This document shows, piece by piece, positions 1 through 64,000 of a stretch of 64,000 nucleotides of DNA. Within the stretch, counting starts at the first letter, position 1, and the number at the start of each line of letters is the position of its first letter. A model generated the notes under the pieces. The model worked only from the letters and a program-made list of their open reading frames with translations, searched no databases and was not told where the DNA came from. A program made the position numbers and the translations under genes. This stretch comes from Vitrella brassicaformis CCMP3155 (Eukaryota; Protista; Chromerida), in NCBI GenBank assembly GCA_001179505.1, contig CDMY01000382.1:27524-91523 (forward strand), written 5' to 3'.

Positions 1-1864
1 CCACTCGTCTGTCCATCAGCAGGCCGCCCAACCTACCTTTGTGCATCTGGATGGCCTCCAAGTGTGCCGTCACGCACAGATACTCAGACATCTTCACACG
101 CTGCGCACACGAGTAAGCAAGCATATAGGTCCAACAGCCAGCCAGCCCACCTTTCTGCCATCCCTCGATCATCTCATTCTCACCACAGCATGCGTGTGCT
201 CCACTGACGGCGCATCGACCACCGACACATCGACGCCCCTGTCCCAGTCGAAGGTCTTGCCATCACCAGACCTCTTGGCAGCCGACCACCAAATGGGCGA
301 ATCCTTGTGTGCCTGCCGGTTGGCCCTCAGCTGCTCCATGGCTGGCCTCAGGAGGGGGTCTTTCTCGTACTCGCGCTGGAAGCGGGTCAGCAGCGCCTCC
401 CACACGAGCCACGCTGAGCCCTGACAGACAACAGAAGGAAGAGAAGGAAGAGAAGGAAGAGACAGAAAATGAATCAATCGGTCGTCGGGCGAGCGCTGTC
501 TGTTGTCTTGTCAGTCACCTTCTTGTGTGCGTTGAGGTGTGCGTTGAGCTTTGTGAATTCGTCTCTGGGCCCGCCAGTGGACAGCTCCACCACGCCAACC
601 TTGCAGGACGGATCGATCGCCGCACCCTCCTCCCATCTGCACACACACACATACACACACACACACACACATGCGTGAGCTGCACTCTGTGTGCGGTTCC
701 CCTGTGTGTGTGCATTTGTTGTCTCCCTCACTTGTGCAGTGCTGCAGCGGTCCCGGCTTTGAACGTCTGAAAAGGCTCAAGTGTGGGCGGCAGGGTGAAT
801 CCGAAGCTGAGGAACAGCTGAGGGTTTGACCGGTCGCCGTACGAGATGACGATCTCCTCACCCGCAGCAATCGCACGGCTCGCATTCACCTGACCGTGTG
901 TACACACACCACACATCGATGGCACACATTGACGGACGCCCAGCATCAGCCAGCCCCATATCATCCATGCGGTCATTCTCTGTCTGTCTACCTGCAGCGA
1001 GTCGACGACGGCATCAAACTGCCAGCGGGCATTTGCGAATCTCGATGGCGCATGGTTCAGCAGGTCAGCGCCACACGGGACCACATCACCCAACCCATTT
1101 GCCACAGCCATGCTCCGCGACTGCAGCAGTGCCGTCGCCCGCATGAACGACTCCAGGCCAAACCTCGGCCCGAGAATCCGCCTATCCACGTTGGCCAAAA
1201 TCTTCCTGTGGTCCTGGGCGTAGAAACTCCGATGCTTGGCCGCAAGGGTGGCCAGGAGGGATGGGGAGGCATAGAGGGGCGGCGCCGCGTCGGTGTGGTT
1301 GCCGGCAGCTATGGCGGGTAGCGGAGGGGTGGGCAGCGAGGCGATCAGCTTCAGCCACGCCTCCCACAGAGAATGTACCTCCTTAGTGCCCGAGATGACG
1401 GACAGAGGGGCGGCTGTGCCGTGTGTGTCGATGTGATCGAGGGCGAGAGCCATGAAGGCCTGCAGGGGCGCGTTGTGCTTCAGATGCAGGCCGGGGATCT
1501 TCTGCACCTCCGCCACCAGCGGGTGGATGCCCTCCACTGCCGAGCCCGTCAGCATCACCTTGCGTGGGATGGTCAACAGCACCTCGTTGGCCGCTATTGC
1601 CCGACTGGCCACAATCCCTCGATGGCCGCGCTGCCCCTCAGAGCCATCCAATAAAGTGAGGGCGGCACTGATGTGGCCGTCGTTGGCTCCCATTGCCGTA
1701 CGCAGTGCATCGAATGGCGTTGCAAGGGAGGTCGATTGGCCGACGATACTCCTCCATCTTGGCAGCACATGGGTGCTGAACAGACTGGCGATGACGGCTG
1801 ACAGGGCGCCGAGGCAGATGAGGGAAAAGCGCCCGCTCCAATTGCCCGCCGCAGCGGCTCCCAT
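1..1864 (-). CDS. SET-domain lysine methyltransferase (Rubisco LSMT/SETD3/SETD6-like), multi-exon, 3' end runs off the window
   Basis: ORF 728-2056 has GHRGIVASRAIAANEVLLTIP (SET-N) and ADLLNHAP; after removing a GT-AG intron at about 991-890 it reads ...VVDSLQ|VNASRAIAAGEEIVISYGDRSNPQLFLSFGF. Further exons at about 630-474, 423-170 and 100-45. Probable ATG at 1864. Confidence 0.8.
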
Positions 1865-2370
1865 GTCAGTTCCGTGTGCACTCGCCGCGTGTACGAGATC
1901 TGAAAGAACAAAGAGATAGGAATAATGCACCGATCGTGCCTTCGCGCGGTCCTTTCCTTTCCTCACCTTTGTTTCCTGCGAGCTGTCGCAGAGCATCTGC
2001 GAGCTTAGCACACAAAAGGGGAAGGAGCTCTTGCGCGTGATTGGCCTTTCCTTCACTCACACGGTCGCGAGCGGCTCAAGAAATCGCTCAGGCGCATCGG
2101 AAAGGTGCGTTTTCTGAGTTGCTCTGAGGGGAGAGAGAACGAGGTGGAGGTTTCCTGTCCTACCTTGTCACGCGAGCCATCTGTCGACATGCGTAAGATA
2201 ACACGCAACAGCGTAGAGAGAGAAGGCCGCCTCGCTGAGTGCGGGTGTGAATCAGACACTCTCATCTCTGTGTGGCGTGTTTGTGTGTTTGCGTGTTTGT
2301 GGACGGCTCTGATTGGCCACTATTGCAGGGGTGTCACTGGCCGGCGTGACTCGTGTGTGTTATTGCTTGG

Positions 2371-5300
2371 ATGAAGACGTGGAGGCAGCATGCCCGCGGG
2401 CGAGGCCTCTCACCTCAGCTTATGGACAGTGACCGTCCCCTGCTGCGGACAAGCCAGGACAACGACAACCAGTCCGACGTATTACCTACACACTCTCGCC
2501 AGACCCAACGCTCCACACGCTCGACAACTCGCCACGCCCCCCGGCCCGCCAATCGCAAAGACTACGACAGTCTGATCACCCTCAGCGACTCAGACACCGA
2601 CGAGCAAGACAAACAGCAGGGTCGTCACACTCCAGCCCCCCAATCGCTGGGCGCTCCCGCCATGATGACGGACACTTCCCCCCCTGGCGAGCACGGCGAC
2701 CCCACTGCTCGCTCCCCCCTCCCCCTCTCTGCCACTGATATCGGTCCCGAAGGGCAGATCGGTCGCCCGGGTTTGGAGCCAGATGAGCCGCAGCCGCCGA
2801 TGGACGAAGAGGAGACGGCCGAGATGCTGCCTCGGTCCACCACACAGGCGGCCGTCGGCCAGTGGCGGCAGCACTTCGTGAACTCGGTGCTGCGGGCCGA
2901 CCGCGTATCGCCGACCACTTCGCCCCGCATCCGCGAGATGTTTTATCACCACGAGGAGGAGGCGCACGTTCCCACCCGCACCAGCTCACAGGACTTCGCC
3001 ACCGTCGACTGGCGACACGACAGAGTGGCCTATGCGCGGCGTCAGCAGGAGCTGGAGCACTTCCAGGGCTTCTGTGCCACCTGCCGAGTGTACCTGGTCA
3101 AGGCTGAGGGCTGGATCTTCTGCGCGGCCATTGGTTTCATGGCTGCCGTGAGCGCCGCCTACATCGAGGTGGCCGGGGCGTACTTTGCTGACCTCAGGAT
3201 CGGCATCTGCCGAGGCATGTTCTGGATGGATCGCAGGTAGGTAGCCCCCGCCCGGGCGCCACACAAGATATATTATCTATCGAGAGGCAGGCGGCCATGT
3301 CATGATTCTCGTGTGTGTCTGGTCTGTGTGGCTCGTGTGTGTTAGGTATTGTTGCGGCAGTGATTTTGCGGTAGATTTCGCGCACAACCGTTGTCTGAAG
3401 GAGAGCGAGGATGTCATCGACCACCACGACCACCCCAACGAGTTCGACCACACCTCCTGGCTCTCCTGGGCCACAGTCCTGGGCATCAACGAACACAACT
3501 ACCTGGCCGCCTACTTGGCCGACTACCTCGTGTACGTCATCATCGCCATCGTCATGGCCTGCATTGCCGCCTGGCTCGTCCGCTCATACGCCAAGGCCGC
3601 GTCGGGCTCGGGGATCCCCGAGGTCAAGACCATCCTGGGCGGCTTCGTGATGAAGGGCACTCTGGGGGCCTGGACGCTGGCCATCAAGTGTGTGGGGCTG
3701 GGGCTCGCCGTGGCCAGCGGCCTGGCGCTCGGCAAGGAGGGCCCGCTCGTCCACGTGGCCTGCTGCTGGGCGAACCTTCTCTCCAGACTCTCGCTCAAGG
3801 TACCGTACCCGATCACCGCACCCAGCAGTCCATATGGTATGCAGTTTCTGTTTGAGTGTGTTGTGTTGTGTTGTGTCTGCCATGCAGTATCACGACAACG
3901 AGATGAAGAAGCGCGAGCTCATCTCAGCTGCAGCCGCGGCAGGTGTGTCGGTGGCCTTCGGGGCGCCCCTCGGCGGCGTGTTGTTCTCGCTCGAGGAGGT
4001 GTCGACCTACTTCCCGCCCAAGACGCTGTGGAAGAGTTTTTTTTGTGCGGTGGTGGCCGCCCTGACCCTCAAGTGGATCGACCCAAGGAGCACCGGGGCC
4101 CTCACAATGTTCCAAATCGACTACATTTCGCTGCTCGGGTCAGTCAGAAAACAGCAAGGGGAGAGAGAGAGAGAGAGGGACCGTGTGTATGTTTGCGTGT
4201 CTGTGGTATCTCTCTCTCCGTGTGTCTGTCTGCAGGACTTATCAGATCATCGAGCTGATCCCATTCGCCCTGCTGGGTCTGATGGGCGGGCTGCTGGGCG
4301 CGCTGTTCATCCACCTCAACATCCGCTGGTCGGCCAGCAAGCGCAACAACCCCACCATCCAGGCCAGCCCTGTCCTAGAGATGATGATCCTCACTCTTTG
4401 CACGGCCGTCATCAACTACCTCCTTCCCATGATGCGCGGCCCCGCCAGTGTGCTGCTGGAGCAGCTGTTCGGGCGGTGTGGGTCGACGGACAACCCAGAC
4501 ATGTTCTCAATGTGTTCCAAGAGCACTGACAGCTTCACCGAATATGACGTGGACTGGGGCATCTTTCTCTCGCTCTTCGCCGTCATGGTGCTGAGGTTCG
4601 TCCAGGCCGTCTTCACCTTCGGCAGCCCAGTGCCGGCGGGGCTCTTCATCCCTTCTCTCACCGTACAGACAGCCTGCCTGCGGGACGGGGGGGACCCACA
4701 CGCGCATCCGTGTGATGGGATACCTACCCACTTGTGTGTGTGTGTCTTGTGGAGCAGATCGGTGCGTGTTTCGGTCGTTTGGTGGGTCTGCTGATGATTC
4801 GTTTGAACAACGCGATCCCGCTGATCCAGGAGTGCCACAAGTGCATCCAGCCGGGCATCTACGCCATGGTGGGGGCGGCAGCCATGCTCGGCGGCGTCAC
4901 CCGCATGACCATCTCACTGGTAGGTACACGCGCATCCATCGCACCCACACAAACCATCCATCCATCCATCCCATCAGAGAGGCAGCACCGCACATGTGTG
5001 TGTGTCTTGCCTTGTCTTGGTGTGTGTGCAGGTTGTGATAATGTTTGAGTTGACGGGCGGTCTGAGTTACATTGTGCCGTTCATGATATCGGTCATGATA
5101 TCCAAATGGGTCGGCGACGCCTTTTTCCCGGGCGTATACGACTGCTACATCCGGCTCAAGGGATACCCCTACCTGGAGTCGTCAGCTGACGTAACAGCCA
5201 AACCACACACACACACACACACAGCTCCCATCCGTCTGTGCGCATGGCATGGTGTTTGTGTGCAGGTGACCTTCACGGCTCGCGCGTGTGACATAATGGA

Positions 5301-6778
5301 GGACCGGCTGGTGGTCATCACTCTCGAGGGCAACACCATCGCATCCCTCCAGCAAAAACTGACAAGGTCAGCCGCCCCACCCCCCCACTACAGTCTCAGC
5401 AGACACGGATACCCACGTCCCATGCTTGTGTGTGTCTGTGTGCGCAGGTACAGCTTCAGCGGATATCCTCTGGTCAGCACGCGCAAGGACATGATCCTCC
5501 TGGGCTACATCGCCTCCAAGGACCTCGCCAACGCACTCGACAAGGCACTCGAGAACCCCGAGGTCCGCGGCACCACCATGTGCAGATTCCTCAAGTACTC
5601 ACGGGTACTCGGGATGATGTCAGCCGCTAGGGCGAGGGCGAGAGGTGAGTCTGTCAGCGAGCAGCCAAACCACCAACCAATGGCCATCTTCATTCATTGA
5701 TGTGTGTGTCAGCCGCGGCGGGCGCGACCCCTTTGTCGGTGAGTTTTGCGGGTCGGGCGGCGAGTGTGGTCATGACGCCGTCGCCCCGCCAGTTGCCCAC
5801 GGCTGAGGACCTGGTGAGCTATGGCGGGGAGCCGTTTGTGGACCTGAGCGACATAGTGGACGAGCACATCATCCAGCTGGTGCCTGAGACGCCACTCGGA
5901 CAGATATACAACATGTTCAGGCAACTCGGACTCAGGTGAATGCGATGTAGGTGGTGGGGACACATCATCCACTGACTCACACGTGTGTGTGTGTGTGTGT
6001 GTGTAGGTTCTGTCTGCTGACGCGGCACGGCAAGCTCGAAGGCATTCTGACGAAGAAGGTGGGAGCGGAGAGCTGACTGACACAGACAGACAGCCAAGAC
6101 ACATGTGCACCGTACCCCAACGTTGACCCACCTGACCTGCTGTGCTGTGACCGCCAGACGTTTTTGACGCACATGGAGCTGGCTCACCCAGCGGACCTGC
6201 CCAACATCCACACACCCCTGCCCTACCCCACTCCCAACCGACGAGGCCGCGACACACAGATCGAAGTCACAGCAGACTCCCCCGCACACGGGCCTCTGGT
6301 AAGCCAATGTGGCCCACCACACCACACCACACGACAGGACACCAGCGATGAATGCACTGCACAATCCAATTCACCATGTGTGTGTCTGTCTGTGTGTGAT
6401 CCCATCACATAGGTGATGACGGCGAGCTCCGAGCAGGCCCCCCGGATCATTGTGCCGCCCAAGCTGCCCACCACCTATTCCACTCCCGCCCAGCTGACGG
6501 CGCGGCGAGAGAGGGCCGCCACGGAGGCCGGCACATCGCTGCCGCAGACCACTCCCCCAGACATGAACGGCGACGGACACCTGCAGGAGAGCAATGGCTC
6601 GAGCCGGGAGGACGACAGGGCGCGGCTCATCGATGTGGAGACGCCGCCAAGAGACCCCCGGCGGCAGGTCAGCGAGCCGGGCAGCAGCAGATATGGCGGC
6701 AGTGGGGGGAGTGGTGGTGGGGGTGGCAGGCAGAGCGACGGTGACGCGCCTGGCAATACCAAGGAGGGAGAGCCATAG
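2371..6778 (+). CDS. CLC: CLC-family Cl-/H+ exchanger (ClC-3/4/5-like) with C-terminal CBS domains, multi-exon
   Basis: Signature motifs [14 protein letters not shown] (gating Glu), GGVLFSLEE (proton Glu), GLFIPS, GVYDCYI, then CBS-type segments (YSFSGYPLV..., VPETPL...MFRQLGLR). Stop TAG at 6776-6778. Confidence 0.93.
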
Positions 6779-7250
6779 CTTTAGCCGCAGACAGACAGGA
6801 GAACTGATGGATGATGCACTCACAGACAGACAGACAGACAGACAAGGGCTGACTGACACGTGTGGTGTCTGTCGTGTGGGGTGCGTGCCGTTTGTTTCTA
6901 TCGGACATGTGTACGTCCGTATCCGCTGGCCGGCCAGCCGGGGGATCGGTGGAGGTTTGTTTGTCTGGTCGTCTCGATACGCTCGTATCGGCTCCCTCGG
7001 GTTTTTTCAGTGCGAGCGAGCGAGCGACCCCTCCGCCTTCACGGCTGGCTGTCTCCCTCCCTGCCTCCCTCGCTATGTCTGTGGCCCTCTGCGTTCGCTG
7101 GCCCGTTGGTTCGTAGGGTGTGGGAGAGAGAGGGGGTGGGCGATTGGCTGGCTGGGTGGTTTCAGATGGGATGAGCTCGGCCTCAGCTCCCCTGGTCTGA
7201 CTGACAGCAAACAGAGAGCCGTAGATAGATGACGTTGCTATCGTCGTGTT

Positions 7251-7306
7251 TGTGCGTTGTCCTGGCGGCTGCGCGATGTGTGCGTTGTCCTGGCGGCTGC
7301 GCGATG
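7251..7306 (+). repeat. Perfect 28-bp tandem duplication (2 copies)
   Basis: tgtgcgttgtcctggcggctgcgcgatg x2 in the intergenic/3'UTR region. Confidence 0.85.
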
Positions 7307-7531
7307 TGGTGGCATTCGGCACTGGATTGTGGGCAGCGCACGCAGACACGATTGGTCGCCTGTGTGAGCAGCCTACGAGCCGCAGCTGTATGCCGTCCGT
7401 CCGTCCAGCCAGCCAGCCATCCCGACAATCTTGCTATATCTCACTGACTGTCGAGTGTCTTCATACCTTCGTGTGTGAGTGTGAGTGGTCAGCCGATGTC
7501 CTGTCGTCTGAGCAGCCAAGTGCTGGCGAGA

Positions 7532-7568
<37 letters not shown>

Positions 7569-7934
7569 TGTGAGGGGCCGCTCTGACCGTTTTTGAGCTC
7601 CGTGAGTGATATTCCTTCCGTGCACCCGACTGACAATTGCGTGCCACGCTCTCTGTATGAGGCTGTACGTGTTGCGTGTGCGTTAAATGCGTTTGTGTAT
7701 GTGTGTGGACTCATCCACCACATCTATCTATGTGGTGTATGTGTTTGAACGCATCGTCTACCTACCTTGTCTAAACCATCCACGCGTGTGCGTGTGTGTG
7801 TCATTCCCATCATGCGAGGCAGCCACACAACCACCATTCGTTGACTCATTCAAACACACGACATGTCGATGCGATAAGAGTCCGCAGTCTCGGCCTACTT
7901 GTCGATTCGATCTGAGACCACCATCCACCCACCT

Positions 7935-8962
7935 CTATCTTGGCAGCTGCACTGTGTGTGTCCCCTTCTCGGCCGCCGTCTGCAGCAAAGCCGTCATGCC
8001 ACTCTCACTGCTACCATCCTCATCAACCTGCAATCGGAGGGCAGCACACACATACACGCGCTCACACACGCCATCCACACAGATGTGTGTACCTCGACAG
8101 TTGCCTGTGCCTGCTGGTTGTCGTATGCAGCGGGAGCGTCCGTGCCCTCGTCAGTGGCTCCGTCTGTCCCCTGCTCTCCCGGCAATGGGCCCAATGTGTT
8201 CTACACACACACACACACACACATGCATCCGTCTCTCTCGAGCAGGGTGTAAATGTGAAAGGGTGTGTGCGTATGTCTGTCTGACCGTGACTATTCTGTA
8301 AGTCCTGTGTGTGGGAGGTGGCGAGTACTGCAGCGGCACCAGGCGGGGCTGCGGATTGGGCTGGACGAAGGCTGTCTGGTCGACGGCCGTCCCCTGCTGC
8401 ACCAGGGGGACCTGACAACAAACAACACAGTGGGATGTCACATGCCATGCGTGTCTCCTCTTGCCCTTCCCACCTCCAGATCTTCGTCTTGCTCTTGTTG
8501 CTGTCGCTGTCGCTGTCGTTGGCGTGAGGAGGAGGACATCACAAACTCACGGGCGTCGGGCACAGACGACTGCTGCAGAAACAAACAGGGAACATCTGAA
8601 CACACTGACTGGAATGCTTCGGTCTCCTTGCAAGGGTACTTCCTGATCTCTGCCGTCGTCTTGTATACTCCCTCCTCCCTCCCCGCCCCTGTTGTCCCCC
8701 TTAATACGATACCCCAGGTCTTGAGCAGCCTCCCGCAGACTGCTGCTCGTCGCACTGCCTACCAGGGCCGCCTGTGGCTGCGCCATTCTGTTCTGAATAC
8801 CGCGTCTCACCGGGTGAGGGGGCGATTGTCTGGGTGGGGTTAGTAGATGTGTCAGATTATGGTTGGTGGAGTCAGCCAGGATGTCAGAGATGGTCTGCTC
8901 CTCCTGAAGTCAACTCAAGATGGATCAATAAATGAGAACTGCTGTTTGCTTGTTTCCTCTCC

Positions 8963-9003
<41 letters not shown>

Positions 9004-10311
9004 TCTGGGGGGATGGGGGAAGGCACCGACGCGTGCTAGTTGCTGCTGCAGATTGAGTAGGTCTGCTTCTCGGCTGTCCAGGGCCGCCTCGCGCACCTCC
9101 AACCAGCCCTCGCGCTGCATACATAAGGATAGCCAGCCAGTGCCAGCCACAACACCACACACAGACATGACAGACGACTTCCATGGCTTCCTCTCATTGA
9201 CCTTTTCCAAGTCTTGCAGCATCCTCAGCGCCATATCGCCCCCCTCCCCCGCCCCCCGGCGCAGCTGCTGCACACCTGATGTGGCCGTTGACTTCAGACG
9301 GGCTGCCGGTGGCTGTTGTGGCTGTTGTTGTGGGTGTTCTTGTGGCTGTTGGTTCCATGCCGGCACCATGGCCGCCTCGTTCTGCTGCGGGGCCCTCTCG
9401 TACTCGGCATACTGCTGCTGGAGGCCGGCCACATATCGCTGGTAGTCACTGGGCGAGTGGGGAGCATAGACATTGCGCCGCTGCGCCAACAGGGGTAGTG
9501 GGTGGGTATTGCTCACTCGAGGCACCTTCTCCCGTGCGACAGACGAGTATATCACTGTGGCGGGCAGCCGCTGCTGAGTGGGCTGCCCTGCCGTCGCAAT
9601 GGATGGGACCATTCGCCGCAGCTGGTTCAGCTGGTCATGCGACATCCTCTTCATCTTGGTCAGCACAATCCGCTGGTCCAGCCGCACAGTGTCCGCTGCA
9701 TTGCTGAGGCACTGTGTGTTCCCGGGCGTCGCGTAGGCGAAGTAGTTGGACGAGTTGCCGAGGTAAGTGGCCATGTCGAGAGCCACAGAGGGCGCCTGGC
9801 CGTCAGGGAGCACCGTGCCGTAGACAGCCGGGGTGTGGTCGAGGACCATCCGCATCAGATGGCTGTCAGTCTCCCCGGCCTTGAACAGCAGCGACACCCC
9901 CAGTGTGCGGCCAGAAGTGCCCCTGTGGGCAATGACCACCTCCAGAGGGAACCGCTGAGCGCTCTCTCCCAGCGTGTGCTGCGACGGCGAATGGATATCG
10001 ACGAACAGCGCTGCAAATTGCTCGCCCTTGTAGATCAGGCCCCCGAAAGAGGGCGCGGTCAGCCGCAGCCCGCTGCCGTCATTTTGCACAGCAAATAGGG
10101 TGGTTGGGGCGTAGTCGAGCACCAGCTGGCCATCCTCCGGCACAAAGGGCGGCTGGATGTTGATCGGGCCCTGCTGCACCGAACAGCTGGAAGCCGCTTG
10201 AAGGTTGAGGTCTGCACCAGAATCTGCAAGCGCAAGGGCCGCGGGAGGAAAATGGCAAAGGGAAGCCAGCAGCAGCAGGGCCAGACGACGAACGCTGCAA
10301 GGGCTTTTCAT
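7935..10311 (-). CDS. Secreted alpha-carbonic-anhydrase-related protein with degenerate zinc site and long low-complexity/coiled-coil C-terminus, multi-exon
   Basis: Signal peptide MKSPCSVRRLALLLLASLCHFPPAALALA; alpha-CA-like motifs QGPINI, DIHSPSQHTL, FPLEVVIAH, LGVSLLF, NYFAY. Downstream exons traced through GT-AG introns to ...GTHTVQLPR* at 7935; 3' exons less certain. Confidence 0.7.
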
Positions 10312-11083
10312 CTCAAGAAGTCGCCATCCCACGACGTATCCTACGAGAGCAGCGATGTGCCGAACAATTGGTGTCGGAGAAGGCCTCTGAGTCTTCCCCG
10401 TGGATTATCAGGCCGACGGATGGTCGTAAACGATGCCCGGACCGCAAATGAAGTGCGCAGGCCGCAAACAGGCCTCAGCGATGAGTTCCTTGCCGCAGAT
10501 CTTGGAGTGAGTTGGGGTAGGAGGAAAACAAGCGAGGGTGCCCTTCCTGTGTAGAGAGAATGGACACTAATGACGTTTGCACTTACAGCATGGCAGCAGT
10601 GGTCGGTCGGCACATGATGCAAAGGCAGACAGACGAACAGGCAGACATTTAGGGCAATGCGTCTTGACTCATTGGGTTGAGTAAATGCAGACGTACAGAA
10701 TTTCCCTTCTGACGCACACATGACGTGCGGTCCACCCACCTTTTTCACATACCTGGCAGTACCCTTGCATGCACTACATCCACACACACACACACACACA
10801 CACACAGCAGAGAGCAAAAAGCAGGACAAAAGAGCAAAAAGCGCCGCAGCGCGCCAAAGGGCAATGCAAAAAGTGCTGGCCCGTCTCGCCAACCAAACCA
10901 CGGCATACACACATACATGCGCCTGTCATCCCTCACTTGCACCAAACTGTCTGTCTGTCCGTCTGACGCCTCCCTCTCTACTGCCGTCCCCATGGAAGAA
11001 TGTGTACCATCACATAACTGTGAGCTCGGATCAGCAGCTGCCACAGCAGCGATGTCCACAGCTGCCGCCACCAATGCACCACC

Positions 11084-11970
11084 TCATATTTCTGAAGAAA
11101 AGTATCCCCACAACAGAGGGACATAAGCGAATGGATTGTACGGATAGATGGACCCATGCACGCACGTATATATGCCATTCCTTCATCATGGCCGGATGAT
11201 AGATGGATGGATCGATCAATAGACGGACGGACGAATGGATGGGTGGTCTTACTTACCCTGGAGCTCACGATGCGGCACCGACTTGGTCTCGTCGAGGCGG
11301 CGGACGCCACAGCTCGTCTCGTCATAGCATTTCATTCCCCCGGGGCACTCGCCGTCGACACGTCCTGCACACAGACAGACAGACAGACAGACACACAACC
11401 AGGACAGGACAGATCGAATCGACAGGCCGTCATGCGTGCTGTGCACGCATGCAGGCGCACAAGCATCCAACCAAAGCGCTGGCTCCCCCTTACAGACATA
11501 CCAGGGCACGGATTCTGACCGCACACGATGAGGCCGGGGTCGCTGGCGCAGAAGCATGTGTCGCAGGCTGCAGGCAGGCATGTCAGTCAAAGGAAGGAAG
11601 GAAAGACAGCACCCATGCATCCACGTATATATGCCATTCCTTCATCATGGCCGGATGATAGATGGATGGATCGATCAATAGACGGACGGACGAATGGATG
11701 GGTGGTCTTACTTACCCTGGAGCTCACGATGCGGCTCGTCCCCTTGGCCCAAGCAGTCAGAGTCGCAGTCTGTCTCGCAGATGTATACGCACCCCGCCAC
11801 ACCGCCCTGCAGCTGCCTGTGGGCCTCTCTCTCTTGCACACCTGCAGCCAGAGGACAAATATGCCATCGTGGGTGTGTGTGTGTGTGTGTGTGTGTACCT
11901 CTCATGGCGGGATTTGCTGCTGATGCGATGGCGAGGCCATGAGGGCGACCACCGAAGTGCGAGGGGCCAT
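11084..11970 (-). pseudogene. Copy 1 of a small Cys-rich secreted protein gene; exon 1 carries a 10-nt frameshifting deletion
   Basis: Exon 1 from ATG 11970 lacks the 10 nt (plus-strand gggcgacgaa) present in copy 2, giving MAPRTSVVALMASPSHQQQIPP*. Downstream exons are intact, including exon 4 at 11257-11364 (GRVDGECPGGMKCYDETSCGVRRLDETKSVPHRELQ). Last exon (EI*, about 11084-11091) is tentative. Could be an allele or assembly artefact. Confidence 0.55.
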
Positions 11971-12276
11971 TGTAGCTGCACGAGGCGCTGACCAAGTGGA
12001 GTGCTGAGGGAGTCAGACGGCGCGAAGGGAAGGTGCGAGGAGTGAACACAATTAAGCTGAGGAAGGAAGGAAGGCAGGCTGCTTGAGTGAGGTCGGTGTG
12101 CGATGAATTGTTTCCGCCTTTGAGCCCCTGCTGGTGCCCTAGACAGCACGGGAGAGCACTCATGCTGTCTTATCGTGCGTTCTCGCCACAAAAACTCTCC
12201 TATCTTCGGATCGGATCACAACGGGCGAGCTTATGTGGGGAGGAAAGAGAAAAGAGGACAAGGAAGGCTGCCAGGC

Positions 12277-12576
12277 NNNNNNNNNNNNNNNNNNNNNNNN
12301 NNNNNNNNNNNNNNNNNNNNNNNNNNNNNNNNNNNNNNNNNNNNNNNNNNNNNNNNNNNNNNNNNNNNNNNNNNNNNNNNNNNNNNNNNNNNNNNNNNNN
12401 NNNNNNNNNNNNNNNNNNNNNNNNNNNNNNNNNNNNNNNNNNNNNNNNNNNNNNNNNNNNNNNNNNNNNNNNNNNNNNNNNNNNNNNNNNNNNNNNNNNN
12501 NNNNNNNNNNNNNNNNNNNNNNNNNNNNNNNNNNNNNNNNNNNNNNNNNNNNNNNNNNNNNNNNNNNNNNNNNNNN
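12277..12576. other. Assembly gap (300 N)
   Basis: Run of N. Confidence 0.99.
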
Positions 12577-12643
12577 CGTGCTGTGCACGCATGCAGGCGC
12601 ACAAGCATCCAACCAAAGCGCTGGCTCCCCCTTACAGACATAC

Positions 12644-13118
12644 CAGGGCACGGATTCTGACCGCACACGATGAGGCCGGGGTCGCTGGCGCAGAAGCATG
12701 TGTCGCAGGCTGCAGGCAGGCATGTCAGTCAAAGGAAGGAAGGAAAGACAGCACCCATGCACGCACGTATATATGCCATTCCTTCATCATGGCCGGATGA
12801 TAGATGGATGGATCGATCAATAGACGGACGGACGAATGGATGGGTGGTCTTACTTACCCTGGAGCTCACGATGCGGCTCGTCCCCTTGGCCCAAGCAGTC
12901 AGAGTCGCAGTCTGCCTCGCAGATGTAGACGCACCCCGCCACACCGCCCTGCAGCTGCCTGTGGGCCTCTCTCTCCTGCACACCTGCAGCCAGAGGACAA
13001 ACATACCATCGTGTGTGTGTGTGTGTGTGTGTGTACCTCTCATGGCGGGATTTGCTGCTGATGCGATGGCGAGGGCGACGAAGGCCATGAGGGCGACCAC
13101 CGAAGTGCGAGGGGCCAT
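12644..13118 (-). CDS. Copy 2 of the Cys-rich secreted modular protein gene (exons 1-3; remainder falls in the N gap)
   Basis: Exon 1 13037-13118 MAPRTSVVALMAFVALAIASAANPAMR (signal peptide); exon 2 12858-12983 GVQEREAHRQLQGGVAGCVYICEADCDSDCLGQGDEPHRELQ; exon 3 12644-12709 ACDTCFCASDPGLIVCGQNPCP. All introns GT-AG and phase 1. Confidence 0.72.
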
Positions 13119-13496
13119 TGTAGCTGCACGAGGCGCTGACCAAGTGGAGTGCTGAGGGAGTCAGACGGCGCGAAGGGAAGGTGCGAGGAGTGAACACAAT
13201 TAAGCTGAGGAAGGAAGGAAGGCAGGCTGCTTGAGTGAGGTCGGTGTGCGATGAATTGTTTCCGCCTTTGAGCCCCTGCTGGTGCCGTAGACAGCACGGG
13301 AGAGCACTCATGCTGTCTTATCGTGCGTTCTCGCCACAAAAACTCTCCTATCTTCGGATCGGATCACAACGGGCGAGCTTATGTGGGGAGGAAAGAGAAA
13401 AGAGGACAAGGAAGGCTGCCAGGCCCTCCAGGCATATCCCGCCAGATGAGCAGCAGACACACGTGGTGCACATGACGCTCACGGCTGCCTGACGAT

Positions 13497-14432
13497 ATGA
13501 CGGCGCCGGGCGTCCATTGCGTCAAGAGGGCGCTTCGCCAGATCACAACGTACAGGTGGGTAGATCTGCTGCACAGTGCGTACTGCACACATCAATCACA
13601 TGACGGCACAAACAAATGTGTGTGTGTGTGTGTGTGTACAAATCAGGCCAGCAGGGGCTGCTCAGCAAACGCAACCATCTGGGAGTGCGGCCCGTCTACC
13701 GCACCTTATAGTGCGGAGCTATCGGCACTTCGCCGGCCGGCCGCTGCTGAGCGATGACGAGAATGGCATGTCAGATGAGCAGCTGGTATGTACCTGCACC
13801 CACACAAGGGGGACCTGCCAGCGGCTTTGGTGCGTGTTCAGACGAGGGCTTTGTACGAGAGTCCCGTTGTGGTGGCGGCGCACGACTTCACGGGGGGTTC
13901 GGCGGCGCCTGTGTTCACCTATGCCAACCAGAAGGGCCTCGACGTCTTCGAAACCAACTGGCACGTGAGCTGAAACGGGGCTGGGGATGGAAGGCTGCCT
14001 GAAATGGGCAGCTGCCTCATTGCAGCACTTTGTCGGCTGCCCGTCATTCAAGTCTGCCGATGACACCCGCTTTCACGAGAGGCTGGCGCTGCTGCAAGAG
14101 TGCCTTGAGAAGGCAAGAGAGAGAGGAATGCCTTCATTCAGATACACGGTGTGCGTATGGCTTGTGTGTGTGCAGGGGTGTGTGCGTGTGAATGCCATCC
14201 GGCAGAGCTTCACGGGGCGCCTTTTCCAGATACAGGACGGCCTCTTGTTCAACCTGCTCGACACACCAGGTGGCGCGACTGCCACAACCGTGGGGCAGGT
14301 CCGTGTTGACGGATGGATGGATGGATCCAGGCACAGGCCATCCCTTTCGATCTATGCTTTTTTGCTTTTCAGGCGGTGGCGTTTGCCACGTGGCAATACT
14401 TGGACTCCATCAGTGAGGAGCGGTCCCTCTAG
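13497..14432 (+). CDS. Stand-alone MEKHLA (PAS-like) domain protein, multi-exon
   Basis: Spliced product contains LIVRSYRHFAGRPLL, LYESPVVVAAHDF...PVFTYANQKGLDVFETNW, PSFKSADD...ERLALL, IRQSFTGRLFQIQDGLLFNLLD...GQAVAFATWQYL, matching the MEKHLA consensus. One probable GC-AG intron at 14113-14175. Confidence 0.85.
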
Positions 14433-15929
14433 TCAGTCAAGAAAAGGGAATGACTGCCATGCATGTGCGGCTCAGTGATGAGCTGACGGCTTTTTTCGGT
14501 TTCGTCCCTGAAGTGTGATGTTTAGGCGTGGTGTGTCGTCTCTTGGTTTCGGCTCGTTAGTGCTGTGTGCCGTCCCTTCTTGTTCCCCTGGTCGCCACGG
14601 TTACATTGCAGTGCGGTGACGTCGCTGCATTGGGTGCGTGGCCACCAGAAGGAACGAGAAGGGACGGGACAGCAGCACAGACATCAGTATACTCACGATC
14701 GAGGCAGGGGAAGACAGGGAGGAAAGTTCGAGAAAGACACGGCCAGCATCCATGCCATGCATCTCTGCATTTCGGTTGTTGCATTTCGCTCTCTCACCGA
14801 CGGATAAGTCACATTATCTGTCGTGGAGAGAGATGGGGAGGCGTGCCGAGTGAGAATGTCTATCTATAGTCGCGACTCGGATGGATTCAATTCAACTCGG
14901 ATGGATGCAGTGGATGGATGGTATGCATTCACTTGTGTGTCTTGTGTCTTGGGAGCCAAAGTCATTGATGCGCATCATAGCTCTACACACACATACAGCT
15001 CTACAACTCTCAGTCGCCTGGAGAAAAAGCGAATAAGCAAATGACCCTCCCTCCCCCGCACCCAGCCAGACACACACAGACACACGCAATGCAGTCAATG
15101 GATGCCTGCAGCAGGAAGGAAATGTACTCATCATCACTATGTATGTCACTCACACAAGAGCGATAGACAGGCAGATGTAGAGGGGTGGCTGCCGCACGGG
15201 AGGTACAAACGCCCAGACAGACAGACGTACCCATTCACACACACACACACACAGACACACACTCACAGTTACACACACAGAGGCACAAATACAGACAGAC
15301 AATGGAGAGCGAGCAAGCACCCACCTAGCTACCGATAAAAAACCTGCCTGTCGCCATCCATCCATATGTAATATAGGGAATGCCATGAGGTGCCATTGCC
15401 ACGACATGAGAGACAGACCCGCCCGGCCCATCCACCCCAGCAAGCTATGCAGCCGTGCAATGAACGGGGGCGCCCTTGATCATCAAGCAAACGGCCCCCA
15501 CCTTCACTTGTGCGTCGCCACCCCACCCAAGCAATACCAATCATTAAGCAGAGAATCATCTCTCCAAAAGTTCCATCTATCCATCTGTGGTGATGTGCTG
15601 CGTGCGTGTCGGCAGACACATTACATATATACCAAAAACAAAAAATACTTCACGGGTACGCGAGCGGACGGGTGCACGCTAGATAGATGTATTTGTGCCT
15701 GTGTCTGTGTCTGTGTCTCTGTGCCCGCGGTCGGTCATTGTATGTGTGTGTCCATCCCTTCCCTCCCTCCCTCCCTCCCTCCCCTGTCTGTCTGTCTACC
15801 TATACATGAGCTTTACAGGAAATATTCCTGTGTGTGGGTGAGAGGGTGTTGTGGGTGTTGTGGGTGGGTGGAAAGGTGCCGAGGCGACGAGCGGGTTCAC
15901 GTGAGGCCACTCACTCACCGGTCGGTCGG

Positions 15930-17726
15930 TCACTTGAATATGAGCTGTTTGTGTGCCCATCCGTAGGCCGCCTTGTGCTCCTCAAACATCGACTGCAGCT
16001 CACCCAACACCTGCAGGCACCCATATATCCCAGGCATCACACCCCACACACATGCACATGCACACATACACACGCTTCGTTCCCCTCTCTGTGTGTGTGC
16101 AGAGCTGAGTGGCTGAGTTGAGTGGCTGACAGACAGACCTACCTGCTCATGCACGGTGTCTATGTGGTGTTGTGTGGGCGTCTCTGTCGCATTGCCGGGG
16201 TGTACCGGCGGCGCACAGATGATGACCAGTGGCTGGCGAAAGGGGATCGGCAGCAGAAACCTACAGTAAACCAATCAGTCGGACAGACAGGTGTGGGCTG
16301 GGTAGCATGCGGCGTGTGTGTGTCCGTCGGTACCATACCTGCCCCATAGGAAGAACACCGACACACGGATAGCGCGCGAAAGACGCTCCAGGTAGCCGTA
16401 GCGGTCATACCTGATGCGCGCAGACACAGACACACAGAGTGAGCCTCCCTCATGGCCGCATACTGACTGCCAGCCCATCCGTCTCTCTCTGTGCTGGGCT
16501 GGGCAGATCCATGTACACACGCACACGCACGCGCACATACGTACCAGACTCTGAAGCACTTGGTGTTGCCGAAGGCCATGACGGGGCAGACGGGGACGCC
16601 CAGCTGTATGGCGAGCTTGGCAAGGCCCTTCCTGTCCTTGATGAACAACACCTCCTCCTCTGTTCGCAAACAGGCAGGCAGGCAGGAGACCAGACATAGA
16701 AAGATTGACGGGTGAGCAATGTGTGTGTGTGTGTGTGTGTGTCTTCAACTTACTGCTCCAGCAGTTGAAGATGCCGGCGATGCCGTCGGCCATGACGCCG
16801 ACACTCGCCCGTCGGGTTTTGATGTGGTGCACTAGGGAGGCCCGGGAGACGTCCGCCATGCCCAGGAGCTTCATCATGTTCAGGATGGGGAAGTGCAAAA
16901 CCACACTCGCCGCGGCACCGATGAAATCGCCTCTCACCGTCTGACCGACCGACCGATCCATTCATTGCCACACAGGGAGGAGGGAGGGATGTGCAGTGGT
17001 CCTTGTTTGTTTGTTTGTTTGTTTGTGAGGGGCCTACAAGGTTGATAAGCGGGATGGAGAGCAGCCCAGCGACCGGGAAGGCGCCATGGGGCACCATGAA
17101 CCCGATATATGGCGAGAGCTCCGCCTTGTCGCGGCTCTCCTCCGTCCACACCACTTTGAAGCTAAAATACCTGTGCACACACACACGTACGTGTGCTCAT
17201 ATCCCGCCCTCTGCACCCCTTTTTGACACACACACGCACCTGAAGAGTGATATGAGCACAGGCGACGGGACGGGCGAGCCGTTCTTCTTCATGGGAAAAC
17301 CAGCCAGAGTGATGAAGGTGACCACCCATGCCACGAGCGGCCGCCACTGGCCGTAGATAATCCACAGTGGGAGGGCGAGCAGAGGCCATCCAGCTAGGAC
17401 GAACCAGCAGCAGAAGAAGAGAATGACGACGGCGGCCTCCTCCCAGACGGGCATTGGCGTGACAGACGTCAGGTTGGGGCTGGGGCAGCTGTCCATGGGC
17501 ACCGATGCCGCGTCAATTATCTTCCTTCTCTCCTCCCCCGACGCAAGGGCCAGCCGACGCAAATCTACCTTGCTGCACGACACAGACACAGACACACCCA
17601 GACAGACAGACGCGTGCACAGCACAATGAGTGGGTCATGTAGGTAGTAGTTGTAGCTGGCCACGGCCCTCACCCACTGACTCACCTGGCGTCTGTGAAGA
17701 AGTATTTCCGTTTGTGTGTCTTGCAT
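15930..17726 (-). CDS. DGAT2: Diacylglycerol/monoacylglycerol acyltransferase, DGAT2 family, multi-exon
   Basis: N-terminal TM hairpin (AAVVILFFCCWFVLAGWPLLALPLW), VPHG motif, GIAGIF, LFIKDRKGLAKLAIQLGVPVCPVMAFG, PIPFRQPL, MFEEHKAAYG. Start codon uncertain. Confidence 0.85.
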
Positions 17727-17999
17727 TGGTCTCCCTCGGCCTGCTGCTCCACAGGCAGACTCTGAGTGGGCAATGAGCAGTCAGTCGAACACTCATCCTC
17801 CGTCTGGGGCGGCATTGTGTGCACAAATCTGTGGCAGCGGTGCCTCAGAACCCCTGCTGTCCTTGTGGCTAAGCCCGCAGGGAGGAGGAAGGGCATTGCG
17901 TGAAACTGGTTGTCGGGGGGGAAAGGCAAGCCTTTCCCGGGAAAGGAGGCGACAATTCCGCATTGCGGTGGCTGACGCGTAGCTGATTCTCGTGTAGGG

Positions 18000-18920
18000 A
18001 TGGGAATCAAAGGTCTTTGGGATCTGGTGGCCCCGTCGGGCCGTCGTGTCAACCTGGAGGCGCTGTCCGGCTCCACTTTGGCCATCGATGCGTCCATCTG
18101 GCTGGTGCAGTTCCTCAAGGCCATGCGCGACAGCGACGGCAACATGGTCCGCAGCGCCCACCTGGTCGGCTTCTTCCGGCGCATATGCAAGCTGCTCTTC
18201 TACCAGATCAAGCCCGTCTTTGTGTTCGACGGCCCGCCGCCGGAGCTCAAGCGCCGCACACTGGCGCAGCGTCGCCGGCTGCGCGAGCAGCAGGAGGCCA
18301 ACCTGAAGAAGACGGCGGAGAAGCTGCTGCTCAACAAGATGAAGTCCTACGCCCTCGACCAGATCGAGGCCAAGAGGAAGGCCAAGAGGGCCAATAAGGG
18401 CAAGGGCAAGGACAAGGGCAGCAGGGCGCGGGCGGCCTCACAGAACCAGCAGGAAGAAGAAGATGAGAACCACAGACATGATGATGGCGAGAATCGCGAG
18501 AACGACAAAGACGATGGTGCCGAAGGCAGGCAGCAGCGAGCCGCCAGCCCACCAGCAGCAGCGGCCGCTGCCGCGGCGGCGGCAGCAGCAGCACCAGCAG
18601 CTGCAGGGGGGCCATCCTCACCGATTGATCTGCTAGATAGCGACGAGGGGGAGCGCCAGAAGAGAGCTGCCGCCGAGGAGCTGTTTGGTGATGACGACAG
18701 CGACGTGCAGATGTGGGAGAAGGAAGATGGTGGTGAAGAGGATGGCGAGCAGGAGGGAGATGACGCCGACCCCATGGGCTACCGGGCGAGGCGACGCGCA
18801 TACTACAACTCCATCCCCAACGAGTTCAGGTGCGTGCGGACCACACACACACACTTTTAGACAGTGTGTCCATACCCATCGTCCTGTCTGTCTGTCTGTC
18901 TGGCTGGCTGGCTGGCTGGC

Positions 18921-18952
<32 letters not shown>

Positions 18953-21900
18953 ACATAGGGGGTTTCTGGCGGAGCGTCGTCGTCTGGATGACCTGCAGGT
19001 GGGCGAGTCGGCCATGACCAGCATCCTCTCCATGCCCGGATCAGCCACCGTCAAGAAGCGACAAGATGCGCTCTTCGGCGGGCCCAGCAACAACCCCGCA
19101 CGCAGGGGCGGCGGGGAGTCGCCATCTGCTAGTGCTAGTGCGCCGGCTACTGCTGCTGCTGCCGCTGCGGCCGGCGGCTCATTTGACGACGATACACATG
19201 TTTTCAGGGACGCAGAGGACTTCAAAAGTGAGCACGCGGAGAGGAGAGGATGGACATGGCTGCTTGTATGGCCGATGTGACGTTCGGGTGTGGTGTGTGT
19301 AGGTTATCATGTGTCTGGCGAGAACGGAGAGGACGTGGCCATCACTCTGCCGCTCGATGCCGAGATCGACCCAGAAGTGTTCGAAACGCTGCCGGCAAAA
19401 GTGCAGTACCAGGTCAGCCAGACCGACACACACGCACACCCCTGTCTGTACGTCCATCTCCCTCGAGGTCTCTGTGTGTGCGTCATCCATCCATTCACTC
19501 GTCAGATCCTGAATCAGTTGCGTGACGCTTGGATGAACGAGAGCCGTCTCAAGGCGGTGCAGGCCAAGGACGACCTGCAGGTGTTCAGCAACGTGCAGCT
19601 CGAGAGCTACATGCGATCCATCCGCACCAACAAGGAGATCGACACGGTCAAGGTCGCCATGGCCGAGGACGTCCGCAAAGACGAAAAGGAGATGGGCGGC
19701 GACGCCACCTCACAGGCAAGCAGCCACACCACACACACGGCGACACACGTGGCTATACACGTGTGTGTGGGGGTGTTGGGGGGCACAGGTGTACATCAAT
19801 GGTCCGGTGGAGGTGGACAAGGGCGGCCCGTCCAAGGGGCCGAATTGGAACCCGACGGCCGGGGGGTGGAAGAGCCGAAATGCATACTGGGCGCAGCAGC
19901 AGAAGAAACCGACGCCCGGTAGGTAACACCCAGCCACCCATCAGACACAACACACAACACACAAAAGAAGTGTGTCTATCCCGTCCCGCGTCCGTTCATC
20001 CAGATCTGTTTGGTCTGGGCGAGTCGGCTGCTGACGACGGGTTTGACGAGTACAAGGACGGAAGAGACAGCAAGGAGGGCGATGCCCACCACCCCAAGAA
20101 GAAGCGCCGCAAGCACCGCTACAACCCCGAGCACTTCTCCCACCTCCCCTCTCTCAAGAACACCGACCTCACACGCAAGGACCTCTTCACCGTCAATGAA
20201 GACGACTTCGACGGACCGCAGCTGTCAGACCGCAGGAAGAAGCGGCCAAAGTCTGAGAGAGACCAGGCGCGTCTCCCCGGCCCCTCCCTGCCGTCCTTCT
20301 CTCCCGGCAAGACCTCGCGCGTGCCCGAGGCGGCCGATGAAGACATTCTGGAGTGTGAGGCCGGTGATGCTCATGAGGCGCCAAATGGTGGTTTAGTGGT
20401 GGAGGAAGATGATGCGTCAGAGGGCCTGCCGGATGGCTTGGGTGGCATGGATGTGGAAGACGATGTGCTGGACCTCCTGGGCGATAAGTTCTTCGACCAT
20501 GCTGAGGCGGACGAGCCACCAGAGCCCCCTCATGACGATGAGGCCGAGGCACCCGCAGCCCCACCAGCCGCTGACGCCGTTGAGCCGGCCAGTCCCTCGT
20601 CTAGCGAGGAGGAGGGCCGCCGCCCACAGCCGCCCGACACTGTCGACCTGACAGAGGACGCGCACGAGCCGCCACCCCCTCCCCCGCCTCCACCACCTCT
20701 CCCCATCCCTCCGCTGGTCGTCGACCTCGACGAAGAAGATGACTTGCCACCGCAGCATGAGGTTCCTGCTGGTGTGGCTGCCGCTTCTAGGCCGGAAGCA
20801 GCCGATCGACGCGACCACTCACCCCTCCGTCTGCTGTCGGCATTTACACTCAAGCGGAAGCGGCCACCAACGCATGAGGACCGGGAGAGCGGCGACTACG
20901 CCAACGAGCCGCAGCCAGTGGAGGTGCGCGGGGCGGACGGCGGTGTGTCGACGTCGCTGGGCGAGAGGGGTGGAGATGAAGACGAGGAGGACTTGGTCGA
21001 GTGGGAAGATGCAGAGGAAGAAGACCAACAGCAGGCCGAGCCGCCACTCGCCGAGCCCGCACCAGTACGTCAGCTGGCGGACGTGGCCGTGCCGGTGGTG
21101 GCTGTGGACAGGGAGCCGCCGGCGCAGCCACAAGCCGAGAACGCCGTGGCCATGGATGTGGAGGACCTGACGCTCGACGAGGATGATGCACGCTCAGCCC
21201 CACCACCACCACCAGCAGCAGCCAACGCTCCCCCGCCAGAGGCCCCGCGACAGCAACGAGAGGAGGAGCCCGTGATCATCCAACCTCCCCCTATCCCTCC
21301 CGCACCTGCCGCAGGGGCCCCCCAAGCCGCAGAGAAGCAGCAGCAGGACACCGAGCAAGAGCAACAGCCCCCTCCCTCCCGCGAGGCTTCACCGGCCGAG
21401 CACTCTTCGCCGGCGGCCAGCGAGGAGGCCCCACCAGCCGCAGCGGCTGCAGCAGCTGCGGCAGCGGGTGGTGATGCAGAGGACAGCAAGGGCCAGGCGG
21501 ATGACCCGTTTGCTGACATCGACGATTCGATCTTCGACGATTTGGATTTCGTGATGCCATCGCCGAGGAATGCAGGGGCAGCTGCAGGGGCCACGGGGGG
21601 TGGGCAGAGAGGGGGGCAGCGGGGCCGGGCGGCGCAAGTCAATTTGGAGGAGCTGCGCGAACGACTGGTGAGTCAGTCAGTGATGGAGCAGAGGTGGATG
21701 GTTGATTGACTTACGTGTCTTTGTGTGTGTGTCTGTCTCGTGTAGGAGGAGGAGCAGGTGGAGTTGATGGGCGACTTGCAGAAGCAGAAGGCGCAGTCTG
21801 AGCACGTCACGCCAGAGATGCAGGAGCAGGTCAGTCAGTCAATACAGTACTTGGGTGGGTCGGCACGTCAATCAACCAGAAAAGGCAAACAAACGGACCA

Positions 21901-23435
21901 CCAACCCAATGACCATTTTCAGGTTCGTGATTTGTTGCGTGCTTTTGGGATCCCGTGGGTGGATGCCCCCGCCGAGGCCGAGGCACAGGCGGCCGTCCTC
22001 AACGAGCTCGACCTGGTCGACGCAGTGGTCTCCGATGACTCAGACGCTCTCGCGTTCGGAGCCAAGAAGGTATGGGCACACACACATGCATGCCTGCCTG
22101 CTCATCCCCGTGTGCGTGTCGTTTCTTCCACCCGTCCGTCAGGTGTACCGCAATTTCTTCGACAGCCGCAAGACGGTGGAGATGTACGAGACCGGGCTGA
22201 TGCAACGGCGGCTGGGCTGCGGCAAGGAGGAGCTCATCCTACTGGCCATCCTTCTGGGGTGCGACTACACACTCGGCGTGCGGGGCATCGGTATTGTCAA
22301 CGCGCTCGAGGCCATCAAGGCCTTCAAGTCGTTTGAGGGGCTCAGGAAGCTCCACGGATGGGCCGCTGACATCGCCAGGCTCACGTAAGTTGAGGGAGGG
22401 AGAGAGGATGGAGGACGGAAGGGAGGGAGAGCCGTTCACTCACCGTCTTCTGTTCTCCTCTTTCTTTGTGTGTGGTGTGTCAGTTCTACCGGTGTGGACC
22501 CCGATGACGACGAACCGATGCGCTACTACAAAATCAACCACAAGAAGTACAGAAACCACTGGTGAGTGAGTGAGCAACGGACGCATCTGCCCCTCCATCC
22601 ATCCATCCATTTGCCTCTCTCTCTCTCTCTCTCCCTCTCTCTCAGGAGCTTCCCTGCTGACTTTCCGAGCGAGGCCGTGTGGGATGCCTTCGAGACGCCC
22701 CAGGTGGACCGCAGCGCCGAGCCCTTCAGCTGGTCCCCACCCCACGTCGACTCGATCATCCAGCTCCTCACCACACACGCCGGCATGGGCGCCGACGACA
22801 TCCAGCAGCAGCTCGACCCGGTGATGTACTCGCTCAACCAGCCGAGGGTGCAGACGACCCTGCAGCGGTACGGCTTCACGGTGCAGGTGGGCGACAGCTC
22901 GGCCTACCTCCGCCACGCCAATGTGGGCGGTGGGGACGACACCGTGGCCGTCATCCGGTCCAAGCGGATGGGCAAGGCCGTGCAGACGCTGCGGGACCAG
23001 CAGAGGATCAAGAAGAACAAACGGGACAGGCAGAAGAAAAAGAAGGAAGGTGGCACCATCCAAGAGGCCTTTAACAAGGTAGGTAGGTACATACCTACCG
23101 ACAGACACCTAGCAGAAGAAAAGATCTAAGTGTTCGTCTATCGGTTCATTGCCACCTGTATCGCATCCATGGTGGGCTGCCTGACTGATGCGTTCTTTCA
23201 GGCGTCATCTTCGAGTGCTGCTGCTGCTGCCGCGGCTGCTACGCCAGCACAGGACGAGGAAGGGGCGACCAGTGCTGCAGCAGCAGCAGCAGCTGCTGCA
23301 AGTGGTGGTGGTAGTGGTGCCGACGACGCAAAGAGGGAGGCCGATGCGGTGGAGTTGCAGCGTGAGCTAGAGATGCTGGGGATATCTCCCGAGGAGCAGA
23401 TGGAGATCATACGGACACAGCAGGGGCTCTCGTGA
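18000..23435 (+). CDS. RAD2: XPG/RAD2 structure-specific endonuclease (nucleotide excision repair), multi-exon
   Basis: N-domain MGIKGLW...LAIDASIW...[21 protein letters not shown]; UBM-like DPEVFETLP; I-domain [39 protein letters not shown]; long acidic spacer between them. Confidence 0.95.
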
Positions 23436-23774
23436 CACAGACAGACAGACGGACAGCCATACATCGAGACCAGATGCATTCCGTCATTGTGGTGTACGTG
23501 TACATCCGTCGTATGACTGACTGACTGACTGACAGGCGACCATTGACTGACCGCGTGGGCGGACTGCTTCACTCATTCATCCCTCCATGAGTCATCCATC
23601 GTCACGAGTCTCAGTTGCTCTTCGAGCGCTACTCACGTCCGTCATGCACAACGCACTGCCAGCCAGACATACGCATATATATGCATGCACCCAAACACAT
23701 GACTTCAACACAGCTGATGGATGACTCATGAAGCAGAAGCCAAGCACCAAACAACCTCATCTCGCTCGCTGTCT

Positions 23775-24098
23775 TCACTCGTCGTCGTCGTCCTCGCCCA
23801 GCGGCCGTGTGCTCCACTGCGTCCTCACAAGGGGCGGTTTCTGCTTCTTCATCGACTCATGGAAGCACTTCTCATAGTCGGCCCTCTGCTGCTGACACCG
23901 CTGCATTGCCTCCAGACCAGTGGACGTCTGCCCCGGCTGCGTGTGCTCCTCGAGGCACGCGAAGAACGCCTTGGACACCTCTTCGCACCCCTTGCGCACG
24001 ATGGGGAAGAACGGCGGCATGTGAGTCGGGGCGGCAGGCTGAGCGGCCTCCGATGGCTTGGAGGCGGCGGGCGGAGAGGCACTCGTGGACTCACTCAT
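23775..24098 (-). CDS. Small twin-Cx9C (CHCH) protein, probably mitochondrial intermembrane space; intronless
   Basis: CEEVSKAFFAC and CQQQRADYEKC are two exact Cx9C motifs in a 107-aa ORF with coding-like composition. Confidence 0.75.
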   Translation of the reverse strand: MSESTSASPPAASKPSEAAQPAAPTHMPPFFPIVRKGCEEVSKAFFACLEEHTQPGQTSTGLEAMQRCQQQRADYEKCFHESMKKQKPPLVRTQWSTRPLGEDDDDE

Positions 24099-24277
24099 CA
24101 CTCAATCCAAGTTGACTCACTACACATCACATGAGCACTGAGGCAGATCTATCAACAGAGCAGCACATCAAGGCTATCAGAACGACGGAAGAAGTCAGCC
24201 GACGCTGTACCCTCCCCTAGGGTTCCATACCCGGACCCTTTTGCGAGCTTAGAAGGGTTTCGAGGGACGCAGGAGCC

Positions 24278-27102
24278 ATGGATGACTTAGGGCTGATTTG
24301 TTGGCTGCCCATCTTGCTGGGCTGGGTGATTCATCGGACCTTCTGCTTGCCTTCAGCCACCCACAGAGGCAAGAGCAGCTCTCCACCCGCGTGGATCTAC
24401 CTGCCGCAGGGACTCATGCCGACGAGAACTCTGCACATACGACCTCACATAAGCAACGCACGCACAGCGAGATCGTTAAGCAGTCCCATGAGTACCACCG
24501 ACGTGCAGCAGCCGACCGAGCGGAGTGAGGAGAAGAGAAAGTTACCGAGCGTCGAGGACCTGAAGCGCCTGCCGCTGCCCACGCTTCAGCGCATGTGCAA
24601 TCGGCTGAAGATCCGACCAGTCGGTGAGTGACAGACACATGCTTGATTGCAGGGCACGCCCACTCAGTGACCCGATTACATTCTTGTCCCTTTGTTCTCC
24701 ATGCAGGTTCCCGCGATGAGTTGATCGCACGGCTAGTCAAGTATGGCCTTGCTCGCAAGCAGACACCAGACACCGACCGGCAGCCACCAGACAGGGCAGA
24801 GGGTGACCCTGCCAGCTCAGCGCCGGCAGCCGAGTCGTCTCCAAGGCGGCAGATCTCCAATGCAGCCCAGATTCTGGCTCTGCATCGACTCAAGAGGAGG
24901 AGAATTGGCGTCGAGCCGGGGGAGCAACAACGAGAAGAAGCACCCACAACCACCACAGACGAGTCGGCGGCCATCGGTGAGGGCGGATCGATTGCTGAGG
25001 AGGCAGAAAAGAGTGAAGGAGACGAGCAGGACCTGCCGACGGACACGGACATTGAAAAGTCGGTCTTCAATCTTCCCAAGAGTGAGTACTCGAGGCGGAA
25101 ATGAGAAGTGCCTGTCCTGCCCCGAATGTCCTGCCCCGAATGTCTATCGATGGGTGACTGGGTGTGTGTCTTGTGTTCCATGCCATGCAGGGGCGGAGAC
25201 GTTCAGCTCGGTGGATGAGTTCTTCAAGACCAACGAAATGATGGACAATGTACGTCACGTCACGTCACGTCAGGGAGGGCGGTGCAGTGAGTGGAGTGGA
25301 GTGGGTCGGTTTCCTGTCGATCTCATTCATGTCTGTGCGCGATTCTCTCAGGAGATGTCGGGGATTGACGAATGGATGGACTCTGTCGAGCAATACGACC
25401 CCGAAACCAGCAACTTCAGGTGACCAAGAGACGGACAAACAGATGGCAAGGACCACAAGCGAACCATTCATGCATGGGTGTGTTGTCTGTCTGCTGGCTG
25501 TCAGGTCTGGCTACGTGAGCATCATCGGGACGCCGAATGTGGGCAAGTCGACCTTGATGAACGCCTATCTGCAGGAGAAGCTGTCGATCGTGAGCCCCAA
25601 GCCGCAGACCACCCGCCACCGCATCATGGGCATGCTCACCTCAGAGGAACACGAGGGACAAATCATCTACTCAGACACGCCGGGTGGGTGGGTGACCCGG
25701 GCAGGGCAATCAATGCACATGAGGGCAGGGCGGTCTGCATATGAGCGGCGCACATGTGATGTGCCTGTCCTGTGTGCATGTTTGTCGTCAGGCTTACTGA
25801 AGCCGATCTATCGGATGCACGAGGGGATGATGGGGTTCGCCCGCTCGGCCGTCAAGGACGCTGATGTCGTGCTGCTCGTGACGGACATCTTCCAGTCGCC
25901 AGACACATTCCCATCAGAGGTAGGAAGGAAGCCGACACAACGATAAGCAAAGAAGTATACCCCTCTCCCTCGTCCCATGTTCGGTTATCTATCTGCGTGT
26001 GTGTGGCTTCTTCAGGACATCTTTCAGCGGTTGCAGCACACACACAAGCCCATAGTGGTGGCCATCAACAAGATCGACCTCCTGCCCAACACAACCACAC
26101 ACGCGTCTGCACCTCCCCCACCATCACCACCACAAGACGCCTCTCTGCTGCCTGCCCCATCCACCAGCGCGCCTGCATCCCCATCTGAGACGCTGGAGCT
26201 TCAGCGATACAAGCTGGAGCGGCAGCAACAGCACCCGATGGACCCATGGCCGGCCGGCACGAGAGAGGCGGCCAAGAGCGTCCCGCCACTCGAACATCAA
26301 ATCGGTAGGGGGACAGACACAGGCAGATAGCTGGATGCCTTGGTAACGATTTCCTCTTCTGGAGGTGTGTTTCTATCTATTCGTTCAGCTGCCTGGCGGT
26401 CTGTGCTGCCCAACGCAACGATCTTTGGCGTGTCGGCGCTTGAAAGGAAAGGGCTGGAGCCCCTTCTGAAGGTAGGTGAGCGCTCTTACCGTTCCACGCG
26501 CAAGCATCACGATTCCCCGTTGTCTCATCTACCCATGCAGGCGATGATTGGCACCTTGCCAAAGGGTCCTCCCCTGTACCCGCCCAACCAAGTGAGCGAC
26601 CGCAGCGAGCGGTTCTTCGCTGCCGAGGTGATTCGCGAGAAGATCCTGCTGCAGTACCGCAAGGAGGTGCCCTACAGCTGCGAGGTGGTCGTCAGGTCAT
26701 TCAAGGAGACCGACCAGCAGATCAACGTCGAGGCCGACATATGTGTCATGGTACCATGACAAGAGATGGGGATTAGCGATGTCAGGAGAGTCAGTGTGCC
26801 TCTGTTGGGTGCATGCGTGTGTTCAGCGTGCCTCCCAGAAGCCGATCATTCTGGGGCACAAGGGCAGTGCCATCAAAGAGGTGCGTGAAGGACACTCTAC
26901 AGCACCGGACACGTCTGATCTCCATATTATCGTGTCTCCATGCGTGCAGTTGGGCATTGCGGCTCGCAAGGATCTGTCCGAGATGTTTGGCAAGCGAGTC
27001 TTTCTGCGCCTGACGGTCAAGGAGGCCAAGAACTGGCGGGAAGACGAGGCGCGGCTAAGGGAGTATGGTTACTTCAGCGATTACGTGCCCACTGCCCTGT
27101 GA
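24278..27102 (+). CDS. era: Era-family GTPase with KH domain, N-terminal SAP-like domain and probable bipartite plastid-targeting leader, multi-exon
   Basis: G1 [13 protein letters not shown]2 PKPQTTR, G3 DTPG, G4 NKID, G5 VSA; KH region EVIREKIL...EVPYS and [16 protein letters not shown]. Upstream [21 protein letters not shown]|[10 protein letters not shown]. In-frame ATG at 24278 precedes a hydrophobic then Ser/Arg-rich leader; alternative ATG at 24489. Confidence 0.88.
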
Positions 27103-28288
27103 CGCTAGGCGTGTCAGTCAGTATATTTGTCTCGCTGTGCGTACGTCACTCTATCTCTCTTGTGGTATGCCTGCCATATATATTGACTGACTGCATCTTC
27201 CTTCATCCGCCCGTCCGTCACGATCCCCCGCCCTGTCCAGTCCACATGCAAGATCCCACACACACGACACACGAATACGTATCACTTCGAACACGATCAG
27301 TCACAGACCGTGCCGGCCACCGACGTACGGCCATCAGCACGGATGCAGGCAGGCAGCTGTGAGAATGAATGAATGCACCAAGAAAATCGGTCGGCGAGCG
27401 GGCGACATTCGCCCTCTGCAAGTGGCTTGCACGATGCAACCACCCGCTCCGCACACACAGGCAGACAATCAGGCAGATCGAGACAGACAGACAGACAGAC
27501 GGACGGACAGCCAGAGAGATGGACACAGAGGTAGACAGACAGGCAAGTGGGCAAAAGAGGGAGAGGAGCACGATTTCCTCTCGCGGCCACTGATCCATCT
27601 TCCAATCACCGAACCATGCACTCACACACACAGACACACACGATGGCTGTACTATGGTCATTGCATGTCTGTGATCGTCGTGGATCATCCCGTCAAAACT
27701 ATCAAAATCGCATGCACGGACGCAGGCGGGCGGACGACAGGAGCCCGTCTCCTGCTCTCATATCTCCCCCATCCATGCTCACGTATGTCTGTATGCACTC
27801 ACTGCCCCGGGAAAAATGCAACCATCCCTTTCAGCACCACACACGCACACGCACAGCGATCGATATCATTTATGGCCGCAAAACAGATGAACATACCTTC
27901 TCCCTCCCTTCTCCCTGCTTCCCAGCAGCCAGCACAAGGGCCGCAGATGTATGTATGTGTGTGTATGCACTGTTGCGTGTGTGGATCGACTTCACTCTCA
28001 GAGGGAGAGAGACGAGCACGGGTGTGCCGTGCCGTGCCGTGCCGCACAGACGCGCCTTCCCAGGCCGGGCAAAAATTACAGCTACTGCATACGTTCCCAT
28101 ACCATCCCACCCCACACCATACGAATCGTCACCAGCCCCCGCCTCTCTCCCCAACAACAGTCTCTACAGCACAGAACAGCAAGTACACAAGACGACAGAC
28201 AGACAGGATATCCCATATCACCACTGCAACAGCCAAGTGCCCTCTCCCCAACTGCGAGCCCCAAAAGAAAAATCGGACCTTCTCGGCA

Positions 28289-30019
28289 CTACGAGTCACA
28301 CGATGCCTCTGCTGACGACCCCTTCTTGTCTCTCATGGCTTTTCGGGCTGCATCGTATCTCATGATGGACATCAGGTACACCAGTCCGAGTGCCTCATCA
28401 GCCGACCCAATCTCCACAGTGTACCTGGGTCGCTTCGACTCACCGCCATCCACAGTAGCAGCAGCGGCGGTCTGTGCACTCGCAGCTGCGCTCGTCGCAG
28501 TCGACCGACTCCGCTTCGAGAGGCGTTCGAGAGGCCGGCTGTCGTCTGAGCTATCTGCCGTGGCTCCTTCCTCAGATGACCCCCTATCGCCCATCTTGCT
28601 GCCTCCCCCACTGGCCAGAGTGACGCTCCGGTCGTCACCGCTCTCCTCCACAGCTATCACCTTCCCCCCCCTCTCTCCCGGCCGCCCATCGCCCTTCCCT
28701 AAGACGTCCTTGTGCAATGCGGGAAAGACCGGCGACTGTGGCCGGTGCACGCCGTCCAAATGTGGGGGATAGGCGTTGCGGCCAGACGTGTCGATCCGCG
28801 GGTGATGACCGTACGTAGCTATCTGTTGTCGCTGGCTGGGGGGATAGTACACCATGTGGCCGTGGGGGAAGGGGTGGGGGTATGGCGGGCGAGACATCAT
28901 CACGTGGACGCATGGCGGGCTCGTGGCAGGAGGGCGATACGTGACCGGGTCGAGTGACGTGGCAGAAGTGCTTGGTCCTCGCGCCACTTCATCCCGGTGT
29001 GCCGGCGATGTGGCCGTCGGCGCCAGCATGCTGAACGATCGGTCGGTGAGAGGCGTCGACCCGAGGATGGAGCGCCGCGCCCGACGCATCAACGAGTTGA
29101 AGCGGTTCTTGACCTGATGCTCGGTGCGGCCTGCAGATACCAATGGTCAGTAAGTCGCGCTGATGTGAGGGTGTGTGCCACCTAGCGACCCACCTGTAAG
29201 CAGTTTGGCGATCTCGCTCCACCTGTTGCCTAACTGTGCCTGCTTCTCGAGTATCAAATCGTCCTCATCCGCACTCCAACCACCCCTGACGGCATAAACA
29301 GACATACCCTCCTGCAGTGCCTCATTTGCAAATGTGGAATGACCATTACTTTCTCTTTGTTGGGTCGAGGTGGTTCGACCACCGCTCGCGACACTGACGG
29401 GCTGCAATCAATAAGCCAATTAACAGACAGGGGATAGATACCGTCTGCGCCTGTTTCAATGAATGTCGCTCCTGTCCTCACCTGTGCGCACTTCCCTGTC
29501 GCCGTGGACCTTCTGATTCAGCAGGCGGCACACAGACGACCACCTGGATGAAGCAACAGTCCACACGAAAGGAGGATGACAACCATTTTTGTTGTCCACT
29601 CCACTGTGTGTTCTGTCTCACCTGGAGGGTCCGTATGCAGTGACGAGCCGAAACAGTTCCTCATCCTCTTCATCTGTCCACACGCTCGATGGCGGCCCAC
29701 CACTCTGAAAGTCAAACGGAAATGGATAGCTGCGTCGAGTGCTGCGTCTTCTGGCGCTTACCGAGTTGCCCGTTCTCAGCCAGTCATCGGTCTGTGTCTG
29801 TGTGATGTCCAGCTCCCTCTCATGGACCACACGCGCGTCGTCATCTGCAAGACGCTCGACAGGAAGCGCCACTCCGCGGTAGAGGGCAGTGCGGGCGTTG
29901 GCCTTGGGATGTTTCTCAGGTTGTGTTTCTCGTGACGATGCAGAGGCGTCCCTCTTGCTTGAGGCGCGCTGCGGCAGCGGAGCGATGCAGGATGCTCCTA
30001 GCTGGCTTTCCATCGCCAT
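28289..30019 (-). CDS. MYB: R2R3-MYB transcription factor, multi-exon
   Basis: Spliced repeats WTDEEDEELFRLVTAYGPSRWSSVC...RQCRERWSNHLDP and WSADEDDLILEKQAQLGNRWSEIAKLLTGRTEHQVKNRFNS, followed by a low-complexity C-terminus. Confidence 0.92.
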
Positions 30020-30171
30020 GATCTTGGAATAATCCAGTGCAAACAGGCAGAGGCGTCGCGTGGAAGACAGGCATGCCGGAGGTCGGCGCCGATTGAAAAG
30101 CTCGCCATTTTAAGCTCGCATTTCTCCCCGTTTCTTTTTTCTGTTGATTTCCCAGCCAGAGCATCCGTCAG

Positions 30172-31328
30172 ATGGCGTCCGCGGCTCACGACTTGTACGG
30201 CCCTCCGCGCCGCGGCCGTGCGGAAGGGTGGGATTCGAATGAGGATGACAGCTTCTGGGAACGGAACATCAACACGCCAGAGGGCGACGACTCATCGCCA
30301 TACGACATCGACCTCCATTTTGCACTGAGCGTCATCGAAGAAGACGTGAGTGACGCCGGCGGTGACACAGCCAGAAACACACGCCGTCTCTTCATCGGAT
30401 GATGTTCATCCCGTCCCCGTGTGTTCCTTAAGGTGCTTGAGACAATTCGAAAGGAGTTTGTGGCGATGGATAAGGAGATGTCTGGCGCAATCGACGTCAA
30501 GGACCTTCCCAAGCTGCTCGATGGTCAGTCAGCTGCTCTCCCTGTCAGACGCCCGTCCCCGTGCGATGCGATGTGGTGCCTGTGTGCAGTGTTGGGTGTG
30601 GGCCACCATGGTGCGGATGAGACAGGGGCCATGCACGCGGAAGATGTGTACCACTTCCTCTCATACATCGAACAGGACGACGAGGGACGCATCAGTGAGC
30701 CCTGACTGTCCGGACACACGGGGGGGAGGGAGACACAGGGAAAGGATGACTCTCTCCCTGGCGCGTGTCTGCATACGTGTGTGCGTGCGTGTGGGTGTGG
30801 GTGTGGGTGTGCAGCGTACGCTGAGTTTGTGGAGGCCTTCAAGAAGATGCGGGAGAGCCAATTGAAGATGGAGAGCGACCTAGACACACGTAAGTGCCTT
30901 AGTGAGACATAGACAGCCAAGTTCATATCCAATGAGTGTGTCTATGTTGCTGTGTTTTCTGTGTGTATGGTCTGGTACGGCAGTCGCTGCGTGGACGGCC
31001 CTCGGCGGCCACGAAGACGGCAGTGGGTCGCTAGACACTGGTCCGTGCTTCATGTATTGGATGGATGGAGTGAAAATGGGTGTGTGGAGTGTGCGTGTGT
31101 CTGTCTGTCTCTCTGTCTGTGTGTGTGTGTGTGCAGCGTTGCTAGTGAAGATGGTTCGCGACGACTTCCAGCTGCCTGACGAGGTGGTGGGGTTTGTCAA
31201 GCGGCTCGACTACAACAACAGAGGACACATCGACTACGATGTGGGTCAGGGGGGTCGGCAAGCGACACATTGTCTGTGTCTGTCTGTCTATGCAGGGGTT
31301 CTGCGAGATTTTCCAGCCTTGTGCGTGA
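30172..31328 (+). CDS. EF-hand calcium-binding protein, multi-exon
   Basis: EF-hand loops DKEMSGAIDVKDL, EQDDEGRITYAEF, DYNNRGHIDYDGF across GT-AG introns; stop at 31326-31328. Confidence 0.8.
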
Positions 31329-32622
31329 GCAATGGAAGGAGTGGGTGAGTATCGATCGGATCGATGTTCCGTATATATGTGTGTTGGGTGCGGTGCCTAC
31401 GGGAAGCGTGTACGTGTGTGTTTGTGTGTAACAGATTGCATCATTGATTGAAATGGATGGAAAAAGGTCAATCGGCGAGCCACACAGCGTGTCGCTCGCT
31501 CACACGTACAAAGAGACAGACAGGTTGGTTATGAGGAAAGGTGGGAGGGAGGGAGGGAGGGAGGGGCGCGCGCAGGACCACAGGCACTTCAGTCACTGTC
31601 CACACACCGCACACAGCCACAGCCACATCCACTCACTCACGCACACAGGCACAGCATACACACCTCCCGTCCATCAGTCGATCCATCCGCCGGCTGTGGC
31701 TTCCCTGCCTGCCTGCATGGCTGCTCTCCTCCTCGATGCACCGCCGCCCACACACCGACACAACACATTTAAAACAGAGCACCGCGAATTACACACACAG
31801 ATCTCGTCTTCTCGCCCTCTGTGTGCAATCGTCCCCGCAGTGGTTCGCACCGCATCAGCGTTTCTCGATTGGCAGATGTATGGCTCTCAATCAAGCGCTG
31901 CTGATGCTGCTCCTCCACCACCACCACAAGAGCGACAGTCACCGAGGCATCCATGCCATCTCATACACACCACCCACACATACAAGCATCAAACACTACT
32001 CCCTGTCTCTCTTTGGCTCGTTCGTCTCGCTGCGCTGCGTAGGTGTGTGTCGTGTCCATCTCAGCTGTCTGCCTATCGAATCGAGGGTCGCCGGCTCGGC
32101 TGCTCCTTCGTTGGCGGTCGTCAGGCTGAGGAAACTGGATTGGTCTCCTCACCCAGCCGATCGCTGACGAAGGCAGGCACGTTTCCATCCACACGAAGCA
32201 GACGCAGAGAAAGTGGGTGCATCACAAGGCAGGAAAAAGAGAGCAAACACTGTCTGGCTCGCTGGCTGTCCACTCACTCGCAGCTCACACCTGAGCTACA
32301 CAGATCTCTGTCCCACGTGATGTGATCGATTGGTTCATCCATCCATCGGCTGGCTACCTAGACACACACCTACAAAAACATGACTGACGAACGACAGACA
32401 ACACTTTCCCCCCTTGTGCACGTAGCGTAGTTGGTTTGGTTTGTGCTCTTAACACGCTGTATCTATGCATGTATGTATGTATGTATGTACACACAACACA
32501 ACAAACACTCGCCCTCAGTTACGCAATCCTCACTCCTCAGCTCGACGCACATCAAACCAATGGATGGCCATATAAGTAAGTTGGGTGTGTCTGTGTCTGT
32601 GTATGTGTGTGTGTGTCTTAAG

Positions 32623-34646
32623 TCACTGTCCCCCGGGCGCGCCCCCCTGTCCTCCCTGGCCTGGCGGCTGCTGCTGCGGCTGCTCCTCCTCCATGATGTC
32701 ATTCATGTTCTCAAACAGATAGTTGGCCGCCAACTCCTGCACACACACAGTCATCCAGGATGCACACAGACACACAGGTGAGGGTGTTTTGGTGGATGGA
32801 TGGATGGATGGGAGCAGCGATGGGTGTGTGTGGTGACCCACCTCGTTCTTGTCGCAGCTGATGTACGCCTCGGCGGCAGCATGGCGCGAGAACCCGAGAG
32901 CCTCCAACTGACAGATATAAGACCCATGCACTCACATGGAGGAGTGTCGATCAATGGCTCACCCGCTGCACCGCCTGGTCGTCCTCAGGCGTCAGCTGCA
33001 CCGTGATCACTTGAGCTGAGCCACACCACACACGAGCACCCAACACAATGACCGACAAGGCAGGCACGCGTCTGGTGTGTGTGTGAGGTGTCTATCTACG
33101 TGGCTGCGGTCCGACGGGCTCCTGGAGTATCCGCACAAACTCCTCAGGATGCTGCTGGATCAACGTCATGAGCTCTGGGTTCTGCACCGAGATGGACTGC
33201 AGGATCTGATTGAGCGACTCGGGCTGACTCTGGGGGACACAATAATACATACAATACATCAGACAACAAGTGGGGGGACAGCACCCATCCATCCATCCAT
33301 CCATGCATCCATCCGATCTGTCTCCTCCTCTGTCAAGTGTGACTCATCATCTCACCTGCACGAGTGCCCGCAGCTGGTTGAACTGGGGGTAGTTCCGCAA
33401 CGCAGCCAACGGACCGCCCTGCCATCCATCCATCCATCCATCCATACCAGCACCTATCCGCACTCAGATCTGGTCGTTGTGTTGTCTCTCACCTGTCCCT
33501 CGCCAGGTTGCTGTTGCCCTCCCATGGCCGGCGGCGGCTGCTGTTGCTGCTGCTGCTGCTGCCCCATTGTGGCCGGCGGCGCCTGCTGCCCCCCGGCACC
33601 CGTCATGGCTGCAGCGGGCGGCACGGCCGTCCCAGCAGGGGCAGGGGGAGGAGCCTGCGGCTGTGCACCGCCCGGGATCCCCTGCACACCACGCCCATAC
33701 ACACCACACGCACATACAATACACACAGGCCACGGGTGTCTTGTGTTGTGTCGGTTAGTTGCTGGTCGTGTCGTGTCGTTGTGTCTGTCGGTCATGTGAA
33801 GTACCTACCGTCATGAGGTACTCGACGGCTCTGTCAGGGTTGTTGAAGGCGGCGCGCATGGCCAGCTGCACCTGCGCCCGGTCGAAACCCATGTCAACGA
33901 TGTTCTGAATCGCCTGCATAACATGACGGAAGGAAACACAACCACATCACAACACAGCACAGCATGCGAGTCCCCCGGACCTCCCTCCCTCCCTCCCTCG
34001 GTCGCACACTCACCGATTCGAGATTTTGTCCAGTGATGAGTGCCGATGCCGCCTGGTCATACGACGTTCCAGCATCACCACCCGCACCCTCAGTCGTGCC
34101 CGCAGTCTGCTGCTGCTGCTGCTCGGTCGGCTGCTGCGCCGGCTGCTGGGCGCTGGTCTCAGTCGACGGAGCCTGTGGTGCTGCTGGAGGGGCAGCAGGT
34201 GCTGTGGAGGCTGGCGTGGTGCTGTTGGCCGCTGGGGCAGCGGCGGGCGGGGCAGCAGCGCCTGTAGTGCCTGCTGCGGCAGGCTGGGAGGGGGACTGAC
34301 CGGCAGGAGCAGGCTTCTGCAACACATAGACACACACATATGGACAGGCCGACATGCATGCTGTCCATCGTGTCGTTGTGTCCCGTTGCCTGTTTCTGGC
34401 CCTCCCTCCCTCCCTACCCACCTTTTGGCACATGATGACGAGTGTGGTGTTTTCCTCGATTTGGTAGTCGCTGATCTTTTGGTTGTCGGAGAGGATCTTG
34501 CCGGAGCAGATGACCTTCATGACGTCGGCCTCCATCTCCGGCCACACGCCCTGTATCTTGTCCTTGAGCGTCCGTATGCTGTCCGACGGCTCCACATCCA
34601 CCTCCTTCGGATCCTTGTCCTTCAGAGACTTCACCTTCAGCTTCAT
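32623..34646 (-). CDS. RAD23: RAD23 UV-excision repair / proteasome shuttle protein (UBL-UBA-XPC-binding-UBA), multi-exon
   Basis: [11 protein letters not shown]...[11 protein letters not shown]; AASALITG; [29 protein letters not shown]; STI1-like [26 protein letters not shown]; second [34 protein letters not shown]. Confidence 0.95.
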
Positions 34647-35209
34647 CGCTACCTACCACTCACTGAATGACACGGTGCTCACGACCTCGCCGACAAACAA
34701 CAGCACACGTCACGGACCCAGATCAACGCGGGAGCTGAGGTCTGGGCACAACAGCTCGCATTGCTGTCCAAGCTCGCACTGGCTGGCCACCTGGGGATGG
34801 GCGGTATCTACGTAGTCATGGTGCAGGATGCACGCATGCACGCCGCCTTCAAGCTGCTGCTGGGGTGGCGTGTGTGCGACGTCGTGTGCCTGCCTGTATG
34901 TTGCCGTCGTTCGCGGCACATTGCATGTCCTCCTGTTTGCTGCATCTGCCCTCTGCGTGCTGCGTGTTGCGTGCCCGGGTTGCATGTTAGGGTGCGTGTT
35001 TTCATGTTGGACAGACCGACAGACAGGGGACTTGGCCGCCAGGCCGCCTAGGGTGCTCCCTGAAACCGCTGCTGCTGTCCAAGCTCGCAAATGTGCCCAC
35101 CACCACCACCGCCAGAGGGGATTCGCGGCGATGGATGGACAGGAGCATCTACGTGATGTACATTCAGGAGGCGGCTGCTACTGGATGAGTCTCCCACCAT
35201 CTACCCCGA

Positions 35210-38200
35210 ATGACTGAGGAGCTCCCTATTCCAAGAGGTGCCACCAGCAGCTGTGGCGTCACCGGGCCTACGGGTGGCCGCCTGCTGTTCAAGCTTCCGG
35301 GGTGGACGTCAGGAGTCCCTCTGCGAGTCGTCGCTGCGTCGTCGGCTGAGAGCCGGCAATGGGCAGTCCCGGCGACCTTCGAGGCGGCGGATGCTGATGT
35401 GCCTGCTGATCAGCTCAAGCCTCTCACCCACTACCTCTGCCTCTACCCGGATTTGGGGGTCATGCTGGCTCACTGTGGCGACGAGGGGCAGCAGACAGCG
35501 GCCGCTTCGTTCTTCAAGATCATGGGCAGGCTCAAGAAGAGGGCGCTCAAGGGGCGGAAAGTGTCCCGCTCGGCCGACAAGCGTGTCTACTTCGAGGTGC
35601 CGGCAAACGAGAACTGCCTCTATGTCTTCTTCCACGACGATGCTGCGGCATCCGGTCTCCCGGAGAGCGCGGCGAAGTGGTCGCTCATCGACGCAGTCAG
35701 GGATCGTCTCAGGCCGCTGCCAACCGATGAGGAGTACAAGGCTCAGCTTGATCGGTGGCGGAAGATGGCACAGGATCAGGCTGCCCCCAAACACACCGCT
35801 GCTGCTGCTGCTGCTGCCGGTGGTGTGGCGTCCACCGAGCGTGAGAGGGATGACGTGGAGACCTCCCCCAACGGCGCCGGGTCCAACCCCAGCCCCTCGT
35901 CGCCGCAGGCCAAGGAGGCCCCCCAACAACCATCCACCACCAATCAAGACACCGCTGGCAACAACGACGGCACGCAGCGCGGCGGCCATGAAGCGAAGGC
36001 TCCTGCGGCATCAAACGGAGAGGCACAGCAGTCAAGGGAGCAGCCAAAGCAGCAGGAGACCGTCGAGGTCCAGCCACGGGAACCACCAGCACAGGACGAG
36101 GGAGATGCCAAGCCGTCACCTTCCCGCCCCGCCGACGCGCCCGCTGTCGACGAGGCCAAAGCCAAGGAGCCGCCACGGCCGCCCATCGTTGCTGCAGCCA
36201 AGAGCAAGCTGCGGCCGCCAAAGTCGCCGGCACAGAAGGGCACAGATGCCAGCATCGAGGGGAGAGCCGCAGAGAGGGAGAAACAAGCTGAGGGAGCGGT
36301 CGGCAAATCTGGTCAGGTCGCTGCTGCTGCTGCTGCTACTGCTGCAGGAGGCCAAGTCGACGAAGCAGGACCGGCTCACCGTGACAGTGACGTCCCAATG
36401 GAGCCTCCGTGTGCCCCACCACCTGTGGTCATCCCGACCCCCGTTGCCCCGCCTGCAGCACCACCACCACCCCGTGAGGACGCGGTCACGGCGCCACCAC
36501 AACCGCCCGCCCCCCGCTGTCCACCACAGACAGAGGTGAGACAGACGGAGCACCATATGGGCGGCGTCCTGATTCATGCATGCGCCTCTCATCTGTTGTT
36601 TGTGTGTTGATGCTGTGCTGCAGCCACCACCATCACCATCACCATCGCCGCCACGGCCCGCCCCTTGCCCTCCACCGCTGCAGAGAGAGGAGCCACCGAA
36701 GGAGCCACCAAGGCAGCCCAATGGAGCCCAGCCACCTGCTCCTCCCGATGAGGCGACGGTGCCTCCGGCACCACCCCCGCTGATCTTGCCGCCCATTGGA
36801 GTCGGGCAGGCGGAGGCGGAGAGGGCCATGGTTGTTCCTCCCGTCCGAGAGGTCGATGCTGCAGCACATCTTGCCGCTATCAACGGAAGGCGTCGCCCCA
36901 AGAAAACGCCGGCATCGTCGCTGGTGCCGCCACGACCAGACCAAGGAGGGGAGGACGTGAAGCCGCCTGGCGGGGGCGGCAGTGCTGGTGTGTGGCTGCT
37001 GGGGTGTGTGGGAGAGCTCGTCGATCGGGCGGCGGATGCCGGGGCGAGACGAGTAGACATCAGCCATGACTACTGGTGGGAGGGACGAAGGAAGGAATGC
37101 ACGAAGCGAAGCGAGAGACCATTCATTTGATGCATGTGCTGCTTGTGTGTGTGTGTGGGTGGGTGTGGGTGTCTCACCAGGCGGCAGTGCATCGTTGTTC
37201 GGGATGACGGTGCCGGCATGAGTAGCGACGGGCTGAGGGAGAAGCTCAGGAAGACGCCCGTGAGACCTGGCCAAAATGTTCCGCTAAACCAAAGCCCACT
37301 CGAGCGGTATGCTGTGCCGACACATGACATTCATTAGACAACACCCACCCCACTGGCACACGCGTCATGACGCCCGTTGTGTCTGTCGTCACTGATTGAT
37401 GCAGCTTCCCTGGCGCCTTCCAGCGCGCCATTCGATGCCTGAGTGACTCTGCCCTCGTGCTGTCCGTCGCCAAGCACCCAGACACGTCCAAGCAGGAGGC
37501 CGCCATCGGCTATCTCTACAAGCGCACAGACGACAGCAAGGGGCGGGATGTTTATGTGCTGCAGCACGGGTCGGCGACCGTGAAGATCAATCGACATGAG
37601 GGGGGCGGGGGGGAGGGGAGTCGGTTGGATGGGGTGCGTGTGAAGGTTGGGGCCATGGATGAGGTCATGTTGGAGGCCATCAAGGAGAGGACGGGTCTCA
37701 CCAAGGGCGATATAGGTGAGTGAGGCAACCACGCACACACCGTACTGACACCGTACCCCCGTGTGTGTGTGTGTGTGTGTGTGCAGATAAGGAGGTGTGT
37801 CGGCTTGTTTCGCTCACCGTCGACAAGAGGCTCGTGGTCGACCAACGCGTCGAGGCCATGTGCGAGGCGAACGGCACATCCGTCATGCTCTACCGCCTCA
37901 CAAAGCCACACAAATCGTCACATCTACGCATCGGAATGCGTAAGCAGACCACTCTCAACCCGTCACTCACCTGTCCACACACTTCTCCCTCCGCCTCTCA
38001 CATTGACATTCAGGCGCCTTCTCTCCCGAGAATGAGGCGGTCCTCCGCACCGACACTTCGTATCACCTACCCTCTTTCTACCCATCCCCAACTCAGCAGC
38101 AGCAGCAGCAGCAGCAGGAGGACCTCTCGATGTCCCTGCCGGCCGTCTGCGGCACATCCTTTTCCCTCCAGGCCTACCTGGAGCACCTCTACATCATTCA

Positions 38201-41200
38201 GCCCAAGAAGGGCGCGAGGCCGCCCACCATCGTCTACAATGGGCGCAAGATCGAGCACTCGGCGCCGATCGGTGCGACGACTGGCGCGTATGCGAGGGTG
38301 GATTTGAAGACCATCAAGAGCAGGATGGTCCTCAACTATCGCGAGGAGGTGGCCAGCCATGGCATGGGCGGCCTGTGGATTTACTGGCAGCCAGACAAGC
38401 TCCCCTACTGCAGGTAGGGTAGTGCAGAGAAAGAGAGAGCCAACATCGCAACACTAGGTCATGGGGCTCCTCTCTCTTCTTCCTTGTTTGTCCTCATCCA
38501 TCCAGGCTGATCAGTTGTTGGCGCAGTCCATTGGTTGGCGAGCCGCCCCTGTCCCACCCAGTCAGCGACCTCAAAGGCATGGTGGCCTTCCTGAAGCTGC
38601 AGTCCTCCCACGAGCCACACTGCGTCCTCCTGCCGTCCAAGCAAGACTACTCCCTGTCGCCGCAGCTGCAGGAGGACATTCAGGCGAAGGTGCTCGACTG
38701 GGTCGACAGCCACCTCAAGCCCTTCCTCCGAGGCGAGAGACAGTTGCCCCCACCACCCAAGAGGTCACATATGGCGGCGGCCAAGCGTGGCCAGCGGGCG
38801 CTGCCACTGATGGAGGGGAGGAGTCCTTCGCCTGAGGCGTCAGAGGGCGAGGATGAGGGCAAGGAGGGCGAGATGGTCAAGCAGACTTCTGAGGCACCGG
38901 CGGCAGCAGCTGCAGCGGCCGTTTCCAATGCTGGCGTGCCCAAGAGGAAGCCACGGGCGGCGGCCAAGCAGGGCCCCACCAAGGCCCAAGACCTCGCCCA
39001 GCGGAAGGCGGCTACGGTGGCAGCGGCCGGCACCGTCAGCCAAGGCGACAAGAGGGATGGTGCGGTTGTCCCTGCGGCCAAGAGTCGTGTGCGGCCTCAG
39101 CCCTTCGCAGCGGTCATGCAGATGAGCAAAGACATGCAAGACAACAAGGGACGCAGCGAGACAGAGAGCGCAGCAGCAGCAGCAGCAGCAGCGGCGGCCG
39201 GCCACATGGCTGAATCCGACGCAGCTGAGGAGGCTGCTGGATACCAGGTGTGCATCGTCAAGCGCCCACGAGAGGACAAAGAGGAGGGCCAGGGGGAGGG
39301 GGAGGGGGCGCCTGCAGCCGATGACACATCGCCAGCTCCTGAGCCTGTCAAGAAGTCGAAGCGTCGTCGGCTCATCCGGCCACCTCGGACACCCGACAGC
39401 TCCCCACTGGCACCATCAGTACAGCCGACCCCTCCTGCACCACACGAGGGCCAGCGCACGCCCGGTCAAGCCGTCACTTCACCACCAGCACCGGCAGCGC
39501 CACCAGAGGAGTCTGCGAAGGAAGCAGCAAGTGTCACCGGCGAAGACAATCGGCCACAACCTCCGTCGGCACTCGGCCCTCCGCCCGTTGGCCGTGCCGA
39601 CGAGGAGCGTCATTTGCGGCCTCCGCAAGTGACCGTTCCTGTGGGCGATGTGACGAATGGCGTCTCGCCGCCCGAGATCGGTTCCTTTGTGGAGAGCCCC
39701 ATGGGCGTCAAGGACCCCGCGCATCACGGCGAGGAGGACAATATCACACTGGCCGTGGCCGAGGCTGACAAGCACAATGGCGGGCCGCCACACGCAGCGG
39801 ACGCTGAACATGCGGGCTCTAGTAGTGGTGGCGGTGGCGCAGAGCCGATGGAGGCTGACATCCCGCAGGCTGCGTCAGAAGGGCCTCTCGGTGCAGCTGG
39901 CGAGGACAGCAGGCGGAGGGGCGGCCCTCGAGGGCGGCGGAGGGGGCGAGGCAGGAGGGATAGCATGCCACCCCAATCTCACCGTGACGACGGCACCGGT
40001 GCGATGCAAGTGGAGCAGCCACAACAAGCGTCATGTGACGCAGCTCACGACGAGCAGGAGAAGGCGGCGGACGAGGCAATGGCAGACAGACCACTGGGTG
40101 ATGGTGAGCCAGCCCAACCTGCCCAGTGCAGACAGGCGGCAATGGAGACAGGCGAGACGGCCGGAGAGCAACAAGCCGACAGCAACTTGCCAGATAATAA
40201 TGGCCCTTTGTCGGTAGACGTGTCTGCCGCCGTGCCCAGAGCAGAGGCCGAGTTGGCCGTGCCTCTTTTCCCCGAGGCACAGGACGAGCCCAAGAGGGGA
40301 CGGGGTTCACGGGGAAGAGGCAGACCCAGAGGACGGCCCAGGAAACGCGCAGGAGGGAGAGGCAGGGGACGGCGACACTCGGATGCCTCGGCAGACCAGA
40401 CAGAGCTCATCGAGGGCGACGCACCGACACCCCCGTCTGCGGCCCCCATGGCCGCTCTGACCAAGCCCTTGCCGGCTGATGCGCGTGTCAACGAGGAGTC
40501 TGAGGATGGAGTGTCCAAGGGATCACCCGTGGGCAGCGCTCGCGCCGCTGCGCAGCTGCGCATGACCTCTCCCCCACGGGCCTCTGCGGTCGGCACTGCG
40601 ACAAGGGACGAGCCGGACAGAGGCGGGGAAGCAGACGAGGCTGACGCAGCCAACGTGCCGCTACCTGCTCCCTCCCCGGACGCGCCGGTCGCTGAGGACG
40701 CCATGCTTCCTGTGCCGGATGACCGAGAGAGAGAGGAAATCGGTGCGCCCCAGCCTGAGCCCCCCGTCGCCTCTGAGGCGCCCTCTGCCGGTGCACCGGC
40801 AGAGGTTGAGTCGCAAGTGGATGCTTCACCCCCCGAGGCACACCCACCTCTTGCAGCCGCTGCAGCAGCTGTCTCTCAGGCCGCTCAGCCAGCTGTTCTT
40901 GACACCCCTGTCCCCCCGCCGGCGGCTCCCACGATGACGCCTTCCAGTCCACCGCCACCGGTCCAGCCGGCCCCCATTGCCGCTGCTGCTTCGGTGGCAG
41001 CGGAGCCACCACAACCATGCGATGAGCAGCAGCAGCAGCAGCAGGCAATAGTTGACGAGAAGTGGGCGAAGCAAGTGGATGAAGAGCAGCTTCCCCAAGC
41101 CGAAGCAACACCAGCACAAGCACAGCCGCCACCAGCTGCTGATGAGACCCCTCCGGCGATTGAGGCCGCTCTCACCCCCCGTCGGAGAGAGAGGAACAGG

Positions 41201-43063
41201 CCAAGGAGTCGCGCTCCTTCTGTGGTGCCTGAGGGTGCTGAGGTGATCGACCTAGAGGGGGACGATGAGGCGGCGCAACCACAGGCTCCTCCACGTGAGG
41301 CGCCACAACACCCACAAGGCACCTCTGGCCACGCGGAGAGTGCTAGTGCTGGAATGGTTGGAGAGGCGGAGATCGGCGAACCCTACCAGGAGGGTGCTGG
41401 TGGAAGTGAGGTGGCTGCTGCCGCTGCTGCTGCTGCTGCTGCTGGGGCAACGGCTCCGGTGGCGAGCGACATGCGTGGGCTTTCTTCCTTGGACATGCCG
41501 CCACCAGATCCGATCATTCGCCCGCAGGAGGGTCAGAGACGCCTCATCAACGAGATCGCTCAGGCCATCACCGCTGCTCCACCATCCGTCGCCCCGAGTC
41601 AGCCTCCCAGGCAGCCAGGGCCTGTCCCACCCGCTTTCGCTGGCTCCTCTGCTGCAGCAGCAGCAGCAGCAGCTGTCCGTCAGTCCATTCAGCCAATCGT
41701 CCTCGACACCCCTGTGCCCCCATCGGCTGCGCCGATTATGGCGCCTCCCAGTCCACCGCCACTGTTCCGGCCGGGCCCCCCCGCTCCTGCCCCCCCTGCT
41801 GCCACTGCTGCTCCTGCTCCCGCCGGTGGTCGTCAAGCGTCGGACGCCATTGTTATTCAGGACGACGATGAGGAGACAGCCGGTGGTGGCGCGAAGCCGC
41901 CCCCACCTCCTCGCAGGGCTCGGAAGAGAAAGGCCACCGAGGCACCTTTGGCCGCTGCTGACCAGGAGGGACCTGGCCCTTCTCGTGCACGCCAGGGAGC
42001 TGATGGTGGTGGTGGCGGTGAAGCCGCTGCTGCCGCTGCGGCAGGGCGACCGTCGCCCTCGTCCGGTGGGATGAGCTGCGAGGAGCGTCGGCAGCTGTTG
42101 CGGCAGCAGTACTGCTACGAGCCGACGCCGCCCATCCCCCAGATACCGCCGCACCTCAACCCCGCACAGAGACGCGGCCACATCGACAGCATCACCTGCG
42201 GATCACACACCGTGGTCAGTCCGGCTGCTGCTTCGGCACTCGCCGCGTCGGCTCGGTCGGCAAGGGCAGCACCAGCGGCTTACTCGCACCCTTCACCAGC
42301 AAGTGGCAGCATCGGGCCCCCAGCACGCGCGTCGAGGGATGGCAGCAGGGGCAGCCCGGCACCACCACCTGGAGTCGTCTCACCCCACCCCAGCCGTGTG
42401 CCAACCAGACCACCGGCTCGCGTCTCACCCGGATCCCACTCTCAGGCCCCTCAGCAAGAGAGAGATCCGTTCGTCCCGGCTGCCTGGGCAGCGCTGCGGG
42501 ATCGATCCTACGGTTCAGCTCCTGGCCTGCGGTCGAGTATGGCTGTTCCTCCCGCCCCTGGCGGCACGAGTGGTGTGGGGCCGCTGCTGCCGCCAGCATT
42601 ATACGCTAGGACGGGGTCGGTCATGCAGTCGAGTAGGGAGCTCAGCCTGGGGCCGGTCACCATGTCCCAGATGGGCAGATACGCAACGCCCGCCGCCAGC
42701 GAAATGCACCCCCACCACCGCCGGCACCACCAGCACCCTGCGCGGCCAGCGACACGACCTCCGTCACAAGAGAGGAGTGCGTATCCGTATGCAGCCCAGC
42801 ATGCCATGCCCCAGCCGGCACCCTTGCAGCAGCAGCAACAGCAGCAGCATGCCTACCAGCCTCACACACTCCCCCAAGCGGCGAGACCCTTGGCGGCATA
42901 CGGGCAGCAGCAGCAGCACACGGGAGGGCAGATGCCGGCGTTTGTGAGGGCGTTTCAGGTGGCCAGCGTAAGGCCGGGCGGAGGGGGGGCTCTTGTTCCT
43001 CGCCTGTCGCGTCCCCCTGACTTGCTGCAGCCGTCATGGACGGGGGGCTCTAGTAGACAATAG
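35210..43063 (+). CDS. Very large MORC-like protein: N-terminal unknown domain, degenerate GHKL ATPase plus S5 fold, long disordered tail with AT-hook-like motifs
   Basis: Spliced core: VWLLGCVGELVDRAADAGARRVDI, VVRDDGAGM, LERFPGAFQRAIRCLSDSALVLSV, NGTSVMLYRL, SLQAYLEHLYI, GGLWIY...RLI; order and spacing follow the MORC ATPase/S5 motifs. Final exon is the 1510-aa ORF 38531-43063 containing RGRPRGRPRKR. Confidence 0.72.
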
Positions 43064-43496
43064 GTAGCACTTACAGGTGATGGAGTCAGTCATGATGGTT
43101 GGTGCTTTTAGAGGGAGGCAGGAGAGTCGGATGTCAGTTAGCTAACCAGACAAGAGCGGTATCGGTCAGTCAGTTAGTCAGTCAGTCAGTCACTTAACAC
43201 TTCACAGACAAGAGAAGTGGGAGGGCTCCGTGGATGCGATGCGTGGATGGGTGGTGTGTACATACATACGCCGTGTAGGCACGGCAGACAGAGATGAATG
43301 GCTGAGGGAGGGAGGGAGGAAGGGAGGAAGAGAGGGAGGGTTGGGGTCCTATTTATCCTGATGCGGCCATGCTGATGGCTCTGGGGGCATGTCTAGGTTG
43401 CCGCATTTGTCGTGCCGGTCTATCCACTGGTTAATGGCCATGGTGTGTGACGGCGTGACGCACTGAGGGCCATCTGGGGGGGTGTGGACGCACACT

Positions 43497-43796
43497 NNNN
43501 NNNNNNNNNNNNNNNNNNNNNNNNNNNNNNNNNNNNNNNNNNNNNNNNNNNNNNNNNNNNNNNNNNNNNNNNNNNNNNNNNNNNNNNNNNNNNNNNNNNN
43601 NNNNNNNNNNNNNNNNNNNNNNNNNNNNNNNNNNNNNNNNNNNNNNNNNNNNNNNNNNNNNNNNNNNNNNNNNNNNNNNNNNNNNNNNNNNNNNNNNNNN
43701 NNNNNNNNNNNNNNNNNNNNNNNNNNNNNNNNNNNNNNNNNNNNNNNNNNNNNNNNNNNNNNNNNNNNNNNNNNNNNNNNNNNNNNNNNNNNNNNN
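43497..43796. other. Assembly gap (300 N)
   Basis: Run of N. Confidence 0.99.
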
Positions 43797-44494
43797 GGGG
43801 GTGGGGGGGGGCATTTTTGGTTGCCAAACGCAGCAGTGAGCGGTGCTTGCTGCGATAGTGAAGTCAATGCCTAGCTATATGGCCGGCTGGTCGCCGTCTG
43901 TCTGTGTGTGTGGCCGTCTATCTATCTATCTATCTCTCTTTGTTCGTGTCGTGTGTGTACAGTGAGGCCCGCGATGCACCCGTCCTCTGCCGCCCATGCA
44001 GGTCAGGTGAGGTCAGGTCGGACAGTTCCGTCAAGACTCGCACTCGTGTGTGAGTGATCGTTCGTCGGTTGCGTCAGCCGCCAGATGTTTGCTGGCTCGT
44101 GTGGGTGAGGTGAGTGGAGGGTGTTCCTTCCCTCGTTCATGATGTTATGTGATGATGAGTGGACTCTTCCTCCTGTCTGCTGTCCCGCAATGCACTCACG
44201 AGTTAGTGCCTTGCCTTTCCTTCTCCTCATCACTCTCACTTGAAGAGGATCAGATGATTAAACGAGTTCATTCAATTTCACATTAATCAAGCGTTGGGGG
44301 GTGGGTCTGTCCACACGCAGGCAGCACGACTCACTCACATCGATCCACACATGCACTGACTGACCGCCAGATCGAAGGAAAACTGGCAGCAGCAGAGAAG
44401 GGACCACGAGCACTTGTCGAAAAGTCTGACCATGGTGGTAGGTACTATAGTACTGAGTGCTGTTGACAGCAGCGGCAGCTAACCAGCCGCTTTT

Positions 44495-45875
44495 CTAGCG
44501 TTTGAAGCCGCTGTGTGGCTTGACCTCTGAGCGCGGCACTGGGCTGATCTTCCGGCCGTCCTGACACCACACACACACACACACACACAGGTGTCGTCAC
44601 ACACGTGTGGAAATGGCGGGTGTGGGGGCCCGTGTGTGTACCAGTGAGGTGCTCATGATCTCCTCGACGTTCTTCTTGAGCGTCTCACGCTCATCTGAAC
44701 AAACACAATGAACCAATACACCCGCACATGGTAATGGCTGTGACACAAGACAGCTCTTCTGCTGTCCGCCTGTCTGCCGACCAGTCCCTGCCCACCCACC
44801 GTTGTCCGCTTTCGCAAACCAGAGCTCGATCCTCACGGTGGCGCTCTGCGGACTCCGGCCCGTGTTCACCTTGTCCACCTGCACACACACACACCACACA
44901 CACACACACACACCAATGACACACACACACACACACACCAATGACACACACACACACACACACAGCAAGGCATGCATTCACCGCACATATAAGATGTCTG
45001 TCTGCCTGGGTGACATACATACGTACCAGTCTGAGTCCGGTGATGATGTCGTATGGTTCGACTGTCTTGCCGATGACGCCCAGCACGAGGTTGTTCCAGT
45101 ACTCGTCCATCTGACCGGGGGACGCCACGTCCTTGGGCTTGATCTGAAACTGCACACACACACACACCACAACACCCACCCACCAGATCAACGGTCAATC
45201 CGTCGATCGGTCGGTCGTTTGTTTGCTGGGTCGGTCTCGCTGACCTGCAGGTGGCCTCCGTCTGCGTTCTTGGGGTCCTCCCATGTTGGCTTGATGTTCT
45301 CTCTGCACCACACGCACACACACACACACGCGGATAATGCCTCGTGATCTTGTCCATCGAAGGCTGTGTGTCTGGCTAACTGACTTGAAGATCATGATGC
45401 CATCTACGTAAGAGGTCGACCCGTCCTTGTTCTCCCGAACCATCCTGTTCCCACCACAGACAGCGAGTGATGTGAGCCCGAGCTGACGCCGTGTGGTGTG
45501 CACGTGCCGGTTGTGTACCATACCTACCTCCTGCTGTCGAGAAGGATGGACGGCTGTGGAATGAAGTCCCAAAACCTCCAAAAATCCTGCAGGACGATGC
45601 ACACCGGCATCCATCAGGAGAACAACATGGGCGTCTTCCACGGATGCTTATGAATGCGTTCGTACCTTGATGGTGCTGAAGTTGGCGAACTTATGTGTCT
45701 GTTCGTCATAGTTTTTGTTGTCGACGCCGCCCGATGTGCCTGGCTGGATCTGCTCCCAGATGGACCATGTGTCTGCCAGCGGCAGATCCTCGGGCACGCC
45801 GTCCTCGTCTGCGGCGCCGAACTCGGCTCGTGAGTAATCCTTGTTGAAGGACAGATACACCCTGCCGTCACCCAT
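44495..45875 (-). CDS. EIF4E: Cap-binding translation initiation factor eIF4E (alveolate eIF4E-1-like), multi-exon
   Basis: LADTWSIWEQ, FANFSTIK|DFWRFWDFIPQPS, IKPTWEDPKNADGGH, EYWNNLVLGVIG, ITGLRLVDK, RIELW; stop at 44495. Confidence 0.93.
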
Positions 45876-45947
45876 CCTGATTGAAATGCACTCAGATTTG
45901 CGAAGCTCGCAAGGGTGAAGGGTTTAGAACCCTACTTCTGAAGCACA

Positions 45948-48124
45948 ATGCTTTTGCGCAGGTCCGGCTTTGTGCGAGGCGGGCTGGCAGCGCTCCATGG
46001 CCCGCCTCTTATTCCAAGTCACAGCCTTCCGTTCGGTAAGACAATGCAGACAGGCAGTTGGCAGTTGGCAGGCAGGCAGGCAGCTGGCAGGCACACAGCC
46101 ATTTGGGTATGCACAGGTGTCGGAGCATCGTCTCCAGTGCTGTTGACAAGAGAGAGTCTCAAACAGACGGGCGTGCGGTGCTTCGCCTCGGGTAAGTGAA
46201 ATCTGCCGAAAAGCGATGTATAATGTTCTCTTGTTCTTGTGTGCGTGTTGCAGGCCCTGCTGCGGACACAAACACCGCCCAGCAGGTGAGATGACCACAT
46301 GAGAGATCCCAAAGTGCAAGCACGAGCACTTCTAGATCTGTGTGTCTGTGTGGTGCATGCATGTCACTTGTCAGGTCGGTTCGTATGCGGCCCATGTGTC
46401 TGCGGGCATCGCCAGCCGCGAGAGGACCACTCTGGCTGACAGCATCACTTCACTGAGAAGGAAGATCAAAGCACTGGATGCCAAACTCACCACAACCACT
46501 GCAGAGGTACATAGCGGAAGGGGTGCAACCATGGAACGACCAGGGAGAGCCGGGTGTGTATGTGTGTGTGTTGCATTGCAGATGGGTCAGATCCACGAGG
46601 CTTTGGGAGCCCTGCGAGACAGCGTCCAATCGCTCCACGCTCTCCGCGACAAACAGGTGGGCACGCATGAACAGAGGGGGGTGCATGTGGCCCCACACAC
46701 ACATGCACACACATATCGTGTGTCTTTCTCGCAGCCTGAGGACCATAGTGGGGCTCTTGACCAGCTGGAGACGACCGTCACTGCTCTCAAGCAGAAGGTG
46801 CAGGCCAACGATATGGACATCAAGCAGGTGAGGAGCAACATGCTGCCCGATACAAGACCATCAGTGTGTGTCTGTTGTTGCAGATGGGTCATAACCACGA
46901 GATGCAGATAGGTCAAATGCGTGAGGATCTCGACACTTTGAGAGACTGCATGTACTCTTCACTCGAAAAGCAGGTATGAGCACATCGACGCGCACATCCG
47001 CCACCACACAGACGCATCCCTTTCTCGCAGCCCGATGACCAGCGGGAGGTCCTCGAGCAGCTCAAGATGGCCGTCTCGGCTCTGCAGCTCAAGGTCCAAG
47101 AGAATGAGGCAGCCACCAAAGAGGTCAGCAAATGTCCTCGTCGCTGGCCGCTAAAGACACCGGAATACACCTCTTCTGTGTGCTTCCATGCCGGTTTGTC
47201 TGTCTGTCAGGAGCTGGCCACTGTGCAGCGGTTGAAGGGCATAGCAGCGTCGACGGAGAGGCTGCTCGACGATGCCTGGGTCTCTGGCTGTGTTGCCCTT
47301 TACAGTGCGGTTGTCTTGGGTATTGCCGGATTCTTGGGGCAGCTGAGTCAGAGCCAGAAGACCAAGGCGCCTACGCAAGGGGCCAGCAGTGGTTTCCGCC
47401 CGTCCGACGTTGCCTCGACAGCTCAGCTATTGGACCTACTCGCCCTGACAGGAAAGACAGTCAAGGAAATCAGACACCTCTACAAGTGTGTCGGTGGGGG
47501 GACTGGGCGTGAAAGGAGTGCACACTCTTTATTTACACACATCCATTCTCTCCCTGTGTGTGTATGGTATGTGTGAATCCTATCGATCGATCAGCTCGAC
47601 CGAGCACGGCTCTGAGTAATCAGAACGAATGACGTCACCTGTATGTCGCAACCACCCCGTGTGTGTGTGTGTGTGTGTGTCCAATCAGTTACTACACCTT
47701 CTTGCAGCGTGTCGAGAGCGCCAGCAACCTGCTGCTGCTCATCCGCAGCGGCCCCTTTGCATTTGCATACTTCATCGACGGCACCATCCCCTTCCCCCAT
47801 CCCGCCACACGCCTCACTGTCGGCCGCCCTCTGCGAGTCTTCTCTGTGAGCGGCCATGGCAAGAAACCTACGGAGTTCAGCGGCCAAGGGCCTGCAGAGG
47901 TGGTGCTGGTGGGAAAGAAGCTGCGTCAGGGGCACAGGATCAAGATCGACCACAAGGGCTTCCTTGCCCTCGGTGCTTTTGGAAGCCCTGACATCCGGGA
48001 GTGCTGCCAGCTCATCTACAGAGATAGCCTGCCCAAGGGGTACTGCAGTGCGATGTGCGGCGGGAAGCACTACTTCACGGCAGATGTGGTGGAGGCCTTC
48101 ACACTCGTGGAGCGGGGCAAGTGA
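45948..48124 (+). CDS. Coiled-coil plus C-terminal TLDc-like domain protein with probable mitochondrial presequence, multi-exon
   Basis: Phases join consistently from MLLRRSGFVRGGLAALH...VRCFAS through heptad exons and a hydrophobic segment (AWVSGCVALYSAVVLGIAGFLGQL) to HLYNSTEHGSDYYTFLQRVESASNLLLLIRSG..FAYFI...FTADVVEAF (TLDc-like). Confidence 0.65.
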
Positions 48125-48486
48125 AGTAGACTGACTGGATGGCATGGAATGGGGGGATATGAGTGTTGGTTCGTTTTTGTATTGTTCGGAGGGGAGGAGG
48201 CTGTGTGGTGTGGTGTGTGTGTATGTCCCCCGCCCCGCTTCCCCCCCTCATCTGTATGTATGTATTTGTTGTGTCAATGTATACATGTATTGTGTACGTA
48301 TGTCATGTATACTAGCCTGCCTGCCTGCATAGACTGCCGCACCAGACAGTGACCGATTTTCCGGGACCCATTTTCCCCTGGCTACACTCATCACATTCAA
48401 CCTTCGGTCGGACTCGGATGGACGGACATGCAGCCATCGAACACCCAGCAAGCCAAATACACACACACCGTCCATGCCCTTGCTCG

Positions 48487-50328
48487 TCACTCGTCATCCT
48501 CCTTGATCTTGAGCGGCATCACGCTGCACTCAGTGATGACCACAGCAGTGGTCGGCCTCTCGTTGGCACACGGCAGCTTCGCTATCCGACGCACCGTCCG
48601 CATCCCACTCACCACCCCTGGGTGCGTGGCCACCATACAAACGCACCCCAATCGTCAAATGCGTCTCTGTTCTGTCAGTGTGTGGTATTGTGTTCTGTCT
48701 CTCGAGCGTACTTCCGATAGCGACCGTCTTGCCGTCGAGGAATGACAGGTCTCTCAGCGTGATGTAGAACTGAGACCCGATGGTGTTGGAGTGGGGGCCG
48801 CGGTTGCACATGCCCTTGCATTCATTGAGACACACGCACAGAGAGAGACAGCCGTCGCGAGCGTCCTTTATTTGTATGTCTCGCTCGTGTCTCACAGGCC
48901 CACCAGGATGCCGGGCTGGCTGTGGTCGATGGCGTAGCTCTCCTCTGAATGAATGGGTCAGTGAGACAGGAGAAGCGTGATGGATCGATAGACGAGCCAG
49001 CTCATCACCCACCCCACTGACTGACCAGGCAGGTTGTCGCCCGAGGCACTCACGCTGTTGGCACCCGACCCGTCAACGATGTCTGCATCCCCCCGTGAGA
49101 CACATGCATGGCCCACACGTGCACTGCATTACACGTGTGTGTGTGTGTATGTGTGTGTGTGTGTGTGTGCATGCACCTCCCGACTGTATCCAGCCGTCTG
49201 GCAGGACTCTGTGCACAAGGCAGCCCTTGTAGCCACCTTTGACCCCCTGACCCTCAACCAACTTCAGGAAATTGTCACACATCCGAGGCAACACGTCAGT
49301 GAACAGCTGAGGAGGGGCATGGCAGGCAAGAAGAATAGCAAGACATGCATGTGTCTCTCTCTCTCTCTCTCTCTCCCTCTGTGTGTGTGTGTGTGTTGTG
49401 TGTGCCTCTGTGTGTCTGTGCCTCTGCCCACCTCAAAGACGACATTCTCTCCCGGCTCATCACCGATTTGGAAAGTAAAGGAGCAAAAGATGTGCTGCAT
49501 GCGACACATAAACACACACACACAGACACACACACACACACACACACATGACAAGCACAGACGACACGTCCCTCCTCGTTGGCATGGCATGCATGGCTGA
49601 CCTTTGTGTCCCGCATCGCGCGATCGAGCGCCTGTGTTGCCCTCTTGTGATACAGAGCATCCTGCCGAGACAGACCCGAGACACCACAAACAAAGATCGA
49701 TGCAGGCACACAGACCCGCACAAATAACGCCCTCTTAAGCTTTCCCCTGCTGACGTTTGTTCTGTCGACATAGCCGAATCGCTTCTCTGCCCAGCTGAAG
49801 AATCTGGGTGGAGAGGGGAAGTAGAGGGTGCGGAGGGGCTTTCTAGTCTCGCAATACACCAGGGGGATTTGGGGCTTCGCCGGATAGAACGCGTCGCCAT
49901 GCTTCTGCAGGCGCACACACACACATCCACACAGGGGTGGAGGGGCTGAAGGGCGCTGTGCCTGTCCTGACCTTCGTTATTCTCTTGACTTCATGCTCAA
50001 ATTGGCTCTCGAACAAACCTGACCATCATCGTTAGCTCATTCATGTGCACGACCAGGGCTCTTGAAGAGACCAAACCTGTGACGCAGCCATCGATTCGCT
50101 CAACAGTCGATGACAGGTGCTGCAGCCACACGAACAGTGTCATGGGGTGGACAGCACATGTGTGCAGTGATGTCCCACTGCTTGTGCGCCCATCTGCCCT
50201 TGTCAACACACCTCTGCTGCTGTCTTGATACGCTGGAAATCTGCGCTGCCGATCTTTCCCACCACGTGGATGGTGTACTGGGTGCGCGCCGACTCTCCTG
50301 TGCTCAACTCCTGTGGACTCAACTCCAT
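48487..50328 (-). CDS. PPIL6: Cyclophilin-type PPIase-like protein with N-terminal extension (PPIL6/radial-spoke-like), multi-exon
   Basis: LFTDVLPRMCDNFLKL, YKGCLVHRVLPDGWIQSGD, GMCNRGPHSN..GSQFYITL..LSFLDGKTVAIGRI..GM; N-terminal IHVVGKIGSADFQRIKTAAE resembles the PPIL6 extension. Confidence 0.8.
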
Positions 50329-50533
50329 CTTTTTGTTTCGGAAAGGGTGAGCCCCGGGGGCAGTGTGGGGGCTCAACTCACGCAGTCGGCACTGGCAGCG
50401 GTGTTTCCGCCTATCGAAAGAAGGTTTCTTGTCGACGGTTTCGTCATTGAAAAGCAACGTACCTCCGGTGCAAGTTAGTTGAACCGCTCACACCGCTGCA
50501 ACCTTGCAGTGCCACCGTCAACGTAACGTCATC

Positions 50534-51556
50534 ATGCCCTATGTTGCCTTCCAAGGCGCCCCATCCCCCAGCCAGAGGTGAGCCACAACTGAGCAATGCA
50601 TGAGCCCGCGAGGAGAATTCTCCTTAGTCCTTTCCTGTGTTGTGTCTCTTCTGCCCTTTTCCCAATGTGTCGATCTGTTGTGCGCAGGAGAGGGTCCCCT
50701 GATCAACACACGGCGACGGAGGCGGACCAGCTGGCCGCGGACACATGGTTGTGCGTTGCAAGCGGAGAAGACATTCTGGATGTCGTCCGGCCGGCTGTCG
50801 ACGTCGCCAATGAGGTCGACACATGCAATCGATTGCCAGTGCAACATTGCAACAGTTTGTCTCTCGCTGGTTGCAGGAGTATTTGAGGCAGAAGCGTCGG
50901 TGGCAGAGCTTGATGGGGCTCATTGGTCAGCTGGTCGCTGAGATACAGCGTCGTCACGCATTGGCGAGAGACGCTGCAATGCGTGCTCGTGCGCCGAGGA
51001 CGCAGTGGGGTCCACGCCCCGGGCCCGCTCTCAAGCCTGACGTCAAGATGCCGCCACCATATGGATACAAGCGGGAGAAGATATCGCAGGAGAAGGGATG
51101 GTTCGGCGGGCTTTGCTCATGCACCAATCCGATGCATTTGGAAGGTGAAGATGTCGAGTTCTGGGTGCCACAGGACCCCCTGCCGCAGGTGGGGTGGGCT
51201 CACACGCCAAGTGCCTTCATGCCATCGATGGATGTGTGCAGGCTCATTTGTGTGACTTGTCTTGGCCTGCCTGTTGTGTCTCTGTTCAGTGGGATCGCCT
51301 GTCGGCTGCCATCCGCTATGCACACGGGGAGGACAGGGCCCGCTACTGGGAGCCCGAGCGCACCGGCATCTACTCAACGTGCGTCTACCCTGCCCCGCCC
51401 CAACACTGCCGTGGTTCAAGCATCGATGCGGTGATTGAGGAACGGGGACCGATGGGCTTCATGGAGTCGGTGTACGTCAGCAACGCTGTGGCAGCGTATC
51501 TCGCTCACATCCAGGGGCCGGACACCGAGGAGGGTGCAAGTGAGGGCGGCGAGTGA
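50534..51556 (+). CDS. Hypothetical protein, possibly PhIL1-like pellicle protein, multi-exon
   Basis: Four exons join in frame (MPYVAF...EEYLRQKRRW...WVPQDPLPQ|WDRLS...RGPMGFMESVYVSNAVAAYLAHI) with coding-like composition. Family assignment is tentative. Confidence 0.6.
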
Positions 51557-51601
51557 GGGGAACGAGACGACTGGTGGAGAGGAGATGGTGTGAGGATGGA
51601 G

Positions 51602-53680
51602 CTAACGGATCAGGCAAGAGACTGGGGAAGGGCGACGAGCTGATTCATTCATAGGCTGTCTGGGGTAAAATGAGTGGGTTGTGAGTGTGCCTTGGTTGAT
51701 CCGCTTTTGTGATGCTGTGCGTGTAAGCCGTCTTTCTCGTCTCTTGTCCTCAAGCAGCTGCTGGCTCTCCACTTTGTGCGTGACATTCATTCCCGGACAT
51801 ACTTACATGTGTCCGGTCTCTCTAATCGTGCGTTGAACGACCTAATTAAACCTGTTGCAACAACGCAATGATGTGCGGCTTTGTGATGGACCGGCCACCC
51901 GCCCCACAGCTCGGTCCTGGGCATGGACATCGCTCTTATTACTGATGATAGATCGTCTATATCAGTTGACGGATGTCTCAACACACTCATAGAGACACAG
52001 AGACATGTATATTACAGGGGCGTAGAAAGGGAAAACACACAGACCGGCATGATATAAAATGTAGACAGCCATCGAAGCCGCCTCCGCTTCCATCTCAGAA
52101 GCTATTGTGGCGCGCAGCTTTGTTGGCTGCTATGGCGATGGCCTGATCGGTCTCGTCGGCAGCCGGAGATATGCCCTCACAGATGAGCTGCTTGGTGTCG
52201 GGGGGAAGGCGCCAGACCTCAAATTGACGGAGGCCGACGAGCCACACGTGCCTTCTGTCTTGTTGGTGAGGGATGCGAGAGAGGCGGTTGCCATAGCCGC
52301 TGATCGGGTGAGGGGCGCTTCGAGTAGCTGCTTGGTCTTGGTATCATCGAGCTCCCCAGCTGCTGCGGCCGCTGGATCGATCTCTTCATTCTCCACCCGC
52401 TTGGCAAGCACTACGGCTGCAGTTGGACAAGATGGCCGTCTGCAGACACAGACAGGGCAAACAGGCAGATGAACGGATAGAGACATCAATACGTGTCTCA
52501 GGGTGAGATCTAGAACATGGTGTTGCCTACACGATGTCATCAATCAGCCGATCTATCAGAATCGCCTGCAACACGCAAAGAACACCTGGTGCTTTTGGTG
52601 TCGCTTCCGCGGGAAACATAATACCTTTCGGCTGCTCTCTCTCTGTGGTTTTATCCACACTGGGACCCCCCTCGCCCTGCACCTCTGCTCGAGGTCCGGC
52701 TGAGGCAGCGGTGAGCCTCCTCCACCCCTCTCAGTCAGGCCCGCCATCTGCTGCATGAGCTGTGTTGGGGGCAGACGGGTGTAGACGGCCTCTGCTGCTG
52801 CTGCTGGGTGGTGGCTTGGGGAGGGGAGGGAGGGCCCGGAGGGGGGAATGGGCGAGGCGTCAGAGGCGGATGCAGGTGCGATGGCGGCAAGAGGGGTCGA
52901 GTCATCATGTGAGGGTCCAGGATGGGACGGCATGACGGGGAATGTGCCCACAAACTGACACACATCGACAGAAAGAGCACATGAGAGGTGATTCCACTGT
53001 CTGAAACGAAAGAATTCTGCCTGCTGTGTTCCGTTGCGCACCTCCCGGTCTTCATCTTGCTCGTCGGTCCTGATTGCTGGCGCAGGTGCTGGCACTGGGT
53101 GCTGAATTCCATTGCGGCTGCGGTGCATCATGTGCTGGGCGGCGTCTGCTTTATTCGGGCCCGCATTGTCGTCACTTTCGTGGCATTGAAAGCGCCTGGA
53201 CGGCTCCTCAGCGTGGTTCTTCATCTTGTTGCCACTTTGCTTTGTATAGCCGAAACCAACCAGCACATACGGTAAAGGTGCGCCCCGGGGACAGCTCAAT
53301 GGTGTGGGGGAGGCCCGCAGGGAGGTGTGGGATGGTGGCCGGTGTGTGTGCAGGCGGCGCTGGCGAGTCTTGGCAGCTGGGGAGGGAGTGTGAGTGCCGT
53401 GGCGACTCCTCTCCTGCCGATGTCGCCTCCTGGCTGGGTGACCCAACCACTCGGTGGAAAGGCGACTGGAGGAAGGAAATGACCACATACACACACACGC
53501 TCACACAGAGGGATTCACTCGTCATCTCCCTCCCTCCCTCCCTCCGTTTGTGTGTGTGCGGTGCGTGCGCCTGGCTGGCTGGCTGGCTGGCTGAAGGTTC
53601 GGGCGTACCTCCGTGGGAGTGTCCTTGCAGGCGGGCATGAGGGACTCCTTCTCCACAAAAGCGACGGTGCTGCCCTCCAT
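51602..53680 (-). CDS. Hypothetical low-complexity (Pro/Ser/Ala-rich) protein, exon structure uncertain
   Basis: Candidate exons MEGSTVAFVEKESLMPACKDTPTE|SPFHRVV..., ...QSGNKMKNHAEEP..., ...LAKRVENEEIDP..., flanked by GT/GC-AG sites and TG-rich introns; no recognisable domain. Confidence 0.4.
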
Positions 53681-53870
53681 ACTCCCCACCCCGCCCGTCC
53701 TCGTCAGCACCCTCCTGTGTGCTGCCGCTCACCCCCCTCCGGCTGGCTTACTGCACAGCACTGGCTGGCCGTCATACTCGTCCACTGCAGATAAGGCAAT
53801 GGTCTTGCCCTCCCTCTCCTCCTCAGCACTGAGGGCCTCCTTCTCCCTCTCCCCCTCCCGAGAACGATAA

Positions 53871-53910
53871 GAGCCCCAGCCAAAGAACTTGAGCCCCAGC
53901 CAAAGAACTT
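53871..53910 (+). repeat. Perfect 20-bp tandem duplication (2 copies)
   Basis: gagccccagccaaagaactt x2 in a divergent-promoter interval. Confidence 0.85.
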
Positions 53911-54283
53911 CCCACGACTCGGAGAGAGAGAAACCCGAAGAAATCCCAACGAGACTCAGACATAGTCCCCTGCTGGCTCTTGCCGGTGGCGCTCGCGCCG
54001 ACCTCCCGCCGCTGTGCCGTTGTCGAGCGCTCGTGTGGCCATGCGTGTCGTGTGGATGGCGGGATGGGTACTAGTCCGGCCAGGGCTGCTCCTTTTCAGT
54101 GCGCTCCGGGCAGGAAATGTGCTGCATCAGTGCCGCAGATGGCGCGGCCACGTGCAGCGGCTGGGTGGCAGCTTGCCTATAAGGTGGTTGTTTGACGTTC
54201 ATATCCCGTCTCCTGACGAGAATTCTCGACGAGAATTCTCACCCCAAAAGGTCAACACCTGAACCACCACGCACGAGCACACA

Positions 54284-57200
54284 ATGCCGTTGGTGCCGAG
54301 GAAGGAAGGAAGTGAAGTGAAGTGAATGAAGTGCCAGTGGATCGCCCGCCGGCTCGCAGGTCGTGGACACGGACAATCTTACCCTTAACCACGACCATTG
54401 TTTGCTTCTGGTGATGGAGAAGAGACCTAAGTTAGTAGTTATCGAAGGCCGCAAGGTTGTTCGGGTGTCGCTGCATCGCACCGTCACCGAATGCAGTCCT
54501 CCGAGGCAGAGGGGGCACGCTCTGCAATGCAGGCCTCGCTGTGTGCTATGCTGCTGCATGTTCTCGGGGGACGCTCGGGCTGCCGCGAGGAAGGACAGCG
54601 CAGCCAAGAAAACCCCACGGCTGCCAGGTGCGCACAGGAAGGAACAAAGACCACTGTGATTCGCCCCTTCCACGTTCGTTCGGTGTGCTGCAGATTCGCC
54701 TGTGTGGGACCTGAAGGCTGGTATTGGCGAGAGCATTGTAGTAGAGACCACCGAAGTGCCCTGGCGAATTTCTCACATGCTATTCGCTGTCGTCGTGCCC
54801 CAATCAGCCGCTGCCACCGGTGAGAAGCAGCCACTGACCGATTGCCTACTCAGTCCGACTGACATGTACCCTCTTCTGTCACATACATTAGCGGCTTCCC
54901 AATCAGACCTGCCCATCATTCTGCGCGTGTCTGAGGAGCCGCCCGCTCCCACTACAGCAGCAGCAGCAACAGCCAAGGACACCAAGAGGCAGCAGCAGGA
55001 CGGCCAGCGGAGGAACCGGCGCGTGGTGTACGAGAACACCGTGCCCTTCTCGCCGGCTAATTTTGGTCATGTGGGCGGGAGCGTGCTGGTGGTGGGGTGC
55101 CTTGCTCGGGAGGGGAGCCGGCAGTGGTCGTTCAGACCGCTCAAGATCAGCCTCACACACACGGGGGATGCAGAGCTGCCTGAGGCGCTGCAGGTGGGCA
55201 CCACGAGCACTCTCCCTGACTACACGATGGATGTATGGCTTTGCCTATGTATGCTATGCATTAATGTGTTTCAGTCGATTTTGAGGAAGCTCAAGTCTGG
55301 GGAGCTTCCCCTGTCGGCGTATGTTGGCTCGCCATCGCCGCGCAAGCACCTCGTGCCTGCGTCAGATCTTCGCGAGCGGATCGCCATTGCAGCGGCAGAC
55401 GAGCGGACGAGTGTGCGGGACTCGTTTCGACTCGCTCTCAAAGTCGACCCGGTGAGGCACACCTTCACAAATACACTCGTGGATTGCGAGCGCATGTGTG
55501 TGCGGTGTGGTGTGTCGTCAGGCGCATCTGACTCATAATACGCTGGAACGGGAGAATGAGGTACGCAGAAAGACCGCGTCAATCCATTGCACGTGTCATT
55601 GTCAATCGTGCCACTTGTGTGAGTTCAGTCCCTCCGCAAACACTTGAAGAGCTCTGAGAAGGTTCCAGACACACATGAAGAAACACCCAGCAAGCCTCAG
55701 GTCTAGTCTGCCGTCATCCTTGCCATTTCAGAGCCGTATTGCGTTGCATGACGAACTCCGCAAGACAATCGGGGACCTGGAGGTGACTCATGGATGACAC
55801 CGCCACGCACATGTGCTTCCATTTTGTCTTGTTTTGCGCTCCTTCTGCTTGGTCACAGCTGGCGCAGCAGGTGATGGAAGATCTGGAGAGCAAGATCCAG
55901 ACCATCGACCGCCGCCCACACCAGTCACAGGCCCCACCACCAACCCGCAAGTCGCCTACACCTCCACGCAGAACGCCGGCACGGCCAGGGGTGAGCTTAC
56001 CACCGCTTGCATTGCTCTTGACCGAATGCACTGCACTTTGGTGTGTGTGAAGGAGATTGCTGACCGTGAGCATCTGCACTCGTTGAGAGAGCAGATACGG
56101 GAGCTGGAGGGCAAGATGCGGCAGTACCACACGCGGCGGGAGAGAAGGACGGATAAGCGTGTCGAGGATGATGATGATGAGGTTGACGTTCCTCAGGGAG
56201 GCAGGAGATCGCCGCCGCAGCAGAGGGCAATACCGCGATCAGGTGAGCCGAAGATGAGGTGCTTCAATGGCCGTTGTCCACCGCCACCTGCAGCCCTTTG
56301 TGTCTCGTCTTCTTGCAGTTCCTCCCCGTCCTGTCCCCTCCCACCGTCCGCCAGCTTCTATGGGCCACCAGACACAGACAGCACACCACTTCTCCCTCAC
56401 CGCCCGTCTCAGGCCGTCCCCTCCGCTCTCGCCACCCTCCCACACACACCAGCAGCAGGAAACGATGCTCGCCGAGCTTAGGCGGGACTACGCCAGGCTG
56501 GCAGAGGAGAACTGTCGGCTGAAAGGGTGCCTGCAGAGGGCGTCGCAATCGACGCATAGGGGGCGGTCTGACGGCGTGCCCACGCCGATAGCCAACATGG
56601 ATGTGGGAGGAGCGGGGCGGCCGGCGGTATTCGATGAGATGGATACGGTGTTGGTGGTGCCTGCCAGGGTGGCGTCTCAGGAGAGGCGGGAGAGGGCGGC
56701 GGATGACGATCCCTCCGGTCCTGTATTTGCCTTCAAAAGGGACTATACGAGACTCGTCCAGAGGCATGAAGGGTACGTACCGTGGGTGTGCCACAATAGA
56801 ATACGACGAGGCGGGCAGAACTGATTGCATTGCTTGCACCCCTGTGTGTGTTGTTGCCTCTCCTTTCTTTCCTCTTTCAGTGTCCGTCAGAGCCCGCCGG
56901 CACGCCCCATCCACCCTGCAGCCAAGTGTCCCTTCATCCCCCTCACAGGCCGGTCGTCCGCTGGCCTGCCATCAGCACGTCGGCCCCCCTCTGCCCCTCC
57001 CGCAGCCACTACAGTGGCAGCCCCCATCTCGCAGCGGTTCGCGCGTCTCTCACCGCCACAGCAGGAGCGAGTCGTCAGCCCCATCTCATCCGTCGAGGCG
57101 ACTCGGCCCGTCACAGTGCAGCCGAAGATGTCGTTTGCCGCGTCAGCGACCGATGTGCCGATGATGCGGCCCGTCGCCCCCTGCTACCCTGCCATGGTAA

Positions 57201-57904
57201 CAGTCCAACCGTCATCTCCGCAGGACCCGAAGAGGGCTCCTTACACCCACCATGGGGCGATGGTGCGGCCCCCCTACCCCCAAAGGCCACCATCGCCCCC
57301 ATCCCCTCCGCCACCACCCAGCGACAAGCGAGCAGTTCCTGTGGAGACAGTCGCCCGCTGGCCAACGGAGTCTCGAGTGCTGCGTGACCCAACCTATCGA
57401 GCCTGGGAGGGTCCTCAGCCGAGCATCCCGCAGGAGATTCCACTGCCGGCATCCGTGCCACGGCCTCCCACGCCCCCCACTCGGCCGCAGATGTTTCCCG
57501 TCAGTGTGCCAATGGCCTATCCAGCTGTCGCCATGCGGCCGCCGCCATCTGGACCTTCGCTGCGTGTGCCAACTGCGGCATCAGCAGCATGGACGAGAGC
57601 ACCGACCGAGATCAGTGGGGAGAATGGGAGGCTGGTCCGGTCGGTTTCGCATCCACACCACCCCTTGCAGCACGACACACATATCAGCATGGCCCCAACG
57701 AGACCCTTGGCCTTGCCGTCTGGCCCTCAGCTGGTGCTGCCCGGCCCACCTCCTCCCCCTGTTCAATCGGTGCCTCTCACTAACCAGGCGTCTGTCGTAC
57801 CTGGCGAAGTGTTCCAAGGGGGTGATGGTGCTGTGGTGGTGCGTTATGAGTACAGGGAGAGAGTGTCGCCGCCACGAGGCATCCTGCCCGCTTATCGAAG
57901 ATGA
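54284..57904 (+). CDS. TerD-like domain protein with coiled-coil and Pro-rich C-terminus, multi-exon
   Basis: FSGDARAA, GESIVVETTEVPWRISHMLFAVVV, LPIILRVSE, VLVVGCLAREGSRQWSFRPL resemble the TerD pattern (HsGDnrtG, DdEqIkVdLskVP..V..ivF.V, gelyR.g.eWkF.Al); later exons are heptad-rich, then Pro-rich. Start codon tentative. Confidence 0.55.
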
Positions 57905-58441
57905 TGGGAGGGGGGAAGGGGGAGGGGCGTGGCGTGGGTGCATGTCTGTGTGTGACATGTTTGGGTGTGGATAGGAAGTGACAGACAGACAGACAGACAC
58001 CTTGGTTTGCGGTCAATGCGACTCATGACTGACATCTATTGATTGAAAGCATGATCGATATGTATGGGCCGCAGGCAGTGTCATGTCAATCAAAACTGAC
58101 GACGCATCGCTGGCTGGCTGGCTGCATCATGTGCACAAGAGAACCATCTTTCCCTGCAGTCCTGGCTTGACGCTGTCTGTCCTTGAGCTGATGCGCAGAA
58201 GGACGAATGCCGCCAAGTTGTACACCACATATCACGGCCGGCTGTCTCATATCCATTCTCAAGTAGCATACAGATACAAGTAAGAGGGCTCATCACATCC
58301 ATCCATCCAGAAAGTATCTATCGACTGACCGACGCTAAATAAAAGCAACAGCGTCCTACATGTCAGTCAGAGCCCAAACCACCCACCCGCACCCACGCAT
58401 CGATCGCATCCACCTACCCTACCCCACCCGCCCCATCATCA

Positions 58442-59253
58442 TCATATCCTTGAGACGGTGTCGATGATTTGCGGTTCTTCTTCCTCTTCCTCCTCCTCTT
58501 CCTCTTCTTCTTCCTCCTCCTATCACACACACACACACAAAACATGCGGATTTCTATCCAGCTGTCTGTCTGTCGCCTCGCTCATCCCTCGTGTCCGTCC
58601 GCTGAGCTCACCTCTGCCTCCTCCCCCTCGGGCAGCAGCTGGAACTCAAAGTCGTTGATGAACCTGGCGTACTCGGCCACCCCTTCGAGCTCAGCCAGCG
58701 TGTCCTCGAGGCTCATGGCCTTGAACTCCGCCAGCGGCTGGTCGGAAATCGACTTGGCCATGTCCTCGAAGTTCTCCATCCGCTTGTTGAGCTCGGGCAG
58801 CTGCTCGAGCACCGGGCTCTTCTCCACCTCTCGGTCGTCGGCCTCCTGCGCCCTGAACCAAATCTCCTTGTTGAGCACGTGGAACGGCGTGATGATGGCG
58901 ATGCACAAGGGCAGGAACTTGGCTGTGTCGTACTGCGCCTCAGCCAGCGGCTTGACCAGGTCGTCCAGAGGGCCGGGGAGGGTGTACCGCACCTCGGGGA
59001 AGAAGGCACCCGATGCATGGGCCATCTCGGGCATCAGCAAAGGGACAGCCGCGACAGACGCCGCCAGCAGGACCTTCTGCAGGTTGGTCAGGCCAGTGGC
59101 CGGCTGTGCCGCCATCTTGACTGTTGATCTGTGCCTGGATCTGAGGGCATTGGGAGCTCGGAGGGAGGGGGGAGTGAAGGCAGCGATAGATGCCAGCTCG
59201 CTAAGGGCCAGAAGGGCCACTAAGCAGATGGCTGCTGCTCTTACGTCCTTCAT
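58442..59253 (-). CDS. Nucleus-encoded thylakoid-targeted small membrane protein with acidic C-terminus (2 exons)
   Basis: Signal peptide ending ...ASIAA|F, Arg/Ser-rich transit peptide, then a hydrophobic thylakoid-transfer segment ending AHA, one hydrophobic helix (KFLPLCIAIITPFHVL), helical acidic tail; exon 2 is poly-Glu then PQIIDTVSRI*. Strong GC3 codon bias. Confidence 0.75.
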
Positions 59254-59295
59254 TTGCAGACAACGACCGCAGATCTCTGCGAGCTCAGAATGGTT

Positions 59296-59381
59296 TGAAC
59301 CCTAAACCCTGAACCCCGCGGGGAGGATGACGAGAGCAACAGACACACTCAAGATCTAACACACTCCGTTTAGGGGTTTAG
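59296..59381. promoter_or_regulatory. Telomere-repeat-like (telo-box-like) motifs in a bidirectional promoter
   Basis: tgaaccctaaaccctgaaccc at 59296-59316 and the oppositely oriented tttaggggtttag at 59369-59381, in the 129-bp gap between divergent ATGs. Confidence 0.45.
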
Positions 59382-59382
59382 C

Positions 59383-60811
59383 ATGGAGGAGACGTCTGCG
59401 GCGCTGCACCTGCATACAACTCCTGTCGTGCTCAAGGCGTCGCCCTCCCTCATCCACGGCAATCTCGTCGCCTCCCAGCGGCGCATCGCTTATGCGCATC
59501 AGTCGAAGGTGTGTTTCTACGCGGTGGACAGCGAGCGGTGTGTCGACGGGCCCACCACGTCCAAGATCATCAGCCTCCACTATGTGCACATCCGGAAGGC
59601 CGGGCCCAAGCCCATGCTCATCGTCAACATGGCCAACGGAACGCAGATGTGGAACCAAGACGGCACCAGGATGCTCTACTACCTGCCCGTGCAGCACCCG
59701 CAGACATCCGCCACATCCACGTCAGCAGCACAGAACGCGGCAGTGGACATCGGCAAGTGCCACAGAGGGGCGGCTGTGTGCGCCTTCCCGCAGGCAGACC
59801 ATGTGATCATCGGCTCATCTGCGGGCGAGCTGATCATCATCCGCACCGACGGCGATGCCTTCCATTCGTTGGCCACACGCAAGGTCGCCTCAGCATCGCC
59901 CGTTATGGTGGTGGCGTGCAGCGGTGAGGGCAGCGACCAGCATGTGATGAGCGGCCATGCCAACGGGGAGATTGTGTGGTGGCGGCCTGAGGCCAACGGC
60001 ATGTACATGCAGCTGCCGGGCGCATTGCAGCACGCACAGGACACCCCCACATGCATGAAGGTAAGGTGGGCAGGGAGGGAGGGAGGGAGGGACGGGGACA
60101 GAAATCGATGGATGGATGGATGGATGGATGGCAGGATGGAGGGGGGACATATAAGTGAAGTGTCTGTGTGTGTGTTGTTCAGGTGCTCGGCAACACGCTG
60201 TACTGCGGTTTCGGGACGGGTCACTTGCGTGTGTACGACGCGGTGCGGCGGGAGCTGAAGATCGAGATCGCCGCACACGGCCGCTGGATCAACGACATCG
60301 ACGTCAGACACGATGTAAACAGCGAGGGAGGGAGGGAGGGAGGGAGGGAGGGGGAGGTAGAGAGGCACCGTGATGATGAGAAGTCTTAAGTTTCAGTCCT
60401 ACACCACAAGGATGAGTGTGTGACGATAAACACGCGACCATACTCTCTGAACACGCAGAAGACATACAAAGACACCCAGGAAGGAACGTCCATGTAGCTA
60501 CGACTTCCGTCGACAATGTGTGTGGCCACATTTGTCTGTGTCATATACTGCTGCGTTTGTGTGTCCTACAGGGGTTGGTCGCATCAGTCGGCGAGGATAC
60601 GGTGCTGAATGTGTGGCGCTGCCCGTCGTGCGACAGCGAGGTGTCGCTGGCACACTCGGCCGTCGTGACGGAGAGCCTGCTGACGGGGGTGGCGTTCACA
60701 CAAAGGCGAGGTGATACTGCCGACGAGGGTGCTTTCGCTGTGTGTGTGGTGGCGTATGACAGCGAGGTGCTCTACTTCTTGTCCAACCGCCCATGGGACG
60801 TCAACATCTAG
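59383..60811 (+). CDS. WDR54: WD40-repeat protein, WDR54-like, multi-exon
   Basis: VLKASPSLIHGNL N-terminus, SGHANGEIVWW, YCGFGTGHLRVYD, AHGRWINDID, SVGEDTVLNVW, LLTGVAF. Confidence 0.65.
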
Positions 60812-61232
60812 CTAGCTTGGTCGCTTGCCTGGCTGGCTGCCTGGCCGATTGCGGGGAGAGGAGGGTGGGAGTGTCTATATTCATTATATCCGTCTCTATA
60901 TATAGATATCTGTGTCTTGTCTCGCCCTGTGTCTGTCCGCGTGTCTCTGTCCGCATGCCATGCCATGCGTGTGTTTATGTCCTCATGCATGGGATGCCAC
61001 ATCGATCATCCCATTTCTCTCTTCTGTACAGACGCATGACACACACATGGATACATGGATGGATGGACCTGCAATAGGCATCTTATGAACAGTTTGTCGC
61101 TCACTCACTCACTCGTCCAGCCAGTCAGTCCATCAACACCATCCATCACACACCAGCACGGCACAGCACAGCACAGCACAGCCAGCCAGTATCCATGCCT
61201 GGCTCATCTACGGCAGGGGCCCACCACACTAC

Positions 61233-63585
61233 CTATGTGGGTGTGTGCACGGGCGCGCGTGTCAGACGCATCACCGAATCCTCGTGATCACACCTGACTT
61301 TCGCCTGCTCTGCCGCAGCGTGGAATTCATGAACAAGATCCCACGCCCAATCTGACGGCTTCACGCGAACTGACTCGACACGGGGAAACGCAGCCAGCGC
61401 CTTGGCAGCCTCGGCACACAGCGCATCACAGAAGCCTCTCTTGCCCTCCGTGTCATTGAAAGGAAATGGGCCGTCATGCGACAACTCGACGACAATACAG
61501 CGCACTCGCCTCGCTACGGCTAGCTTTCCTTCCTCCCCTGTCTGATAGAGAGTGCAAGACAACTCACGTAACCTGTTCGAGCTGTATCTCGGCGCCCTCA
61601 GGTCAAAGTGGGTCGTCAGTGTGAGCCCCTCCAGCTCTGTAGATATGTACTGGGCTGCTCTGGGGATGAGGAATATGCTCAGGCGAATAACATGAATCCC
61701 CATGGGCAAAACATATCCCTCATCGCTAGGTCCCTGGCCGAAAGTGGCCAACACAGTGAAGGCCTTCAGGCCGTGCAGCTGGCTGATGACGCTGCCTGCC
61801 CCCCCACTCAACGCACTCTCCCCATCCACACACACACACAGTCGCTGCGATGGGGAGCGTCGCGCCTCACATGCATATCTAGAAGGGTCAAAACTGGTCA
61901 ACAGTTTGATCGTGCGGGTGCTACTAGCCATCAGCTGGAGTGTGGGCTGTGTGCCCCACAGGTCCGCTGCACTGCCACTGAGAGGCACCACCAGACGGCT
62001 GAGCACACTCTCGCCCTTCTCGACTGTCGAATAGTGGGTGTAGTAGACCTCTCTGGCCCCGTCAGCCACACACGTGCTCCGAAACTCGTGCAGTGTCTGC
62101 AAGAAGAGAACAGCGATGCTGATCACGTCAGGGGGTGTGCGCCTCACTTCCTTACTTTGATGTATGCCGTGTTCTGGGCGGCATTTTGATAGCGTGGCAG
62201 CTGCGCGTGGATCTTCTGGAGGCGCTTGTTGCCGAAGGTGGTGCGAACCTCCTCGGCCATGTCAGCCGTGCCCTTGAAGCACACATGGCCCGTGACCGAG
62301 GTGATGGTGCCGCCGGTCGCGCCACGGCGGTCTCGCGTGATGTCTTCGAAACTCCACGTCCCACCACGTGTCTGACATACACACCACACCACACCACACC
62401 ACACCACCACCCCAACAATGAATGTCGTTCTCTCTGCCACGCCACCCGCCCACACACACACCCACCCACCAGCATGATGTGCAGTGGCTGCAGGTCTCCT
62501 GCGCGATGCAGCCACGACCCCATGGCTGGGCTGTGTCCGGTGGTCAGCTCCCGCAGCGCAGGCAGCCGATACCGCCGGTCACGAGCGACCCCATACCACT
62601 GCCCCCTGACCTCCGCCCGCCGCAGCCCCGGGAACGTGACGGGGCTGGCAGGGGGGGATGTTCTCTTCTTCGCCTTCGTCGCGAAGAAGCCGTCGTCGTC
62701 GCTGTAGCCGTCGTCGCTGTAGCCCTCGTCGTAGTCCTGCAGGGTTATGCGCTCGGTGAGGTCGATGCCTAGGTCTACGGTCTCGACCGTGGGGGCCGTC
62801 ATCTCGAGCAGCTCGATGAAGCCCAGGGCCTCGTCGGGATCCTCGAGTATCGACACCACCTTGACCGCCGTCAGAAGGCCTGCAGGCCGAACACACACAC
62901 ACACACACACACAGAGAGATGCAGATTGGTTTGTTCTCGCCCATTCCCTCATCTGTGCGCGTGGGTGCGTGCGTACCCCTCCACTGCTGTCGGTCAGCCT
63001 CGTCCCAGCTAAGCAGCCCGTTCCCCCACCTCAAGTCACCAAAGGGGTCGTAGCTGACGATCGGGTGCATCTCGGGCATCTTGCACATCCGCCAGAACGG
63101 CACCGAGATGAATCGCAGAGTGGCGATGCTGTCGGGGAACCCCAGGAACCCCCCCGATGCCGATGCGATCACCACTGCTCTGCATCACACGCGGCCCTCA
63201 CAGCCGCCAACCCCTGGGCCTGCACACCATGACACAACACATCATGCCACCACAGACCATAAACGAAGGAAGGCGTGTCGGCGCGACGCACACACCTGCG
63301 CCTTCAGCTGTTCTACTCTCTGGAGCTGCATCCAGAGCGACTCCGCCACCTCATCTAAGATACCCGTCACGTCATACTCCTACACAAACCAACCGACACA
63401 GCCCACACAAGTGCATTTGATGGACACCCGCCCGTCCAGATAGACGTGTTGGCCGTGTGCCTGCCTGCCTGGTGATCTAGCTGGCCATCCCCCGCTGCAG
63501 CAGGCTCCTCCGCCAACGCCATATCCTCATGGTCGTCATCATCTGCGCCGCCACACACCTCATCGTCATGCTCATCGCGGTCCAT
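61233..63585 (-). CDS. Lineage-specific expanded-family protein (F-box-like segment plus LRR-like repeats), possibly frameshifted
   Basis: Exons MDRDEHDD...|EYDVTGILDEVAESLW..., GGFLGFPDSIATLRFISVPFWR, VTFPGLRRAEV...RYRLPALRELT, ...LAAFPRVESV. Phases around 63150-63220 could not be reconciled without a frameshift. Confidence 0.5.
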
Positions 63586-63628
63586 CCTCGTCAGTGTCCC
63601 GCTTATTGACGCCTTGGCGCCCGACTTC

Positions 63629-63772
63629 TGACGCAATGGACGCCCGGCGCCGTCACATCGTCACGCAGCCGTGACCGTCATCTGCTACTCATCTGGCGGG
63701 ATATGCTGGGAGCGGCCTGCGTTCCACATGTAAGCTCGCTGGTCGCCCGATCCCAGGATAGGAGAGTTTTTT
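63629..63772 (-). promoter_or_regulatory. Diverged inverted copy of the MEKHLA upstream region and first codons, placed upstream of the 63585 gene
   Basis: Minus strand reads aaaaactctcctatcctgggatcgg...gcgagctta...gcatatcccgccagatgagtagcaga...tgacggtcacggctgcgtgacgatGTGacggcgccgggcgtccattgcgtca, homologous to 13338-13523 where the codon is ATG. Confidence 0.8.
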
Positions 63773-63791
63773 CTGACGACCCCCATCATAT

Positions 63792-64000
63792 AAGCTCTGC
63801 CGGATGGCATTCACACGCACACACCCCTGCACACACACAAGCCATCCATTCATACGAACACCATGTATCTGAATGAAGGCATTCCTCTCTCTCTTGCCTT
63901 CTGAAGGCACTCTTGCAGCAGCGCCAGCCTCTCGTGAAAGCGGGTGTCATCGGCAGACTTGAATGACGGGCAGCCGACAAAGTGCTGCAATGAGGCAGCT
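63792..64000 (-). pseudogene. Truncated inverted paralogue of the MEKHLA gene (exon-intron-exon fragment; 5' part beyond the window)
   Basis: Reverse complement matches 14010-14210 except for a few substitutions (ECLQK vs ECLEK) and an 8-nt intron insertion; identity stops at AIRQS, before the conserved TGRLF...GQAVAF half of the domain. Confidence 0.85.

What the first reader, a model, noticed from the sequence alone, without database searches (positions are those of the whole stretch)
36960..38760. MORC-like GHKL module with a degenerate ATP-binding site (candidate pseudo-ATPase chromatin factor)
Seen: MORC-type motifs in order after manual splicing. W..G...ELVDRAADAGA has Arg where GHKL enzymes have the Mg/ATP-binding Asn (ExxxN box); DDGAGM is intact; the Gly-rich lid (IGxYGxGFK in MORCs) reads LERFPGAFQ; then GTSVMLYRL, SLQAYLEHLY and GGLWIY...RLI of the S5 fold. 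Known: MORC ATPases dimerise on ATP binding to clamp DNA and silence genes, and Toxoplasma MORC with HDAC3 and AP2 factors controls sexual development. Inference: an ATP-independent MORC paralogue, lacking the Kelch/CW domains, acting as scaffold or dominant-negative regulator in a free-living apicomplexan relative. Most of the protein is low-complexity, so it is likely annotated as hypothetical.
Basis: partly seen in the sequence, partly recalled or inferred. Interest (0 to 1): 0.75.

Follow-up and report, generated by a model that had tools for sequence, protein, structure and literature searches.

The report
Diverged MORC-like module, dead ATP site
A 2441-residue, mostly disordered protein of the alga Vitrella brassicaformis carries a very diverged copy of the MORC chromatin-ATPase module in which the magnesium/ATP-binding residues are replaced, so it probably cannot use ATP; no relative was found in any other organism.

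Summary
The motifs are real.

- **GHKL match:** Pfam HATPase_c_3 passes its cut-off (28.4 vs 25 bits) but covers only the N-box and G1 box (residues 571-616).
- **ATP site:** In every tool alignment the Mg-binding Asn position holds Arg577. The general-base Glu573 and the DxGxG box are kept. In the best-supported register the G2 box reads E..P.A and its Lys is Gln641.
- **MORC type rather than MutL:** This rests on modest evidence. There is collinear similarity to Vitrella's own Kelch-MORC gene (z 5.8 overall; after G1 z 2.7, p about 0.008). The MLH1 control is not significant after G1.
- **S5 half:** A protein-language-model search of exon 6 puts a Morc6_S5 cluster first (0.95). Pfam, PDB and my chain test do not confirm the S5 half.
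- **Fold:** The module could not be folded here.
- **Relatives:** No orthologue or paralogue was found. No Kelch or CW domain is present.

Verdict: probably a lineage-specific, ATP-dead MORC-derived module in a likely nuclear, disordered protein. The scaffold or dominant-negative role is untested. Interest is moderate.

The parts
35210..43063 (+). Whole gene: 7 exons (35210-36535, 36624-37075, 37181-37306, 37405-37715, 37787-37939, 38014-38413, 38506-43060 plus TAG stop), encoding the 2441-residue protein P0001 = CEM08009.1 / A0A0G4F6G7
   Evidence: annotated protein. (exact mapping; all six introns GT-AG, 71-105 nt).
35210..35780 (+). N-terminal region of ordinary composition (residues 1 to about 190), fold unknown
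   Evidence: Composition. No Pfam family. No paralogue in the genome. AlphaFold2 on the single sequence gave pLDDT 40, uninformative.
36993..37046 (+). GHKL motif I (N-box helix), W566 to A583. Glu573 (37014-37016) is kept; Arg577 (37026-37028, CGG) sits at the Mg-binding Asn position
   Evidence: HATPase_c_3 alignment 571-616. Alignment to E. coli MutL (ELVEN vs ELVDR). Block match to the Kelch-MORC N-box exon: score 43, 0/300 shuffles.
37203..37220 (+). GHKL motif II / G1 box, DDGAGM (residues 601-606), intact
37302..37423 (+). Position of motif III / G2 box across intron 3: E634, P637, A639 at the three Gly positions and Q641 at the Lys position
   Evidence: The register comes from the ungapped block 640-659 against the G2 exon of the Kelch-MORC gene (10/300 shuffles). 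Residue roles are from the MORC2 structure paper PMC5811534.
37405..37939 (+). Second half of the presumed GHKL domain (exons 4 and 5, residues 636-789), including G768-T769 (37873-37878)
   Evidence: Chain test against Kelch-MORC exons e4-e7a: z 3.2, 7/1000. No Pfam or PDB match on its own. No paralogue.
38163..38760 (+). Presumed S5-type transducer region (residues 840 to about 1008). It includes SLQAYLEHLY, GGLWIY, RLI across intron 6, and K968 in LPSKQDY (38630-38650)
   Evidence: Language-model first hit is a Morc6_S5 cluster at 0.95 for exon 6. Exon 7 head gave noise. Pfam, PDB and the chain test are not significant. Taking K968 as the transducer lysine is my inference.
40292..40375 (+). 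Arg/Gly-rich basic patch with two RGRP cores (residues 1519-1546), AT-hook-like
   Evidence: No Pfam AT_hook match, so this is a motif-level reading only.
40850..41932 (+). Internal duplication in the tail. The QP[AI]VLDTPVPP modules lie at 40886-40918 and 41690-41722. Each is followed by a hydrophobic-acidic, SUMO-interaction-like motif (41240-41269 and 41846-41875). The second copy is followed by a basic patch (41912-41932)
   Evidence: Local self-alignment, score 191.

Best explanation
The gene encodes a lineage-specific, very diverged descendant of a MORC-type GHKL module, possibly with its S5 transducer. The module is residues about 560-1000 and sits inside a long, mostly disordered and probably nuclear protein.

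Shown:
- The N-box helix and G1 box are recognisably GHKL.
- The general-base Glu573 and the adenine-binding Asp601 with its G1 glycines are kept.
- The Mg-coordinating Asn is Arg577.
- In the best-supported register the G2-box glycines are E, P and A, and the alpha-phosphate Lys is Gln641.

Inferred:
- The module cannot bind Mg-ATP, so it cannot perform the ATP-driven N-terminal dimerisation (DNA clamp) of active MORCs.
- It survives as a structural or interaction domain.
- DNA or chromatin contact, if any, comes from the basic RG/RGRP patch and other short motifs in the tail.
For: - **Gene model:** verified exon by exon and identical to the public protein.
- **Real reading frame:** exon 7 is an open frame of over 1500 codons at 65% GC. 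My own estimate of about 2.5% stop codons per random codon at this GC content puts the chance of that near 1e-17.
- **GHKL:** HATPase_c_3 is above its cut-off. The register is the same against MutL in PDB and against NCBIfam models.
- **Effect of losing the Asn:** MORC2 N39A abolishes ATP binding, dimerisation and silencing. That paper also gives the roles of the Glu, Asp, G1, G2 and Lys residues (PMC5811534).
- **MORC type:** ordered-exon similarity to Vitrella's own Kelch-plus-GHKL gene (L019) gives z 5.8 (0/2000). After G1 it gives z 2.7 (8/1000). The MLH1 control after G1 gives z 0.56 and the reversed query z -0.25.
- **N-box flank:** the W.LG.V..LVD.A stretch matches the MORC exon (43, 0/300) but not the MLH1 or sacsin-type N-boxes.
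- **S5:** the first language-model hit for exon 6 is a Morc6_S5 cluster at 0.95. The next hits are HATPase_c_3, SACS and HSP90 clusters.
Against: - The profile match covers only about 45 residues.
- The S5 half has no Pfam, PDB or pairwise support.
- The atlas tool itself warns that its first family is often wrong when the other top hits do not share it. The second piece, the exon 7 head, gave noise.
- The comparator L019 is itself identified only by partial HATPase_c_3 (22.7 bits), weak Kelch hits and its motifs. Its pieces hit no MORC in PDB.
- No structure of the module could be predicted here.
- There is no orthologue, so neither conservation of Arg577 nor purifying selection could be tested.
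- Expression was not checked.
Confidence: 0.6

Rival explanations
1. Only a short GHKL relic (N-box and G1) survives in an otherwise unrelated, fast-evolving disordered protein. The later MORC and S5 motifs are chance resemblances, there is no folded module, and the protein's function lies elsewhere, or the gene is decaying.
For: - Profile and PDB matches stop at residue 616.
- The S5 half is not significant in the chain test.
- No homologue of exon 6, of residues 555-1010 or of the exon 7 head was found.
- Single-sequence AlphaFold2 of exon 6 gave pLDDT 48.
Against: - Residues 555-1000 have normal, order-like composition, unlike the rest of the protein.
- The post-G1 GHKL half is similar to the MORC exons at p about 0.007.
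- A Morc6_S5 cluster is the first atlas hit at 0.95.
- The reading frame is intact over 7 exons.
Confidence: 0.2
2. The module derives from another GHKL family, either MutL/MLH-type or a Topo VIB-like protein. Meiotic Topo VIB-like forms are known to have degenerate ATP sites.
For: - The best single-sequence matches in PDB and NCBIfam are MutL and a BbrUII/HgiDII-type enzyme, over the N-box and G1.
- The G1 block scores higher against Vitrella MLH1 (36) than against the MORC exon (28).
- Degenerate GHKL domains are documented for MTOPVIB, TOPOVIBL and Rec104 (papers listed).
Against: - P0001 matched only HATPase_c_3 in Pfam, so no MutL or Topo VIB transducer family.
- The MLH1 N-box and G2 blocks and the MLH1 post-G1 chain are at null level, while the MORC ones are not.
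- Vitrella has a normal MLH1 elsewhere (L001).
Confidence: 0.1
3. The module is still an ATPase that uses a non-canonical site.
For: The general-base Glu573, Asp601, the G1 glycines and a candidate transducer Lys968 are kept.
Against: The Asn is the Mg ligand in GHKL enzymes, and its replacement in MORC2 abolishes binding (PMC5811534). Here the G2 glycines and the Lys are lost as well.
Confidence: 0.05

Closest known systems
MORC (Microrchidia) GHKL ATPases: human MORC2/3/4 and the apicomplexan Kelch-MORC (TgMORC, PfMORC)
   Same: - N-box helix with the W..G...ELVD.A.DA pattern.
- DxGxGM G1 box.
- Similar lid length.
- A post-G2 strand resembling that of Vitrella's Kelch-MORC.
- S5-like motifs in MORC order; this last point is by my reading plus the atlas hit.
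- Large nuclear-type protein.
   Different: - The Mg-binding Asn is Arg.
- The G2 glycines and Lys are replaced.
- No Kelch propeller and no CW zinc finger.
- Morc6_S5 is not detected by Pfam.
- No orthologue outside Vitrella.
- About 75% of the protein is low complexity.
Vitrella's own Kelch-plus-GHKL gene at G000:C261, about 79500-85400 (L018/L019), the likely orthologue of apicomplexan MORC
   Same: Same genome. Collinear block similarity over N-box, G1, G2 and the following strands.
   Different: - It keeps the Asn (HLVDNA) and the G2 box with its Lys (YGMGFK).
- It has Kelch exons upstream.
- Its intron positions differ from those of this gene.
- Pairwise BLAST similarity between the two is not significant.
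Degenerate GHKL domains of meiotic Topo VIB-like proteins (MTOPVIB, TOPOVIBL, Rec104)
   Same: Precedent for a GHKL-derived module that has lost its ATP-binding motifs but is kept as a structural partner.
   Different: A different GHKL branch. No Topo VIB transducer match here, and no SPO11 link was examined.
MutL/MLH N-terminal domain
   Same: Best single-sequence match over N-box and G1.
   Different: No similarity after G1. No DNA_mis_repair or MutL_C domain.

Membership tests
MORC ATPases | GHKL (Bergerat) ATP-binding domain recognised by HATPase_c_3 | tested here: met
   28.4 bits against a cut-off of 25, but only profile positions 7-55 of 137. Six-frame search of the locus gave E 0.024.
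MORC ATPases | Motif I Asn that coordinates Mg2+ (Asn39 in MORC2) | tested here: not met
   Arg577 is at this position in the Pfam, MutL and Kelch-MORC alignments. The codon is CGG, inside exon 2.
MORC ATPases | Motif I general-base Glu and motif II DxGxG (G1 box) | tested here: met
   Glu573; D601-D-G603-A-G605-M606.
MORC ATPases | Motif III G2 box (GxxGxG) and the following Lys | tested here: not met
   E634, P637, A639 and Q641, in the register fixed by the block 640-659. That register has modest support (10/300 shuffles).
MORC ATPases | S5-fold transducer domain after the GHKL domain (Morc6_S5) | tested here: inconclusive
   No Pfam hit, but Vitrella's Kelch-MORC pieces give none either, and the six-frame genome search with this family returned nothing at all. 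Atlas first hit is a Morc6_S5 cluster at 0.95. Chain test z 1.0. The fold could not be predicted.
MORC ATPases | Transducer Lys that contacts the gamma-phosphate (Lys427 in MORC2) | not testable with these tools
   K968 in LPSKQDY is a candidate by my reading only; no tool alignment reaches it.
Apicomplexan-type MORC | Kelch propeller and CW-type zinc finger flanking the ATPase (PMC11620747) | tested here: not met
   Neither is in P0001. No zf-CW or Kelch hit anywhere on contig C382.
MORC ATPases | C-terminal coiled coil | not tested
   No coiled-coil predictor was run; the tail is Ala/Pro-rich.
MutL/MLH | DNA_mis_repair transducer and MutL C-terminal dimerisation domain | tested here: not met
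   Only HATPase_c_3 was found in P0001 at E up to 1. The MLH1 post-G1 chain is at null level.

The most novel reading that the evidence does not exclude
Vitrella keeps, beside its active Kelch-MORC, a natural ATP-dead MORC paralogue that works as a regulator or scaffold of MORC-dependent silencing, for instance by binding the same partners or DNA without clamping. This would be the first described MORC pseudo-ATPase.
Probability: 0.15. Interest if true: 0.6.

Novelty: new variant of a known kind. Interest (0 to 1): 0.4.

Why it matters
MORC ATPases silence genes by ATP-driven dimerisation. In apicomplexan parasites a single Kelch-MORC gates sexual and stage development. A naturally ATP-dead MORC-derived module in a free-living relative would show that the fold can be reused without its motor. 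It could also point to partners or surfaces of the MORC module that act independently of ATP.

The value is limited for three reasons. The gene is confined to one non-model alga, its S5 half and its fold are unconfirmed, and nothing is known about its expression.

Tried and rejected
**Searches for relatives, all blank**
- Exon 6 by phmmer against 1.84 billion representative proteins found only the protein itself and a spurious cadherin-repeat protein.
- A word search with residues 555-1010 among proteins of 1342-4271 residues found only the protein itself.
- The exon 7 head among proteins of 835-2656 and of 262-833 residues found nothing else. The second search was also meant to catch transcript-derived fragments that could be folded; none exist in the collection.
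- A scan of metagenome contigs found nothing.
- Own-genome searches with exons 4 and 6 and with the N-terminal domain found nothing.

**Family and structure searches**
- Morc6_S5 in the whole genome returned nothing, not even at the Kelch-MORC locus, so that test is insensitive here.
- Single exons of this gene and of the Kelch-MORC gene found no MORC chain in PDB.
- AlphaFold2 on single contiguous pieces, the N-terminal domain and exon 6, gave pLDDT 40 and 48. I did not send these models to fold search.

**Statistics and rejected ideas**
- A first chain test on all open frames with tiny BLAST segments was too noisy. I replaced it with the ordered-exon test.
- I rejected the idea that alternative splicing hides a canonical N-box or lid. 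The N-box is inside one exon, and introns 2 and 3 encode nothing glycine-rich in any frame.
- The Tiamat/sacsin-type GHKL family (paper; loci L004 and L007) is a different branch; its N-box block scores at null level.

I sent no typed or joined spliced sequence to any tool. Exons were searched by reference, and the public protein P0001 by its id wherever the tool accepted it. Folding the joined module (residues 555-1010) was left out because P0001 exceeds the 1200-residue limit and the exons share no single reference.
Full report
**Source and gene model**

The window is contig C382:27524-91523 of a 72.7 Mb, 1064-contig genome. The protein found at the locus is from Vitrella brassicaformis CCMP3155: CEM08009.1, UniProt A0A0G4F6G7, named only "unnamed protein product / Uncharacterized protein".

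I first spliced the region by hand from the sequence and the ORF list. The public 2441-residue protein P0001 proved identical to that model. A script mapped all 2441 residues onto 7 exons:
- 35210-36535
- 36624-37075
- 37181-37306
- 37405-37715
- 37787-37939
- 38014-38413
- 38506-43060, then a TAG stop

All six introns are GT-AG and 71-105 nt long. Exon 7 alone is an open frame of over 1500 codons at about 65% GC. My own estimate is about 2.5% stop codons per random codon at that GC content, which puts the chance of such a frame near 1e-17. This is a maintained reading frame.

**Checking the observation**

The N-box lies wholly inside exon 2, and Arg577 is a CGG codon (37026-37028), three changes away from an Asn codon. 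The introns next to the N-box and the lid encode nothing that could supply a canonical Asn or a glycine-rich lid.

**What the profiles say**

- *Pfam on P0001.* Only HATPase_c_3 is found, at 28.4 bits (cut-off 25), aligned to residues 571-616 and profile positions 7-55 of 137.
- *Exon by exon.* Only exon 3 gives a weak hit, at 18.3 bits.
- *PDB sequences.* Only MutL matches the same 46 residues, at E about 1. Its ELVEN aligns with ELVDR, which puts Arg577 opposite the Mg-binding Asn and Glu573 opposite the catalytic Glu.
- *NCBIfam.* The same segment matches MutL and a BbrUII/HgiDII-type restriction enzyme model.
- *After residue 616.* Nothing matches any library. There is no Morc6_S5, DNA_mis_repair, Topo VIB transducer, Kelch or zf-CW.
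- *Rest of the contig.* Genome-wide six-frame searches place no zf-CW and no Kelch hit on contig C382.

**Other GHKL genes in the genome**

HATPase_c_3 hits eight loci in six frames. Reading them gives:
- MLH1 (L001)
- two Hsp90-type genes
- a PDK-like kinase
- two sacsin/Tiamat-type genes
- this locus
- one MORC-like gene at C261 (L005, L018, L019)

The C261 gene keeps the Asn (HLVDNA), a DNGFGM G1 box and a YGMGFK G2 box. It has Kelch hits just upstream. That fits the Kelch-plus-ATPase architecture published for apicomplexan MORC (PMC11620747). It contains an assembly gap, and no CW domain was found near it. I used it as the in-genome MORC comparator. Its own identification rests on partial profile hits and motifs, and its exon pieces hit no MORC chain in PDB.

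**MORC type or another GHKL type?**

Plain tblastn of residues 540-1010 against the C261 locus is not significant. I then scored each defined C261 exon, by reference, as one ungapped segment against residues 555-1010. The segments had to fall in order, and each exon was shuffled to give the null.

| Test | Result |
|---|---|
| All C261 exons | observed 293 vs 234.5 ± 10.2; z 5.7-5.8; 0/2000 |
| Exons after G1 | z 2.7; 8/1000 |
| Second half of GHKL | z 3.2; 7/1000 |
| S5 half | z 1.0; 181/1000 |
| MLH1 blocks, all | z 3.7 |
| MLH1 blocks after G1 | z 0.56 |
| Reversed query | z -0.25 |

Block by block:

| Block | Score | Shuffles reaching it |
|---|---|---|
| MORC N-box flank | 43 | 0/300 |
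| MLH1 N-box | 23 | at null level |
| Sacsin-type N-box | 20 | at null level |
| MLH1 G1 | 36 | 0/300 |
| MORC G1 | 28 | 3/300 |
| MORC G2 and following strand | 33 | 10/300 |
| MLH1 G2 | 20 | at null level |

The MORC N-box match pairs WFLGAVAHLVDNA with WLLGCVGELVDRA. G1 is generic. The MORC G2 block is in the register that aligns F640-Q641 with F-K. So the evidence favours a MORC-type origin of the GHKL half, modestly.

**The S5 half**

- A protein-language-model search of the ordered part of exon 6 (94 residues) puts a cluster of Morc6_S5 domain proteins first, at 0.95. Shuffled sequences reach that about once in 100. The next hits are HATPase_c_3, SACS and HSP90 clusters, all GHKL families.
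- The tool warns that a first family not shared by the other top hits is often wrong, and only 142 of 256 features are shared.
- The head of exon 7 gave noise at 0.77.
- Pfam Morc6_S5 finds nothing, but it also finds nothing in the C261 gene or anywhere in this genome, so it is insensitive here.
- By eye, the order SLQAYLEHLY, a short strand with NG, GGLWIY, RLI, GMVAFL and SKQDY follows what I remember of MORC transducer domains. That is a lead from memory, not a test.
- Lys968 as the gamma-phosphate lysine is likewise inference.

**The ATP site**

The MORC2 structure paper gives the residue roles (PMC5811534):
- Glu35 is the general base.
- Asn39 is the Mg ligand.
- Asp68, Gly70 and Gly72 form motif II.
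- Gly98, Gly101, Gly103 and Lys105 form motif III.
- Lys427 comes from the transducer domain.

N39A abolishes nucleotide binding, dimerisation and HUSH silencing without unfolding the protein. In P0001 the equivalents are Glu573, Arg577, Asp601/Gly603/Gly605, Glu634/Pro637/Ala639/Gln641, and possibly Lys968. Loss of the Asn is certain given the alignments. Loss of the G2 box depends on a register with modest support. Together they make Mg-ATP binding very unlikely. Since MORC dimerisation goes through the closed ATP lid, the module is also unlikely to clamp or to heterodimerise that way.

**Rest of the protein**

Only residues 1 to about 190 and about 555-1000 have ordinary composition. The protein as a whole is 16% Ala and 14% Pro.

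The tail holds:
- an Arg/Gly patch with two RGRP cores (1519-1546)
- several basic, NLS-like patches
- an internal duplication of a QP[AI]VLDTPVPP module, each copy followed by a hydrophobic-acidic stretch that looks like a SUMO-interaction motif

Pfam does not recognise any of these. They suggest a nuclear, nucleic-acid-associated protein, but this is motif reading.

**Relatives**

None were found:
- exon 6 against 1.84 billion representatives (the one extra hit is a cadherin-repeat artefact)
- residues 555-1010 among long proteins
- exon 7 head in two length ranges
- metagenome contigs
- own genome, for exons 4 and 6 and the N-terminal domain

The length filters of the word search, and the use of one exon for the exhaustive search, leave room for very diverged orthologues. 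I found no paper that mentions the accession. None of the MORC paper searches turned up a MORC with a natural dead site. Degenerate GHKL domains are known in Topo VIB-like meiotic proteins.

**What could not be done**

The decisive test, folding residues 555-1010 and comparing the model with MORC structures, was not possible. Single-piece predictions were of low confidence, so I sent no model to fold search. No MORC sequences from other organisms could be obtained, so no profile-profile comparison or tree was made.

**Verdict**

This is most likely (about 0.6) a lineage-specific MORC-derived module with a dead ATP site, in a disordered, probably nuclear protein. Because the defining catalytic residues are not met, I file it as a variant derived from the MORC kind, not as a MORC ATPase. 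The functional proposals remain untested, and the published N39A behaviour argues against a lid-mediated dominant-negative mechanism.

Earlier notes of this scan near the window, and notes on other GHKL genes of this genome, concern other genes and did not affect this reading.

Noticed in passing
L018/L019 = G000:C261:74000-89999 (GHKL and S5 exons at L019 about 1960-5400; Kelch hit at C261:79587-79868): Vitrella's likely orthologue of apicomplexan Kelch-MORC. The N-box Asn, G1 and G2 boxes are intact, the exons are many and short, and an assembly gap (run of N at L019 about 3029-3329) lies inside the ATPase region. No zf-CW hit is nearby. Pfam Morc6_S5 does not detect its S5 exons.
   Followed up: partly
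window 40850-41932: Internal duplication in the disordered tail: two copies of a QP[AI]VLDTPVPP module, about 28 of 36 identical. Each is followed by a hydrophobic-acidic motif resembling a SUMO-interaction motif; the second copy is also followed by a basic patch.
   Followed up: partly
window 40292-40375: Arg/Gly-rich patch with two RGRP cores, AT-hook-like. Not recognised by Pfam.
   Followed up: partly
window 37076-37180: Intron 2 is 105 nt, a multiple of three, with a single in-frame TGA. The six-frame HATPase_c_3 search therefore read straight through it. Like many introns here and at C261, it contains (TG)n/(GT)n runs.
   Followed up: no
L001 = G000:C656:125133-128438: Vitrella MLH1 with a canonical GHKL domain in one 332-codon open frame. 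Used as the MutL-type control.
   Followed up: partly
L004 (G000:C294) and L007 (G000:C760): Two sacsin/Tiamat-type GHKL loci (ELIQNAxDN N-box). Earlier notes of this scan describe GHKL-DNA methyltransferase fusions of this type in the same genome; I did not check whether these are the same genes.
   Followed up: no
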